From positions 1 to 40,178 of IMG/VR virus record IMGVR_UViG_3300034136_000001: a DNA stretch of 40,178 bases; one strand, 5' to 3'. Below, one piece after another: positions 1-40,178 of this stretch. The translations under genes were made by a program, and so were the position numbers. The notes under the pieces were generated by a model. That model was not told where the DNA came from and did not search any database. It saw nothing but the letters and a program-made list of their open reading frames with translations. Within the stretch, counting starts at the first letter, position 1, and each line of letters begins with the position of its first letter. This DNA comes from a virus.

Positions 1-127
1 ATTGGTGCGGCTAAAGTAACCAAGAACAAGGTCGCTGAGAATAATGCCGCCAAGACACAGGGCAATTTAGAGCAATGGTCAGATAACTACAGCAATTTTG
101 TTAAACCAGTTACCGAACCTCTCAAGA
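1..127. repeat. Terminal direct repeat, copy 1. It is identical to 40052..40178 and is most likely a circular-assembly overlap.
   Basis: Bases 1-127 (attggtgcggctaaagtaacc...cctctcaaga) recur exactly as the last 127 bases of the window. The repeat lies inside an open reading frame. Confidence 0.95.
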
Positions 128-3100
128 AAATGGAACTTGCTACTGACAAAAAGGCCCTAGAGGTTGCCGATTGGAACACCGGGCCAGGCAAGACTATTGC
201 CAAAGCGTCAGCCAATATTATCCCTATTGACGGAGCCGCGAAGTTGCTTAAAGTCACAAAAGCAGCCAAAGCAGGGAGGATGAGCAAAGTCGCCGGTGTA
301 GCGGATGAAGTGCCAATTAACACGGCTCCTGGAGTGAAATCGGTTAATCCGACCCGCGAGGCTGACGCAGCGGCGCAGATCGACGCCGAAGTAGCTGCCT
401 TACCGCCAGCCCCACAGATGGACCCCGTACTGAGACAACAGGCCGCTCTTGAAACTATGCGGGCCGAGAGTCCTGCTGCCGGTAGTCTGCGTAAAGTTAC
501 CCCGCCTGCCGAGCCAGTCCCCGGCCAAGTTCCTATTCGGCCGCTTCCAGAGCAACAGCCCGGCATCGTTACTCGGCCGCCCGAAGATTTGGGTACGCCT
601 GCATATCAGGCCCGTCCTGCTATGGTTGCCGCCCAGACTGCCGCCGACGATGCCGCTATTGCTGCCCAACGCCAGCCCTTTGACCCGCTCGACGCTCCAG
701 CCTATCAGCGCCGGGGGATTGAACTCGACCAAAATCCAGAGGTCATTATTGATGGTTTACGCAATAACGCTACCGCTTTTACCCGTGACCCTGATTTTGC
801 CGAAGTTGTCCAGGAGGCATACCTCCAGACCGGCTCGAATAACCCGCTGTCACTTGCCGCCGCCGCACTATCCCGCACCCAAGACAAGGGCCGGGTTCGA
901 GCCATTGTCGAGCGTCTTGTCCCCGGAGTTGATGGCAACGCGCTGAACCGTGCCGTTAACCAAATTACCGGCGCTGATGACCAGACTGACGTATTGGAAG
1001 CTTTGCAAACGGCCGCCACTCGCATCCGCCGTGACGAACCGTTTGGTCCTGTCTCCGACGCTCCCGCACCTCGTCCATTAGAAGCGGGAGCCGAGCCTGT
1101 TCCAGCCACCCCTGTTATACCTGATACTGCCGAACTGCCGACCCCTGTTGCACAAGTTGGCGCGGAGCCTACTAATACTCCGAGGGGAGAAGTCGGCCAA
1201 GTTAAAGAGGTGACAGTTGTTCCGGGCGCAGAGAAAAATCCTTATGTTCCGGCGTCATTTAGTGGACCTCTAACAAAGGTAGAAAAACCTAGTATGGTTA
1301 AAGTTACCGATAATCCAGCCACTACAAATGAGGTTGCGCCTGCCAAGTCGATAGCCGACAAGCCATTAGCGAAAACTCCACAAAAATACCTTGTGCCTGC
1401 AAAGATTACAGCTCCCGCCAAGTCTGGCGAGATCGGTAAGTCGCAGGGCAAATATGCCAAAGGCCAGGAATATGAAAAGACTAGTGTAGAAGCTACTCGT
1501 AAGCGTGGCTCCGATGAGGCCGCCAATACTTCTTATGATGATTTTGTTAAAAAGGTCGAGGGTGCTGATGGTATGGTCGGCAAGGACCGTGACACCGCTG
1601 TTGCTCTCCAGGCCCGCCACAAACCCGGTTCACTAGAGCATCGCAAGCTTGGTGATCTCATTAACAAATATCACACTGAGGCGGCTCAGACGCTCGGCAC
1701 TATCGAACGTACCCTCCGCAAGACGGCTGACGCCAACCGGCTAACTGATAATTTTGTCAACAAGCTCTACCGTAGTACCGATGAGACTATCGCTATCAGC
1801 GATTCCGATTTTGATAAGGTTATTGCCCGAAATGAGGCATTTGTTAAGGCCCGCGATAATCAAAATGCCGCTGTTGAGGCGTTCAATTCAAACCCGACAG
1901 CAGCAAACGCTGATCGCGTGGCCGACGCATTTAAAAAAGTTGATGAGGCCGACCGCGCCGCTAAGTTCGAGGAATATAAGACTGCCGCCAAGATTGTTGG
2001 CAAATCTAAAAATCCAACCGCCAAAACTCTTGTTAGCAAATTAGAGCGTGACGCTGGTGTTTACACGATGGATTGGGTAGACAGCTCTATGCTCTCTAGC
2101 ACCCGCGTAATGATAAACAACTTCCTGAACACGCTGGGTGTTCGGGGAGAGGAAGCTATGTTTGGCAAGGCTGGTGCGGCAATCGCACGAAAGCTTACTG
2201 GCACGAACATCGGCGGCGGTTCGCATAAGGGAGCCAAGCTAGGTGCGGAACTCGGTACTCGCCACTGGAAATCTGACGCGGCGCTCCGTCAAGGCGCACA
2301 AGGCAACAAATTGGTTAAATCTATTAAGAACTTTACGACGACTGGAAACACCGTCGGCGACCGCAACACCTACGCTGCGGCTTACTCTGGCGTGTTTGAC
2401 CATTACAAAATCAAACTTAAAGGGGAGGGTTACAAAGGCGATGAGCTTAACCGCCGCGCTATGGTCAACTCTCTTACCGACCCCGATGACATAGCTTATG
2501 ACTACATGAACCAGGCACTTGCCAATAACGCCATGTCCTCAATCGTGCATGGTCCGACCGGAGGTAAAATCGAAACCCAGATCGCTGACATGATAGCTAC
2601 GGCGACAGGGAATAGTACGGCCATGAAAGTCGCTGCTAAAGCTGTTACCCGTGTGACGCTAGGGTTCCCGACCGTTATTACGCGCAGTTTAATTCAAGGC
2701 ACAAAACGGACATCGCTTGGTGGCATATCGACCATCCAAGCCGTTAAGAATGTAGTCACGAAAGGACCAAAGGAGCTTACTGCCCGGCATATCAAAAATG
2801 CCGTTAAAGAGGCTGGCTCCGGCGCGGTTATGTATTCTGTGGGAGCTGGACTTGGCTCGGCCGGTCTAATTAACGGCGGCTACCCGACCGAAAAGGCCGA
2901 GCAGGAGCGCTGGAAGCGGGAGGGTATTACTGAAAACTCAATCAGGATAGGCGACGATTACTATAGCTTGCCGGCTGCCTTGGGCGTATTTGCGCTACCA
3001 TTTATGATCGGAGCCAACGCCGCCCAGAATGTCCGTGAGGGCAAGGCGATTACTGATGATTTCTTAAGAGATACCGCCGAAACTATCGTTAATTCCATGC

Positions 3101-4218
3101 CTATTGATAGCCTCCAGCGGACGCTGGATATGGCAGTCGATTTCGAGCGCGGCCGGGATGTCACCAAGCCGGCTGTTCAGACTGCCTCTAGTCTTGCTCG
3201 GTCTGTAACACCTCTCGGCTCGTTACTCAACCAAGTTGCCAAGATGTTCGACCCGAACGCCAATGACACTACGCAGGGTGACGCAATGGCACAGTTCTTA
3301 GCTAAAATCCAAGATGGTATCCCCGGCCTGGCAAATGATTTGCCCGACAAGACTGTTGCCGGTAAACCCGTTAAAAACCCCGGTGCGATACCTCGGTTGT
3401 TTGGTGCTATGAGTACGTCGCAAAAAGAGGGAGTCGAGAGAACCGCTGAAATCAAGCAAGAGGGGGCAGACCAAGCCTCCAAACTTAAGGAAACGGGCGT
3501 GTTCAAGGATAAACTCCGCAATATACTTGATGACGACACTAAGGAGATTTTCGATAAAGCTAAAAGCGGTGGCGAGGTCAGTCCCGACGACATGAAGAAA
3601 TTGCAGTCGGGCCTCACTAAAGGCGTCACTGAAACCGAGGACACCCGATATCTTGAAGATGGCGACCATGACACAAATCTTGCTGTTTTAAGGGCCAAAA
3701 AGTCAATCCTGGAGGCCGAGCCGACTACCCGCAAAGAAACCCTCGCCGCCTATGACGAACAGATTACGCGTGGTGAAATTTACAAGGAGCAGAAAACTAA
3801 ATATGAAACCGTTAAAAAATATAAAGATATCTCCTTGGAGGAGTGGAGAGCATTGGGCGACCCGGACAGCGATGACCACGACCCTGATCTGTACGAAACA
3901 CTGTTTGATCTCGACGCCGCCATGACCGATAAAGGCGTCTCCCGTCGCAGTAGTGACAAAACTAAGCCCAAGTATTACGCCAAGACTACTAAATCTGGTA
4001 GCGGTGGCGGTGGTCGCAAATCTGCCGCTGACAAGGCTGCCGACGCCGCGCTTCGTAAAATCCAGTCGAATACCGTTAGCGGCGTCCCCGACCTCAAGAG
4101 AGTGGACCTGTCCGATCTGCGCCCCCAGAAACTCCAGAGCGCACAAATCCCGAAAATCCAGCAGATAAAGTCGAGCGATTTAATCAAGAAACGAAAGATT
4201 ACCGTTTCTAAAGCATAA
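1..4218 (+). CDS. Giant virion protein, main part. It continues ORF 39623..40178 across the circular junction and is about 1548 aa when joined. Putative internal, ejection or tape-measure-like protein.
   Basis: Frame 1 is open from base 1 (IGAAKVTKNK...) to the TAA at 4216-4218, so the Met at 130 in the ORF track is internal. The same frame is open from ATG 39623 into the duplicated 127 bp. The protein is rich in Ala, Pro, Gln and Lys and has hydrophobic Gly-rich segments (AVMYSVGAGLGSAGLINGG, LGVFALPFMIGANAA). Function is inferred from size and position only. Confidence 0.6.
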   Translation: MGAAKVTKNKVAENNAAKTQGNLEQWSDNYSNFVKPVTEPLKKMELATDKKALEVADWNTGPGKTIAKASANIIPIDGAAKLLKVTKAAKAGRMSKVAGVADEVPINTAPGVKSVNPTREADAAAQIDAEVAALPPAPQMDPVLRQQAALETMRAESPAAGSLRKVTPPAEPVPGQVPIRPLPEQQPGIVTRPPEDLGTPAYQARPAMVAAQTAADDAAIAAQRQPFDPLDAPAYQRRGIELDQNPEVIIDGLRNNATAFTRDPDFAEVVQEAYLQTGSNNPLSLAAAALSRTQDKGRVRAIVERLVPGVDGNALNRAVNQITGADDQTDVLEALQTAATRIRRDEPFGPVSDAPAPRPLEAGAEPVPATPVIPDTAELPTPVAQVGAEPTNTPRGEVGQVKEVTVVPGAEKNPYVPASFSGPLTKVEKPSMVKVTDNPATTNEVAPAKSIADKPLAKTPQKYLVPAKITAPAKSGEIGKSQGKYAKGQEYEKTSVEATRKRGSDEAANTSYDDFVKKVEGADGMVGKDRDTAVALQARHKPGSLEHRKLGDLINKYHTEAAQTLGTIERTLRKTADANRLTDNFVNKLYRSTDETIAISDSDFDKVIARNEAFVKARDNQNAAVEAFNSNPTAANADRVADAFKKVDEADRAAKFEEYKTAAKIVGKSKNPTAKTLVSKLERDAGVYTMDWVDSSMLSSTRVMINNFLNTLGVRGEEAMFGKAGAAIARKLTGTNIGGGSHKGAKLGAELGTRHWKSDAALRQGAQGNKLVKSIKNFTTTGNTVGDRNTYAAAYSGVFDHYKIKLKGEGYKGDELNRRAMVNSLTDPDDIAYDYMNQALANNAMSSIVHGPTGGKIETQIADMIATATGNSTAMKVAAKAVTRVTLGFPTVITRSLIQGTKRTSLGGISTIQAVKNVVTKGPKELTARHIKNAVKEAGSGAVMYSVGAGLGSAGLINGGYPTEKAEQERWKREGITENSIRIGDDYYSLPAALGVFALPFMIGANAAQNVREGKAITDDFLRDTAETIVNSMPIDSLQRTLDMAVDFERGRDVTKPAVQTASSLARSVTPLGSLLNQVAKMFDPNANDTTQGDAMAQFLAKIQDGIPGLANDLPDKTVAGKPVKNPGAIPRLFGAMSTSQKEGVERTAEIKQEGADQASKLKETGVFKDKLRNILDDDTKEIFDKAKSGGEVSPDDMKKLQSGLTKGVTETEDTRYLEDGDHDTNLAVLRAKKSILEAEPTTRKETLAAYDEQITRGEIYKEQKTKYETVKKYKDISLEEWRALGDPDSDDHDPDLYETLFDLDAAMTDKGVSRRSSDKTKPKYYAKTTKSGSGGGGRKSAADKAADAALRKIQSNTVSGVPDLKRVDLSDLRPQKLQSAQIPKIQQIKSSDLIKKRKITVSKA

Positions 4219-4235
4219 GAGGGTACAATAAAGCT

Positions 4236-4952
4236 ATGAGTCCAGACAAACAACTAGAGGCTTTCGCACAAAGCATATACCTGACTGTTAAAAACCGTTA
4301 TCTCGATGATATTGAGGATTCTGACGGCCAAGAATATATTGACCGCGTAGTCGATTGGACCAATATGCTTGTCGATGAGCTGGAAAATACGACCGGCCCC
4401 GACGGGGAGCTGGTTGATTGGTGGTTTACCCGTGTTGCCGGCTATACTCTGGGAACCGCTCAAGAGGCCGCTGCCAGCGTCGGTCTGCCGGCTGCTATAG
4501 ATCATCTGATTACTGATGAAAACCGTTATGTCCAGGTTCAGCATGACGGCATTACCGTGTCGAATTGGGCGGTCGTCCATCCTAAAGACATTTCAAGCCG
4601 AACCGACCGCGTAACAGAGGATATGTGTGCCGTTGTCGGGACAAGTTTAGTATTTAGTCGTGTTTTCCGCGACACCGAGGCTGGGGGTATAATCATTGGC
4701 GATGTTTCGACAAAATTACCACGCCTGTCGAAAACCAACGTCAAGCTGCTAACCACCGTTCGGCCAAAGCAGTTGCTCATTCTCGGTGTTGCAAAGAACA
4801 TGACGCTACCAGATGTCGTCCAGGGCGGCCTCTCGCCCAGCTATGTCCAGAAATATCAGGATTTACTCTCTGGTGCTATCACTCGTAGTAATGCGACTAG
4901 CCAGTCTATCGCGGCCGTTCGTCAGAGCTTTAGCGGTATCGGGGGCGTTTAG
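4236..4952 (+). CDS. Hypothetical virion protein, possibly a head-tail adaptor or tail tubular A-like protein by position.
   Basis: A 238-aa ORF lying between the giant virion protein and a 693-aa structural ORF. TACAAT at 4224-4229 sits 6 nt before the ATG. I recognised no motif. Confidence 0.45.
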   Translation: MSPDKQLEAFAQSIYLTVKNRYLDDIEDSDGQEYIDRVVDWTNMLVDELENTTGPDGELVDWWFTRVAGYTLGTAQEAAASVGLPAAIDHLITDENRYVQVQHDGITVSNWAVVHPKDISSRTDRVTEDMCAVVGTSLVFSRVFRDTEAGGIIIGDVSTKLPRLSKTNVKLLTTVRPKQLLILGVAKNMTLPDVVQGGLSPSYVQKYQDLLSGAITRSNATSQSIAAVRQSFSGIGGV

Positions 4953-4954
4953 CG

Positions 4955-7036
4955 ATGGCATACAAGCCAGTCAAAGTCCCGGAAAAAGAGATCAGCTCGC
5001 GGGATATTAAAAACTTCGGCGGCGGGTTGTTCTTGCAGGGCGCACAGATAGCCCCGGAGAATTGTTTTATTAACAGCAAAGATGCTGAACTCGATCTATA
5101 CGGGTTCCTCATCCCGCGTCGCCGTCAAACTCCATTCCTGCCGGATACCGTCGAAACGAGTTATCAGAAGTTTCCGGTGTTGTGGGATGGTGAGATTTAT
5201 TTCTTTACGCTCGATGATGGCAAGGTTAAATATTGTCAGGAGGGCGACGCCGCCTGGGTTGATTGTACGGGCGATAACACCTTTACGACACTAAATGGCG
5301 GCTTTCCGAAGCTTATCCGTGTCGATGACAGTGTAATGATATTGAACGGCAAGAACGGTGACAAACTGGCCTATGTCGATCTGAGAGTCGCTGGTTTCCC
5401 TGCGGTTAAATATGCTCTGGTTGCCAATCCGACTCTGGCTCCGACGTTTGCGCTGACGAACCTTGCTGCCGGCGCACACCACATTTATTACGCTTATTCT
5501 TATGATGGAGCTGTTGGCTCGACTGAGTTATCACCAATTCTCGATACTACTATTAACAATACCCGCGATCTCTGGGCCACCCAAACATCCAAGGGTTCTA
5601 TTAAGATTACCCGCCCTGGGACTGTCCCGACAGGCGCTCGCTACTGGACGCTCCATATTGCCGTGGCAGCTACCGCCGGCGCTATCCAGCCGTCTGATAT
5701 GCTCCAATTAGCCGTTAAACTCGATCTTGCGACAACTGAGTTTATTGATGACGGTACACTGTCAATCAACCTTTCCTCTGTGGCTCCGACTACTAATTCT
5801 ACTGACGGCCCCCGTGTTAGCCACGGCGTTATTACCGACGGCCGGCCAGTTCTGTTTGGTGATGAAGATAATTTTTACAACATCTGGATTGGAGCTGGTG
5901 GTCCAAATGCTAAATCTTTCAGCGCTTCCGACGGTGGCTACCGGGCCGAGCCTGAAAAGGGTACGAACTACTACCCAACCAGTATCGTTGGTTTCCGCAC
6001 CGGCCAGGGAAACCCTGCGCTAACGGTGTTATTCTCGAATACTGAGGGCCTATCCAAACAGGCGGTTCTCCAACAGCAAACCATTAATTACGGCGATCAG
6101 ACCTTTACTGTTTGGGGTGTCACCGAGCAGCACTATGGCGCAGCCGGTGTTGCCGCACCGAACTCCGCTATCAACTATAACGGCAAGCTGATGTTCTTCT
6201 CGACCGATGGAGTGATGAGCATGGAGAGTAAGCCGACGACTCCGAACGTCCTGGATACCAAGCCGATCTCGTCGCCTATTGACGACCTTATCCGCTCTAT
6301 TAAGAACTCGGCTATGCCCGCCATCGTTGGCGCTGGTTGGAATAATAAATACATGTGGCTCGTTCCGAACGCCGGCTTTGATACGCCGCAGCAAATTTTA
6401 ATACTCGACACCAATGTTAAGGGCGTAAATGGTGACGGGGCATGGCTTACGATGGATATTAAGGCTGACTGGATTGGCGTCATCAGCCCACAGGATGACC
6501 CGGCTTTCGTATATATCAGCCGAGGCAACCAGACGTTCAAGCTTCAAACTGCTGACTCTACCTATGATACTATCGACGGTGCGAGCGTTCCGTTCTCTAC
6601 TGGTGCGAGCGGTCCTCTTGTCGGCATGGGCGGAGAGGCCCACAATACCTGGCAGGCTGATGTCCAGACGATGTTTTATATTATCGGTCTAGTTGGTGAA
6701 ATGACTATCGGTGTCCGCTACCGCAACCAGAATGGCAAACTCAAAACTAAAACCCGTAAAATTATTGGGCCGTCTTTCACGCCGTCATCTAGCGGTGGTT
6801 ATGGTGATACCGAATGGGGATATAGTAACGATACGCCGACACTAGCTGAGAGCGCTACCATTGACGACCAAACGGGCCTTTTGACAGCCATAGATATCCG
6901 CAAGCCTGTCCGAGTGGATGACATAATGAATGAGGCTCAATGGTTCTATGAAACGCCTGTAGGATATAACAACTATAAAGTCCGCGCTATTAGCTTTGAG
7001 GGTATAAATCTAGGCGTCAGACCGGACTTACAGTAG
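4955..7036 (+). CDS. Large virion structural protein, possibly a nozzle or tail tubular B-like protein.
   Basis: A 693-aa ORF starting 2 nt after the upstream stop and lying directly upstream of the portal-like gene. Composition is beta-rich. The assignment rests on size and position only. Confidence 0.45.
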   Translation: MAYKPVKVPEKEISSRDIKNFGGGLFLQGAQIAPENCFINSKDAELDLYGFLIPRRRQTPFLPDTVETSYQKFPVLWDGEIYFFTLDDGKVKYCQEGDAAWVDCTGDNTFTTLNGGFPKLIRVDDSVMILNGKNGDKLAYVDLRVAGFPAVKYALVANPTLAPTFALTNLAAGAHHIYYAYSYDGAVGSTELSPILDTTINNTRDLWATQTSKGSIKITRPGTVPTGARYWTLHIAVAATAGAIQPSDMLQLAVKLDLATTEFIDDGTLSINLSSVAPTTNSTDGPRVSHGVITDGRPVLFGDEDNFYNIWIGAGGPNAKSFSASDGGYRAEPEKGTNYYPTSIVGFRTGQGNPALTVLFSNTEGLSKQAVLQQQTINYGDQTFTVWGVTEQHYGAAGVAAPNSAINYNGKLMFFSTDGVMSMESKPTTPNVLDTKPISSPIDDLIRSIKNSAMPAIVGAGWNNKYMWLVPNAGFDTPQQILILDTNVKGVNGDGAWLTMDIKADWIGVISPQDDPAFVYISRGNQTFKLQTADSTYDTIDGASVPFSTGASGPLVGMGGEAHNTWQADVQTMFYIIGLVGEMTIGVRYRNQNGKLKTKTRKIIGPSFTPSSSGGYGDTEWGYSNDTPTLAESATIDDQTGLLTAIDIRKPVRVDDIMNEAQWFYETPVGYNNYKVRAISFEGINLGVRPDLQ

Positions 7037-7057
7037 AATAGAGCATAAGAGGGATAA

Positions 7058-8797
7058 ATGAATAATCAATCAGCAATTGCACTAGCCAGCGGGGGCACAC
7101 CAAGAATCGAGAATCGACATCGGATTGACATGGGCGCTATGCTCGACGAGTTCCGGCTCTCTCGGTCATATGTCGAACAGTACACTAAAGACTTTCCACA
7201 GCTACAGCAGCTCGCTGATGGTATGCCGATAGGCATGGACCCCGACGCACCGTTCGTGGGCGATACTACACTCGCCGGCTTGGTGCGTTCTATTCCGCGC
7301 GACAGCCTCCAGCAGTTGCCAGTGTTCGCCGCTATCGTTAATGGCTCCAAGTACCGTATCCCGGCGCTCATCTGTACCTATTTGCTCAAAAAGTTTGTTT
7401 TTAACGAGGACACATTCGGCAAGGGCCTATTATCAACACTCCAGATTGGAGCCGAGCAAGCGCTGACCCAGGGGTATGCCGCGTTTATGGTCGCTACCGG
7501 CAGTATGTATCAGGACTTCGGTACGACAATGCGTATCCTCCATTATGTTGATACCGCGCCTGAACCCGGCATCCAGGACCATAACGAAACTGGTTATGAT
7601 TATGTGGTTGCCAATCTGACACCCTCCCGCGTTCGCCGTATCCTCCGTAAAGCCGAGAGTAATCCCGACACCGACTGGAATCCGCCCGCCCTCCGCGAGC
7701 TGTTGAACAGCGGTGTTGCCAAGCCAAAAGATTATTCGCAGTTCGCCTCCACGCACCGTGCTAACAACGCGGGCGAGGCATCAGCTCCGACTTATGAGTT
7801 TGTGACCCGCTACCCCGTCGGTGACCCCGACGAACCGATCATTACATTCTGCCCGGAAATGCAGGAGGCTCCGCTTCGGGTCATGGAAAGTCGCAGTAAG
7901 TGGGGCTATCCCCGCGTTATGTATTTGGTCATCGACCCAGCGCCAATGACACCGTTCGGTATAAGCCGCGTCCGCCTGGCCAGCCCGAACATGAACTTAA
8001 TGAACATTTATTATGGTCAAATTGCCGCTATGCTGCTTTTGAATAGCAAACCACCTATCTTTAAAAAAGGTCGGTTTACAACACCCGTACAGCTCAAGCA
8101 GGGCGTCGTATGGGAAACCAATGACCCGAACGCCGAGGCCAAGCTCCAAAACCTCGACAATGGCTCGCTGCAATTTTTCCCGCAGATGGCCCAGCAGTTC
8201 GCAGTCCAGATACAAAACATCATGGGTGGCAAAACCGCCTCAATCAGCGCATCTGGCAAATCCGGTTTTGGCAAGACTGCTCCGGGCGAAAAACGGGCGC
8301 AACAGTTCGAGGATAGCGCCAGTAACCAGATTACGAAAATCTTGGAAAACTTCTTACGCCAATACGCCCTAGTTGCACTCGATACCCTGTTCGCTGAACA
8401 GGAGGGTGTTGACCGCATTATCGTTGATGATGATACCAAAGACGCTATTAACCAGATTGAACCTGGTTACATCGGCGAGGACAACGAAATTGAAATGAAT
8501 TGGGACACATTCTATGAGGCCATTAAAGAATGGTCGGTTGAGATTTCTGTTAGTGTCAGCAAGGACGAACTAGAGGACGCCAAGCGTGGCGATCTCCAGG
8601 ATATGTTGGTTGTATTGGCCCAAAACGCCAAGGATAACCCAGAGGCAGCACAAAAAGTTACCGAAATTACGAATCTGTTATTACAAGATAAAGCGCCACT
8701 CGTTAAGCCGATGGGGGCTGCTCCAGTATCGATGGGCCTCCCGGCTGCGACTGGAGCTATTGCGCCGGACGCCGCCGCCTTGCCTGCTCCAATGTAG
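7058..8797 (+). CDS. Portal protein (putative)
   Basis: A 579-aa ORF with RBS AAGAGGGA 5 nt upstream. It sits in the head module ahead of the scaffold-like gene and has an acidic then Ala/Pro-rich C-terminus. Size and synteny are typical of portals, but there is no motif-level proof. Confidence 0.55.
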   Translation: MNNQSAIALASGGTPRIENRHRIDMGAMLDEFRLSRSYVEQYTKDFPQLQQLADGMPIGMDPDAPFVGDTTLAGLVRSIPRDSLQQLPVFAAIVNGSKYRIPALICTYLLKKFVFNEDTFGKGLLSTLQIGAEQALTQGYAAFMVATGSMYQDFGTTMRILHYVDTAPEPGIQDHNETGYDYVVANLTPSRVRRILRKAESNPDTDWNPPALRELLNSGVAKPKDYSQFASTHRANNAGEASAPTYEFVTRYPVGDPDEPIITFCPEMQEAPLRVMESRSKWGYPRVMYLVIDPAPMTPFGISRVRLASPNMNLMNIYYGQIAAMLLLNSKPPIFKKGRFTTPVQLKQGVVWETNDPNAEAKLQNLDNGSLQFFPQMAQQFAVQIQNIMGGKTASISASGKSGFGKTAPGEKRAQQFEDSASNQITKILENFLRQYALVALDTLFAEQEGVDRIIVDDDTKDAINQIEPGYIGEDNEIEMNWDTFYEAIKEWSVEISVSVSKDELEDAKRGDLQDMLVVLAQNAKDNPEAAQKVTEITNLLLQDKAPLVKPMGAAPVSMGLPAATGAIAPDAAALPAPM

Positions 8798-8945
8798 GAT
8801 TGAGAATTTCGGCGGCCAATTCGTCTTTGAGAAATGCGATGCGAAGCCTTAATAACTGGCAGGGGTCCTCGCTGGGATGGCGCTCTAAAATTTGTAATCC
8901 TGCTTCGGCTTCTTGAATACGCCAAACTAGCTCGTCTGGGTTCAT
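8757..8945 (-). CDS. Small hypothetical protein (62 aa), transcribed divergently from the scaffold/capsid operon promoter.
   Basis: It is the only long ORF filling the otherwise noncoding stretch 8798-8945. An AGGAG lies upstream of the ATG at a long spacing of about 12 nt. The sequence looks helical. Its 3' end overlaps the portal stop by about 40 nt. Confidence 0.35.
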   Translation of the reverse strand: MNPDELVWRIQEAEAGLQILERHPSEDPCQLLRLRIAFLKDELAAEILNPTLEQARRRRPAQ

Positions 8946-8966
8946 GTCTATAATTTGCTCCTGTGT

Positions 8967-8979
8967 GACAATGATTGTC
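8967..8979. promoter_or_regulatory. Perfect palindrome GACAAT-G-ATTGTC, an operator-like site
   Basis: Read directly from the sequence. It lies between the divergent small ORF (8945) and the promoter at 8999-9027. Confidence 0.4.
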
Positions 8980-8998
8980 TACTATAATACACTTTATT

Positions 8999-9027
8999 TT
9001 GCATTTGTGATACGGCCGTGCTACAAT
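8999..9027 (+). promoter_or_regulatory. Sigma70-type promoter: TTGCAT, 17-nt spacer, TACAAT with an extended TG
   Basis: TTGCAT at 8999-9004, a 17-nt spacer, TG at 9019-9020 and TACAAT at 9022-9027. The ATG of the next ORF is at 9038, only 10 nt after the -10 element. Confidence 0.6.
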
Positions 9028-9037
9028 CATAAACATT

Positions 9038-9358
9038 ATGCCAGTGAGGGAACAGGACGACTTACCATATCGAACGCCAATGACGGCGGTTACTACGCCT
9101 ACCCCCGTATCTAGCACCAACGAGGCCAACTATGACACGCTCCAGATTGTTAGCAAACTACTCACGGATAGTATGAATGGGTTATATAAAGATTTTAATG
9201 CGTTCGATATTCTCAAAGAGGGTGACACTTTTGCCGCCGCAGGGAATCTTCTGCGGCAAGTAGAAGCGAAACAAATGGCTTATGACATTTTATCCCCAGC
9301 TTTAGAGGCTGTGGATAACGCCATCAAGCTCATAGATCAAAAGTATAAACAGAGGTAA
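9038..9358 (+). CDS. Hypothetical head-module protein
   Basis: A 106-aa ORF between the promoter and the scaffold-like gene. There is no SD before the ATG, which fits a near-leaderless start. The start codon is uncertain. Confidence 0.5.
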   Translation: MPVREQDDLPYRTPMTAVTTPTPVSSTNEANYDTLQIVSKLLTDSMNGLYKDFNAFDILKEGDTFAAAGNLLRQVEAKQMAYDILSPALEAVDNAIKLIDQKYKQR

Positions 9359-9363
9359 TCTTC

Positions 9364-10419
9364 ATGGCAGAACCAGCAGCAACAGCACCTTTATCCACAC
9401 CCGCGCCCGGCGCAGGCGACGCACCAGCGCCCGCTCCTGCACCAGCACCAGCACCAGCGCCAGCCGCAACACCACCAGCTCCAGAGTTAACCCCTGAACA
9501 ACAGGACGACGCCGAATGGGATGCCGTAGAGGACGAGCTTTTTCCTGGTGTAAAATCAACTAATAAGGATAAAAAAGATGAGCCAGCCAAGCCCGAAACG
9601 ACAACTGAAACGACTACGACGGACCCGAAAAATCCAGACGGAAAAAAACCAGATGCGGAACCGGGGGCTGGTGATGATACCGCAGCGGGAGGCGAATCGC
9701 CGGCGACAACTGAGGAAACCACCACCGCACCAAGTGAGCCGTCTGTTGGCCAGTCAGCTCGCGACTATGCCCGACAAGTAGAAACTGTCCGCGCCGATGT
9801 TATCAAACAGATGTTTGCCGACGTGCCCGAACACCTCCAGGACGCTGACGGCGACCCGATTACTTCTATCGACGATGTGATGAAACTCCAGAACCCCCGC
9901 ACCGGCGAGGCGTTTACAGAGGAGGAAGCCGGTATGTGGCTCTTGTCCGCACAGCAAAAGCACAATCAGCAACGCGCCGATATGGAGCGCCAGGCCACCC
10001 AAATTGCCGAGGTCCAAATCGAGATTAAAGAGCAGGCTGACCGCATCAATGCCAAGTATGGGGACTATCTGAAAGCTAACACCCAGCTCCGTGATGAGCT
10101 ATGGGCCGATTGGCAGGATACGCTTATCAAAGACGAAAAGAGCGGCGTCATCACCAAGACACCAATGTCTCTGGAGAAGTTTTATGAACGCGCTCTAGGT
10201 CCTGTTGTCCAGGCGGCCAATGCCAGCGCCGCCGCAGCCGCTCAAGCCGAGGCCGACAAGAAAGCTGCCGATGAAAAGGCTGCCGCCGAAGCGGAGGAGA
10301 AGAAAAAGAATCGTCGGGCCGACCGTTCAGATATCTACGGTGGAACCGGCAAGGTCGATACCCGTAGCGACGAAGATAAGGAGTGGGACGATGCGGAAAA
10401 GGCCGTATTCGGCGGTTAA
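9364..10419 (+). CDS. Scaffolding protein (putative)
   Basis: A 351-aa ORF with RBS AGAGGT. It has a low-complexity (PA)n and Thr/Glu-rich N-terminal half and an Ala/Lys/Glu coiled-coil-like C-terminal half (AAAAAQAEADKKAADEKAAAEAEEKKK). It lies between the portal and capsid genes. Confidence 0.55.
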   Translation: MAEPAATAPLSTPAPGAGDAPAPAPAPAPAPAPAATPPAPELTPEQQDDAEWDAVEDELFPGVKSTNKDKKDEPAKPETTTETTTTDPKNPDGKKPDAEPGAGDDTAAGGESPATTEETTTAPSEPSVGQSARDYARQVETVRADVIKQMFADVPEHLQDADGDPITSIDDVMKLQNPRTGEAFTEEEAGMWLLSAQQKHNQQRADMERQATQIAEVQIEIKEQADRINAKYGDYLKANTQLRDELWADWQDTLIKDEKSGVITKTPMSLEKFYERALGPVVQAANASAAAAAQAEADKKAADEKAAAEAEEKKKNRRADRSDIYGGTGKVDTRSDEDKEWDDAEKAVFGG

Positions 10420-10444
10420 TAAATAACATAGGGAGTACATAGAA

Positions 10445-10705
10445 ATGGGAGAACTTACATTAATGGAATTTGGCGACGTACTGAACCGGCTTGACCGATC
10501 ACATCCTGGCAAATATGCCCGCAAGGGCTGGAATGGCAAGGGGCTGTTCATCGCGGCGCAATACCCGGATGAACATTCTAAAATGGGTAATCCCTACCTC
10601 TATATCGACGCTACGGCGCTTGGCGGTACACTAAACCCTTGGGTTCCATCACAAACTGATTTATTCGCTAATGACTGGTACGAAGTTACCGAGGAGACAA
10701 AGTAA
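10445..10705 (+). CDS. DUF2829-like small protein, possibly a Tad2-type anti-Thoeris sponge
   Basis: An 86-aa ORF with RBS GGGAG. It carries the motifs ARKGWNGKG ... NPYLYI ... PWVPSQTDLFANDWYEV, which match my recollection of the DUF2829 signature. This has not been checked with an HMM. Confidence 0.5.
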   Translation: MGELTLMEFGDVLNRLDRSHPGKYARKGWNGKGLFIAAQYPDEHSKMGNPYLYIDATALGGTLNPWVPSQTDLFANDWYEVTEETK

Positions 10706-11163
10706 TGCCAATTGCATTTTTTAATATCCGCAGCAAGGAAACGGTCACAGCCGAAACCGAGCCGCAGATTTCAGCACTATGGGCCAGCTCTGATCGCAGC
10801 CCTAATATCACTCAAGGCCAAGATTTCGGTTGGCGGCTCGCTCCGGCAGTTGTTGTAGAAATGAAACGGATTAAGCAGGACTATGCCAGGCTCCAGGAGA
10901 TCGCCAGCCGTTACCGTATTTCCGTTGAGGACATCGACGAAAAGGCTATCCTGCAATATATTAGCGATACTACGACCCGTGAGGCCGCTCCGGTTGCTGA
11001 TGATACCGATTATAGCGATGAGTATAACGACGAAATTCGCCGGCTCCAGCTTGAAGCTGACGCTGAACGCACGGCTGCATTAGAAAGGTCAACCGCCCCT
11101 GTCACTACTACGACCACTACTGAGGCCCCTACCACTACGACAACCACGACCAAGGCTAAGTAG
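10705..11163 (+). CDS. Hypothetical protein with a poly-Thr C-terminal tail
   Basis: A 152-aa ORF coupled to the upstream gene by a TAATG overlap. The C-terminus reads TAPVTTTTTTEAPTTTTTTTKAK. Confidence 0.55.
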   Translation: MPIAFFNIRSKETVTAETEPQISALWASSDRSPNITQGQDFGWRLAPAVVVEMKRIKQDYARLQEIASRYRISVEDIDEKAILQYISDTTTREAAPVADDTDYSDEYNDEIRRLQLEADAERTAALERSTAPVTTTTTTEAPTTTTTTTKAK

Positions 11164-11233
11164 ACTATTCCATAGCGCAAACGCTTAGTTTTATGGTAGC
11201 GTAAAATAGTTAAACATAATAAGGAGTTCCATC

Positions 11234-11548
11234 ATGGCACAAGACGACAAGAAAACCACTGACCAGAGTAATAGTGCTGATAAAAACACGCCTACCAGGG
11301 GTGCGAATGAAAGCGTTACTAATACCACCACTGTTACTGAACAGCCCGGCCAAACCAATCAAGCTGAAAAGCGCGGCGAAGTCGTTATTGACGAGAACAA
11401 AGACGCTCATGTTCTCAAAGAACAATCAAGCGAGGAGCGCTTAGAGGATGCCCGCCAAGAGGGTCTGCGAAATCACGAAGTTGAACATGCGAATGATGAG
11501 CAGACAAATCAGGGCGACCCAACTAGCCGCGATAAGCAAGCGGAGTAG
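11234..11548 (+). CDS. Highly charged, probably disordered small protein
   Basis: A 104-aa ORF with RBS AAGGAG. It is rich in Asp, Glu, Lys, Gln, Asn and Thr and has no hydrophobic core. Its 3' end overlaps the convergent terminase gene by 26 nt. Confidence 0.5.
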   Translation: MAQDDKKTTDQSNSADKNTPTRGANESVTNTTTVTEQPGQTNQAEKRGEVVIDENKDAHVLKEQSSEERLEDARQEGLRNHEVEHANDEQTNQGDPTSRDKQAE

Positions 11549-12887
11549 TAACTAGATCACCCTCATAAGTGGCTTGTACCCGTTCAGGGGAGTAGGAATA
11601 CTCCCCTGTTCTTTCGTCAAAATCCTGCTCGATAGCAGCATAGACGTAGCGCACCGCGTCGGCCGCATGGGAATTGGTGTCGTGCTGCGGACCCTGGTAA
11701 TCGCCAGTTAGCGGATTGAACTTACGCTTATACATCATCAATTTGCGTCGTAGATCAACAGTGGTCGCGGCGTTGTAGGTGGTTTTAATCGTGCGTTCAA
11801 TGGCTCGTTTGATACTGTCCTCTTTACTCTCGCGCCGGAGCAGACTGGAATTAATCAAACCGAGATCATGGGCTTTATTGATGCGGGCAATGGCGTCACT
11901 GTCACGGACGCTACCATCGTGCGGGAGGAAATGCCAGGCCATGTTGTACGGTTTTGACATGACGAACTTTATGATTGCCTCATCGCCTACGTCCGGTGTT
12001 TCGTGGTAGTCGATTATATGTATCATGCCTTGATAATACTGGAAGAATACGATAGCCGTGCTGTCGGCTCCGCCACCAAGGTCCCAGGCGGTGTAAGCCG
12101 GGAAATCAGGGTTGTACGCGAACTCGCCAATGCGCCCTTGCTCTTTGGCTAATTGGAGAGCCGCACCGTAATAGCTGGTACTGGACGCCTGGCCGAAGTC
12201 ACACATGTATTCTTGTCGGTAGAAGAAATCATTACCGTTTTCGCGGATTGCCTCCTCACGGGCCTCCTCTAGCTCGGCCGCCGTCAGGTAGCGGTCGGCA
12301 GTAATCAGACTAGCGAACTGTGTCTTTTTGCCGCTAGACCAGTTGAGTAAGGCGTTGTTATAAATGATCTCGAACGTGCCACCAGAGATACCATCAATTT
12401 TTGGCGTAGATTGAATGATAATCTGACCCTTGTTAGCGCGGACAATCGGGCGAATAACCTTAAGCGCACCATAGGGGATATCGACGAACTCAGAGAAGAT
12501 GTAGATTTTGCCGTTCGCACCACGGAGGCTGTCCGGCTCGGAGGCCCCTAGCAGCATAAGCGTGGAGCCGTTCTTGAGGGTGATGTGCATATCGGTCGGG
12601 CTGTTTGTCCGCTGGGCGATCAGGGATTTCGGGATACTATCCAGAATCGGCCGCCCGTCATTGTCGATAGCGGTCCAGAAGTTGTCATATCCCTGCCGCT
12701 TGGTCGGCCACACAATGACCACGTTTATTGGTGTTTCTACCATCTTCTTGACCGCATAGGAGAAGCAAGTAAAGTCCTTGCCGGCACGTCGCGCCCAACA
12801 AAAAACAGCTAAACTAACCCCGCCATCGAGGGCCGCTAGACCCTCTGCTTGGTAGTCGCGGGCGGTGAAATTAAGAGGAACCTGCAT
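11523..12887 (-). CDS. terL: Terminase large subunit
   Basis: A 454-aa ORF. It has an N-terminal ATPase signature (FCWARRAGKDFT, a Walker A-like RRxGK) and a C-terminal nuclease-like region (TAWDLGGGADSTAIVFF ... HDTNSHAADAVRY). It is the only minus-strand gene inside the structural block. Confidence 0.85.
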   Translation of the reverse strand: MQVPLNFTARDYQAEGLAALDGGVSLAVFCWARRAGKDFTCFSYAVKKMVETPINVVIVWPTKRQGYDNFWTAIDNDGRPILDSIPKSLIAQRTNSPTDMHITLKNGSTLMLLGASEPDSLRGANGKIYIFSEFVDIPYGALKVIRPIVRANKGQIIIQSTPKIDGISGGTFEIIYNNALLNWSSGKKTQFASLITADRYLTAAELEEAREEAIRENGNDFFYRQEYMCDFGQASSTSYYGAALQLAKEQGRIGEFAYNPDFPAYTAWDLGGGADSTAIVFFQYYQGMIHIIDYHETPDVGDEAIIKFVMSKPYNMAWHFLPHDGSVRDSDAIARINKAHDLGLINSSLLRRESKEDSIKRAIERTIKTTYNAATTVDLRRKLMMYKRKFNPLTGDYQGPQHDTNSHAADAVRYVYAAIEQDFDERTGEYSYSPERVQATYEGDLVTTPLAYRG

Positions 12888-12913
12888 ATATCATAAGTCT
12901 AGCATAAACGCTA

Positions 12914-12943
12914 TTGCTTTTCTTCCATGCTTCCGATTATACT
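12914..12943 (+). promoter_or_regulatory. Sigma70-type promoter: TTGCTT, 18-nt spacer, TATACT, upstream of the capsid gene
   Basis: The hexamers were read directly, at 12914-12919 and 12938-12943. They lie in the divergent intergenic region between terL and the capsid gene. Confidence 0.45.
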
Positions 12944-13002
12944 TATGCTCACAGGCATCTGACATTAACATATGATCTCTAATAAGAAAGTAGGATACAA
13001 TT

Positions 13003-13854
13003 TTGGCTTACGGTACAAGAACTAGCAACATCATGGACAAGCCGCTGGCAATCAGCTCGGTTTTCCACCCTCACGTCGGGGACAATGGCTATAAAATGGA
13101 GGGTCTGAACAGCGTCCGCGTTCTCTCTGTTGCCAACGGTACATTAGCAAACTATGACGAAACCAGCGCGACTGCACCGATGGGCGCACCGAGCCTGGTT
13201 GTCCCGGATGAGCAAGTCCTGACGCTGGCTTACAACAAATCCATGTTGCTCCGCATCCAGCGTACTCAGATACAGGACATCCCTGTCAGTTCATTTAGTA
13301 AACAAGTTGCTCTGCAACAGGCCGATTCGGTATTCGTCCCTGCACACGACGCCTACTCGCTGGCCAAAGTTTTCGCGGCTCGCCCGGTTGGAAACAAAGT
13401 CGAGCTTGATACTGCGAAGTACACGCTCTCGTTCCAGAAAACTGTTAACAAGGCTCGTACTGGTGGAGCCGTCATTGGCAGCCTGCTTGCTTGGGTAACA
13501 TTCACCTTTAGCGCCGCAGCCCAGGACCAGATCAACTTTACAGGTTCCGACACTGGCTACACCGCCGGTAAAAACGGATACCTCGGTAAGTTGGCCGGCG
13601 TCCCGCTGATCGAAGTTCCAGATGGTTACTTCTTCGCCGGTGTCCACGCATTGATCGCTGACAAGCGGGCAATCGTGAACGTCACGCCGAAGATGGACCC
13701 TAAAGAGGGCGGTATGACAGTCATTGACCCGGTTCCTCTGTTCTCTGGTATCGAAATCCAGCTCCGCGACCGTGGCGACACATTCGTCCTAAACAAGAAA
13801 GCCTCTACTGTGGCTACACTTGAAACGGCTGCCTCAACCACTACTACGGCCTAA
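13003..13854 (+). CDS. Major capsid protein (putative)
   Basis: A 283-aa ORF with a TTG start 7 nt after AGGA. It has its own promoter and lies downstream of the scaffold module. The C-terminus ends AASTTTTA. The assignment rests on position, size and composition. Confidence 0.55.
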   Translation: MAYGTRTSNIMDKPLAISSVFHPHVGDNGYKMEGLNSVRVLSVANGTLANYDETSATAPMGAPSLVVPDEQVLTLAYNKSMLLRIQRTQIQDIPVSSFSKQVALQQADSVFVPAHDAYSLAKVFAARPVGNKVELDTAKYTLSFQKTVNKARTGGAVIGSLLAWVTFTFSAAAQDQINFTGSDTGYTAGKNGYLGKLAGVPLIEVPDGYFFAGVHALIADKRAIVNVTPKMDPKEGGMTVIDPVPLFSGIEIQLRDRGDTFVLNKKASTVATLETAASTTTTA

Positions 13855-13860
13855 TAAGCC

Positions 13861-14727
13861 ATGAAGTTGATATTAGCGCAGCCCTCCATTAAAAGGTTCC
13901 AATGGGAGCTGGAGGTGCTGCTCACTAATATCAGGCAGTTCGGGGATTTCGACGTTGTACTTTTGTTCACACGTCACGACGACACCGTGCCTCAATACTT
14001 GGCTGACAAGTACGGGGCGCGGTGTTTTGTGTACGAGGACCGGCGCACCGACAAGTCCTATATACCGTCAGTTCGGCCGTGGCTTCTATGGCAATACCTT
14101 TCCAGTGACCCGGCCCGCGAGCTGGAACAATACTTTTATATTGATGCTGACATCATTTTCAGGGAGTGGCCAGATTTTGCGACATTAAGTTCTAACCCAA
14201 AAACCGTTGTAGGGTCGGATTGCCACAGTTATATCGGGTACGAATATCTGATTAAATGCAAAAATGGCCAGGACATCGTGAATAATATGGCTTTTATCTG
14301 CGGTATCAGGCCGGAGCAGATGTACCAAGTTCCCGGCATCGGCGCACATCTGCTGTTGAATCAGCCCAAAGCTGAGTTTTGGCGACGGGCTTATAACGAC
14401 AGTAACGCAATTTATGAATATTTCCGTTGGCTCGATAGTGACATCCAGAAATGGACGGCCGAAATGTGGGCGCAGCAATGGGGTTGGGTACGGGACGGCA
14501 TAAAGCCTATGTCCGCTGGTGAATTAGATTTTTGCCGCCCAACCGATGACTTGGCCGTTTGGGATACCGTTAAGATTATGCACAACGCTGGAGTTATGGG
14601 TAGTGAGGAGCTGTTTTTTAAGGGCAAATACGTCGATAGTATGCCATTCAACGACGACCTCTCCTATGTCAATCCCAAAAAGGTAAGCATTAAATATGTT
14701 GAGGCCGTGAAAAAAGTGGTACACTAA
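13861..14727 (+). CDS. Putative GT-A-like glycosyltransferase with a DxD motif
   Basis: A 288-aa ORF directly after the capsid gene. The N-terminal beta-alpha-beta-like region is followed by YFYIDADIIF (DxD). The family was not identified. Confidence 0.4.
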   Translation: MKLILAQPSIKRFQWELEVLLTNIRQFGDFDVVLLFTRHDDTVPQYLADKYGARCFVYEDRRTDKSYIPSVRPWLLWQYLSSDPARELEQYFYIDADIIFREWPDFATLSSNPKTVVGSDCHSYIGYEYLIKCKNGQDIVNNMAFICGIRPEQMYQVPGIGAHLLLNQPKAEFWRRAYNDSNAIYEYFRWLDSDIQKWTAEMWAQQWGWVRDGIKPMSAGELDFCRPTDDLAVWDTVKIMHNAGVMGSEELFFKGKYVDSMPFNDDLSYVNPKKVSIKYVEAVKKVVH

Positions 14728-14750
14728 CAGCAGAGCATAAGGGGTATAAC

Positions 14751-15548
14751 GTGGATACAGATTTTCTCTCGGTAAGCAACGGCAGCGGTGACGCGGCTCT
14801 TATGCACGTCAACGGTTCCGGCCGGTTGATCGGCGCTACCGTTATCCCTGTTGATACTGTTGCCAACGTCCCTGCAAAATTTATTGCGACATCTGGCACG
14901 CTCGGCCCGGACAACAAGATTACCGCTGCTACTAAGCGCGATTTTAAGGGCCACGTTAGCGGCTCTACTTTGGTTATCGACGGCTGGCTGCCCGGCAGCT
15001 TGGATAACCTGGCTCATACAGCCGGTATGGTTGTCGTTATCAAACCTAATACTCACTGGTCCAACACAGTTGCCGCTCTCCTCAAGTCCATCACGGGCCT
15101 TGCAGCGGCCGCTCCTGGGTATTTCACTAACCTTACTGCCACAGCCATTTCCGCTGCGTCTGCGGTCCTCTCTGGCGCTCTGACAGTAGGCGGCAACGCG
15201 ACTGTTACCGGCAACTTGGTTGTCGCTGGCACATCACGGCTGACTTCGGCATCTGTCGCCAGCGCAGGGACTATCACCCCATCAGCTCAGATTTATAACG
15301 TCACCGCCCTGGCTGTTCCAGCGACGTTTGCGGTTCCGAGTTTTGCGGCTGTTGACGGCATGAGCGTCCTTATCCGTATTCGGGACAACGGGACGGCTCG
15401 CGCTATAAGCTTTGCCTCTGGCTGGACTAATGTTAGTGGACTCGATACGCCAACTACGACTATCGCCAGTAAACTATTAACCATTGGTGCTGTGTACTCC
15501 TCCTTTACCTCAAAGTGGGAAATACAGGGTATCAACCAGAGTACATAG
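14751..15548 (+). CDS. Tail fibre or receptor-binding protein (short paralogue)
   Basis: A 265-aa ORF with a GTG start after AAGGGG. It has an Ala/Thr/Gly/Val-rich fibrous middle. Its C-terminal domain of about 90 aa is shared with the 943-aa fibre (RIRDNGTARAISF ... PTTT ... SKWEI). Confidence 0.5.
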   Translation: MDTDFLSVSNGSGDAALMHVNGSGRLIGATVIPVDTVANVPAKFIATSGTLGPDNKITAATKRDFKGHVSGSTLVIDGWLPGSLDNLAHTAGMVVVIKPNTHWSNTVAALLKSITGLAAAAPGYFTNLTATAISAASAVLSGALTVGGNATVTGNLVVAGTSRLTSASVASAGTITPSAQIYNVTALAVPATFAVPSFAAVDGMSVLIRIRDNGTARAISFASGWTNVSGLDTPTTTIASKLLTIGAVYSSFTSKWEIQGINQST

Positions 15549-15559
15549 GGGCCTGAGAT

Positions 15560-16270
15560 ATGGCAGTTTGGCAAGGTTCGGGCCACATCACGGGGACCAG
15601 TAACGGTACTGCGTATATCGAGATACAGACACAGGTGTATCAAACAGGGGACACTGGCTGGGATGTTCATTTTCAGGTCTATTACCGTGTCCGTAATGGC
15701 TGGAATGTTGCTCGAAACGCCCGTGGCGGTGGCAATTATGGCTGGAGCAACGGCGGCCCTTGGAACGGTCCGGGTGCATATCCGGCGGACTACAATATTT
15801 TTAACGGGTCATTCCATATTGGGCTTGACGCTAACGGCTATGCCTCGTATGGTCTGAACGCCTACATTGATCTCGACTTCAATACCCCTGCCACTATTAG
15901 TACGGGTGGCTCGGAGGGGATGCCCCGCATTGCTAAAGCCCCGTCAATCAACTCATTGACGCACGATAGCGTCAAGACTACGACGGCGCGATTAGGTGCT
16001 GAGATTAGTGGCTATGGCCACGGTACGGCCGCCGCTTTTGAAATGTATTACCGTCAACAGGGCGTTGGCGGATACATCAGCCTTGGACAGCAGGGCGATG
16101 TCGGCGGCTACAATTATTGGAATGTATCGGGCCTCCAGCCTGGAAAAACATATGAATATTATGTCCGTTGCTGGAATAACAACGGCGATACCGCCCAGAC
16201 AGGGGTACAGTCATTCAGGACAACGCCGCAGTCAGGGATGATCGCCGTTATAAGGGGCTTAGTACAATGA
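15560..16270 (+). CDS. Virion-associated protein with a fibronectin type III-like C-terminal domain
   Basis: A 236-aa ORF. Its C-terminal segment (PSINSLTHDSVKTTTARLGAEISG ... LQPGKTYEYYVRCWNNNGDT) resembles an FN3 fold. Confidence 0.4.
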   Translation: MAVWQGSGHITGTSNGTAYIEIQTQVYQTGDTGWDVHFQVYYRVRNGWNVARNARGGGNYGWSNGGPWNGPGAYPADYNIFNGSFHIGLDANGYASYGLNAYIDLDFNTPATISTGGSEGMPRIAKAPSINSLTHDSVKTTTARLGAEISGYGHGTAAAFEMYYRQQGVGGYISLGQQGDVGGYNYWNVSGLQPGKTYEYYVRCWNNNGDTAQTGVQSFRTTPQSGMIAVIRGLVQ

Positions 16271-16303
16271 TTAAGTATAAACGGATATGGGAGAAATAAA
16301 GAT

Positions 16304-16582
16304 ATGCCGGGCAAGGAACCTAGCAATACGGAAATCCTCAATGAACTTCGTGATATTGGAAAACGTCTTGGTGATTTGGAGCGTTGGAAGATATCCGAGG
16401 ATGCGTATAGGGCAGCGCTGGCCCAGGTTAAACGTGACGAAAAAGAAGCAAACCATGATGCTATTGCAGCCGAAGCTATTACTAAACGGACTGAATTATT
16501 TAAGCAAGCAGGCATTGTATTGGGGCTTATCGCCGCGATACTATATGCTTATGCTGCAACGAAAGGGATAACAACACCATAA
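16304..16582 (+). CDS. Small membrane protein with a C-terminal TM helix, a holin-like candidate
   Basis: A 92-aa ORF with a charged N-terminus followed by GIVLGLIAAILYAYAA. Confidence 0.4.
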   Translation: MPGKEPSNTEILNELRDIGKRLGDLERWKISEDAYRAALAQVKRDEKEANHDAIAAEAITKRTELFKQAGIVLGLIAAILYAYAATKGITTP

Positions 16583-17028
16583 TGAAATATCTTCAAAAGA
16601 TTAAATTAGCGACTATGTTCTCTGTACTCGATATCGCTAAGTTTATTTTGCTTATGGTACTCCTCACAATGTTTGTCAATTTTAATGCGCGGGCCGCCCA
16701 GCAAGCCGAAGAAACTAAGTCTATTGCGGCCAGCACGAATAGGGTCGTCAAATCTCAAGAGGATATTCTCCAGGCCATTAAACAGGTAACGGACGATACG
16801 AGAATTACCGCCCGCGAACAAACGGCGATCATAATTTGTATGCTTCAAGTTGAGACTAGAGAGCGTTCAGACGCTCTGTTGGCAGCGTGTCGTCAAGACG
16901 CCGCTGAGTCAGGCGTCGATAATGCTCCTGGAACAAGTCGAAGCTCAAGTGGTATAAATCAGGGTAATTCATTGTCTAAGCCTACAGGCGAAATAACTCC
17001 TCCACAATCGAATACCTCACAGCCATAA
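16582..17028 (+). CDS. Membrane protein with an N-terminal TM helix
   Basis: A 148-aa ORF coupled to the upstream gene by TAATG. It has the TM segment FILLMVLLTMFVNF and a Ser/Pro/Gly-rich C-terminus. Confidence 0.4.
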   Translation: MKYLQKIKLATMFSVLDIAKFILLMVLLTMFVNFNARAAQQAEETKSIAASTNRVVKSQEDILQAIKQVTDDTRITAREQTAIIICMLQVETRERSDALLAACRQDAAESGVDNAPGTSRSSSGINQGNSLSKPTGEITPPQSNTSQP

Positions 17029-17073
17029 AGATAATGATTCCTTAAACCGCTTACGCGAGGTACAATAAAGCTT

Positions 17074-17466
17074 ATGGAAACAATGCAATTTATGAGAGGC
17101 GATGGGGCAGATCACACGTTTGCTATCCCCACCTCTAGTTGGACTGCCGGGGGCCGCTTATTCTTTGCGGCGAAACAAACTATTGATGACGACACCACGG
17201 ATGCCGCAGCTATTATTGCGGGAAGTTGGGGCGACGAGGCGGTGTCTGATATTACTGTCAGCGGTGTGGCTTATAAACAATATGCCTGTCATTTCTCCGA
17301 TGTCGCCGATGACGTAGAGAGCAATGGGGCTACCGACCTGGAACTTCTAGGCGAGTTTCAATTTGTCCCTCTGGGCGGAGCTGACCCGACGACATTCCCC
17401 GGTCCCGGCCAGGACCGCATCCCGGTTAGCTTATCATTTGACGTAAAGCGAAAAACAACGGTGTAA
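17074..17466 (+). CDS. Hypothetical tail-module protein
   Basis: A 130-aa ORF. TACAAT at 17061-17066 lies 7 nt before the ATG, and the flanking 14-mer ggtacaataaagct is shared with 4222-4235. Confidence 0.5.
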
Positions 17467-17467
17467 T

Positions 17468-20299
17468 ATGGCAGATTTTATAGTTTATGCCGACGATGGA
17501 ACCCCCGCAGTAGTCGGTCCGGCTACGGGCACTCCATTCGTGGTGTCCGGTGCGTTGCGCGGGCCAGCCGGTGTAACTGGTCCAACGGGGCCAAAGGGCG
17601 ACACCGGAAATACTGGCCCGATTGGTCCGCAGGGGCTACAAGGGGCCGTCGGTCCGAAAGGTGATACTGGCTCAACAGGGCCACAGGGTCCAGCCGGCGC
17701 AAAAGGGGATAAAGGCGATCAGGGCGACCCTGGGAGCGGTGGCTCGGTTGGTTTTGTATTTGTCGCTGCTGATGATGCCTCTGCCGAGGACAAGGCTGGG
17801 GCTGATTATATCTGTGACGGTATTGCCGATGACGTGCAAATCCAGGCGGCTATCGACGATGTTATCGCAGTCGGCGGCAAGGTTATACTCTCCAGGGGTA
17901 TTTTTAACTTATCGGCCGCTCTAGTTATCGACGGTTTGCTTTCCTCGCTCCCTGATGTGAGCGAAAACTCCAGCACTATCATCCTCCACGGAACCGGCAA
18001 CCAAGGGACCGATCTATACATGCCCGCCAATACCAACGGCATACTATTAACCGGCTCTCCGATGGTCGATATCCAGAATCTCCGCATTTACATTAGCGGT
18101 ACTGGTAATGGTATCCGCAGCGTTATTACGACCGGCTCCTATCGTGGTTTCTGGAATAGTTCATTTAAGAATTTAAGCTTTGTTGGCGACTTTGCCGCCC
18201 ACTCCGGCTGGGCTATGAATCTCGATGGGCCATTCCGCTCAACCTTTGAAAACATCGAGGCCAACGGTGTCGGCAATGGCATCCGATTGGCTGCTACTAA
18301 TGGCGCTTTCAACCCTGGCAACTGTTTATTCTCCCGCTGTTTCATGGATCTGGGCGGTGCGCCCAATGGTATCGCTTACCAGCTTTGGACACCGGATGCC
18401 GGTGGTTCGTTTAATATTTGTACTTTTGTCCAGTGTGAGGGCATCGACGGTAACGCCAGTACAACCTCTGTAGGTTGGCATTTACGAGGCTCGGCTAATA
18501 GTTATTTCGCCACTAAGAATATCGTTATTATCAACTCCAACATGGAGGAATTTAACATTGCCGTTAAAATGGAACATGCCGAAGATAACTACATCCAGTT
18601 GTCATGGGCTAACGCCAAAGAGGGCGGAAAACTATTTGAAGCAGATACCCAGAGTTCCGCTAACGAGTTATATTGTACGACAGCCTATGTTGCCCCCGCT
18701 CGCACGTTCACGTTCTTGGACGACAATAACACGCAGACTAACCGGCCAAACAAAGCAGGCCGCACGACAACCTTTGTTGATACCGGCGGAAGCTTGCTTA
18801 TGGACGAGGCAGCTACCACTCATCTTGGCGAATTTAAGTGTTGGGGACCCGGCACTATAGACCCTGTGATTTCTACTTGGTATCCATTCGGTAAGGGTAA
18901 TTTCGTCGGACTGACTGGCGAAAGCGAGATTACCGCCGCACTAACCTTTGCGCCTCCACTCGGCTACCGCAAAATCCTCTTTAATATACCGGCTATGGTT
19001 GCCTCTGGCCCTGAGAATGGTTCGGTACACTTTAACAACACCGCCAACCCCGGTCATGCTATATCGGTCTACTCGAACTACGGCGTAAATGCCGAGGGCG
19101 CTATGATTCGCCTGACCGCCAATAATGCCGCATTTGATAAGCCGGTACTGGAGATCACGAACAACGGCACGGCCGGCTCTGCTTCCGGTATCCGTATTAA
19201 CGGCCCGCGCCCAGAAATCGAGTTTTGGGAAACAGATCAAACCGCTCCAGCCGGTGCGTTTGAAATTCGCGTCAATAACGACAAGTTCCAGATCGGAACG
19301 CGTAACGCTGCCAATAGCGGTTTTGAGTATCCGGTGACGTTCTACCGTGAAGCTAATAACGGCTATGTCGGCTTCGGCACAGAAACACCAGTCGAGCGGA
19401 TTGACGTAGTTGGGAACATTCAGGCCAGCGGCAACGTAGAAGCCAACAATATGTATCTCGATTATATGGGCGGCCGAGCTGACGCCAATGTAGACTTTGA
19501 CCTCAATATGACACTTCTTGGGACGGCGTTATTTAAGCAATTAGTTACTATCCAGGATGCTACCGACAATACCAAGCAAGTTCAATTTAACCTATCCGGT
19601 ATTACTACGGGGAACACCCGTGTTATATCATTCCCGAATGGCACAGTCACGCTGCTTGGGACTTCTAGCACCCAAACCATAACTAATAAGACATTTGACT
19701 TGGCTAATAACACTGTATCTGGCACTACCGCTCAATTTAATGCAGCGCTGACAGATAATGATTTCGCTACTCTAGCTGGTACTGAGACTTTTAGCAATAA
19801 AAGCCATAACGCTCCGATTATCGTCGGCCAGGCTACTCCAGCTACTCCCTCGGCTGGACGCGGTAAGCTGTACGGCGTGGGTACGAGCAATCCTCGGCCG
19901 GGTTGGATAAACGAGACTGGCACGGCTGAGACTATTGTTACCCAAGCAGCCGCCGAGACATTGACCAATAAACGCATTAATCCGCGTGTCAACGCGATTG
20001 CCGGCACAACCTCACCACAAGCCCCGACTGCCGATACTGTAGACCTCTGGGCGCATACCGCTATGTCGGTGGCTATGACGTTCAGCGCTCCGACTGGTAC
20101 GCCAGTAAACGGCCAAAAATTGATGCTCCGGCTCAAGGATAATGGTACTGCCCGCGCTCTAACTTGGAACGCAATTTATCGCAGTATGGGAGTAACACTT
20201 CCGACGACAACTGTTGTGAATAAAACAATGTATCTTGGTTTCATATATAACTCCGCTGACAGCAAATGGGATTTGATAGCACTATCCCAGGAGGCATAG
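17468..20299 (+). CDS. Collagen-like tail fibre or tailspike with a probable right-handed beta-helix (depolymerase-like) domain
   Basis: A 943-aa ORF with 20 uninterrupted G-X-Y triplets near the N-terminus. A long Gly/Asn/Thr/Ser-rich repetitive beta region follows (NGIRS, NGIRL and NGIAY turns). The C-terminal domain is shared with ORF 14751..15548. Confidence 0.75.
17561..17740 (+). repeat. Collagen-like (G-X-Y)x20 coding repeat
   Basis: The translation reads [60 protein letters not shown]. Confidence 0.9.
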
Positions 20300-20300
20300 C

Positions 20301-20933
20301 ATGGCCAAGATAGCGACCTTAGTTGAGGACTTCTCTGCCGCACTCAACCCTGCCATATGGAATTATTGGGGCAATCCTCTCTATGTCTATCCGTCCGGTG
20401 GCGAGCTGATATTAAAAAATGACCCCGGTACAACCAACTATCACGGCATCTCGACTCAGGTTGGCTACGATTTTACCAATAGCGCTGTCAGTGTCGGACT
20501 TGGCACTATGGCCAACCTCGATGACATAAATGACCCTGAATATTCTGTGACGGTGTTAAATGCCGAGATCGACGCCAACAATCGCTATTATTGGGCTTAT
20601 GAGGGCAGTAATGATTTAGTCGGCATGAAAGTAGTCGGCGGGGCCTATCAGTACCAATGTGGTTTCGATAAGGCGGCCACGGGCATCAACCGCGTTCAAA
20701 TCCGTATGGACGGGACAAACTGCTATTACGAGTACAGCTCTGATAATGGCGCAACCTGGACTATAGGCGCAACCGTCGCGCAAACAGGTGTACTGGCTAC
20801 AAATTTGTTTTTCTCTATTTCAACCGGGAATTGGGCGACTATAGCCGGGACTTACGAGAGTCATCTGCTTGATGTAAATTCACCTCCTGTGGTGGCAACA
20901 GCCAATCAGAATATGTTACTTATGTTTCAATAA
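20301..20933 (+). CDS. Hypothetical protein, possibly a lectin or jelly-roll-like tail accessory protein
   Basis: A 210-aa beta-rich ORF starting 1 nt after the fibre stop. I recognised no motif. Confidence 0.4.
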   Translation: MAKIATLVEDFSAALNPAIWNYWGNPLYVYPSGGELILKNDPGTTNYHGISTQVGYDFTNSAVSVGLGTMANLDDINDPEYSVTVLNAEIDANNRYYWAYEGSNDLVGMKVVGGAYQYQCGFDKAATGINRVQIRMDGTNCYYEYSSDNGATWTIGATVAQTGVLATNLFFSISTGNWATIAGTYESHLLDVNSPPVVATANQNMLLMFQ

Positions 20934-20944
20934 CGTGCTACAAT
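20916..20944 (+). promoter_or_regulatory. Promoter: TTACTT, 17-nt spacer, TG-c-TACAAT, in front of the endolysin gene (near-leaderless)
   Basis: TACAAT at 20939-20944 with TG at 20936-20937. The ATG at 20954 is 9 nt downstream and has no SD. Confidence 0.5.
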
Positions 20945-20953
20945 GGTATACAT

Positions 20954-22459
20954 ATGGGACGCAGACCAGTAAACGCACCGTACACAATCACTACCGAGTT
21001 TGGAGTTCCCGACGACTATGCGTTGTTTAAAGTTCATTCCGGTGTTGATTATGCTGTTGCAACTGGCACAAACGTATATGCCCCGGCTAGTGGCCGCGTT
21101 ATTTATATCGGCGAACATCCAACTAGGGGTCGCATGGTCGGCATTTTTGACGGCGAAAATACCCATCGCCTTATGCACAATACGCTTTTCGAGGTCGCCG
21201 TAGGCGAGCAAGTTAAAGAGGGCCAACTCGTCGCTAAATCCGGTGGCGGCAAGAACGACCCTGGGCGCGGTACATCGACTGGCCCGCACGTCCATTGGGA
21301 CATTATCAAGGGCGAAAAAATGGATGCCACCTCATTCAATGACTTTATTGACCCGTGGGGATGGCTCCAAAGCCACCAGGCAGTTGTTGAGGAAATCCCC
21401 GCCAAGCAGCAAGAACAACTCCTACCATTCCAGCGTAAAGTTGGTTCTGCCGGCGTTAATCACCGCGACGCTCCGAATACTCTAGCTCATATCCGCAAAG
21501 AATGGGCGGCCGGCGAGGTTCTTGATATCCAAGGTTATGTTGAGGGCCAAGATGTAAACGGCAGCAACAAATGGTTTGTTGGTAAATATACTGGCGGGTT
21601 CCTGCATAGCCGATCATTTAACGATACCGACACCCACGACTTACCAAATTTAACGGCCAAGTTATTCCCCGCACAAAGCGCACCTCAAGTTATCGACCCT
21701 CCAGAGGTCCCTGTAATGGTGTCATATGAGAAATTCGACGCCGAACTGGATTGTGTAACTAAGGTTGTACCGGCCCATGTCACCAACTATCAGCATGACG
21801 GCTTCCCTATTGTTCCTACCGAGGTTGTTATCCATGATTACGGGACTGACGGCCGTGACACAACTACCAGCGCCCACAATCATTTCAGGGCCGAGAACAC
21901 TACCGCGCCGCATTTCTCCGTAGACCAGGACGGTATTTATCAGCATGGTCGCTTAATTTGGCGTATGTTCCATGCTGGCCCGCTCGGTAACGATAAAATC
22001 GGCATTGAAGTCCACCCGGACGTAGATACCAACCCGCGCACCCAGGCAAACCTAAAGGTTCTTTTACTGGCGCTCGACCGATTATTTGGTAAGCTTAAGA
22101 GGCGTAAACACAGCGAGTATATGAATACTCTCTGTGGTGACGACATCCAGGTTAGCCGGTTCTGGCTAGAGGCGATGTATCCGGGGGATTATGTCACCAC
22201 CACTACGTCCACAACCACCGCTATCCCTGTAACAACTACAACTACGACGGCTATCATACCGCCGCATAATGGAGGGTACAGTATGAAATCAGTTAGTAAA
22301 GCAATTGCCGGTGTTATCGCTGGATATTTAACCCTTTGGCTCGCCAAGCATAATATCGTTATTAGTGATAATCTGCCCGATGTAATTGAAATGTTAATTG
22401 GCTCGGTAATTGTTGGTTTGGGTGTTTATTTCGCTCCAAAGAACAAGGAGAAGAAATAA
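20954..22459 (+). CDS. Multidomain endolysin: M23 peptidase, SH3b-like domain, N-acetylmuramoyl-L-alanine amidase (Amidase_2/PGRP-like), poly-Thr linker and two C-terminal TM helices
   Basis: M23 motifs HSGVDY (HxxxD) and GPHVHWD (HxH). An SH3b-like segment (VNHRDAPNT ... NKWFVGKYTGGFLHSRSF). Amidase_2-like segments (VVIHDYGTDG, HFSVDQDGIYQH). Linker TTTTSTTTAIPVTTTTTTAI. TM helices AIAGVIAGYLTLWLA and MLIGSVIVGLGVYFA. Confidence 0.8.
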   Translation: MGRRPVNAPYTITTEFGVPDDYALFKVHSGVDYAVATGTNVYAPASGRVIYIGEHPTRGRMVGIFDGENTHRLMHNTLFEVAVGEQVKEGQLVAKSGGGKNDPGRGTSTGPHVHWDIIKGEKMDATSFNDFIDPWGWLQSHQAVVEEIPAKQQEQLLPFQRKVGSAGVNHRDAPNTLAHIRKEWAAGEVLDIQGYVEGQDVNGSNKWFVGKYTGGFLHSRSFNDTDTHDLPNLTAKLFPAQSAPQVIDPPEVPVMVSYEKFDAELDCVTKVVPAHVTNYQHDGFPIVPTEVVIHDYGTDGRDTTTSAHNHFRAENTTAPHFSVDQDGIYQHGRLIWRMFHAGPLGNDKIGIEVHPDVDTNPRTQANLKVLLLALDRLFGKLKRRKHSEYMNTLCGDDIQVSRFWLEAMYPGDYVTTTTSTTTAIPVTTTTTTAIIPPHNGGYSMKSVSKAIAGVIAGYLTLWLAKHNIVISDNLPDVIEMLIGSVIVGLGVYFAPKNKEKK

Positions 22460-22548
22460 TGGATTTACTCACATTTTTGGAGGCTGCGGCCGATGTCTGC
22501 ATCATAGTATTTGTTCTCGTTTGGTTGTTTGCTCGACGTAACGTGTAA
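22459..22548 (+). CDS. 29-aa single-TM peptide, a lysis-accessory candidate
   Basis: Its ATG overlaps the endolysin TAA (TAATG). The sequence is MDLLTFLEAAADVCIIVFVLVWLFARRNV. It is below the ORF-track size cutoff. Confidence 0.35.
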   Translation: MDLLTFLEAAADVCIIVFVLVWLFARRNV

Positions 22549-22567
22549 CGTGCTACAATATAAGCGT

Positions 22568-22600
22568 AAGGAGGACTGCCTGTGGTCCTCCTTTGTTTGT
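22568..22600 (+). terminator. Intrinsic terminator-like hairpin after the lysis cassette
   Basis: A 9-bp stem AAGGAGGAC/GTCCTCCTT (22568-22576 and 22585-22593), an 8-nt loop, then the T-rich run tgtttgt. Confidence 0.55.
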
Positions 22601-22601
22601 A

Positions 22602-22610
22602 TGATATAAT
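22602..22610 (+). promoter_or_regulatory. Extended -10 promoter element TG-a-TATAAT
   Basis: Read directly. It is followed by RBS AAAGGA and the ATG at 22642. Confidence 0.45.
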
Positions 22611-22641
22611 CTAGTCACAACTTAACGAAAGGAATAGCACC

Positions 22642-22830
22642 ATGCATATCCAGAGCAATATATTAACTTTTTATGAGGATATGGGCGGTAATCCCGTACA
22701 ATTCCCTGATGGGACCTATAAAATTAGAATCGAATATGACCCGACACCGTTTGGCAATCAGTGGAAAATCCGCTGTTATGACAAAAAGGGCAATCGACTT
22801 GATAGCTTGAAGTTTGCAACTGAGGAATAG
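22642..22830 (+). CDS. Hypothetical 62-aa protein in a moron-like standalone transcription unit
   Basis: It has its own -10 element, its own RBS and a strong terminator 40 nt downstream. Confidence 0.5.
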   Translation: MHIQSNILTFYEDMGGNPVQFPDGTYKIRIEYDPTPFGNQWKIRCYDKKGNRLDSLKFATEE

Positions 22831-22871
22831 TGATATAATAAAAACGCACTTTGAGATGCCGATCAAGCACC

Positions 22872-22901
22872 AAAAAAGCACCCACGACAGGTGCTTTTTT
22901 T
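22872..22901. terminator. Bidirectional intrinsic terminator
   Basis: AAAAAA-GCACC-cacgaca-GGTGC-TTTTTTT. It sits where plus-strand late transcription and the minus-strand RNA operon converge. Confidence 0.8.
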
Positions 22902-22977
22902 GGTTGCGGGTCGCGGATTTCAACCGACGTTACTCCAACTTATGAGATTGGCGAGATTAGCATACCTCCCACCCGCA
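22901..22977 (-). tRNA. tRNA-Met(CAT)-like gene with a non-canonical T arm
   Basis: The minus strand gives 77 nt with acceptor TGCGGGT/ACCCGCA (7 bp), D stem GAGG/TCTC, anticodon stem CCAAT/GTTGG and loop CTCATAA (anticodon CAT). The 3' ACCA is encoded. However, the T loop is TTGAAAT (G at position 56), the T stem has only 3 clean pairs, and the D loop TATGCTAA lacks GG. Confidence 0.55.
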
Positions 22978-22982
22978 TAGAC

Positions 22983-23027
22983 GGCCCTGGCAGGGTTTCC
23001 CCTGCACTCGGCGTCCCTCAGAGGGCC
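22983..23027 (-). ncRNA. Structured spacer between the two tRNA-like genes, containing a GNRA-capped hairpin
   Basis: On the minus strand an outer helix GGCCCT/AGGGCC encloses GCAGGG-GAAA-CCCTGC, a 6-bp stem with a GAAA tetraloop. Confidence 0.4.
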
Positions 23028-23033
23028 ATATAG

Positions 23034-23149
23034 TACCAGTGGCGGGACTCGAACCCGCGTGAGCCTTGCAAAGCTCCCTGCCCGGCGACTAGTACACCGG
23101 GGCTGACGGCCCCCCTAGCAAGGGCGCTCGGCCACTGAGCTACACTGGC
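23034..23149 (-). tRNA. tRNA-like gene with canonical acceptor, D and T arms but 48 nt in place of the anticodon loop
   Basis: Read on the minus strand: acceptor GCCAGTG/CACTGGT, D arm GCTC-AGTGGCC-GAGC, T arm GCGGG-TTCGAGT-CCCGC, and variable region CTCAC. CCTTGC and GCAAGG, at the anticodon-stem position, are separated by 48 nt, which contains the hairpin CCCGGTG-UACUAGU-CGCCGGG. No CCA is encoded. Confidence 0.5.
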
Positions 23150-23160
23150 ATAGACGACTA

Positions 23161-23330
23161 TGGCAATGTTGGCGGCGCTATGAAGCTTACATTTCTTTCC
23201 TTTGGTACTTTCCGCCGGAACATTGAACGTCATTCTGCCTTTGGTAGTACCGGACTTGCACCGCTATCCTCCACAGGGGGTCTTTTGGTAATCCACAACC
23301 CCCAACGCTGGGCGACGTTACCGCCAACAC
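23161..23330 (-). ncRNA. Unclassified structured RNA candidate of about 170 nt, the first element of the RNA operon
   Basis: It starts 5 nt after a minus-strand TATAAT. A 10-bp closing helix forms between GUGUUGGCGG (23330-23321) and CCGCCAACAU (23175-23166), including a G-U pair that is possible only on the minus strand. It ends in UUGCCA. Internal hairpins include GGGGG...CCCCC and a T-arm-like CGG-UGCAAGU-CCG. No convincing ORF is present. Confidence 0.4.
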
Positions 23331-23334
23331 TGGT

Positions 23335-23340
23335 ATTATA
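23335..23340 (-). promoter_or_regulatory. TATAAT -10 element on the minus strand, heading the RNA operon
   Basis: The reverse complement of 23335-23340 is TATAAT. The upstream -35 region is weak (ACTAAT or TACTAA). Confidence 0.4.
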
Positions 23341-23439
23341 TCTAATCTTTTCTTTCGATTAGTAGAGTTACCCCGATAACTATAATTAGACATATAATCA
23401 TAGCGCCCGTCGAGGAAGCGGTGTTGGTAACTTCTTCCA

Positions 23440-24219
23440 TTAGTAGAGCCTCTTTTGGTACTTGCTCTGGAAGTTATACACCTCCTCGATTGAGCGCAGG
23501 CAGCCGCGTAACGACGCCTGTGGGCGCAGTAAATCGCGGGCGCTTTCATGCTCCAGTTTAGCCATGAATATATGGTAATCGAAGTCAGGGTTACTAGAGA
23601 ACAATTGCTTAAATGCGTTTGCCATCGGCGAGTTCATCTTGACGTGCGTTCGAGTGATTATAGAATCAAGCTGTTGCAGCCATTTGCGTGATTTTTCCAG
23701 ATCATCTATCTCAAAGTCGCCACGCCGGAAATCCAGCTCGATATTGCCGCCACGCTTGCCGACCAGGTAGAGCCGCAAAATGCTTGGGGCGATACGGTGG
23801 AACTCACTGTGCAACCGGACGAATGTTTTGTAGTCCTCTCGGCCGCTATCGGCATAGCTGCGGGCGAAGTCCATGAGTGTCCAGCGTTTCTGGGTCGTGT
23901 TAAGGCTCCTGGTGTCGTCCAGAGCAATTCCGGGCGTCAATATGTAATAGAGCGGTACGCCAAGCTCCTGTGCGGCCATATGACGGTGCTGGCCGTCGAT
24001 AATGTAGTAGTGTTCATTAACCGATATCGGATTAGTTGCCAGCAAATGCGGGTTGGCTTTCATTTCAGCCTTAAGCCGTTTGACATGGTTATAGTCAATA
24101 GGGCGGTTGCCGCCCATCAGCTTGAACATGGCATATATAGTAGTAACTTCGATTTTTGGCGGTACGATACCGCTAGTGGTTGTTGTTTTGGTGGTGATTG
24201 GGGCCTGTGTTCCCATCAT
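23440..24219 (-). CDS. ParB-like nuclease-domain protein
   Basis: A 259-aa ORF with RBS AGGAAG. It contains the ParB/Srx-type N-terminal domain motif YYIIDGQHRHMAAQELG, preceded by GGNRPIDYNHVKRL. Confidence 0.7.
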   Translation of the reverse strand: MMGTQAPITTKTTTTSGIVPPKIEVTTIYAMFKLMGGNRPIDYNHVKRLKAEMKANPHLLATNPISVNEHYYIIDGQHRHMAAQELGVPLYYILTPGIALDDTRSLNTTQKRWTLMDFARSYADSGREDYKTFVRLHSEFHRIAPSILRLYLVGKRGGNIELDFRRGDFEIDDLEKSRKWLQQLDSIITRTHVKMNSPMANAFKQLFSSNPDFDYHIFMAKLEHESARDLLRPQASLRGCLRSIEEVYNFQSKYQKRLY

Positions 24220-24221
24220 AA

Positions 24222-24782
24222 TTATTCTTCCTGCTTATCTTTAATATTATCTTTGTCAGCCGGCGGAGTGTCCGTCGCTGGCGCGGTTACTTTCTTCTTA
24301 AACTGCGACCGCCCCCACTCTTTATCGCGGTTAGCAGCCAATGTGAAGAACGTATAGGTCGAGCCGTCGTTTTGCACGTCGTCCTCGATGGTGTATTGTG
24401 CTAGTAATCCCTCTTTCATCAGAGAGCGCACAGCAATCATAGTATCGTGGGTAGCATAGCCCATAGTCCAGTTGGAGAGGTAATTTTCTTCCAAATCCTG
24501 TTCTTTTTTGGCTAGTTTCTGAAATGAGTACACCAACATATCCTTGAGGTTTTCGATACGTTCGCCAAACTCCCATTTTTGGGGAGCTGATAACGCCCGC
24601 ACCGCACCCTCGTCTTTGTCCGGCTCGCTAATCCAGCCTAATTCTGTGGCGTACCAGATAGCCGTGTTGATCTCGACACCGGGCATTTCCATCAGATTGA
24701 TGATTTCGGTTAGGTTTCGCTCCGGGTACTCCTGGATTAGATAGGCGACCTTATTTGCATTTTCGAGCATTATGTTTCTCAT
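24222..24782 (-). CDS. Hypothetical early protein
   Basis: I chose the ATG at 24782, which lies 6 nt after AGGAGG and overlaps the upstream TAA (TAATG), instead of the TTG at 24788 used in the ORF track. Confidence 0.55.
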   Translation of the reverse strand: MRNIMLENANKVAYLIQEYPERNLTEIINLMEMPGVEINTAIWYATELGWISEPDKDEGAVRALSAPQKWEFGERIENLKDMLVYSFQKLAKKEQDLEENYLSNWTMGYATHDTMIAVRSLMKEGLLAQYTIEDDVQNDGSTYTFFTLAANRDKEWGRSQFKKKVTAPATDTPPADKDNIKDKQEE

Positions 24783-25525
24783 TACCAACCTCCTGTTAAA
24801 TTACTGTCGCTGCGGTCACTACGGACGCCTAATTCGACGCCCTCCGGTATCTCGCCTTTAATATCGTGAAGATTTGTCAAGGCAAAGCCCTCTGTTACAA
24901 GGCCCTCTAAGAGCGCCAGCTCCAAATACTCGAAAAACTCTGGGTCGGGCATTACCCGGACAATCACAAACTTTTTCGTATTGAAGTTCAGCGCGACGTA
25001 ATCACACCACGGTAATTTACTGGCAAATAGCTGTCCCTGTACTTGTTTCCAGTGTTTGTCGGGGATGCCTGAGATCAATACCTCTGTAAAGCTATTATCC
25101 TTAAGGATTTTAACTTCGAGCAGCCCCATAATCTTGCCGGCATTTCTGTCGTTACGAATAACCCTGTCAGGGCTGGCTACGAATACATCGCTGTACCAGC
25201 AACCTACCTCCGCAGGATACCAGCCCTCCGGTAATGTTTCAGCATATTGCTTGGCCGCGTAATCTTCGTAATCAATACCGTCCTGCATGGCGCTGTTGGT
25301 GTAATACTCAAAAGAGGTATTAAACTGGCGTTCAAACATAAGTTCTTTCTCATAGTCGAGCCGGGGCTTGAGTGGTTTTCCCGCGCTGGTTTTAGCTTTG
25401 GATGTGGCCAGCCAGTCCGACAAGCGGGAAGCGGTGATTTTCCCGCGCCGAATAGCGAACCACTCCGGCGACTTTTGGGGTGCGCCGGAATACTCAAATG
25501 TCATGGGTGGAGCAGCATTAAGCAT
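24782..25525 (-). CDS. YqaJ-type (lambda Exo-like) recombination exonuclease
   Basis: It contains the motif SPEWFAIRRGKITASRLSDWLA. I moved the start to the ATG at 25525, which has AAGGAG 7 nt upstream and an ATGCTTAA overlap with the upstream stop. The longer N-terminus in the ORF track overlaps the upstream gene and is Arg/Ser/Pro-rich. Confidence 0.7.
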   Translation of the reverse strand: MLNAAPPMTFEYSGAPQKSPEWFAIRRGKITASRLSDWLATSKAKTSAGKPLKPRLDYEKELMFERQFNTSFEYYTNSAMQDGIDYEDYAAKQYAETLPEGWYPAEVGCWYSDVFVASPDRVIRNDRNAGKIMGLLEVKILKDNSFTEVLISGIPDKHWKQVQGQLFASKLPWCDYVALNFNTKKFVIVRVMPDPEFFEYLELALLEGLVTEGFALTNLHDIKGEIPEGVELGVRSDRSDSNLTGGW

Positions 25526-25850
25526 TGTCAGGCTCCTTGGCCGGCGGGGTAATGTCATAGCCTTTTTTCCGTAAGTCCTCGACAGCCTGCGCCTCGCGCT
25601 GGGCGATGAGCTGGTCTGCCTCCTCTTTGGTAATGGCCATTTCCTTGAGGTCAATGTCCGGGAACGCAAAACCCTGCCGCCAATCAGTGATGACGATATC
25701 GGTTTCCATAAGCGGTTCGCGGAACGCCTCCGGCTTTACTTCCAGATTGATTTTGACCGGGTACTCGCCTTTGTTTAGGCGGCTAGGCATACTCTTGGTC
25801 ATCGCCTTGACGCCGTATCTATCGACCCGGAGCCAGATAGTTTCATTCAT
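25518..25850 (-). CDS. Hypothetical early protein
   Basis: A 110-aa ORF with TAATG coupling to the upstream gene. Confidence 0.5.
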   Translation of the reverse strand: MNETIWLRVDRYGVKAMTKSMPSRLNKGEYPVKINLEVKPEAFREPLMETDIVITDWRQGFAFPDIDLKEMAITKEEADQLIAQREAQAVEDLRKKGYDITPPAKEPDNA

Positions 25851-26233
25851 TATTTGACCTCCGTTACGACCACATTAGAATTGCACGACCACGGCAGCTG
25901 GACGGCAACATACTTGCCAGATGTCACAACCACTTTGATACGCTTATCCTCGGCTGCCCGGTTGACCAATGCGATGTACTTGGAGCCTTTTGGCAGACAG
26001 TAATTGCTGGCATTTTCCTCGGTAACGACGGTGTTCTCCGACGCCCGGACGCTGAATGTGGTTTTGCCACTAATCAGCCGGTCATTCTGGGTGTTGTAGA
26101 CTATGCCGGATACGCGCTCATTCGATGTCTTGAACCGCACGAACAGTACCGCAAAGAAGAATGCCCCGATGAGGAGCAGTATGACTACTGCTCCAAAAAC
26201 TTCGAGTGACCCGTTTTGGTTATGGCGTCGCAT
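25850..26233 (-). CDS. Membrane-anchored hypothetical protein
   Basis: A 127-aa ORF with an N-terminal TM helix (VFGAVVILLLIGAFFFAVLFV). Confidence 0.5.
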   Translation of the reverse strand: MRRHNQNGSLEVFGAVVILLLIGAFFFAVLFVRFKTSNERVSGIVYNTQNDRLISGKTTFSVRASENTVVTEENASNYCLPKGSKYIALVNRAAEDKRIKVVVTSGKYVAVQLPWSCNSNVVVTEVK

Positions 26234-26235
26234 GA

Positions 26236-26817
26236 TTAGAACTTCGCCGGTACGGTGTTAGTTGGCTTGCTGTCATCGGCAGGCTTGTCGCCACCGGGGA
26301 AAATCTTGTCGATGTTCTCACGGCTGATTTCTTCGCCACCGACCTGTTTTGGCATGAGTTCCGGCTTGAGCTTTGGCTCGTAGCCGTAGACGTTGCGGTT
26401 GACGCTCTGGCGCTCATTACCGTCATTGTCAACCCAAGTGCGGGTAGGGTCGAGATACTTGGTAAACCACAGTTCTCCACCGGCCACTTTGGCATTCAGC
26501 AATTCGGCTAATGCAGCGGTGTCGGTACATGCCTCGACTGCCTGGCGCATTTCCTCTTTTGCAGCGTCGTCCTTGCCGTTGTGGACAGCGATTTGCCGCA
26601 GTGTGTTGAATGAATAAGGGGCAGCTTTGCCAGTAAACCAGACGCGGGCAGTATCTTCGATACCATCGGCATTCGTGATTTCCAGGTCAATCCAGTCCCG
26701 GCCGTCATCGGTTTCGCCGTCGGTAGCACCGACCAGTTGGACCTTGCTAATACCATAGGGCAGTTTTTCTGTGAACTCGCGCTCTGCCTTGTCGTCGTCG
26801 TTGAATTGATATGCCAT
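26236..26817 (-). CDS. Hypothetical protein, possibly an ssDNA-binding accessory protein of the Sak4-like ATPase (DUF669-like by context)
   Basis: A 193-aa ORF with an acidic N-terminus, lying downstream of the AAA_24/Sak4-like gene. The call rests on gene context and recollection only. Confidence 0.3.
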   Translation of the reverse strand: MAYQFNDDDKAEREFTEKLPYGISKVQLVGATDGETDDGRDWIDLEITNADGIEDTARVWFTGKAAPYSFNTLRQIAVHNGKDDAAKEEMRQAVEACTDTAALAELLNAKVAGGELWFTKYLDPTRTWVDNDGNERQSVNRNVYGYEPKLKPELMPKQVGGEEISRENIDKIFPGGDKPADDSKPTNTVPAKF

Positions 26818-26821
26818 AAAA

Positions 26822-26959
26822 TTACTCCTCTATCTCAATAATATTTTTAGTATAAGGTTCGACATCGTATTCTGCGTCATGCTGGCGAGCTACGAGTTCC
26901 TCGCCGTAACGGTGGAGCATGATTGTTCCATTCCCGTTGACTATTACCGTCAGGGTCAT
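26822..26959 (-). CDS. 45-aa hypothetical protein
   Basis: It has an ATGA overlap with the stop of the upstream ATPase gene. It fills the gap 26818-26955 and ends 4 nt before the next ATG. It is below the ORF-track cutoff. Confidence 0.4.
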   Translation of the reverse strand: MTLTVIVNGNGTIMLHRYGEELVARQHDAEYDVEPYTKNIIEIEE

Positions 26960-27639
26960 TTCTTGGTAGTCCCGACCTTGACTTTGCGCTGTGGTAGCTC
27001 CCAGCCGGCAGCTCGCAGGAACCCCTCGATTTTCGATAGGTCTGGTTCCCCGGCCATAACTGTTCGCTTACTGACAACCTGGGCGCGGTATTTCTCCCCG
27101 TCATAGCTGGTCAGTATAATCCCATCAGCAAAACGTGTGAACTGGCGAATGGATTTCAACTCACTAGCCAGCACAATGCTCCCCGAAATGTCATCGACCT
27201 GACGTTTCGTATAGGTAAGCACAAGCACGTTTTTCGGAATGGATTGGAGTGTTTCGGCAATAGCGGCCATGCGCTTATTGAATTGCCCGGTCAATTTGCC
27301 GTAGGGTACATCGGTTAGCGCATTTATGGCGACGCCGGTTTCGGTCTGGTAGCTGTCGATGACTGTCTTTTCTACCAGGTCAGCGATACCCTCAATGGTG
27401 TCGATAACCAGCGTGTCGTATTCTTCGGCGGTCGCAAAGTAATACACTGCCTCGCGTACCGTGTCCAGGCTGTCGGCGTCAACGGCGTCCAGTCCAGCTT
27501 TGGCGGCGTTGCCGTCGGTACTGATGAACAGCGGCTTTGGAGCCTTTGCCGCCAACGTCGTCTTGCCGGTCATCGGGTCGCCCATGATGATGAACTTCGA
27601 TGGCGCGGACGGAGTAGCTTTCTTAATGTTGAGTGGCAT
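26956..27639 (-). CDS. Sak4-like / AAA_24 family ATPase, a RecA-related recombination protein
   Basis: A 227-aa ORF with Walker A IIMGDPMTGKTTLA near the N-terminus and Walker B-like YDTLVIDT. The size and layout are typical of phage Sak4 proteins. Confidence 0.65.
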   Translation of the reverse strand: MPLNIKKATPSAPSKFIIMGDPMTGKTTLAAKAPKPLFISTDGNAAKAGLDAVDADSLDTVREAVYYFATAEEYDTLVIDTIEGIADLVEKTVIDSYQTETGVAINALTDVPYGKLTGQFNKRMAAIAETLQSIPKNVLVLTYTKRQVDDISGSIVLASELKSIRQFTRFADGIILTSYDGEKYRAQVVSKRTVMAGEPDLSKIEGFLRAAGWELPQRKVKVGTTKK

Positions 27640-27851
27640 TACTTTCCTCCTCCTAGAGCCTTAATTGATGGGTCTACAGTCGGCGCACCCTTGAGCGGGT
27701 GGTTCAACATGTACTCTTTCATAGCCTTGCGTATCAGGTCGCCCATAGTGGTGTCGTCCAGTTGAGCAAGGTAGTTGTTGACTTCGCCGCCAAAAACGGG
27801 GTCAACTCGCGCACCGATATATCGGTCTTTGACTAATGGTGTCTTTGCCAT
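27639..27851 (-). CDS. Small protein, possibly a ribbon-helix-helix DNA-binding protein
   Basis: A 70-aa ORF with a beta-strand-like IGARVD followed by helices (VNNYLAQL ... MGDLIRKAMKEYM). Confidence 0.35.
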   Translation of the reverse strand: MAKTPLVKDRYIGARVDPVFGGEVNNYLAQLDDTTMGDLIRKAMKEYMLNHPLKGAPTVDPSIKALGGGK

Positions 27852-27854
27852 AAT

Positions 27855-28043
27855 TTATTCCTCGTACTCCAGCGGATTTAGGTAGCGGTCAACGCTCTCT
27901 GCAAATGCCGGAGGTATATTATCTTCCATATTATTCATGTCCTGTTTCATGTGATACCAGCGTATCACGTTGATAGACGTTTTGCAAGTATTTGGTTCGC
28001 CTCCACCCATCACGCGGCCTCCAAAATCTTCTCGGTGTACCAC
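27855..28043 (-). CDS. Hypothetical early protein
   Basis: A 62-aa ORF in the compact operon. It overlaps the SNF2 gene end by 34 nt. Confidence 0.4.
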   Translation of the reverse strand: MVHREDFGGRVMGGGEPNTCKTSINVIRWYHMKQDMNNMEDNIPPAFAESVDRYLNPLEYEE

Positions 28044-29338
28044 TGTTTTTCCTGGAAGTCCGACTTGTTGCGGAGTGCAGCCCAGACATCATTTTCGATG
28101 GTGGCCGGGGCGCACAACAGGTACAGCGTCATTTTCTTCGTCTGACCGTTACGGTTTGTCCGTCCAATGCTTTGTTCGTAATTGCTGTACGAATAAGTTG
28201 GCGAGAAGTAAACGGTAGTCGCAGCATAAGTAAGCTCGATGCCGGTGGAACCACTCTGGTATTGAGCAAGCGTGATAGTGCGTTCAAGTCCCAGCCATTC
28301 ACTCTTTGGGGGTACTTCGTGTTTTTCTCCATCTTGGCGGAATACCTTTCGACCCTTATGGTTTTTCTTAATCATATCCAGGATTTGCTCGCGCTCCCGC
28401 TGGTAGTTGTAGAAGATGACCACATTGTCCGATACACCCTCCAGGAACGTGTCCAGCCATGCCAGCTTGGGCGCGATAATGGATTTCCGCAGCGCGTGTA
28501 GCAAAGCACTAGGGTTATCCAAGAACTTCTCCTCGAAAAAGCGCGATTTCTGCACCTTAATGTAGTCCGGCCCGGGTGGCAGGCGCACGGGAACCACCGT
28601 AATTGGCGGCAAGTCGAGCGCTTTCTGCTTGGATAGAGGTTTGGCGATGGCATTCCATTTGCGCTGCAAATCCTCCTCCATGAAGTAGCCACGGATTTCC
28701 GGGAACCCCCGGTAATTGACCTCATTGACGTACTTTTTCTTGAACTCGGTTTTGTTCTTCACATAACCGAAAATCTTAAAGTAGTTCATGGCGTCAATCC
28801 AGCCGTTCGGCAGTGGTGTGGCGGACAGTCCGATAAAGCAGTTGGCGACGGCGGCAGTTTCATGTATCGCCTTACCAGCCAGTGATTGCGGGTTCTTAGC
28901 CTTGTGTACTTCGTCGGCGATAAGCGCAAAGTGGCCGTGGTTTTTCAGCCAGTCGGCCATGACGCCACGGCTGCCAGTTTCCCGGTACTGCTTGGTGCTG
29001 GCCTTGCGACTATATTTCTCATAGCTGTATACGGCGTATTCAGGCGGTATACGGCCGGCAAAGTATTCTTTGATGTCACGTTCCCAGTCGCCGGTATTGA
29101 CCTTTGAGGCGGGCGCTACGACCAACAGGGGCGCTGGATAGCTGTGCTTATCGTAATGAGCCAGTGACATGAATGTCTTGCCCGTGCCGGTGTCGGCAGC
29201 CATGATGTATTTGGCTGGTATACCCTGTAAATACGTTTTCTGAAAATCATAGAGCGATACGGCCGGCTTGCCGTCCATCGTATTATATTTTAGGCGTTCG
29301 CGGTGATCTTCTTTCCAGCTATTGCGTGTGGCTTTCAT
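28010..29338 (-). CDS. SNF2/DEAD-like superfamily 2 helicase
   Basis: A 442-aa ORF with motif I AADTGTGKT, motif II LIADEVHKAKN, and later LSATPLPNG and QSIGRTNRNGQ. Confidence 0.8.
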   Translation of the reverse strand: MKATRNSWKEDHRERLKYNTMDGKPAVSLYDFQKTYLQGIPAKYIMAADTGTGKTFMSLAHYDKHSYPAPLLVVAPASKVNTGDWERDIKEYFAGRIPPEYAVYSYEKYSRKASTKQYRETGSRGVMADWLKNHGHFALIADEVHKAKNPQSLAGKAIHETAAVANCFIGLSATPLPNGWIDAMNYFKIFGYVKNKTEFKKKYVNEVNYRGFPEIRGYFMEEDLQRKWNAIAKPLSKQKALDLPPITVVPVRLPPGPDYIKVQKSRFFEEKFLDNPSALLHALRKSIIAPKLAWLDTFLEGVSDNVVIFYNYQREREQILDMIKKNHKGRKVFRQDGEKHEVPPKSEWLGLERTITLAQYQSGSTGIELTYAATTVYFSPTYSYSNYEQSIGRTNRNGQTKKMTLYLLCAPATIENDVWAALRNKSDFQEKQWYTEKILEAA

Positions 29339-29784
29339 AATAAATTACTCGCTTTCAATACATTTTTATAGAGTCGTGGCCGCAGTTCGCGGTTAGGCAC
29401 GATGCCGCCGCGCCGACTGCTCATTACGAATCGCCTGCAAGCCTCCAGATCAAGCTCATGGCCTTTGTACCCTGCTGATACCGCGATTGGCCTATCTTCT
29501 AATTCTATACGCCACGTCAGGTCATACGCAAAGAGGCCGTCAGTCAGCCAGGCGTGGACATATGCCTCGTCCATAAATATACCGACACCCTCGCAGTAAC
29601 GATATTTGCCATTACTCGCTATAGCCGCTAGGAGACAGGTAGCAAAACACTCACCTGGTTGGCCATATTCCAGATCATCGGGCAACCGACCAGCCGGAAG
29701 ATATACTTTGCCTTTCCCCGCCCACTCACGGATATAATCGTCGAGTTCGGCCGGTTCACTCGGATTGCTTTTACTAACGCGCAT
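29335..29784 (-). CDS. Hypothetical protein with a possible papain-like Cys/His/Asp arrangement
   Basis: A 149-aa ORF with QPGECFATC ... YVHAWL ... FAYD. The spacing fits a Cys-His-Asp triad, but the family was not identified. Confidence 0.3.
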   Translation of the reverse strand: MRVSKSNPSEPAELDDYIREWAGKGKVYLPAGRLPDDLEYGQPGECFATCLLAAIASNGKYRYCEGVGIFMDEAYVHAWLTDGLFAYDLTWRIELEDRPIAVSAGYKGHELDLEACRRFVMSSRRGGIVPNRELRPRLYKNVLKASNLL

Positions 29785-30032
29785 TACCAGTCCTGCTCCT
29801 CGACGCGCTCGTCGATAACTAGATTGCCATGTGCTATATGCGCCAAAACATAAATCTTCGGTTCGTCGCCGAATAGGGTATCCAACTTCTTTAGTTCGTC
29901 AATCGGTACGGGTATCAGGACTGTCCGGTCACGCGCCTCAGTGTAGGCCATGATTTCGGGTAGTCCGCTCATGCCAGCGCCAAAGAGCGGTCGTTGCAAT
30001 TTCCAAACTTCTAATGTTTTCTTCTTGAACAT
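29784..30032 (-). CDS. Hypothetical early protein
   Basis: An 82-aa ORF with RBS AAGGAA. Its stop overlaps the next start. Confidence 0.5.
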   Translation of the reverse strand: MFKKKTLEVWKLQRPLFGAGMSGLPEIMAYTEARDRTVLIPVPIDELKKLDTLFGDEPKIYVLAHIAHGNLVIDERVEEQDW

Positions 30033-30056
30033 GCCTGTGTTCCTTAGTTAAATTTG

Positions 30057-30269
30057 TTATTTCTGGTGTCCGTCGCACCAATTGTTCAACGCTTCCTGCC
30101 GCTTGCCGCACCAACATTTCTCGATATGCCAATAGCTGCTTTCTTTCCCCGTCATGCGGGTCGGCTCGTCGGTACAGATGAAATAGTGATCGTGCTGCCA
30201 TAGAAACTTAATATATTCCCATTTACTTCGCAACCACCTAACGGCGGCGTTGAGATATTTTTCGCCCAT
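30057..30269 (-). CDS. Hypothetical Cys/His/Trp-rich small protein
   Basis: A 70-aa ORF with RBS GAAAGG 5 nt upstream. Confidence 0.5.
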   Translation of the reverse strand: MGEKYLNAAVRWLRSKWEYIKFLWQHDHYFICTDEPTRMTGKESSYWHIEKCWCGKRQEALNNWCDGHQK

Positions 30270-30390
30270 GTTTGCCTTTCGTTACGAGGATTATTTTGCC
30301 AGTAGCAAGCCCGATGTGTCGGATAATGATTTTGATGACATGTGGCTTTCTAGGGTCACTGTCCAGATATTCGTAGTCGTTACCACTCAT
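30238..30390 (-). CDS. Possible leaderless 50-aa ORF
   Basis: Its ATG at 30390 lies 8 nt after the minus-strand TG-c-TACAAT, the same geometry seen at other promoters here. It overlaps the next gene by 32 nt. The coding status is doubtful. Confidence 0.25.
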   Translation of the reverse strand: MSGNDYEYLDSDPRKPHVIKIIIRHIGLATGKIILVTKGKHGRKISQRRR

Positions 30391-30398
30391 GCTTTAGC

Positions 30399-30408
30399 AT
30401 TGTAGCAC
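30399..30408 (-). promoter_or_regulatory. Extended -10 element GTGCTACAAT on the minus strand
   Basis: The reverse complement of 30399-30408 is the same 10-mer found at 9018-9027, 20935-20944 and 22550-22559. Confidence 0.5.
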
Positions 30409-30412
30409 ATTG

Positions 30413-30868
30413 TTAGTCGTTGGTCGCGTCAGCCTCCAGATCATCTAGGTGAGCGCGTAGCACATCCCAATTAATTCCCTGCTCGGCGTCATGTTTGTCA
30501 TCAGCTATTTTCAGCACCTTACGGGCGGTTTCATCTGACAAGGTACTCTCGCCGTCTTTTTCACAGTTATAGTCACTCAAAGTGTCCATATTGTGCGTAG
30601 TACAGTGATACCAGGTAAGCCCGTCATCCTCACCGTCCGCGCTAATTTGCTCTACGCTACATTCACCCCGCAGGCTTTTAACATCCTCAATAGTCCAGAG
30701 GCTTGCGATGGTGTCGCCGCGCAACATACTATCAATTAATGCTAGTGCCTGATTGGTTGAGTGTGCCTCTGGGCTGTTCTCCGGCAACGTACCCTTACGG
30801 ATAAACAGGCTGCCTCGGATTGCTTTTAAAATATGTTCGCTGAACATGATATTATTCCTCGCTTTCAT
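30413..30868 (-). CDS. Hypothetical early protein
   Basis: A 151-aa ORF with an acidic C-terminal half. Confidence 0.5.
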   Translation of the reverse strand: MKARNNIMFSEHILKAIRGSLFIRKGTLPENSPEAHSTNQALALIDSMLRGDTIASLWTIEDVKSLRGECSVEQISADGEDDGLTWYHCTTHNMDTLSDYNCEKDGESTLSDETARKVLKIADDKHDAEQGINWDVLRAHLDDLEADATND

Positions 30869-31130
30869 TAAATAATCGTTTTACAATATGTGCCTGTGTC
30901 TCGGCATTTAAATCCTCAAAGTGGATACGCTTGCCGAGGTGTTTGCCCTCTAAGCCATAACCCCATTGGCTGTAGGTATGCCCGCCGTCGTTATCGACGC
31001 ACAGCATATCGACTAGCGGCCGAGGGTCGCCATTGGCGGCCATTTGCTCCTGAACCGGCCGATAATCAGTAACGATGCTGTAGCGGTCAACAGTCCGGCC
31101 GCCATTATCGTAAATTGCAGTTATCCTCAT
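30852..31130 (-). CDS. Hypothetical early protein
   Basis: A 92-aa ORF overlapping its neighbours in the operon. Confidence 0.5.
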   Translation of the reverse strand: MRITAIYDNGGRTVDRYSIVTDYRPVQEQMAANGDPRPLVDMLCVDNDGGHTYSQWGYGLEGKHLGKRIHFEDLNAETQAHIVKRLFNESEE

Positions 31131-31396
31131 GCCTTGACTCCATAATCTGCCATGATCTGCTTGCCGCTTTCAGCCTTGAAGCCGTTTTGTTTCAAAAATT
31201 CTTTGATGTGTCGAAGTGTCGTTTGGCTGTAAGTGCCGTAAACTATCGCCTTGCTGCCTTGCGCCCCCATTCGGACGATGCTGGCTACATGAGTGGTGTA
31301 ACTGACCAGCTTTTTAGTAGTACCTATTTCCTCAACTTTCGCCTTGCCGTAAAAGCTGGCGCGGCTGTCATACTGTGTGCTTAATTCGTATGTCAT
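31127..31396 (-). CDS. Hypothetical early protein
   Basis: An 89-aa ORF with a 4-nt start/stop overlap. Confidence 0.5.
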   Translation of the reverse strand: MTYELSTQYDSRASFYGKAKVEEIGTTKKLVSYTTHVASIVRMGAQGSKAIVYGTYSQTTLRHIKEFLKQNGFKAESGKQIMADYGVKA

Positions 31397-31398
31397 AA

Positions 31399-31662
31399 TT
31401 ATCTTTCTGCCCTTTCAAGGCGTTTAGCGTAATATGCTGGCGTATACTTGCCGCCGTCACGCAGCCAGTATTGCCTGATTGATTGCTTCAATTCCAGCAG
31501 CGTCGGCGCTGCTAATTCGTCGATGGCATAAGTATTGCCGTTGTCAATATATGCCCGCCATATGTTCAGTAACCGGCCGTCGCAGTTTTCACCTATATTA
31601 TCTTTTTGGATTGCAAATTGGTAATACCAGCTATGCGGCTCAAATTCTAATGTCATGCTCAT
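31399..31662 (-). CDS. Hypothetical early protein
   Basis: An 87-aa ORF in the compact operon. Confidence 0.5.
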   Translation of the reverse strand: MSMTLEFEPHSWYYQFAIQKDNIGENCDGRLLNIWRAYIDNGNTYAIDELAAPTLLELKQSIRQYWLRDGGKYTPAYYAKRLERAER

Positions 31663-31883
31663 GTCGTCGCCTCTTTAGCTTCTTTGGCCTCGTAATACCG
31701 CAACCAGCGCTCGGCTACGCCCTTGTAATAGGTGTATGCCGATTGGCCGCGCCGTGCGCCCTTGCCCTCTGGCGGTAACACCTGTATCCAGCGCGGCGGA
31801 TCGCCCTGATAATTGATATTAGCCCGTAGTTCCTGTACGCCGTACATCATGCAATCTTTACTGAAAAATACGCGGTATATCAT
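31659..31883 (-). CDS. Hypothetical early protein
   Basis: A 74-aa ORF with a 4-nt overlap. Confidence 0.45.
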   Translation of the reverse strand: MIYRVFFSKDCMMYGVQELRANINYQGDPPRWIQVLPPEGKGARRGQSAYTYYKGVAERWLRYYEAKEAKEATT

Positions 31884-32110
31884 GCCAATGGCTCCAATTC
31901 TGCCAAATGTTTAGCGACCATATCGTTAAATTCAAAACTGATATTGCCGTCCAGATATTCGCCGCAGTCAGAGCAGTAGATACCGTTCGGCGATGGCTGC
32001 CGGTACTCACCGGCTATAAACTCCTTGCTGCCGTCAGACTTCTCAATCTCTATCACATTGCCGAAGATATCGGCGTCAACGGTCATATTGCTTATGTCGC
32101 ATGTAGTCAT
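31880..32110 (-). CDS. Hypothetical early protein
   Basis: A 76-aa acidic ORF with a CSDCGEY motif. Confidence 0.45.
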   Translation of the reverse strand: MTTCDISNMTVDADIFGNVIEIEKSDGSKEFIAGEYRQPSPNGIYCSDCGEYLDGNISFEFNDMVAKHLAELEPLA

Positions 32111-32112
32111 GG

Positions 32113-32352
32113 TTATCGCCCTAACTCGGCCAATTTAGCGGCTGCACAATTAAAGTTAGTAAATTCGTAATGATCGCCAGTTAAATTAGCCCGACAAACA
32201 ATATATGTTTTGAGGCGTGGAACATAAAATAGTTCCCATGCGCCAATTTGTAGGCGTTCACCAAATTGGATATTTTCGGCTTTTACGCCTTGACTACGCA
32301 ATGGATTATGGCACTTATGGCCCGTACGCGTCACATGTAGTATTGCCGCCAT
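32113..32352 (-). CDS. Hypothetical early protein
   Basis: I chose the ATG at 32352, which has GGAGGAGG upstream and a TAATG overlap, instead of the ATG at 32376 used in the ORF track. Confidence 0.5.
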   Translation of the reverse strand: MAAILHVTRTGHKCHNPLRSQGVKAENIQFGERLQIGAWELFYVPRLKTYIVCRANLTGDHYEFTNFNCAAAKLAELGR

Positions 32353-32543
32353 TATTTTGCCTCCTCCAGTCCGCAAGCTGCCATAAACCGCTTACGGTCA
32401 AAGCGTGGATTGTTGCCCTTTAATATACGGGCTAGATTGCGGGCTACTTGATGAGCGCCTGCAATCCGAGCCGGATGGTCCTGCATGTCGCATATTGATT
32501 CTGCAATCGCGCTTGCAATTAATTCATAATCTTTCTTAGTCAT
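32352..32543 (-). CDS. Hypothetical early protein
   Basis: A 63-aa ORF. Its N-terminus MTKKDYE matches that of the neighbouring ORF at 32543..32830. Confidence 0.45.
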   Translation of the reverse strand: MTKKDYELIASAIAESICDMQDHPARIAGAHQVARNLARILKGNNPRFDRKRFMAACGLEEAK

Positions 32544-32830
32544 TACAGTACCGCCAGATTAAACAGTGTTTTATTGTATGGCTCGATATATAAGTCATTA
32601 TCGCCAACGGTATATATCTCATCGGCATAAAACAGATTTTGGGCTAACCCGCTCCGTTGCAATAGATCGAATAGATCATCGTTGACCACTAGACTCCATC
32701 TATCGCAATAAGCGCCCATGTGACGAGTATCGGTAACAATCACCTGTGGCTTTAATGTGTCATCTTTGTAATATTGACGTAGTGTTGTATTGATGATACT
32801 TGCTACTTTTTCATAATCTTTTTTAGTCAT
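32543..32830 (-). CDS. Hypothetical early protein, the first well-supported gene of the leftward operon
   Basis: A 95-aa ORF with RBS AGGAG 10 nt upstream. Confidence 0.5.
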   Translation of the reverse strand: MTKKDYEKVASIINTTLRQYYKDDTLKPQVIVTDTRHMGAYCDRWSLVVNDDLFDLLQRSGLAQNLFYADEIYTVGDNDLYIEPYNKTLFNLAVL

Positions 32831-33080
32831 GGTTTCTATACTCCTGTCGTATTGAACTCTTAACTTAATTACTCATGTGGTACTGGTGGGTAGGTAGTAG
32901 AGCGTATACGGCGCTGCCGACGATTCTACCTATCCGCTTATGGCTATCAAGGTGATCGCCGGTTAACCTGGGCTGTGGATAAGTGGTACACAATTTAGGT
33001 AGATTGGCGACCGAATCCCTCACGGCCATGTCAATTAGTATACAGAAATGTCTCACGTTGTCAAACATTGTTATACGTTT

Positions 33081-33313
33081 TTGTGTACAATTTTGTGTAC
33101 ACAATAGGGGTCAAAAAGTGTACACAAGGGTGTTTTTTATTAACAACAGTGGGTTATTTTTCTGGGTGTGTACAGTTTTTGGGGTCTAAACCATAAACGC
33201 AAACGCCTCTGTTATTTCGATTTGTGTACACTTTTAGTCTTATTGTATTAGATTTATAACCTATAGACTATTATTAGATAAACCAGGAATAAAAGTGTAC
33301 ACAATGTACACAA
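33081..33313. repeat. Array of seven copies of the 12-bp palindrome TTGTGTACACAA, either operators or iterons
   Basis: The copies lie at 33081-92 (9/12), 33093-104 (12/12), 33116-27 (10/12), 33166-77 (8/12), 33222-33 (10/12), 33293-304 (10/12) and 33302-13 (9/12). An AT-rich stretch at 33234-33292 lies within the array. Confidence 0.8.
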
Positions 33314-33332
33314 ATACTAAATCATGCGCCTA

Positions 33333-33481
33333 GCATACATATATACATAAGTCAAACGGTATAGCGTAAGCACTATGACCCCTGTTAACATACGTCGTAC
33401 AATGTTGATTGTGCGACATACATGGTGTATCTACCCCTGTTATGTATATGTATGTACTATGCACAACACATATGTATGTAC
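33333..33481. repeat. Second repeat family, GTATGT/ACATAC-based
   Basis: ATATGTATGTAC occurs at 33446-57 and 33470-81. Inverted partial copies lie at 33333-48 and 33414-25. ACCCCTGTTA occurs at 33378-87 and 33433-42. Confidence 0.6.
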
Positions 33482-33703
33482 CACGCCCCGCCCAGCCCCA
33501 CGCAGCGCAGCCCAGCAGCAAGCACAAGCAGAATAAAATGACGGGGGGGCACCCCCTGCACGTCGCGAGTCTGCGGTGTGATACTTCCCCCACAGAAAAA
33601 TCCCAAAAAATACATCATTTGCAATTAGGGGAAAATTATGGCATACAAGGAAACCGTCTCCTGTCTAGTGTGTTGATCGTGCGAAGATTGTTATATATAG
33701 CGC

Positions 33704-33732
33704 TTGTGTCTTGTAACACTTGCCGTTACAAT
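33704..33732 (+). promoter_or_regulatory. Promoter: TTGTGT, 17-nt spacer, TACAAT, for a leaderless cro-like transcript
   Basis: The hexamers lie at 33704-09 and 33727-32. The ATG at 33741 is 8 nt after the -10 element and has no SD. Confidence 0.55.
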
Positions 33733-33740
33733 ACCCGGAC

Positions 33741-33968
33741 ATGGCTACGGAAACACTCCCTGAATGGGCGAAAAATCTAAAAAAGCTGCGCGTCGAGAAT
33801 GACTATACGCAGAAGAGTTTCGGGGCAAAGTTCGGGGTGTCGAAGATGACGGTCAGCCGATGGGAGGCTGGAGAGAATGAGCCGCCAGTACCAGTTTTGG
33901 CGTGGATACTGGAGGCCAGCGGGACTATTAGCGCCGGGATATTCTTTAAGGACGGTGTGGAGATATGA
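33741..33968 (+). CDS. XRE-family helix-turn-helix regulator (Cro/CI-like)
   Basis: The sequence LKKLRVENDYTQKSFGAKFGVSKMTVSRWEAGENEP is a classic HTH_3 pattern. I prefer the ATG at 33741 to the TTG at 33720 in the ORF track. Confidence 0.75.
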   Translation: MATETLPEWAKNLKKLRVENDYTQKSFGAKFGVSKMTVSRWEAGENEPPVPVLAWILEASGTISAGIFFKDGVEI

Positions 33969-35482
33969 GCGTTAATGGAGAAGTAGTCCCGATAGACGAC
34001 CCGGATAAGCCAAAGAAATCGGTAGTCCAGGTACGGGCTGAGATCGTCCAACGTGAGTGGCCGTTTATCAGTTTTCGCGGGCAGGCGATGGTTAAAATTC
34101 AGGAGCCGTTCCCGCATTGGGTTCCACTATACAAAGACAGGTTCGAGCGACTGGCATACCCGCTGCTGGGTGGGCCGACCCGTGGCCAGGTGGCTGACGC
34201 CTACGCGTATGTGGAGAATACCGCGCCGGACAAGTCAGAGTTCGACTACCTGATTATGTTTGGGGCTGAACAGCCCACTGACGAGCAGTTGCTCGCGCCC
34301 GGCCTGCCCGCCAAGCCGCAGATTTGGAACACCCGCGAGCTGTGCTGGGACCCGGCCGCCGACCCGGACGACTGCGTGTGGCGTTCGCCGTACCCGCCCA
34401 TACCGGCCAAGCACCAAGCAGATCGGCTGGAGTTCGTGATGCAGCTCGCCGGTCACGACGAGGGCGTGTATGACGATATTATGCAATCAATCGCACCTAT
34501 TGTCATGGAGAAGAAGCCGGACGGCGCGATCTGGTGGGTCGGCGATGGGGCGAACGGTAAGAGTACGCTGATGGACGCGCTGTACCGGATTTTCCCGGAC
34601 CAGCTCGCCAGTCTGACTGTTAAGGCATTAGTCGATGAGCGTGATACGCCCTTGTTAAATGGCCAATTGGCAAACATCGTGCGAGAGAGTTCTGAGGGCC
34701 GTATCGAGGACACAATGGTGTATAAGGCCATCGGTACACATGAGAACTTCCGCACCCACAAGTTCCACTCACAGGAAACCTACGAAATCCGAGGTAATAT
34801 GCACCACATTTTCAGCGCCAATAATATCCCGCTGTTCGCTGACAAAGGCCACTCTGCTCGTCGCCGGACGTTTATCATCCCGTTCCGCCAACGCTTTGTG
34901 AGCGACCCGCTGTTTGAGGAAAAGACATTTACCCCGGAGTTCTTCGGCCGGCTCATTACTGAGATTTGCAAATATGCCAAACAGATCGAGCGCCAGGGCT
35001 ATAAATATAAGTGGTCGGCTATCACCTTGGCTGCCAAGTTGGAATATGATGAGAGTGTCAATACCGCCGAGGCATATGTCGCCGCCATGATCGAGGAGGG
35101 CATTGTAGCTTTCGACAATATCGGCTCGATTACCGACGACTATATCCGTTGGTGTAAAGAAACGGGCAACGAACCACTCCGCGCCGGGCATCTGAAAAAG
35201 GCACTCAAACCGCTCAGTTTTGAGCGCATATCGACGCGGCTACCGGGTAAGTCCGGCACTCCGAAAATCTATCGGCTACCCGGCCAGACATCAGAGCTGA
35301 TAACTGTCGGCCTCTGGCGCGACGGGCTATACACTACGCCAGGCTTCCAGCCAGCCGAGCCGCCCGCCGACATCGTGACCGTACCGGCTGATTTCACTCA
35401 GTCTGCCGGGGTGCAAGATAGAGAGCAAGATGGGGTGCAAGTCGAGCCAGAAAAAGTAACTATACTTGAGGGGAAATGGTAA
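33965..35482 (+). CDS. P4/D5-type superfamily 3 replicative helicase, a primase-helicase family NTPase
   Basis: A 505-aa ORF with an ATGA overlap with the HTH gene. Walker A reads WWVGDGANGKSTLMDAL, followed by a downstream helicase region. An N-terminal primase domain is not evident. Confidence 0.7.
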   Translation: MSVNGEVVPIDDPDKPKKSVVQVRAEIVQREWPFISFRGQAMVKIQEPFPHWVPLYKDRFERLAYPLLGGPTRGQVADAYAYVENTAPDKSEFDYLIMFGAEQPTDEQLLAPGLPAKPQIWNTRELCWDPAADPDDCVWRSPYPPIPAKHQADRLEFVMQLAGHDEGVYDDIMQSIAPIVMEKKPDGAIWWVGDGANGKSTLMDALYRIFPDQLASLTVKALVDERDTPLLNGQLANIVRESSEGRIEDTMVYKAIGTHENFRTHKFHSQETYEIRGNMHHIFSANNIPLFADKGHSARRRTFIIPFRQRFVSDPLFEEKTFTPEFFGRLITEICKYAKQIERQGYKYKWSAITLAAKLEYDESVNTAEAYVAAMIEEGIVAFDNIGSITDDYIRWCKETGNEPLRAGHLKKALKPLSFERISTRLPGKSGTPKIYRLPGQTSELITVGLWRDGLYTTPGFQPAEPPADIVTVPADFTQSAGVQDREQDGVQVEPEKVTILEGKW

Positions 35483-35814
35483 TGAAAGCAACCGTCAAAA
35501 TCAAACCGAAACGCTGGTGGTGGCCGCCGGACCGCCGCGAAGCTCGCGCTCAACAGGTCGTCGCGCAAGCAATTCTCGATTATAAATGGGAGGAAATTTA
35601 TAAAAGAGTGAATGAAAGATTTATAGATTATTTCAGGCTAGAGGAATTATTAAACGAGAGGAGTGAGAGTATGGGTAGCTGTGACTACAATTTTAAACGG
35701 GGTTGGCAATGCAGCCAGGAACGCGGACACAAAACGCCGTGCGCCCTGCGTCCGAAGTGGTGGAATTGGGACCGAACCGCCAGACGCTTCCGGCGAGATA
35801 TGAGGCGGCGATGA
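35482..35814 (+). CDS. Hypothetical protein
   Basis: I chose the ATG at 35482, which has GAGGGG 8 nt upstream and a TAATG overlap. The product is basic and Trp-rich. Confidence 0.5.
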   Translation: MKATVKIKPKRWWWPPDRREARAQQVVAQAILDYKWEEIYKRVNERFIDYFRLEELLNERSESMGSCDYNFKRGWQCSQERGHKTPCALRPKWWNWDRTARRFRRDMRRR

Positions 35815-35960
35815 TACCGTACCAGGAATGTATCCATTGTGAGTGCGCCGACGAAAATACCTGGTGCTGTCTGTGCGAAAAATATATCCACCGTTCGGGA
35901 AATATTATTATGACATCGGAAGTACCTATTGCCGTAACCGATGTGGGGTATGAGCGGTGA
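35811..35960 (+). CDS. 49-aa Cys-rich, zinc-ribbon-like small protein
   Basis: It has an ATGA overlap with the upstream stop and its own stop overlaps the next GTG (GTGA). The Cys pattern is CIHCEC ... CCLC. Confidence 0.45.
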   Translation: MIPYQECIHCECADENTWCCLCEKYIHRSGNIIMTSEVPIAVTDVGYER

Positions 35961-36739
35961 GTAAAGAGAAATTAGGCAAGTTTTTACGCGAGGTGTCTAA
36001 TTGGTCGTGGGAAGAATTTTGCCAGGCCGAAAAGGATAAGAAGTATACCAGCAACCAGGCTATAATTTTTGCGCTGATACGCTCCTGCGCCAACGGGAAA
36101 CTGAGCGCCATCCAAATGAGCTTGAACCGGCTTGACGGTAAACTCGTCACACCTGTAAAAATTGAGTATCCGAGCATTTACTATTTGTTTCCGAACGCTA
36201 CAAAGACGGAAATCTTCGGCGAACCCGTCGAGGTTGACCCCAATCTGCAAACGCTGACGCTGGCCCCACCACCGGCCACGGCCCCGGCCGAGGGCGATGT
36301 GCTACCACCACCCTTACCGGAAGCGCCGCAGGCAGAGGAGCGCGATCTGGCAACAATGTCGTTACGGGAAACATTGACCGAAATGGCCGAATACCCGCGC
36401 GAGTTACCAGAGGCCATCTTGCAACTCGCTAAACAGACCGAGGAGTGGATACGCAATACCAATTCCATGCCTGACGAAATCCCCAAAGTGAAATCGGTGG
36501 TGTCGGCCGCCCTCCTTATCCTCGCCCAAAACCGTGATATGAGTGCCATAACAGAGGTGTTTGACCAGATCGACGGCAAACTCGTCGAAACGATCAAGGT
36601 TTTGGGGGAGGATATTTTCATTAACAATTACGCCGCTATTGCTCCGGCTGGAGCTGTTAAAAATGCCGACGGGGTGTACCAGCTTAAAGCAATTGAGGCA
36701 GAGAGGACTTGGGCTAGAAAGCTCGGAAAGGCAGAATAA
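35957..36739 (+). CDS. Hypothetical protein with an internal duplicated (R/Q)(L/I)DGKLV motif, a weak small-terminase candidate
   Basis: A 260-aa ORF with a GTG start coupled by GTGA. It contains NRLDGKLVTPVKI and DQIDGKLVETIKV, separated by a Pro/Ala/Glu-rich linker. Confidence 0.4.
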   Translation: MSKEKLGKFLREVSNWSWEEFCQAEKDKKYTSNQAIIFALIRSCANGKLSAIQMSLNRLDGKLVTPVKIEYPSIYYLFPNATKTEIFGEPVEVDPNLQTLTLAPPPATAPAEGDVLPPPLPEAPQAEERDLATMSLRETLTEMAEYPRELPEAILQLAKQTEEWIRNTNSMPDEIPKVKSVVSAALLILAQNRDMSAITEVFDQIDGKLVETIKVLGEDIFINNYAAIAPAGAVKNADGVYQLKAIEAERTWARKLGKAE

Positions 36740-36741
36740 TT

Positions 36742-36912
36742 ATGGAATATATTATTAATAATTCACGTCATCCGCACTATCAATGTATTGGCACGATCAG
36801 TGAGGACGAAAAAATCCCGGATACCGGCCAATATATTATGCGTCTTACAACCTGTATGCACGGGGTTGATAGGTGCGGCGTTCAATATCACGAACTAAAC
36901 AGGTTGGGCTAG
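36742..36912 (+). CDS. 56-aa hypothetical protein
   Basis: I translated this uninterrupted ORF by hand. It starts 3 nt after the upstream stop and is below the ORF-track cutoff. Confidence 0.4.
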   Translation: MEYIINNSRHPHYQCIGTISEDEKIPDTGQYIMRLTTCMHGVDRCGVQYHELNRLG

Positions 36913-36915
36913 ATA

Positions 36916-37020
36916 ATGTTAAAAATCAAATTAAACGATTACCGAAAAGGCTATTTGGCCGGATGGATTGCCGGCGGTGGCGGTGCGATTGTTGGGATGA
37001 TTATTGCTGATAGATTATGA
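36916..37020 (+). CDS. 34-aa single-TM peptide
   Basis: The sequence is MLKIKLNDYRKGYLAGWIAGGGGAIVGMIIADRL. It has an ATGA overlap with the next ORF. Confidence 0.35.
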   Translation: MLKIKLNDYRKGYLAGWIAGGGGAIVGMIIADRL

Positions 37021-37343
37021 AAGAGGCAAGCAAAAGCACAATGTTTGGCAAACTGCTTACGCGAGTACATAATGCACGGTATCAGACCCGGCAACTCGCG
37101 GAGCTGGAGCTGTGGAGGCGACATAGCCTCGGCAATCCCAAAAATCGCGTCGGATACAAAATGGCGGAAACCGCCGTTATCCAGCGTGACGGGACCGAAG
37201 TTATCGAGTTCCGACTATATAAATTAATCGACCGGGCCGTTATCAGCATATCGAGTGAGGTGCAAACCACCACCGAGTTTGGACTGGACGCCACGGAAAA
37301 GGAGCAAGCAGATGGAACAAAAAGTACAAATACGGATACCTAA
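37017..37343 (+). CDS. Hypothetical protein
   Basis: A 108-aa ORF in the ORF track, coupled to the upstream ORF. Confidence 0.5.
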   Translation: MKEASKSTMFGKLLTRVHNARYQTRQLAELELWRRHSLGNPKNRVGYKMAETAVIQRDGTEVIEFRLYKLIDRAVISISSEVQTTTEFGLDATEKEQADGTKSTNTDT

Positions 37344-37482
37344 CCCACAGACGCAGAGCGCCGAAGTTCATAGTTTCGCGGACCTCGATAATGCCCGCGA
37401 TTTTTTGACGCGGCGGATACGGGAGGAGGCCAAAAAAGTAAAACAAAAAGCGGAGAAAGTCGATGACGTACCGGGCGAATGA
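37312..37482 (+). CDS. 56-aa hypothetical protein
   Basis: The ATG at 37312 lies 7 nt after AAGGAG. The upstream extension in the ORF track overlaps the previous gene. Confidence 0.45.
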   Translation: MEQKVQIRIPNPQTQSAEVHSFADLDNARDFLTRRIREEAKKVKQKAEKVDDVPGE

Positions 37483-37597
37483 GGCCGTATCTAAGGTCCC
37501 TGGATGGCGTCGTGTATTATCGGTTGTCGGTTGGATTTCCTTTGCAGTTGCCGTCGGCGGTTGGATTTTTATATTCAGCTATATTGGTTTGATATAA
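37463..37597 (+). CDS. 44-aa single-TM peptide
   Basis: RBS GGAG lies 8 nt upstream. The TM segment is VLSVVGWISFAVAVGGWIFIFSYIGLI. Confidence 0.4.
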   Translation: MTYRANEAVSKVPGWRRVLSVVGWISFAVAVGGWIFIFSYIGLI

Positions 37598-37603
37598 CGC
37601 TTA

Positions 37604-37612
37604 TGCTACAGT
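37604..37612 (+). promoter_or_regulatory. Extended -10-like element TG-c-TACAGT within the hairpin GCTTAT...ATAAGC
   Basis: Read directly. The ATG at 37622 follows 9 nt later and has no SD. Confidence 0.4.
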
Positions 37613-37621
37613 ATAAGCATT

Positions 37622-37909
37622 ATGGAACGCGTACCGTGCGCCAATCAAGACAGTTGCCGATGGGCGGTTCTTGAGCAAGGCTGCCACGAAGATAAGCACC
37701 ATCTTTTCTGGCCTCGTCAAGACTACAAAACGCCAACCGAAAAACGCTTTCGTGAACTCGACGAAAATAAAGTAATAATCTGCCGAAACTTCCACGACGA
37801 GGAACATGCGCTATTTCCGCCGCCAGATAAGCCTGACCTGGAGATCATGCGTATGGCTATTGCAGAACAACGTAATCGCCGTTTAGGAGCGGCACAAAAT
37901 GGAGACTGA
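37622..37909 (+). CDS. HNH-like endonuclease (short form)
   Basis: A 95-aa ORF with C..DSC ... GCHEDKHHLFWPR ... NKVIICRNFHDEEH, which resembles a Cys-box plus the H-N-H arrangement. It sits at the boundary between the early and late modules. Confidence 0.45.
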   Translation: MERVPCANQDSCRWAVLEQGCHEDKHHLFWPRQDYKTPTEKRFRELDENKVIICRNFHDEEHALFPPPDKPDLEIMRMAIAEQRNRRLGAAQNGD

Positions 37910-38051
37910 CACCCAAACCCGCGAACAGGCTATTGACGAGCTAAATACGTTGACAGAGCGTAAGTGGGATTTGATCGACGAGCTTGGTGAGCTGGAGGTT
38001 GCCCGTGCCGCTTTGTTCGAGAGACTGCGGGGCCACGATGGAAACCTTTGA
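37899..38051 (+). CDS. 50-aa coiled-coil-like hypothetical protein
   Basis: RBS AGGAG lies 9 nt upstream. I translated it by hand. It is below the ORF-track cutoff. Confidence 0.4.
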   Translation: METDTQTREQAIDELNTLTERKWDLIDELGELEVARAALFERLRGHDGNL

Positions 38052-38265
38052 TAGCAATTTGGATACCAGTGATATCATCGCCTGGGACGGGACGCGCCTG
38101 CTTCGAGCGGCCCGTATATTGCAAAATGAGGTGCAATTGAATCCCATCCCCAGACAGGCTAACGCCGCCGATAAACTACTCAGCCGTTGCGCGTTTGAAA
38201 TGTGGGCCAGGCGACACCGTGACGCACCAGAGGAGGTCGCCATTGGAACGCAAGTTGCAGTCTGA
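38038..38265 (+). CDS. Hypothetical protein
   Basis: I chose the internal Met (METFDSN...) of ORF 37984..38265 in the track, to avoid a long overlap with the previous ORF. Confidence 0.4.
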   Translation: METFDSNLDTSDIIAWDGTRLLRAARILQNEVQLNPIPRQANAADKLLSRCAFEMWARRHRDAPEEVAIGTQVAV

Positions 38266-38548
38266 GATTATTAAATATCTTAAATCGAAAGGTGCTTATG
38301 TCATTAAAACTAGACCACAACCGGGGACTCCGAGCGGCTGTCCTGACATCATCGCTTTATATCGCGGCCGCTATACTGCTCTGGAAGTTAAAGCAGATGA
38401 AAAATCGCCAAATCGACCGGGACAATTAGAGACTCTATTATTGCTTTCCGAGCATAATGATTTTGTTTACCGGGTTCACCCGGATAATTGGCCCGATGTC
38501 CGCGCTGAGTTGGAAAACAAATTCTTTCAATCTGCTTATGGTCAGTGA
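38243..38548 (+). CDS. VRR-NUC domain nuclease (PD-(D/E)xK)
   Basis: The motifs are LQSEIIKYLKSKGAYVIK ... GCPDIIALYRGRYTALEVK. The TTG start at 38243 lies 6 nt after a perfect AGGAGG. The ATG at 38195 in the ORF track would overlap the previous gene by 70 nt. Confidence 0.7.
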   Translation: MERKLQSEIIKYLKSKGAYVIKTRPQPGTPSGCPDIIALYRGRYTALEVKADEKSPNRPGQLETLLLLSEHNDFVYRVHPDNWPDVRAELENKFFQSAYGQ

Positions 38549-38554
38549 TACAAT
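38526..38554 (+). promoter_or_regulatory. Candidate late promoter: TTCAAT, 17-nt spacer, TG-a-TACAAT
   Basis: The hexamers lie at 38526-31 and 38549-54. Unlike the other TACAAT sites, this one is followed by a 29-nt leader with RBS AAGGGA before the ATG at 38584. Confidence 0.5.
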
Positions 38555-38583
38555 GACGGTATAGGTTAATCAAAGGGATAACG

Positions 38584-39615
38584 ATGGCGGTAGTTCCAAA
38601 AGGCACAGGGGTTTTCTGGATAGGGCAGGACGGTAACGTCTACGTCAAAGGCAATAAAGGGACTAATGCGGCCGGCCGCGCTGACGGTAACACCCGTAAA
38701 TATTGGGGCGACCGTGGCTTTGCTATGATCGACGACCCCAACCCTGTTATGCCGGGTCAAGATACAGCCACTATCCAACAGGCCGCCCAGACTGCTCCCG
38801 TTGGTGGCGGTGGAGGTGGTGGCGGCTCCGCTCCCGCACCAAAACCTGACCGTTCTAATTCTATCGCCCTGAATTTGGCCGGCCTCGGTTCGCTCGACAG
38901 CGCCTTTAATTCCGGTAATGCCTCCATCGACAAGCAGTATAGCGATGTTGTCGGTCAATATGACGCTGAAACCACCGCTGCTCGTAGCCGTTTTGATACT
39001 AGTAATACTACCAACAACCAGAACTACCAAAAGAACTATCAAACTGGCCTCGTCAACGCAGCACAGGGCCGTCAAGGGCTTTTTGGCTCTCTAGCCAGCA
39101 TTGGCGCACTCAATGGCGACGGCATCGTTCTGGCGAACCGTGCGGTTGCCAAAGGCGCAAATGACGATCTGGCCGGCGCAGCAGACAGCCGGGATACCAA
39201 CGCCTCTATGTTGACTGAGAAATGGCAGGACTTTGAGCTTGAGGACAAACGCCGCCGCGAGGATGCAGCACGGGGCCGCGACGCAGCCAAGGCTGTCAAT
39301 CAGGGTAATACCGCTAAGACGCGGCAAGAATACTACACCAAACTATCAAACGACTATGCCGAAATGGGCGATGGCGGCAGCGCCAAGCGCTATGCTGACA
39401 TGGCCGGCGGCCTATTCGGGGAGATTGCCCTGGCAAACACGCCGAACGCTGGCATCAGTCGGCAAACTGCCGCTTTTACACCGTCTACTCTTGCTGATTA
39501 TATGGCTGGCCAGGAAAGCACCGTGGTTGAAGCAGCCCCGGCACAACCCGGAGAGGCAACTCCTGGTCTGATCGCTAACACCAGCAAGAGGAAGAAAGAA
39601 ACTCAACTAGTATAG
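38584..39615 (+). CDS. Virion internal or ejection-like protein (putative)
   Basis: A 343-aa ORF, the first gene after the candidate late promoter. It has a Gly8 run followed by a Gln/Asn/Ala-rich helical region. It lies immediately upstream of the giant virion protein. Confidence 0.4.
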   Translation: MAVVPKGTGVFWIGQDGNVYVKGNKGTNAAGRADGNTRKYWGDRGFAMIDDPNPVMPGQDTATIQQAAQTAPVGGGGGGGGSAPAPKPDRSNSIALNLAGLGSLDSAFNSGNASIDKQYSDVVGQYDAETTAARSRFDTSNTTNNQNYQKNYQTGLVNAAQGRQGLFGSLASIGALNGDGIVLANRAVAKGANDDLAGAADSRDTNASMLTEKWQDFELEDKRRREDAARGRDAAKAVNQGNTAKTRQEYYTKLSNDYAEMGDGGSAKRYADMAGGLFGEIALANTPNAGISRQTAAFTPSTLADYMAGQESTVVEAAPAQPGEATPGLIANTSKRKKETQLV

Positions 39616-39622
39616 GGGTATC

Positions 39623-40178
39623 ATGGGTTTTTTTGATGGTATAAAACGGTTCCTCGGCTTCGACGACGACGAGGACGACAGGAAGAAAAAGCCGCAGCAA
39701 CAGCAGCGGCCCAATAATTCACGCCAGCAATCTAATGCACCGCGACCTGGTAATATCGTGCTACCTACGCAGCGCCAAGATGACCCCCAAAAACTTCAAG
39801 CGCCAGTAAAAAGGCCGGATAATACTATTTCGCTTGTCGGCCAACCGGATTTGCCGGAAGTCTTGAAAAAAGCAGTCCAGCCAAAGCCAAAACCGCAGCC
39901 CAAAAAAGATGACGGCATTATGAGTAACGCCGAGATCGCCGTCCGTTCCGCCGGCTCTGTTGGGGCTAATGTTGCCGGCGGGCTTGTCGGCATGGCAAAG
40001 GGCTTAGTTGAAGTGCCCGGCGCTTTGCTTCAAACGCCTAAACTCGTTAAAATTGGTGCGGCTAAAGTAACCAAGAACAAGGTCGCTGAGAATAATGCCG
40101 CCAAGACACAGGGCAATTTAGAGCAATGGTCAGATAACTACAGCAATTTTGTTAAACCAGTTACCGAACCTCTCAAGA
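39623..40178 (+). CDS. Giant virion protein, 5' part. It has no stop in the window and continues at base 1 through the 127-bp overlap.
   Basis: The ATG at 39623 lies 8 nt after the upstream TAG. I checked the frame codon by codon and it is open to the window end. Base 40052 is in phase with base 1 of frame 1. Confidence 0.7.
   Translation, partial: MGFFDGIKRFLGFDDDEDDRKKKPQQQQRPNNSRQQSNAPRPGNIVLPTQRQDDPQKLQAPVKRPDNTISLVGQPDLPEVLKKAVQPKPKPQPKKDDGIMSNAEIAVRSAGSVGANVAGGLVGMAKGLVEVPGALLQTPKLVKIGAAKVTKNKVAENNAAKTQGNLEQWSDNYSNFVKPVTEPLK
40052..40178. repeat. Terminal direct repeat, copy 2
   Basis: Identical to bases 1-127. Confidence 0.95.

Follow-up and report, generated by a model that had tools for sequence, protein, structure and literature searches.

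The minus strand of a novel tailed phage carries, within a non-coding stretch at the end of an early operon, a tRNA-shaped gene whose elbow is intact and which, judged from its sequence, is unable to decode as written. We refer to this gene as tRL1 (tRNA-like gene 1) and to the whole 40,178-nt stretch of viral DNA analysed as the window. We hold, with about even confidence, that tRL1 is a class-I tRNA gene in which a DNA rearrangement replaced the 7-nt anticodon loop with a 48-nt GC-rich segment, so that its product would be unspliced and non-decoding. As a single locus, tRL1 is probably a scrambled tRNA gene. As an architecture, it belongs with a poorly described kind of phage gene, namely tRNA-like genes with an oversized anticodon domain. 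The preliminary description of the element was confirmed, and its interpretation was supported in part.

Anatomy of the tRNA-like gene

Positions within tRL1 (n) are numbered from its 5' end, the window coordinate being 23150 - n. Read from 23149 to 23034, the element runs GCCAGUG-UA-GCUC-AGUGGCC-GAGC-G-C-CCUUGC-[48 nt]-GCAAGG-CUCAC-GCGGG-UUCGAGU-CCCGC-CACUGGU-A (Table 1). A 31-mer that spans the insert is, for example, GGTGTACTAGTCGCCGGGCAGGGAGCTTTGC. The tRNA parts reported in the preliminary description, that is, an acceptor stem, a D arm with GG, a T arm and the variable region CUCAC, were all found at 23034-23149 on the minus strand. Likewise present were the CCUUGC/GCAAGG helix enclosing 48 nt, a competing GGGGC/GCCCC hairpin within the insert, and a 3' flank (CUAUAU) that encodes no CCA. 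None of the 22 canonical base pairs is broken, the elbow nucleotides are likewise intact, and the sole wobble is the G.U at 1:72. The D arm has a C at the position where A21 is usual, and two nucleotides (G, C) separate the D stem from the helix at the anticodon-stem position, the canonical spacing being one. Instead of a canonical 5-bp anticodon stem and 7-nt loop with U33 and a readable anticodon, we found a 6-bp stem enclosing the 48 nt.

Table 1. Features of tRL1 and of the neighbouring locus in window coordinates.
Feature	Position	Strand	Remarks
tRL1, tRNA-like gene	23034..23149	minus	116 nt; RF00005 match, model positions 1-71
tRL1 5' leader	23150..23170	minus	resembles tRL2 leader (UGCCAnnGnCGUCUAUGC)
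Acceptor stem, 5' strand GCCAGUG	23143..23149	minus	7/7 pairs with 23035-23041 (CACUGGU), G1.U72 included
D arm GCUC-AGUGGCC-GAGC	23126..23140	minus	D stem 4/4; G18 G19 present
Helix at anticodon-stem position, 5' strand CCUUGC	23118..23123	minus	6 Watson-Crick pairs with 23064-23069
48-nt insert in the place of the anticodon loop, 69% GC	23070..23117	minus	
Degenerate direct repeat of tRL1's own nt 2-24	23080..23101	minus	local alignment, 19/23 columns
Helix at anticodon-stem position, 3' strand GCAAGG	23064..23069	minus	pairs with 23118-23123
Variable region CUCAC	23059..23063	minus	C48 able to pair with G15
T arm GCGGG-UUCGAGU-CCCGC	23042..23058	minus	T stem 5/5; fits UUCRANY loop
Acceptor stem, 3' strand CACUGGU, and discriminator A	23034..23041	minus	CUAUAU follows; CCA not encoded
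Spacer tRL1-tRL2	22978..23032	minus	imperfect hairpin GGCCCU...AGGGCC (inverted repeat I1); second leader copy (D1)
tRL2, tRNA-like gene 2	22901..22977	minus	77 nt; ARAGORN at lowered threshold only
Bidirectional intrinsic terminator	22869..22904	.	inverted repeats I2 and I4, flanked by A and T runs; just after tRL2

The Rfam tRNA model (RF00005) matches 23034-23149 exactly; its score of 40.3 bits exceeds the gathering score of 29 (E = 4.4e-07). Lax filters were needed to obtain this match, as the Rfam default run missed tRL1. In the alignment the acceptor stem and the D and T arms are covered, and the anticodon arm is deleted. A version of tRL1 in which 5 nt stood in for the 48 nt was called by ARAGORN, at default threshold, as an ordinary tRNA of 74 nt. 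This call and the Rfam match together indicate that the body of tRL1 is a canonical class-I tRNA and that its loop alone is abnormal.

On the element as it stands, ARAGORN by default reports a 93-nt "tRNA-Pyl(CUA)" that starts inside the element, in a register with 5 of 7 acceptor pairs, a 3-bp GGG/CCC D stem and A33. In intron mode it reports a "tRNA-Pro(AGG)", for which it assumes an intron of 26 nt and accepts mismatches in the anticodon stem. These two calls are mutually exclusive, and both are forced fits; since they are incompatible and mismatched, we do not count them as a genuine class assignment. Assignment by a standard tool to a known intron-containing or long-arm tRNA class was to count against the preliminary description. 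Formally ARAGORN does make such an assignment, but it does so twice, in two incompatible and mismatched ways. Membership among suppressor tRNAs, tRNA-Pyl or class-II tRNAs failed on that acceptor stem, D stem and A33 and on the second, incompatible call.

Other RNA classes fared no better. tmRNA was rejected, as ARAGORN found nothing in tmRNA mode and Rfam gave no tmRNA match. YrlA or bacterial Y RNA was rejected likewise, there being no RF02553 match in the region and the ends of tRL1 sitting in the acceptor stem, which is ordinary tRNA topology. The tmRNA, Y RNA, ribozyme and ctRNA families gave noise-level Rfam matches at most, and over 22800-23400 no ribozyme or intron family, Intron_gpI included, was matched at E <= 10. 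A coding reading failed on an overlapping 71-aa ORF without a homologue, and an attP or integration site on the lack of an integrase among the ORFs scanned.

We examined the 67 nt between the D and T stems against 20,000 dinucleotide-preserving shuffles. At least six Watson-Crick pairs in the anticodon-stem register arose in 69 of the 20,000 (p ~0.0035). The helix at this position is beyond chance and real at least historically, indicating that the insert occupies exactly the former loop site. The insert itself is no more structured than shuffled 69%-GC sequence: an uninterrupted hairpin of at least 7 bp occurs in 47% of shuffles, and the folding energies lie close to those of shuffles (z = +0.20 for the insert, -0.19 for the middle as a whole). 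The hairpin that had been described there (CCCGGUG/CGCCGGG, capped by a UACUAGU loop with CUA at its centre) is thus present in the sequence, but it does not rise above chance. U33 is near-universal in tRNA anticodon loops. The suggestion that the insert forms a structured module displaying an amber anticodon was not borne out, as its helices are at chance level for 69% GC and its loop has A33.

In folds constrained to contain the tRNA core, three local hairpins (n25-41, n47-70 and n74-89) reach -54.1 kcal/mol, compared with -50.0 kcal/mol for the nested fold, and the helix at the anticodon-stem position has a probability of ~0.4% in the thermodynamic ensemble. The gap of 4 kcal/mol lies within the error of the multiloop parameters, so that the preference for the three hairpins is tentative. 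Four G.U pairs of the local hairpins are possible on this strand alone, a weak hint of constraint at the RNA level.

The locus and the origin of the insert

The window encodes a terminase, an M23/amidase endolysin, a ParB-like protein, a YqaJ-type exonuclease, an AAA_24 protein, a helicase and a primase, and many of its proteins lack a family match. Among the ORFs scanned, no integrase, RNA ligase or endonuclease domain was found. The standard code accounts well for the genome, and no in-frame TAG is required; the 51 ORFs end in TAA (31), TAG (10) or TGA (10), those ended by TAG being mostly late genes. About 1 kb of non-coding DNA, tRL1 included, forms the 3' end of the early operon on the minus strand, where the order is ParB-like gene (stop at 23440), conserved RNA-like element (23168-23328), tRL1, hairpin spacer, tRL2 and terminator. 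The terminator closes the operon, and a similar one is found in one relative (L047).

tRL1 and tRL2 form a cassette of ~270 nt. The acceptor stem of tRL2 has 7 bp (U1-A72), its anticodon arm (CCAAU-CUCAUAA-GUUGG) is canonical with anticodon CAU, and its CCA is encoded. The defects of tRL2 are a T stem with three good pairs only, a D loop without GG and a T loop that reads UUGAAAU. The Rfam tRNA model did not list it at E <= 10, and a pattern search with its anticodon arm returned chance matches in coding sequence only. The leaders of the two genes form a direct repeat (D1) of 28 nt with 75% identity, an alignment score reached in 15 of 5000 shuffles. By this similarity, tRL1 and tRL2 look like tandem units, and such units would be prone to the kind of rearrangement proposed here.

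Part of the insert resembles tRL1 itself. Positions n49-70 (CCGGUGUA-CU-AGUCGCCGGGC) align to n2-24 (CCAGUGUAGCUCAGUGGCCGAGC), which hold the acceptor 5' strand, UA and the D arm. The score of this internal repeat was reached in 29 of 5000 shuffles for the segment and in 156 of 5000 for the whole insert, a modest signal (p 0.006-0.03) for a segment that was picked after looking. The repeat contains the CUA-capped hairpin (n49-69), and the CUA of the insert falls opposite the universal UAGCUCAG motif, of which two bases would be missing. Since the hairpin aligns to the acceptor-5'/D-arm segment, its CUA looks like a remnant of UAGCUCAG. The repeat would fit an origin by duplication or recombination at the DNA level. 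A three-copy tandem model of the 5' third was rejected, as the middle copy shows no similarity, and the similarity of the insert's GGGCCGUC to the tRL2 leader was not significant (755 of 5000 shuffles).

Under the rearrangement reading, part of the replacing segment would be a degenerate second copy of tRL1's own 5' third, and the gene would be transcribed at the tail of the minus-strand early operon. The acceptor/T minihelix and the elbow are the features that RNase P, the enzymes that trim 3' ends and the CCA-adding enzyme recognise. Both the minihelix and this D/T elbow are preserved in tRL1, and its transcript should therefore mature like a tRNA precursor: RNase P would cut the 5' end, the 3' end would be trimmed and CCA would be added. 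The insert would stay in, with no splicing, and the product would be a stable tRNA-shaped RNA of ~116-119 nt, unable to decode.

We searched for homologues of tRL1 in four collections. blastn of 22500-23700 against 50,697 phage records (INPHARED) gave no match, and exact and degenerate patterns of the 5' half, the insert hairpin and the D/T arms found no homologue of tRL1 or its insert in IMG/VR. D/T-arm pattern scans found no homologous element in GTDB genomes and none in JGI metagenome contigs, where the sole match (L045) is an ordinary tRNA beside a fragment. Ordinary tRNAs with the same D/T motif numbered at least 120 among the matches listed. The covariation test that had been proposed for the helices thus found no homologues of tRL1 or its insert to work on in these collections. 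A literature search likewise found no described class of short phage tRNA introns or tRNA-like decoys.

The ParB-like protein has 66 relatives at 40-69% identity, and the contigs of eight of them were inspected, at 13 loci (L038-L044, L046-L050). A tRNA-like gene follows the ParB-like gene at none of the 13, the whole cassette thus being missing from the phages whose ParB-like gene is closest, while the conserved element upstream of tRL1 is kept in several of the relatives. Absence from the relatives examined suggests that the cassette is specific to this lineage and was, most simply, gained recently. Beyond the terminator, a 62-aa ORF has homologues, none with a tRNA-like gene nearby; one lies on a Saccharibacteria MAG contig, a weak hint as to the host.

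We lean towards tRL1 being a tolerated or weakly useful by-product of this recently acquired two-gene tRNA cassette. A recent rearrangement of little or no benefit, which we give about an even chance, is favoured by the single case, the unstructured insert and the degenerate tRL2. A selected mimic is favoured instead by the intact helices, the economy of phage genomes and the conserved analogues elsewhere. The 22 pairs are intact though phage genomes usually shed useless DNA, which argues against a by-product; a recent rearrangement also predicts such intactness.

Oversized tRNA-like genes in other phages and the possibility of mimicry

In IMG/VR, 37 loci matched a pattern in which a GCUCAGUGG..GAGC D arm is separated by 55-85 nt from a GGUUCGAGUCC T loop. 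About 20 distinct loci among them have perfect 7-bp acceptor stems and middles of 52-78 nt. They are heterogeneous, and a helix in the anticodon-stem register is kept by L005/L020, L022 and the window only.

L005 and L020 are the phages Aeh1 and PX29, whose oversized tRNA-like gene is present in 13 Aeromonas phage records. It is annotated in Aeh1 as a 122-nt tRNA-Val(CAC) (Aeh1t001) and in PX29 as a tRNA-Leu of two joined pieces (CL89_gt001); Ah1, avDM12-TAAL, phiAS5 and phiWae14 carry it unannotated. Like tRL1, this element of T4-like phages is phage-encoded, measures 117-122 nt and has a perfect acceptor stem, a D arm and a T arm. It also resembles tRL1 in matching the Rfam tRNA model (46-54 bits in PX29, avDM12, phiAS5 and phiWae14) with a large insertion in the anticodon region, and in having a weak helix at the anticodon-stem position around ~55 nt. 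Its nominal anticodon drifts from CAC to CAA and AAA, none being consistent. Unlike tRL1, it encodes CCA, and it is conserved across three genera, whereas tRL1 is a single case. Compensatory changes were found in its T stem and in an inner hairpin (GAAUCU/AGAUUC to GAUUCU/AGAAUC). The middle domain gave no blastn match to the tRL1 insert, and the two middles are unalignable. By this comparative evidence the elements of the Aeromonas type are clearly conserved RNAs, so that an oversized architecture can be functional.

Compensatory changes occur elsewhere as well. L009 and L017, from a jumbo-phage family, differ by three fully compensatory acceptor pairs, and the L051 family shows one compensatory T-stem pair. 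The latter family shares the ends of tRL1: the 21-mer at the 3' end of tRL1 (T arm and acceptor strand) occurs within IMG/VR elsewhere in L051/L052 alone, an aberrant tRNA-like of ~108 nt with the same acceptor stem, discriminator and T arm (GCCAGUG ... GCGGGUUCGAGUCCCGC CACUGGU A). Its 5'-pattern relatives L072-L074 differ from tRL1 at one to three positions of these parts. The common ends are the search pattern itself, and homology is not thereby proven. In all of these elements (~108 nt) the middle departs from the canonical form, its hairpin loop (AGUAAGA) carrying a purine at position 33, and ARAGORN called none of them. Unlike tRL1, they have a two-hairpin, class-II-like middle, much as in a tRNA-Leu(UAA) whose variable arm is very long. 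The D arm, too, is unlike that of tRL1, and nothing in them is alignable to the 48-nt insert.

A further likeness is to RNA C (species 1, rnaC) and RNA D of phage T4, which like tRL1 are non-decoding small RNAs with phage tRNA genes adjacent. Inspected by eye, the 3' part of RNA C has a canonical T arm (CCGGG-UUCGAAU-CCCGG) beside an acceptor-like helix, as does tRL1. Unlike tRL1, which retains the whole cloverleaf but for the loop, RNA C has no D arm, and its acceptor helix contains two U.U mismatches. It gave no Rfam tRNA match at E <= 0.1 and has no sequence homology to tRL1. The roles of RNA C and RNA D are still unknown (PMC3014915, PMC9697503).

These parallels bear on an alternative already named in the preliminary description, which we regard as unlikely, namely that tRL1 is a selected mimic or decoy, an unspliced, non-decoding RNA that is kept since proteins that read the elbow and acceptor bind it. 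Such a partner might be a defence nuclease or transferase that targets tRNAs, an enzyme of processing or modification, or a synthetase. In favour of mimicry, tRL1 has an intact acceptor stem, D arm, T arm and elbow and sits at the end of an early operon. Furthermore, conserved oversized tRNA-likes with compensatory changes recur in the Aeromonas T4-like phages, in L009/L017 and in the L051 family. What anticodon nucleases mostly read, however, is the anticodon loop, which tRL1 lacks. Phage tRNAs are known counter-measures to tRNA-cleaving defences (PMC10264068, PMC11464382, PMC11555353), but the known counter-defence tRNAs are functional decoders. Moreover, tRL1 as a single case without a homologue gives no sign of selection, its insert lacks excess structure, and competition with the very large cellular tRNA pool would be inefficient.

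Extended beyond this locus, mimicry would place tRL1 in a widespread class of phage non-decoding, tRNA-shaped RNAs that retain the acceptor/T/D elbow and in which the anticodon arm has given way to a domain of 50-80 nt. Several lineages (those just named) would conserve members, databases would mislabel them as intron-bearing or odd tRNAs, and their targets would be host or phage proteins that read tRNA shape. We consider this class reading doubtful. tRL1 does point to a recurrent, mis-annotated and experimentally untouched class of phage tRNA-likes. Should the RNA prove to be made and kept, tRL1 would show phages to carry tRNA-shaped RNAs unable to translate, which would bear on the 50-year-old question of what RNAs of the T4 RNA C/D type do and on phage answers to tRNA-directed defences. 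If tRL1 is merely scrambled, it is a small example of how tandem phage tRNA units rearrange. For annotation, default tools either miss such genes (the Rfam filters) or assign them an arbitrary identity, Pyl-CUA here and, in the Aeromonas phages, Val or Leu with an intron. Where a phage tRNA of such a shape is reported as a "suppressor tRNA" or an "intron-containing tRNA", the label should not be accepted as it stands.

Processing, splicing and suppression as alternatives

Non-aminoacylated tRNA-shaped modules that recruit RNase P and RNase Z are familiar from mascRNA, at the 3' end of MALAT1, and from the tRNA-miRNA units of the herpesvirus MHV68. tRNA processing in MHV68 infection is the topic of PMC11092647. 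By analogy, the tRNA-like fold of tRL1 might be a processing signal for these two enzymes, setting the 3' end of the upstream conserved element (23168-23328) and releasing tRL2, a distinctly improbable role in our estimate. tRL1 begins 18 nt past that element. Relatives have a terminator hairpin directly after it, so that here something else must define its 3' end, and the similar leaders of tRL1 and tRL2 would also suit such a role. An ordinary tRNA would suffice for the purpose, however, which leaves the 48-nt insert unexplained, and the relatives manage without tRL1. The mascRNA and MHV68 handles are eukaryotic, unlike tRL1, and dependence of flanking RNA on tRL1 is a candidate by analogy.

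It is highly improbable that tRL1 gives a functional tRNA by way of a novel type of short intron, removed with the help of proteins before the halves are ligated. Consistent with an intron, the insert lies exactly between the strands of a significant anticodon stem, GenBank labels the comparable PX29 element a two-piece tRNA-Leu, and ARAGORN in intron mode yields the tRNA-Pro(AGG) with its 26-nt intron. Against it, that ARAGORN model requires a mismatched stem, and no excision yields a loop with U33, a normal wobble base and R37. Here the preliminary description was right: no simple excision restores a conventional loop, the sole candidate being CUAGGGG with anticodon AGG and A34. We defined a bulge-helix-bulge as two 3-nt bulges with a 4-bp helix between them at the exon-intron junctions. 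By inspection it is absent in both registers, as the 5-bp stem needs CUAG/AGCU pairing and the 6-bp stem UAGG/GAGC, neither of which is complementary. With no such motif, no intron or ribozyme match in Rfam and no restorable loop, the earlier proposal of a new kind of intron gained nothing positive. Furthermore, part of the insert copies tRL1's own 5' end, the ORFs scanned have no RNA ligase or endonuclease domain, and the anticodon predicted for the Aeromonas elements is not conserved (CAC, CAA, AAA).

Bacterial tRNAs with a group I intron, such as tRNA-Leu(UAA), share with tRL1 an insertion in the anticodon loop of a bacterial-type tRNA. A group I ribozyme measures ~200 nt or more, compared with 48 nt here. 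That the insert is unlike a group I intron, as had been stated, agrees with this length and with the lack of an Intron_gpI match, and we rejected this intron class. The likeness to tRNA-Leu(UAA) extends to sequence. The 3' 21-mer of tRL1 is identical in bacterial tRNA-Leu(UAA) genes, including Verrucomicrobiota ones with G1.U72, A73 and no CCA, and the acceptor stem and T arm of tRL1 equal those of tRNA-Leu(UAA) in Verrucomicrobiota and Bacilli. The D arm and the 5-nt variable region are of class I, unlike those of tRNA-Leu.

We give almost no credence to the reading of tRL1 as an amber suppressor, a class-II RNA derived from tRNA-Leu in which the CUA-capped hairpin serves as anticodon arm and GAGCUU-UGCA-AGGCUC as long variable arm. 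It matches ARAGORN's default "tRNA-Pyl(CUA)" call and is in keeping with an acceptor stem, T arm and A73 identical to those of bacterial tRNA-Leu(UAA) genes, with LeuRS, which does not read the anticodon, and with TAG ending 10 of 51 ORFs, mostly late genes. Against it, A33 replaces U33, and the acceptor stem pairs at only 5 of 7 positions in that register while a perfect stem is available upstream; the alternative is to fit an additional hairpin between the D and anticodon arms. Moreover, the genome is fine in the standard code, leaving TAG recoding unneeded, and the hairpin is at chance level, its loop aligning to the UAGCUCAG of the D arm.

A second tRNA-like gene beside tRL1

Directly downstream of tRL1, the tRNA-like gene whose elbow is intact and whose anticodon loop is replaced by a 48-nt insert, lies a second tRNA-like gene, tRL2. 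It has a 7-bp acceptor stem with a U1-A72 pair, a canonical anticodon loop, CUCAUAA (anticodon CAU), and an encoded CCA. Only 3 good pairs form in its T stem, the GG is absent from the D loop and the T loop reads UUGAAAU, so that tRL2 lacks the usual elbow contacts. ARAGORN detected it only after the threshold was lowered, and it was absent from the matches to the Rfam tRNA model at E <= 10. The defects of tRL2 are the mirror image of those in tRL1.

Coordinates of the features described
Feature	Location	Strand	Remarks
tRL2	window 22901-22977	minus
Conserved RNA-like element	window 23168-23328	minus	also in L038, L042-L044, L046, L047 and L048
TACCAAARG copies	window 23199-23207, 23238-23246, 23282-23290, 23452-23460	minus
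62-aa ORF	window 22642-22830	plus
Aeromonas phage Aeh1 tRNA-like gene (L075)	96384-96505
PX29 tRNA-like gene (L076)	83777-83893
L022 / L027 tRNA-like gene	IMG/VR 3300030454_000081 and 3300030086_000091

Unusual tRNA-like genes in other phages

An oversized tRNA-like gene of 117-122 nt is conserved in T4-like Aeromonas phages (L075, L076, L078-L081). Its helices covary and its nominal anticodon varies; its annotation is inconsistent, being given as tRNA-Val(CAC), as a two-piece tRNA-Leu, or not at all. The tRNA-like gene of two viral loci, L022 and L027, reads GCGCG-UUUCAUU...UUUUCAU-CGCGC, where near-identical direct repeats flank ~40 nt. Deletion of ~40 nt would restore a canonical loop, UUUUCAU, with anticodon UUC, which makes this gene a better candidate than tRL1 for a phage tRNA with a genuine short insertion or intron.

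Intergenic region after the ParB-like gene

A conserved RNA-like element lies 3' of the ParB-like gene in the window and in other members of this phage group. Its closing helix is GUUGGCGG/CCGCCAAC, its inner helix shows compensatory substitutions (AACGUC/GACGUU, AACGC/GCGUU, AACCUC/GGGGUU), and it carries a conserved box, AAUGUAAGCUUCAYAGC. A search of Rfam with the element gave no match. Possibly it is a new structured RNA, or else a protein-binding inverted repeat.

TACCAAARG occurs five times in the genome. Four of these copies cluster on a single strand, in a 262-nt stretch immediately upstream of tRL1, and three of the four lie inside window-specific expansions of the element. The motif is expected 0.55 times per genome, and none of 100 shuffles reached five copies.

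In the same intergenic region of L038, L039, L042 and L046, the early-operon terminator hairpin keeps the conserved loop motif UGCGAG on stems that differ in sequence; the window and L047 have a different terminator.

A possible accessory ORF, and stop-codon usage

The small 62-aa ORF has a terminator of its own upstream and the bidirectional terminator on its other side, a layout typical of accessory 'moron' genes. Other phage-like contigs carry homologues with 63-70% identity, as does one Saccharibacteria MAG contig, the latter only a weak hint as to the host of the window phage.

Across the whole window, 9 of 10 TAG stops are in plus-strand late/structural genes; the minus-strand early operon (23440-31130) uses TAA and TGA only.

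Follow-up and report, generated by a model that had tools for sequence, protein, structure and literature searches.

The window (the whole stretch of DNA that was analysed, 40,178 nucleotides of IMG/VR virus record IMGVR_UViG_3300034136_000001) carries a block of replication and recombination genes with a YqaJ exonuclease, a Sak4-like annealase, a helicase and a primase. The block is ended by a structured RNA on the minus strand at 23330-23166 (RNA A), behind which lie a tRNA-like RNA (B), a structured spacer (C), a degenerate cloverleaf (D) and an intrinsic terminator (Table 1). The TATAAT hexamer given in a preliminary description of the sequence was present on the minus strand at 23340-23335, overlapping the end of a 32-aa ORF with its stop codon at 23344-23342. 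No -35 element was matched upstream of this TATAAT, and the promoter consists of the -10 consensus only.

Table 1. Features of RNA A and of the non-coding elements behind it, in window coordinates.
Feature	Position	Strand	Remarks
-10 promoter hexamer TATAAT	23335..23340	-	5 nt upstream of the first P1 nucleotide; read in the sequence
Family core with insertions, P1 to P1′	23166..23330	-	Match of model R1
P1 5′ strand GUGUUGGCGG	23321..23330	-	Pairs with 23175-23166
P1 3′ strand CCGCCAACAU	23166..23175	-	Pairs with 23330-23321
P2a 5′ strand AACGUC	23314..23319	-	Pairs with GACGUU, 23231-23226
P2a 3′ strand GACGUU	23226..23231	-	Model R1 match, alignment and constrained fold
P2 3′ A-rich bulge AGAAU	23232..23236	-	Similar bulge at the equivalent place in most members
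P2b, GCC with GGC	23313-23311 / 23239-23237	-	Predicted fold
71-nt insertion in the P2b loop	23240..23310	-	Lineage-specific; two hairpins, H1 and H2; fold predicted
Hairpin H1, GGGGGUU/GACCCCC	23303-23297 / 23282-23276	-	Inside the P2b-loop insertion; predicted
Hairpin H2, tip CGG-UGCAAGU-CCG	about 23273-23242	-	Inside the P2b-loop insertion; predicted
P3	23190..23225	-	Conserved base CAAU/AAUG: C-G, A-U, A·A, U-A
P4 hairpin GCU-UCAU-AGC	23177..23186	-	Covarying across the family
P5 trailing hairpin CAUAG-UCGU-CUAUG	23149..23162	-	Homologous to the trailing hairpin of relatives
B, tRNA-like RNA	23034..23149	-	Canonical acceptor, D and T arms; 47-nt branched insert replaces the anticodon arm
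C, 49-nt structured spacer	22981..23029	-	Closing helix AUGGCCCU/AGGGCCGU; GCAGGG-GAAA-CCCUGC hairpin
D, degenerate cloverleaf	22901..22976	-	CUCAUAA loop (CAU anticodon), ACCA end; read and folded
Bidirectional intrinsic terminator closing the RNA cluster	22872..22900	-	Perfect 11-nt inverted repeat, flanking A and T runs

Against the Rfam tRNA model, B scored 40.3 bits (E = 5.8e-7) with lax filters only and was absent from the gathering-threshold run, and ARAGORN parsed it differently, as a dubious 'Pyl CUA' at 23125-23033. D, which has the 5′ leader G(U/C)CGUCUAU in common with B, was called by neither ARAGORN nor Rfam at E ≤ 10. The fold of C reached -25.1 kcal/mol (z = -1.8). The claim that RNA A heads a tRNA operon is therefore loosely right, and for the window only, given the insert of B and the uncalled D. 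B, like RNA A and its relatives, is followed by a C(C/U)A-type sequence, A-CUA. A complementarity of 14 nt was also seen between the 5′ flank of A and the 3′ end of B, and would be possible in read-through transcripts only.

Nineteen further distinct relatives of RNA A were found in uncultured phage contigs, giving a family of 20 with the window copy. Their common core of ~85 nt folds as a four-way junction. P1 (consensus YUGGCGG/YCGCCAR) closes the molecule and is followed after one nucleotide by P2a (AAC-N/N-GUU), which carries an A-rich bulge on its 3′ side. P3a (CA(R)U/A(A)UG, with an invariant R·A mismatch) comes directly after P2a, then J3/4 (U-N-A), the short hairpin P4 and a G before P1′; the connector lengths are 1 (J1/2), 0 (J2/3), 3 (J3/4) and 1 (J4/1). 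Model R1, built from six other sequences with the window sequence left out, matched 23330-23165 over model positions 1-87 (36.9 bits, E = 8.8e-7). Each element of the consensus was found in the window copy: GUGUUGGCGG pairs with CCGCCAACAU in P1, P2a is AACGUC/GACGUU with bulge AGAAU, and CAAU...AAUG, UAA, GCU-UCAU-AGC and G occupy P3, J3/4, P4 and the place before P1′. We are highly confident that the window stretch is a member of this family and has its four-way-junction fold.

Eight relatives were fetched independently via ParB-like genes and are the sole unbiased finds in the collection. Eleven of the 20 members were found by DNA patterns requiring P1 and the junction motifs, so that the invariance of these parts is partly an ascertainment effect. 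Two-motif pattern scans gave mostly chance matches (~100 expected), which were filtered by P1 complementarity and the model. A blastn search of 50,697 phage records with the RNA cluster and with two of its relatives gave no match, and neither did an exact 27-mer or a single ParB protein searched against IMG/VR. None of the cultured phages searched has a copy of the RNA.

In the first alignment, 98.1% of cells paired and 15 of 24 pairs showed compensatory changes; none of 500 shuffles reached the observed pairing and covariation, and slid controls paired at 25-57%. In alignment A7, with 19 sequences and P3a added, 92.3% of cells paired and 15 of 29 pairs were compensatory, counts that lean towards the structure as they were taken on a model-fitted alignment. 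P1 was conserved in all 20 members; all its cells paired in the 19 sequences, with two of the eight pairs compensatory and four invariant. The fourth and fifth pairs of P2a covaried across the family (GC/CG/UA/AU). At the base of P3, C-G, A-U and the R·A mismatch were present in 19/19 sequences and U-A in 17/19, and the distal P3 pairs covaried. All three pairs of P4 had compensatory changes, with 97.8% of cells pairing. The invariant or near-invariant positions are six P1 pairs (UGGCGG/YCGCCA), U/C at J1/2, three P2 pairs (AAC/GUU), the P3 base (C-G, A-U, R·A, U-A), the U-N-A of J3/4 and the G of J4/1. An invariant junction of this kind would fit the core of a ribozyme or of an aptamer as well as it fits a protein-binding RNA.

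The strand was also compared. About 30 G·U cells become A·C on the opposite strand, which scored much lower, and P1 of the window includes one G·U pair that is possible on the minus strand only, as the preliminary description had noted when pairing the two ends of the stretch. Unaided MFE folds of two small members reproduced all four helices. For the window RNA, the family-constrained fold had an energy of -55.6 kcal/mol versus -59.7 kcal/mol for the free MFE, and the single-sequence folding energy was unremarkable (z = -1.7), so the case for the structure is made by comparison with relatives and not by thermodynamics.

The sequences of the three peripheral arms are free to vary, and the arms accept insertions of 5 to about 80 nt. 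The P2 bulge has 4-5 nt, mostly A-rich, in most members (e.g. ACAG, AAAA, GCAA, AGAAA, AACAA, AAAUU), and is absent where the P2 hairpin is short, for example in L517, L549, L575 and L082. P3 is capped by tetraloops, GNRA and UUCG, and P4 has 3 bp and a 4-nt loop or extends to about 45 nt. The window copy exceeds the other 19 members in size, with the two-hairpin insert of its P2 loop and a distal P3 that is expanded and holds a second GGCGG and one UACCAAAGG. Relatives carry 4-35 nt at the P2b loop versus 71 nt in the window, and no member with a long P2b insert came up when IMG/VR was scanned with a long-insert pattern. Three copies of the 9-mer UACCAAA(A/G)G are present in the stretch, as had been reported, and five in the whole 40-kb window against 0.55 expected; none of 100 shuffles of the window reached five. 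The repeats of the stretch and the eye-catching internal hairpins sit in lineage-specific insertions, outside the conserved core.

Several folds proposed earlier were compared with the family. The GGGGG...CCCCC and CGG-UGCAAGU-CCG hairpins are present but have no comparative support, because the insert has no counterpart in relatives. The GGCG-GUAACGU-CGCC hairpin does not form, because AACGUC (23319-23314) pairs with GACGUU (23231-23226). A mutually exclusive fold through the second GGCGG also lacks comparative support, this GGCGG lying in the window-specific expansion of P3.

In each of the eight independently fetched relatives, a ParB-like (DGQHR) gene directly precedes the RNA. A second, unrelated phage lineage carries it beside glycosyltransferase genes, and the neighbourhoods of the two clades have no protein family in common. 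A role as RNA partner of the adjacent ParB-like protein was rejected, as the second clade has the RNA without a ParB-like gene. The RNA is always 2-60 nt from the stop codon of the last gene of its unit, on the same strand, with a terminator right behind it in the convergent gap. In relatives its strand has no further gene downstream, and the terminator, which follows within 30-60 nt, looks bidirectional and constitutive. The upstream gene varies by lineage (a ParB-like gene, small membrane ORFs, or a gene without known function). The RNA is accessory, being absent at the equivalent locus of the close relatives L162, L164 and L478. One related contig was binned in a Saccharimonadales MAG, the sole pointer to a host.

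In 13 of the 20 members, consensus P1 is preceded by a TANNNT hexamer that ends 4-8 nt before it, the distance being 6 nt in nine of them; the background at random positions of the family loci is 11.9% (binomial P = 3e-8). A -10 hexamer at this distance suggests that the RNA is a primary transcript, and judging from the sequence it is probably transcribed independently. For the seven members without a -10, some copies may derive by processing of read-through from the upstream gene.

In 16 of 20 members, P1 is followed by a tail in which N1-2 precedes C(C/U)A. UUGCCA, taken earlier as the end of the stretch, does not mark a 3′ end, since CCAUAG forms the 5′ strand of the P5 hairpin and the unit extends ~12 nt past 23161. 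In the window, the 3′ strand of P5 is the 5′ leader and first base of the tRNA-like gene B. A CCA-type 3′ end was rejected, since the CCA is paired inside P5. The hairpin begins within a few nt of the P1 end in 10 of 15 members examined and is placed more distally in the tail of another three (L163, L174, L474). Its stem sequences vary between members (CCAUAC/GUGUGG, CUACA/UGUAG, CUAAA/UUUAG and others).

The view of a structured minus-strand RNA outside known families was borne out. Infernal searches of Rfam 15 gave no family match for the stretch or for relatives, and the RNA was found, with covarying helices, in both related and unrelated phage contigs. No described motif like that of the family was found in the literature. 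A survey of IMG/VR reported 10,006 candidate structured RNAs, including tRNA-like candidates (Fremin, Bhatt & Kyrpides, 2023; PMC10690425). Its candidates resemble the present family as covarying, uncharacterised phage RNAs from IMG/VR contigs; the main text of that survey describes no motif like that of this family, which may be one of its candidates.

Other classes were considered. Searches of the neighbouring genes and of the entire window revealed no domain of a reverse transcriptase, TnpB/IscB or IS110 recombinase, and a retron, an OMEGA (TnpB/IscB) RNA and a bridge RNA were rejected as having no partner gene. An integron attC-like site, an HDV-like ribozyme and, for element C, a theta ribozyme were rejected with no matching architecture, partner gene or Rfam hit. 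No tmRNA was found in the window by ARAGORN or Rfam, nor was any RNA-related enzyme detectable there. Mimicry of 5S/16S rRNA, an idea from GGCGG...CCGCC and GCGGUAA-ACG...GCGUU-AAU, was rejected because R1 found nothing in the rrnB operon of E. coli, which may not represent the rRNA of the host (filters off; best full-length match 10.2 bits, best partial match antisense, 12.5 bits).

Bacterial RNase P RNA forms its P4 pseudoknot from CR-I (GAGGAAAGUCC) and CR-V (ACAGAA-CCGGCUUA). A minimal RNase P RNA was considered, prompted by AAGUCCGG ... AGAAUGAC ... CCGGC in P4-like order with AACGUC/GACGUU as 'P2', and was ruled out. The CR-I-like AAGUCCGG lies in the window-specific insert, the CR-IV-like AGAAUGAC is a strand of the family P2, and AGAAUGACGUU is the P2 bulge and 3′ strand, found in small members. 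RNase P families gave no match at E ≤ 10.

Taken together, RNA A would be the first gene of a non-coding unit of A, B, C, D and terminator, which ends the leftward early/replication operon, and it is an enlarged copy of a small RNA family of uncultured tailed phages. Transcription would begin at the foot of P1, driven by the RNA's own -10 promoter, and in relatives would stop at P5 and the intrinsic terminator, so that a discrete transcript of about 130-150 nt results. The RNA may act in trans as a protein-binding small RNA, a scaffold or decoy for a host factor, because an invariant junction with dispensable, insertion-tolerant arms is a signature of macromolecule recognition. The presumed co-expression with tRNA-like RNAs in the window suggests that the host factor may belong to tRNA or translation metabolism. 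We give this explanation as a whole a probability of about 0.5; its proposal of a protein-binding decoy or scaffold, drawn from sequence comparison, is tentative and falls somewhat below even odds.

Alternatively, the RNA could be a tRNA mimic, a stand-in for the cloverleaf with P1 as acceptor stem and the N1-2 C(C/U)A tail matured like a tRNA 3′ end, which would titrate or divert a tRNA-directed host enzyme (a nuclease, a modification enzyme or the CCA-adding enzyme). The family shares with tRNA (RF00005) the four-helix cloverleaf topology, short connectors, a terminal helix of 7-10 bp (8-10 bp in the mimic reading) and C(C/U)A in the tail, a sequence also seen after B, and in the window it heads tRNA-like genes. 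However, the family has no D-loop, T-loop or 7-nt anticodon loop, its P2 is long and bulged, and both P3 and P4 are either short or vary widely between members. Neither ARAGORN nor the Rfam tRNA model made a call over 23161-23330 or in any relative, the CYA is base-paired in P5, and in relatives the RNA is neither followed by tRNA-like genes nor close to tRNA genes. A tRNA mimic is thus unlikely. Among known phage RNAs, species 1 and species 2 of T4 (rnaC, rnaD) are likewise small structured RNAs without known function; by annotation they are stable, lie within a tRNA gene cluster and are co-transcribed with tRNAs, and the window copy also accompanies tRNA-like genes. Unlike RNA A, they lie at the 3′ end of their cluster, and rnaC carries the canonical T-arm sequence GGGUUCGAAUCCC, whereas the present family has no T-arm and no tRNA gene association in 19 of 20 cases. 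R1 detected no similarity over the T4 tRNA/rnaC/rnaD region (best score 5.7 bits).

The position of the RNA shortly behind the last stop codon and before a terminator, the seven members without a recognisable -10 and the read-through-only complementarity between the A flank and the B end would also suit a cis-acting 3′ module. In such a module, the junction and P5 would form a 3′-UTR structure against 3′-5′ exonucleases or for processing, which would stabilise the upstream mRNA and, in the window, also serve as a leader for maturation of the tRNA-like RNA. A simple stabiliser, however, would not need an invariant four-way junction, and terminator hairpins are already there. Moreover, the -10 lies at a fixed distance in 13/20 members and the upstream gene varies between lineages. 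We regard this module as distinctly unlikely.

Small ribozymes usually show conserved junction nucleotides among covarying helices, and ribozymes are frequent in phage intergenic regions and tRNA clusters. If the junction were a catalytic core, self-cleavage could free the downstream RNAs or trim the transcript. The conserved junction nucleotides, the R·A mismatch and the asymmetric bulge would suit such a core, and small four-way-junction ribozymes and aptamers (hairpin, twister-sister, SAM-I) are of similar size, ~85 nt, and likewise have covarying helices around a conserved core, at a junction or an internal loop. Unlike them, the family has no recognisable catalytic-core motif. A cmscan covering 22700-23500 and one minimal member gave no match at E ≤ 10 to any ribozyme family (hammerhead, twister, twister-sister, pistol, hatchet, hairpin, HDV-like) or riboswitch aptamer, and six invariant P1 pairs would be unusual for a self-cleaver. 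If transcription starts at P1, nothing upstream is there to be removed. A small ribozyme is consequently improbable.

A ligand-binding aptamer of riboswitch type could gate the terminator behind the RNA or, in the window, read-through into B-D, and would match the compact conserved junction with variable arms. The second GGCGG could rival the pairing of the P1 3′ strand in the window, L163 and L174, but these are only 3 of the 20 members. The place of the RNA in relatives, after the last gene and before the terminator, with no same-strand gene downstream, is not that of a riboswitch; no conserved anti-terminator alternative was found, and the terminators look constitutive. This possibility was judged highly improbable.

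Covariation alone does not tell RNA from ssDNA, and the element ends a replication/recombination gene block, so a single-stranded DNA structure, e.g. a priming or recombination signal of the replication module, was weighed. It is scarcely credible, as the element is framed by a -10 at fixed distance and an intrinsic terminator, is also found beside glycosyltransferase genes in another lineage, and carries GNRA and UUCG tetraloops on P3. A trivial reading, in which the stretch is no more than a heterogeneous leader of tRNA-like genes or else a minimal RNase P RNA, would fit the z of only -1.7 and motifs that by eye resemble the RNase P consensus of CR-I, CR-IV and CR-V, but is refuted by comparative data, the RNA being conserved and covarying in phages without tRNA genes.

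Beyond the preferred reading of a trans-acting, protein-binding small RNA, the family may represent a new functional RNA class, either a decoy that is recognised through its junction and neutralises a host tRNA- or RNA-directed enzyme of defence or processing, or a new small ribozyme or aptamer fold. In both cases it would spread as an accessory gene between unrelated phages, possibly of Saccharimonadales, and in the window would have been fused into an 'RNA island' with two aberrant tRNA-like RNAs; we consider this possible, on balance doubtful.

Few phage non-coding RNAs beyond tRNAs have a known function, and few have comparable comparative support. Comparison of its 20 distinct members brings out four covarying helices, an invariant junction and a conserved promoter for this family, but Rfam contains no relative of it. 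The window copy is physically linked to an unexplained tRNA-like RNA that has a 47-nt branched insert for an anticodon arm. That the arms tolerate up to 80 nt of inserted sequence points to the junction as the functional surface, and the arms themselves offer natural tag sites. Patchy accessory distribution at the ends of early operons is typical of host-takeover and counter-defence genes, which makes the family a concrete candidate for an RNA-based effector.

Blastn of the window RNA cluster against 50,697 phage records gave no match, and with two relatives as further queries no cultured-phage homologue of the RNA family was found in them. A Logan contig identical to the window sequence added no information. 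The ParB-like protein encoded near the RNA has 66 relatives (40-69% identity), and their loci were fetched. In many of these loci an RNA lay directly 3′ of the gene, with 5′ and 3′ ends and internal motifs as in the window and the remaining sequence different (phage contig loci L002, L082, L163, L474, L475, L476, and L582). DNA patterns from the common motifs, run on IMG/VR, yielded more members, and one further came from a GTDB genome contig binned as Candidatus Saccharimonadales (L174, L175, L193, L232, L248, L251, L409, L416, L517, L549, L556, and L575). Two-motif patterns gave mainly chance matches, and only matches with a complementary P1 helix or a model score were retained. The family totals 20 distinct sequences. 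Because 11 of the 20 were found with patterns demanding conserved motifs, only the ParB-like-gene finds are unbiased, and the apparent invariance is partly an ascertainment effect. A related phage-like contig of 33 kb, L416 (JBPCJO010000084.1), shows the ParB-like gene, small ORF, TATAAT and RNA laid out as in the window; its binning into a Candidatus Saccharimonadales MAG is the sole host hint for this phage group. In a second clade the RNA adjoins glycosyltransferase genes, and the two clades have no protein family in common among their neighbours, so a partner RNA of the ParB-like protein was rejected.

The family core is about 85 nt long. A covariance model, R1, was built from six sequences with the window left out, and its match to the window copy was full-length (36.9 bits, E = 8.8e-7), with an 80-nt insert placed in P2 and a P3 of 26 nt. 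Unaided MFE folding of two small members recovered the helices of the four-way junction; P3 loops in small members are GNRA or UUCG. In alignments fitted to the model, which hence lean towards structure, the margin was large: with 15 sequences, pairing held in 98.1% of cells and both sides had changed in 15 of 24 pairs, while 0 of 500 shuffles reached any measure and sliding the partners left 25-57% pairing; with 19 sequences and P3a included, pairing held in 92.3% of cells, with compensatory changes in 15 of 29 pairs. The predicted fold was shown to be a conserved four-way junction, its junction-proximal pairs and linkers invariant (in part by ascertainment) and its three peripheral arms all varying and taking insertions.

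Elements of the RNA and its surroundings in the window, with family consensus where it applies
Feature	Position	Strand	Consensus or remark
P1	23330-23321 / 23175-23166	minus	YUGGCGG / YCGCCAR, 8 bp
Linker P1 to P2a			one nucleotide, U or C
P2a	23319-23314 / 23231-23226	minus	AAC-N-N / N-N-GUU
P2b	23313-23311 / 23239-23237	minus	variable hairpin after the bulge in most members
P2b loop insert	23310-23240		71 nt
P2 bulge	23236-23232	minus	most members: 3′-side, A-rich, 4-5 nt
P3	23225-23190	minus	directly after P2a without linker; base C-G, A-U, R.A mismatch, U-A; distal part variable
J3/4			U-N-A
P4	23186-23177	minus	3-bp hairpin, larger in some members
J4/1			one G, then P1 3′ strand
UACCAAARG copies in RNA	23199-23207, 23238-23246, 23282-23290	minus	all in window-specific expansions
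P5	23162-23149	minus	CAUAG-UCGU-CUAUG in window
B, tRNA-like	23149-23034	minus	canonical acceptor, D and T arms; Rfam tRNA 40.3 bits
C, structured spacer between B and D	22981-23029	minus	49 nt; GCAGGG-GAAA-CCCUGC hairpin
D, degenerate cloverleaf	22901-22976	minus	CUCAUAA anticodon-like loop (CAU), UUGAAAU "T-loop", 3′ ACCA
Leader G(U/C)CGUCUAU	23150-23158, 22977-22985	minus	directly 5′ of B and of D
Large terminase	11523-12887	leftward	opposite to the structural genes around it
Primase	33965-35482	rightward	
ParB-like gene	23440-24219	leftward	259 aa; upstream of the 32-aa ORF
32-aa ORF	stop codon 23344-23342	minus	membrane-like; end overlaps TATAAT
Bidirectional terminator	22872-22900		closes the RNA region

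The family-constrained fold of the window copy was only 4 kcal/mol above its free MFE, and the single-sequence folding energy of the 170-nt stretch was ordinary (z = -1.7). The complementary ends noticed in the preliminary description, GUGUUGGCGG with CCGCCAACAU, correspond to family P1. Its GGGGG/CCCCC and "T-arm-like" CGG-UGCAAGU-CCG hairpins are present, but both lie in the P2b loop insert, found only in the window among members. Likewise, the second GGCGG, proposed to give an alternative fold, exists but sits in a P3 expansion peculiar to the window, which also contains one copy of the UACCAAARG 9-mer. The proposed GGCG-GUAACGU-CGCC hairpin was wrong, as AACGUC (23319-23314) pairs within P2a with 23231-23226. 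UACCAAA(A/G)G does occur three times in the stretch, and five times in the window against 0.55 expected. The 10-mer GUUCCGGCGG lies inside P3 in the window (23212-23221) and in the 3′ tail past P1 in L163 (~2405-2430) and L174 (~2820-2845), where pairing with the P1 3′ strand would be possible.

The minus-strand TATAAT was present at 23340-23335 as described. A TANNNT hexamer (TATAAT, TACAAT, TAACAT, TAAAAT, TAGAAT, and others) ends 4-8 nt 5′ of consensus P1 in 13 of 20 members, at 6 nt in nine, against a background of 11.9% at random positions (P = 3e-8, relatedness uncorrected). This suggests that the RNA is a primary transcript starting at the P1 foot. In most members P1 is followed, after one or two nucleotides, by C(C/U)A, the start of a hairpin (P5) with a stem that varies from member to member; an intrinsic terminator comes next. 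In the window, P5 is CAUAG-UCGU-CUAUG, so UUGCCA is not the 3′ end it was taken for and the unit reaches the first base of the next gene. UGCGAG was observed in nearly all intrinsic-terminator loops of ParB-clade relatives, whether the terminator follows the RNA or the ParB-like gene (L002, L082, L162, L163, L174, L474, L475, L476, and L556), and the other clade has GUGAG in its P5 loops. That hairpins with no other relation share a conserved GYGAG loop hints at a factor binding the loop.

Few proteins are recognisable in the window, which is a tailed-phage genome. A tail fibre and an M23/amidase endolysin are encoded rightward, and an SNF2 helicase, a Sak4-like annealase, a YqaJ exonuclease and the ParB-like protein leftward. 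Pfam gave no match for most large ORFs, a 1362-aa protein at 130-4218 among them, and no reverse transcriptase, integrase, RNA ligase, Ro-like, TnpB/IscB or tRNA-processing protein was detectable in the window. The leftward early operon and the lysis genes converge on a gap that the RNA region fills. A hydrophobic small ORF (32-59 aa) separates the ParB-like gene from the RNA in the window (23342-23440, minus), L416, L475, L476, and L582; its stop codon overlaps the -10 hexamer of the RNA in the window and L416.

In this phage the RNA is followed by tRNA-like RNAs, as the description of it as heading a tRNA operon implied. However, no tRNA genes were found near the other members examined (the five found last lay outside the scan), so the setting is peculiar to this phage. 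B has a branched 47-nt insert instead of an anticodon arm. One hairpin of this insert shows UACUAGU (CUA), and ARAGORN called "tRNA-Pyl" or "Pyl-CUA" by a different parse; with code 11 the phage ORFs are read normally, giving no evident sign of amber recoding. D was called by neither ARAGORN nor Rfam, and C gave no match. The leader common to B and D may be a processing signal. The 5′ flank of the RNA, AUAUAAUACCAGUG (23328-23341), is complementary over 14 nt (13/14) to the 3′ end of B, CACUGGUACUAUAU (23028-23041), and both RNAs start AU(A/G)CCAGUGU. This arrangement could form a long-range helix enclosing both in read-through transcripts, or be a trace of duplication. No tool called a tRNA or tmRNA on the RNA or the relatives scanned, and a tRNA mimic is an unlikely reading.

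The suggested Rfam check gave no known family: at gathering thresholds nothing in the window matched Rfam 15, and at E <= 10 the sole credible match in 22700-23500 was tRNA on B. Nothing was obtained for nine relatives (gathering thresholds) or a minimal member (E <= 10). The family is absent from Rfam 15, and conservation and covariation, also proposed as checks, were both found. Literature searches for a described motif turned up no account of it; the 10,006 unnamed IMG/VR candidates of PMC10690425 may include it. RNase P RNA was rejected because the motifs resembling it belong to an ordinary helix strand and to the window-only insert, an rRNA mimic because the E. coli rrnB operon had nothing, and a T4 rnaC/rnaD homologue at no more than 5.7 bits. 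A riboswitch was rejected by relatives without a downstream gene. A cis-acting 3′-end module seems slightly less plausible than a tRNA mimic, a ribozyme is improbable, and an aptamer is a little more so. About 30 G.U cells fix the strand, the opposite strand scoring much lower. A single-stranded DNA signal is very improbable.

The RNA is probably transcribed independently as a small RNA. We infer its function from the conservation pattern alone: tentatively (probability about 0.35-0.4), it would act in trans as a scaffold or decoy that a protein binds at the junction. The bound factor would probably be host-encoded, since no phage partner co-occurs with the RNA. Because the close relatives L162, L164, and L478 lack the RNA at the same locus, it would be an accessory gene.
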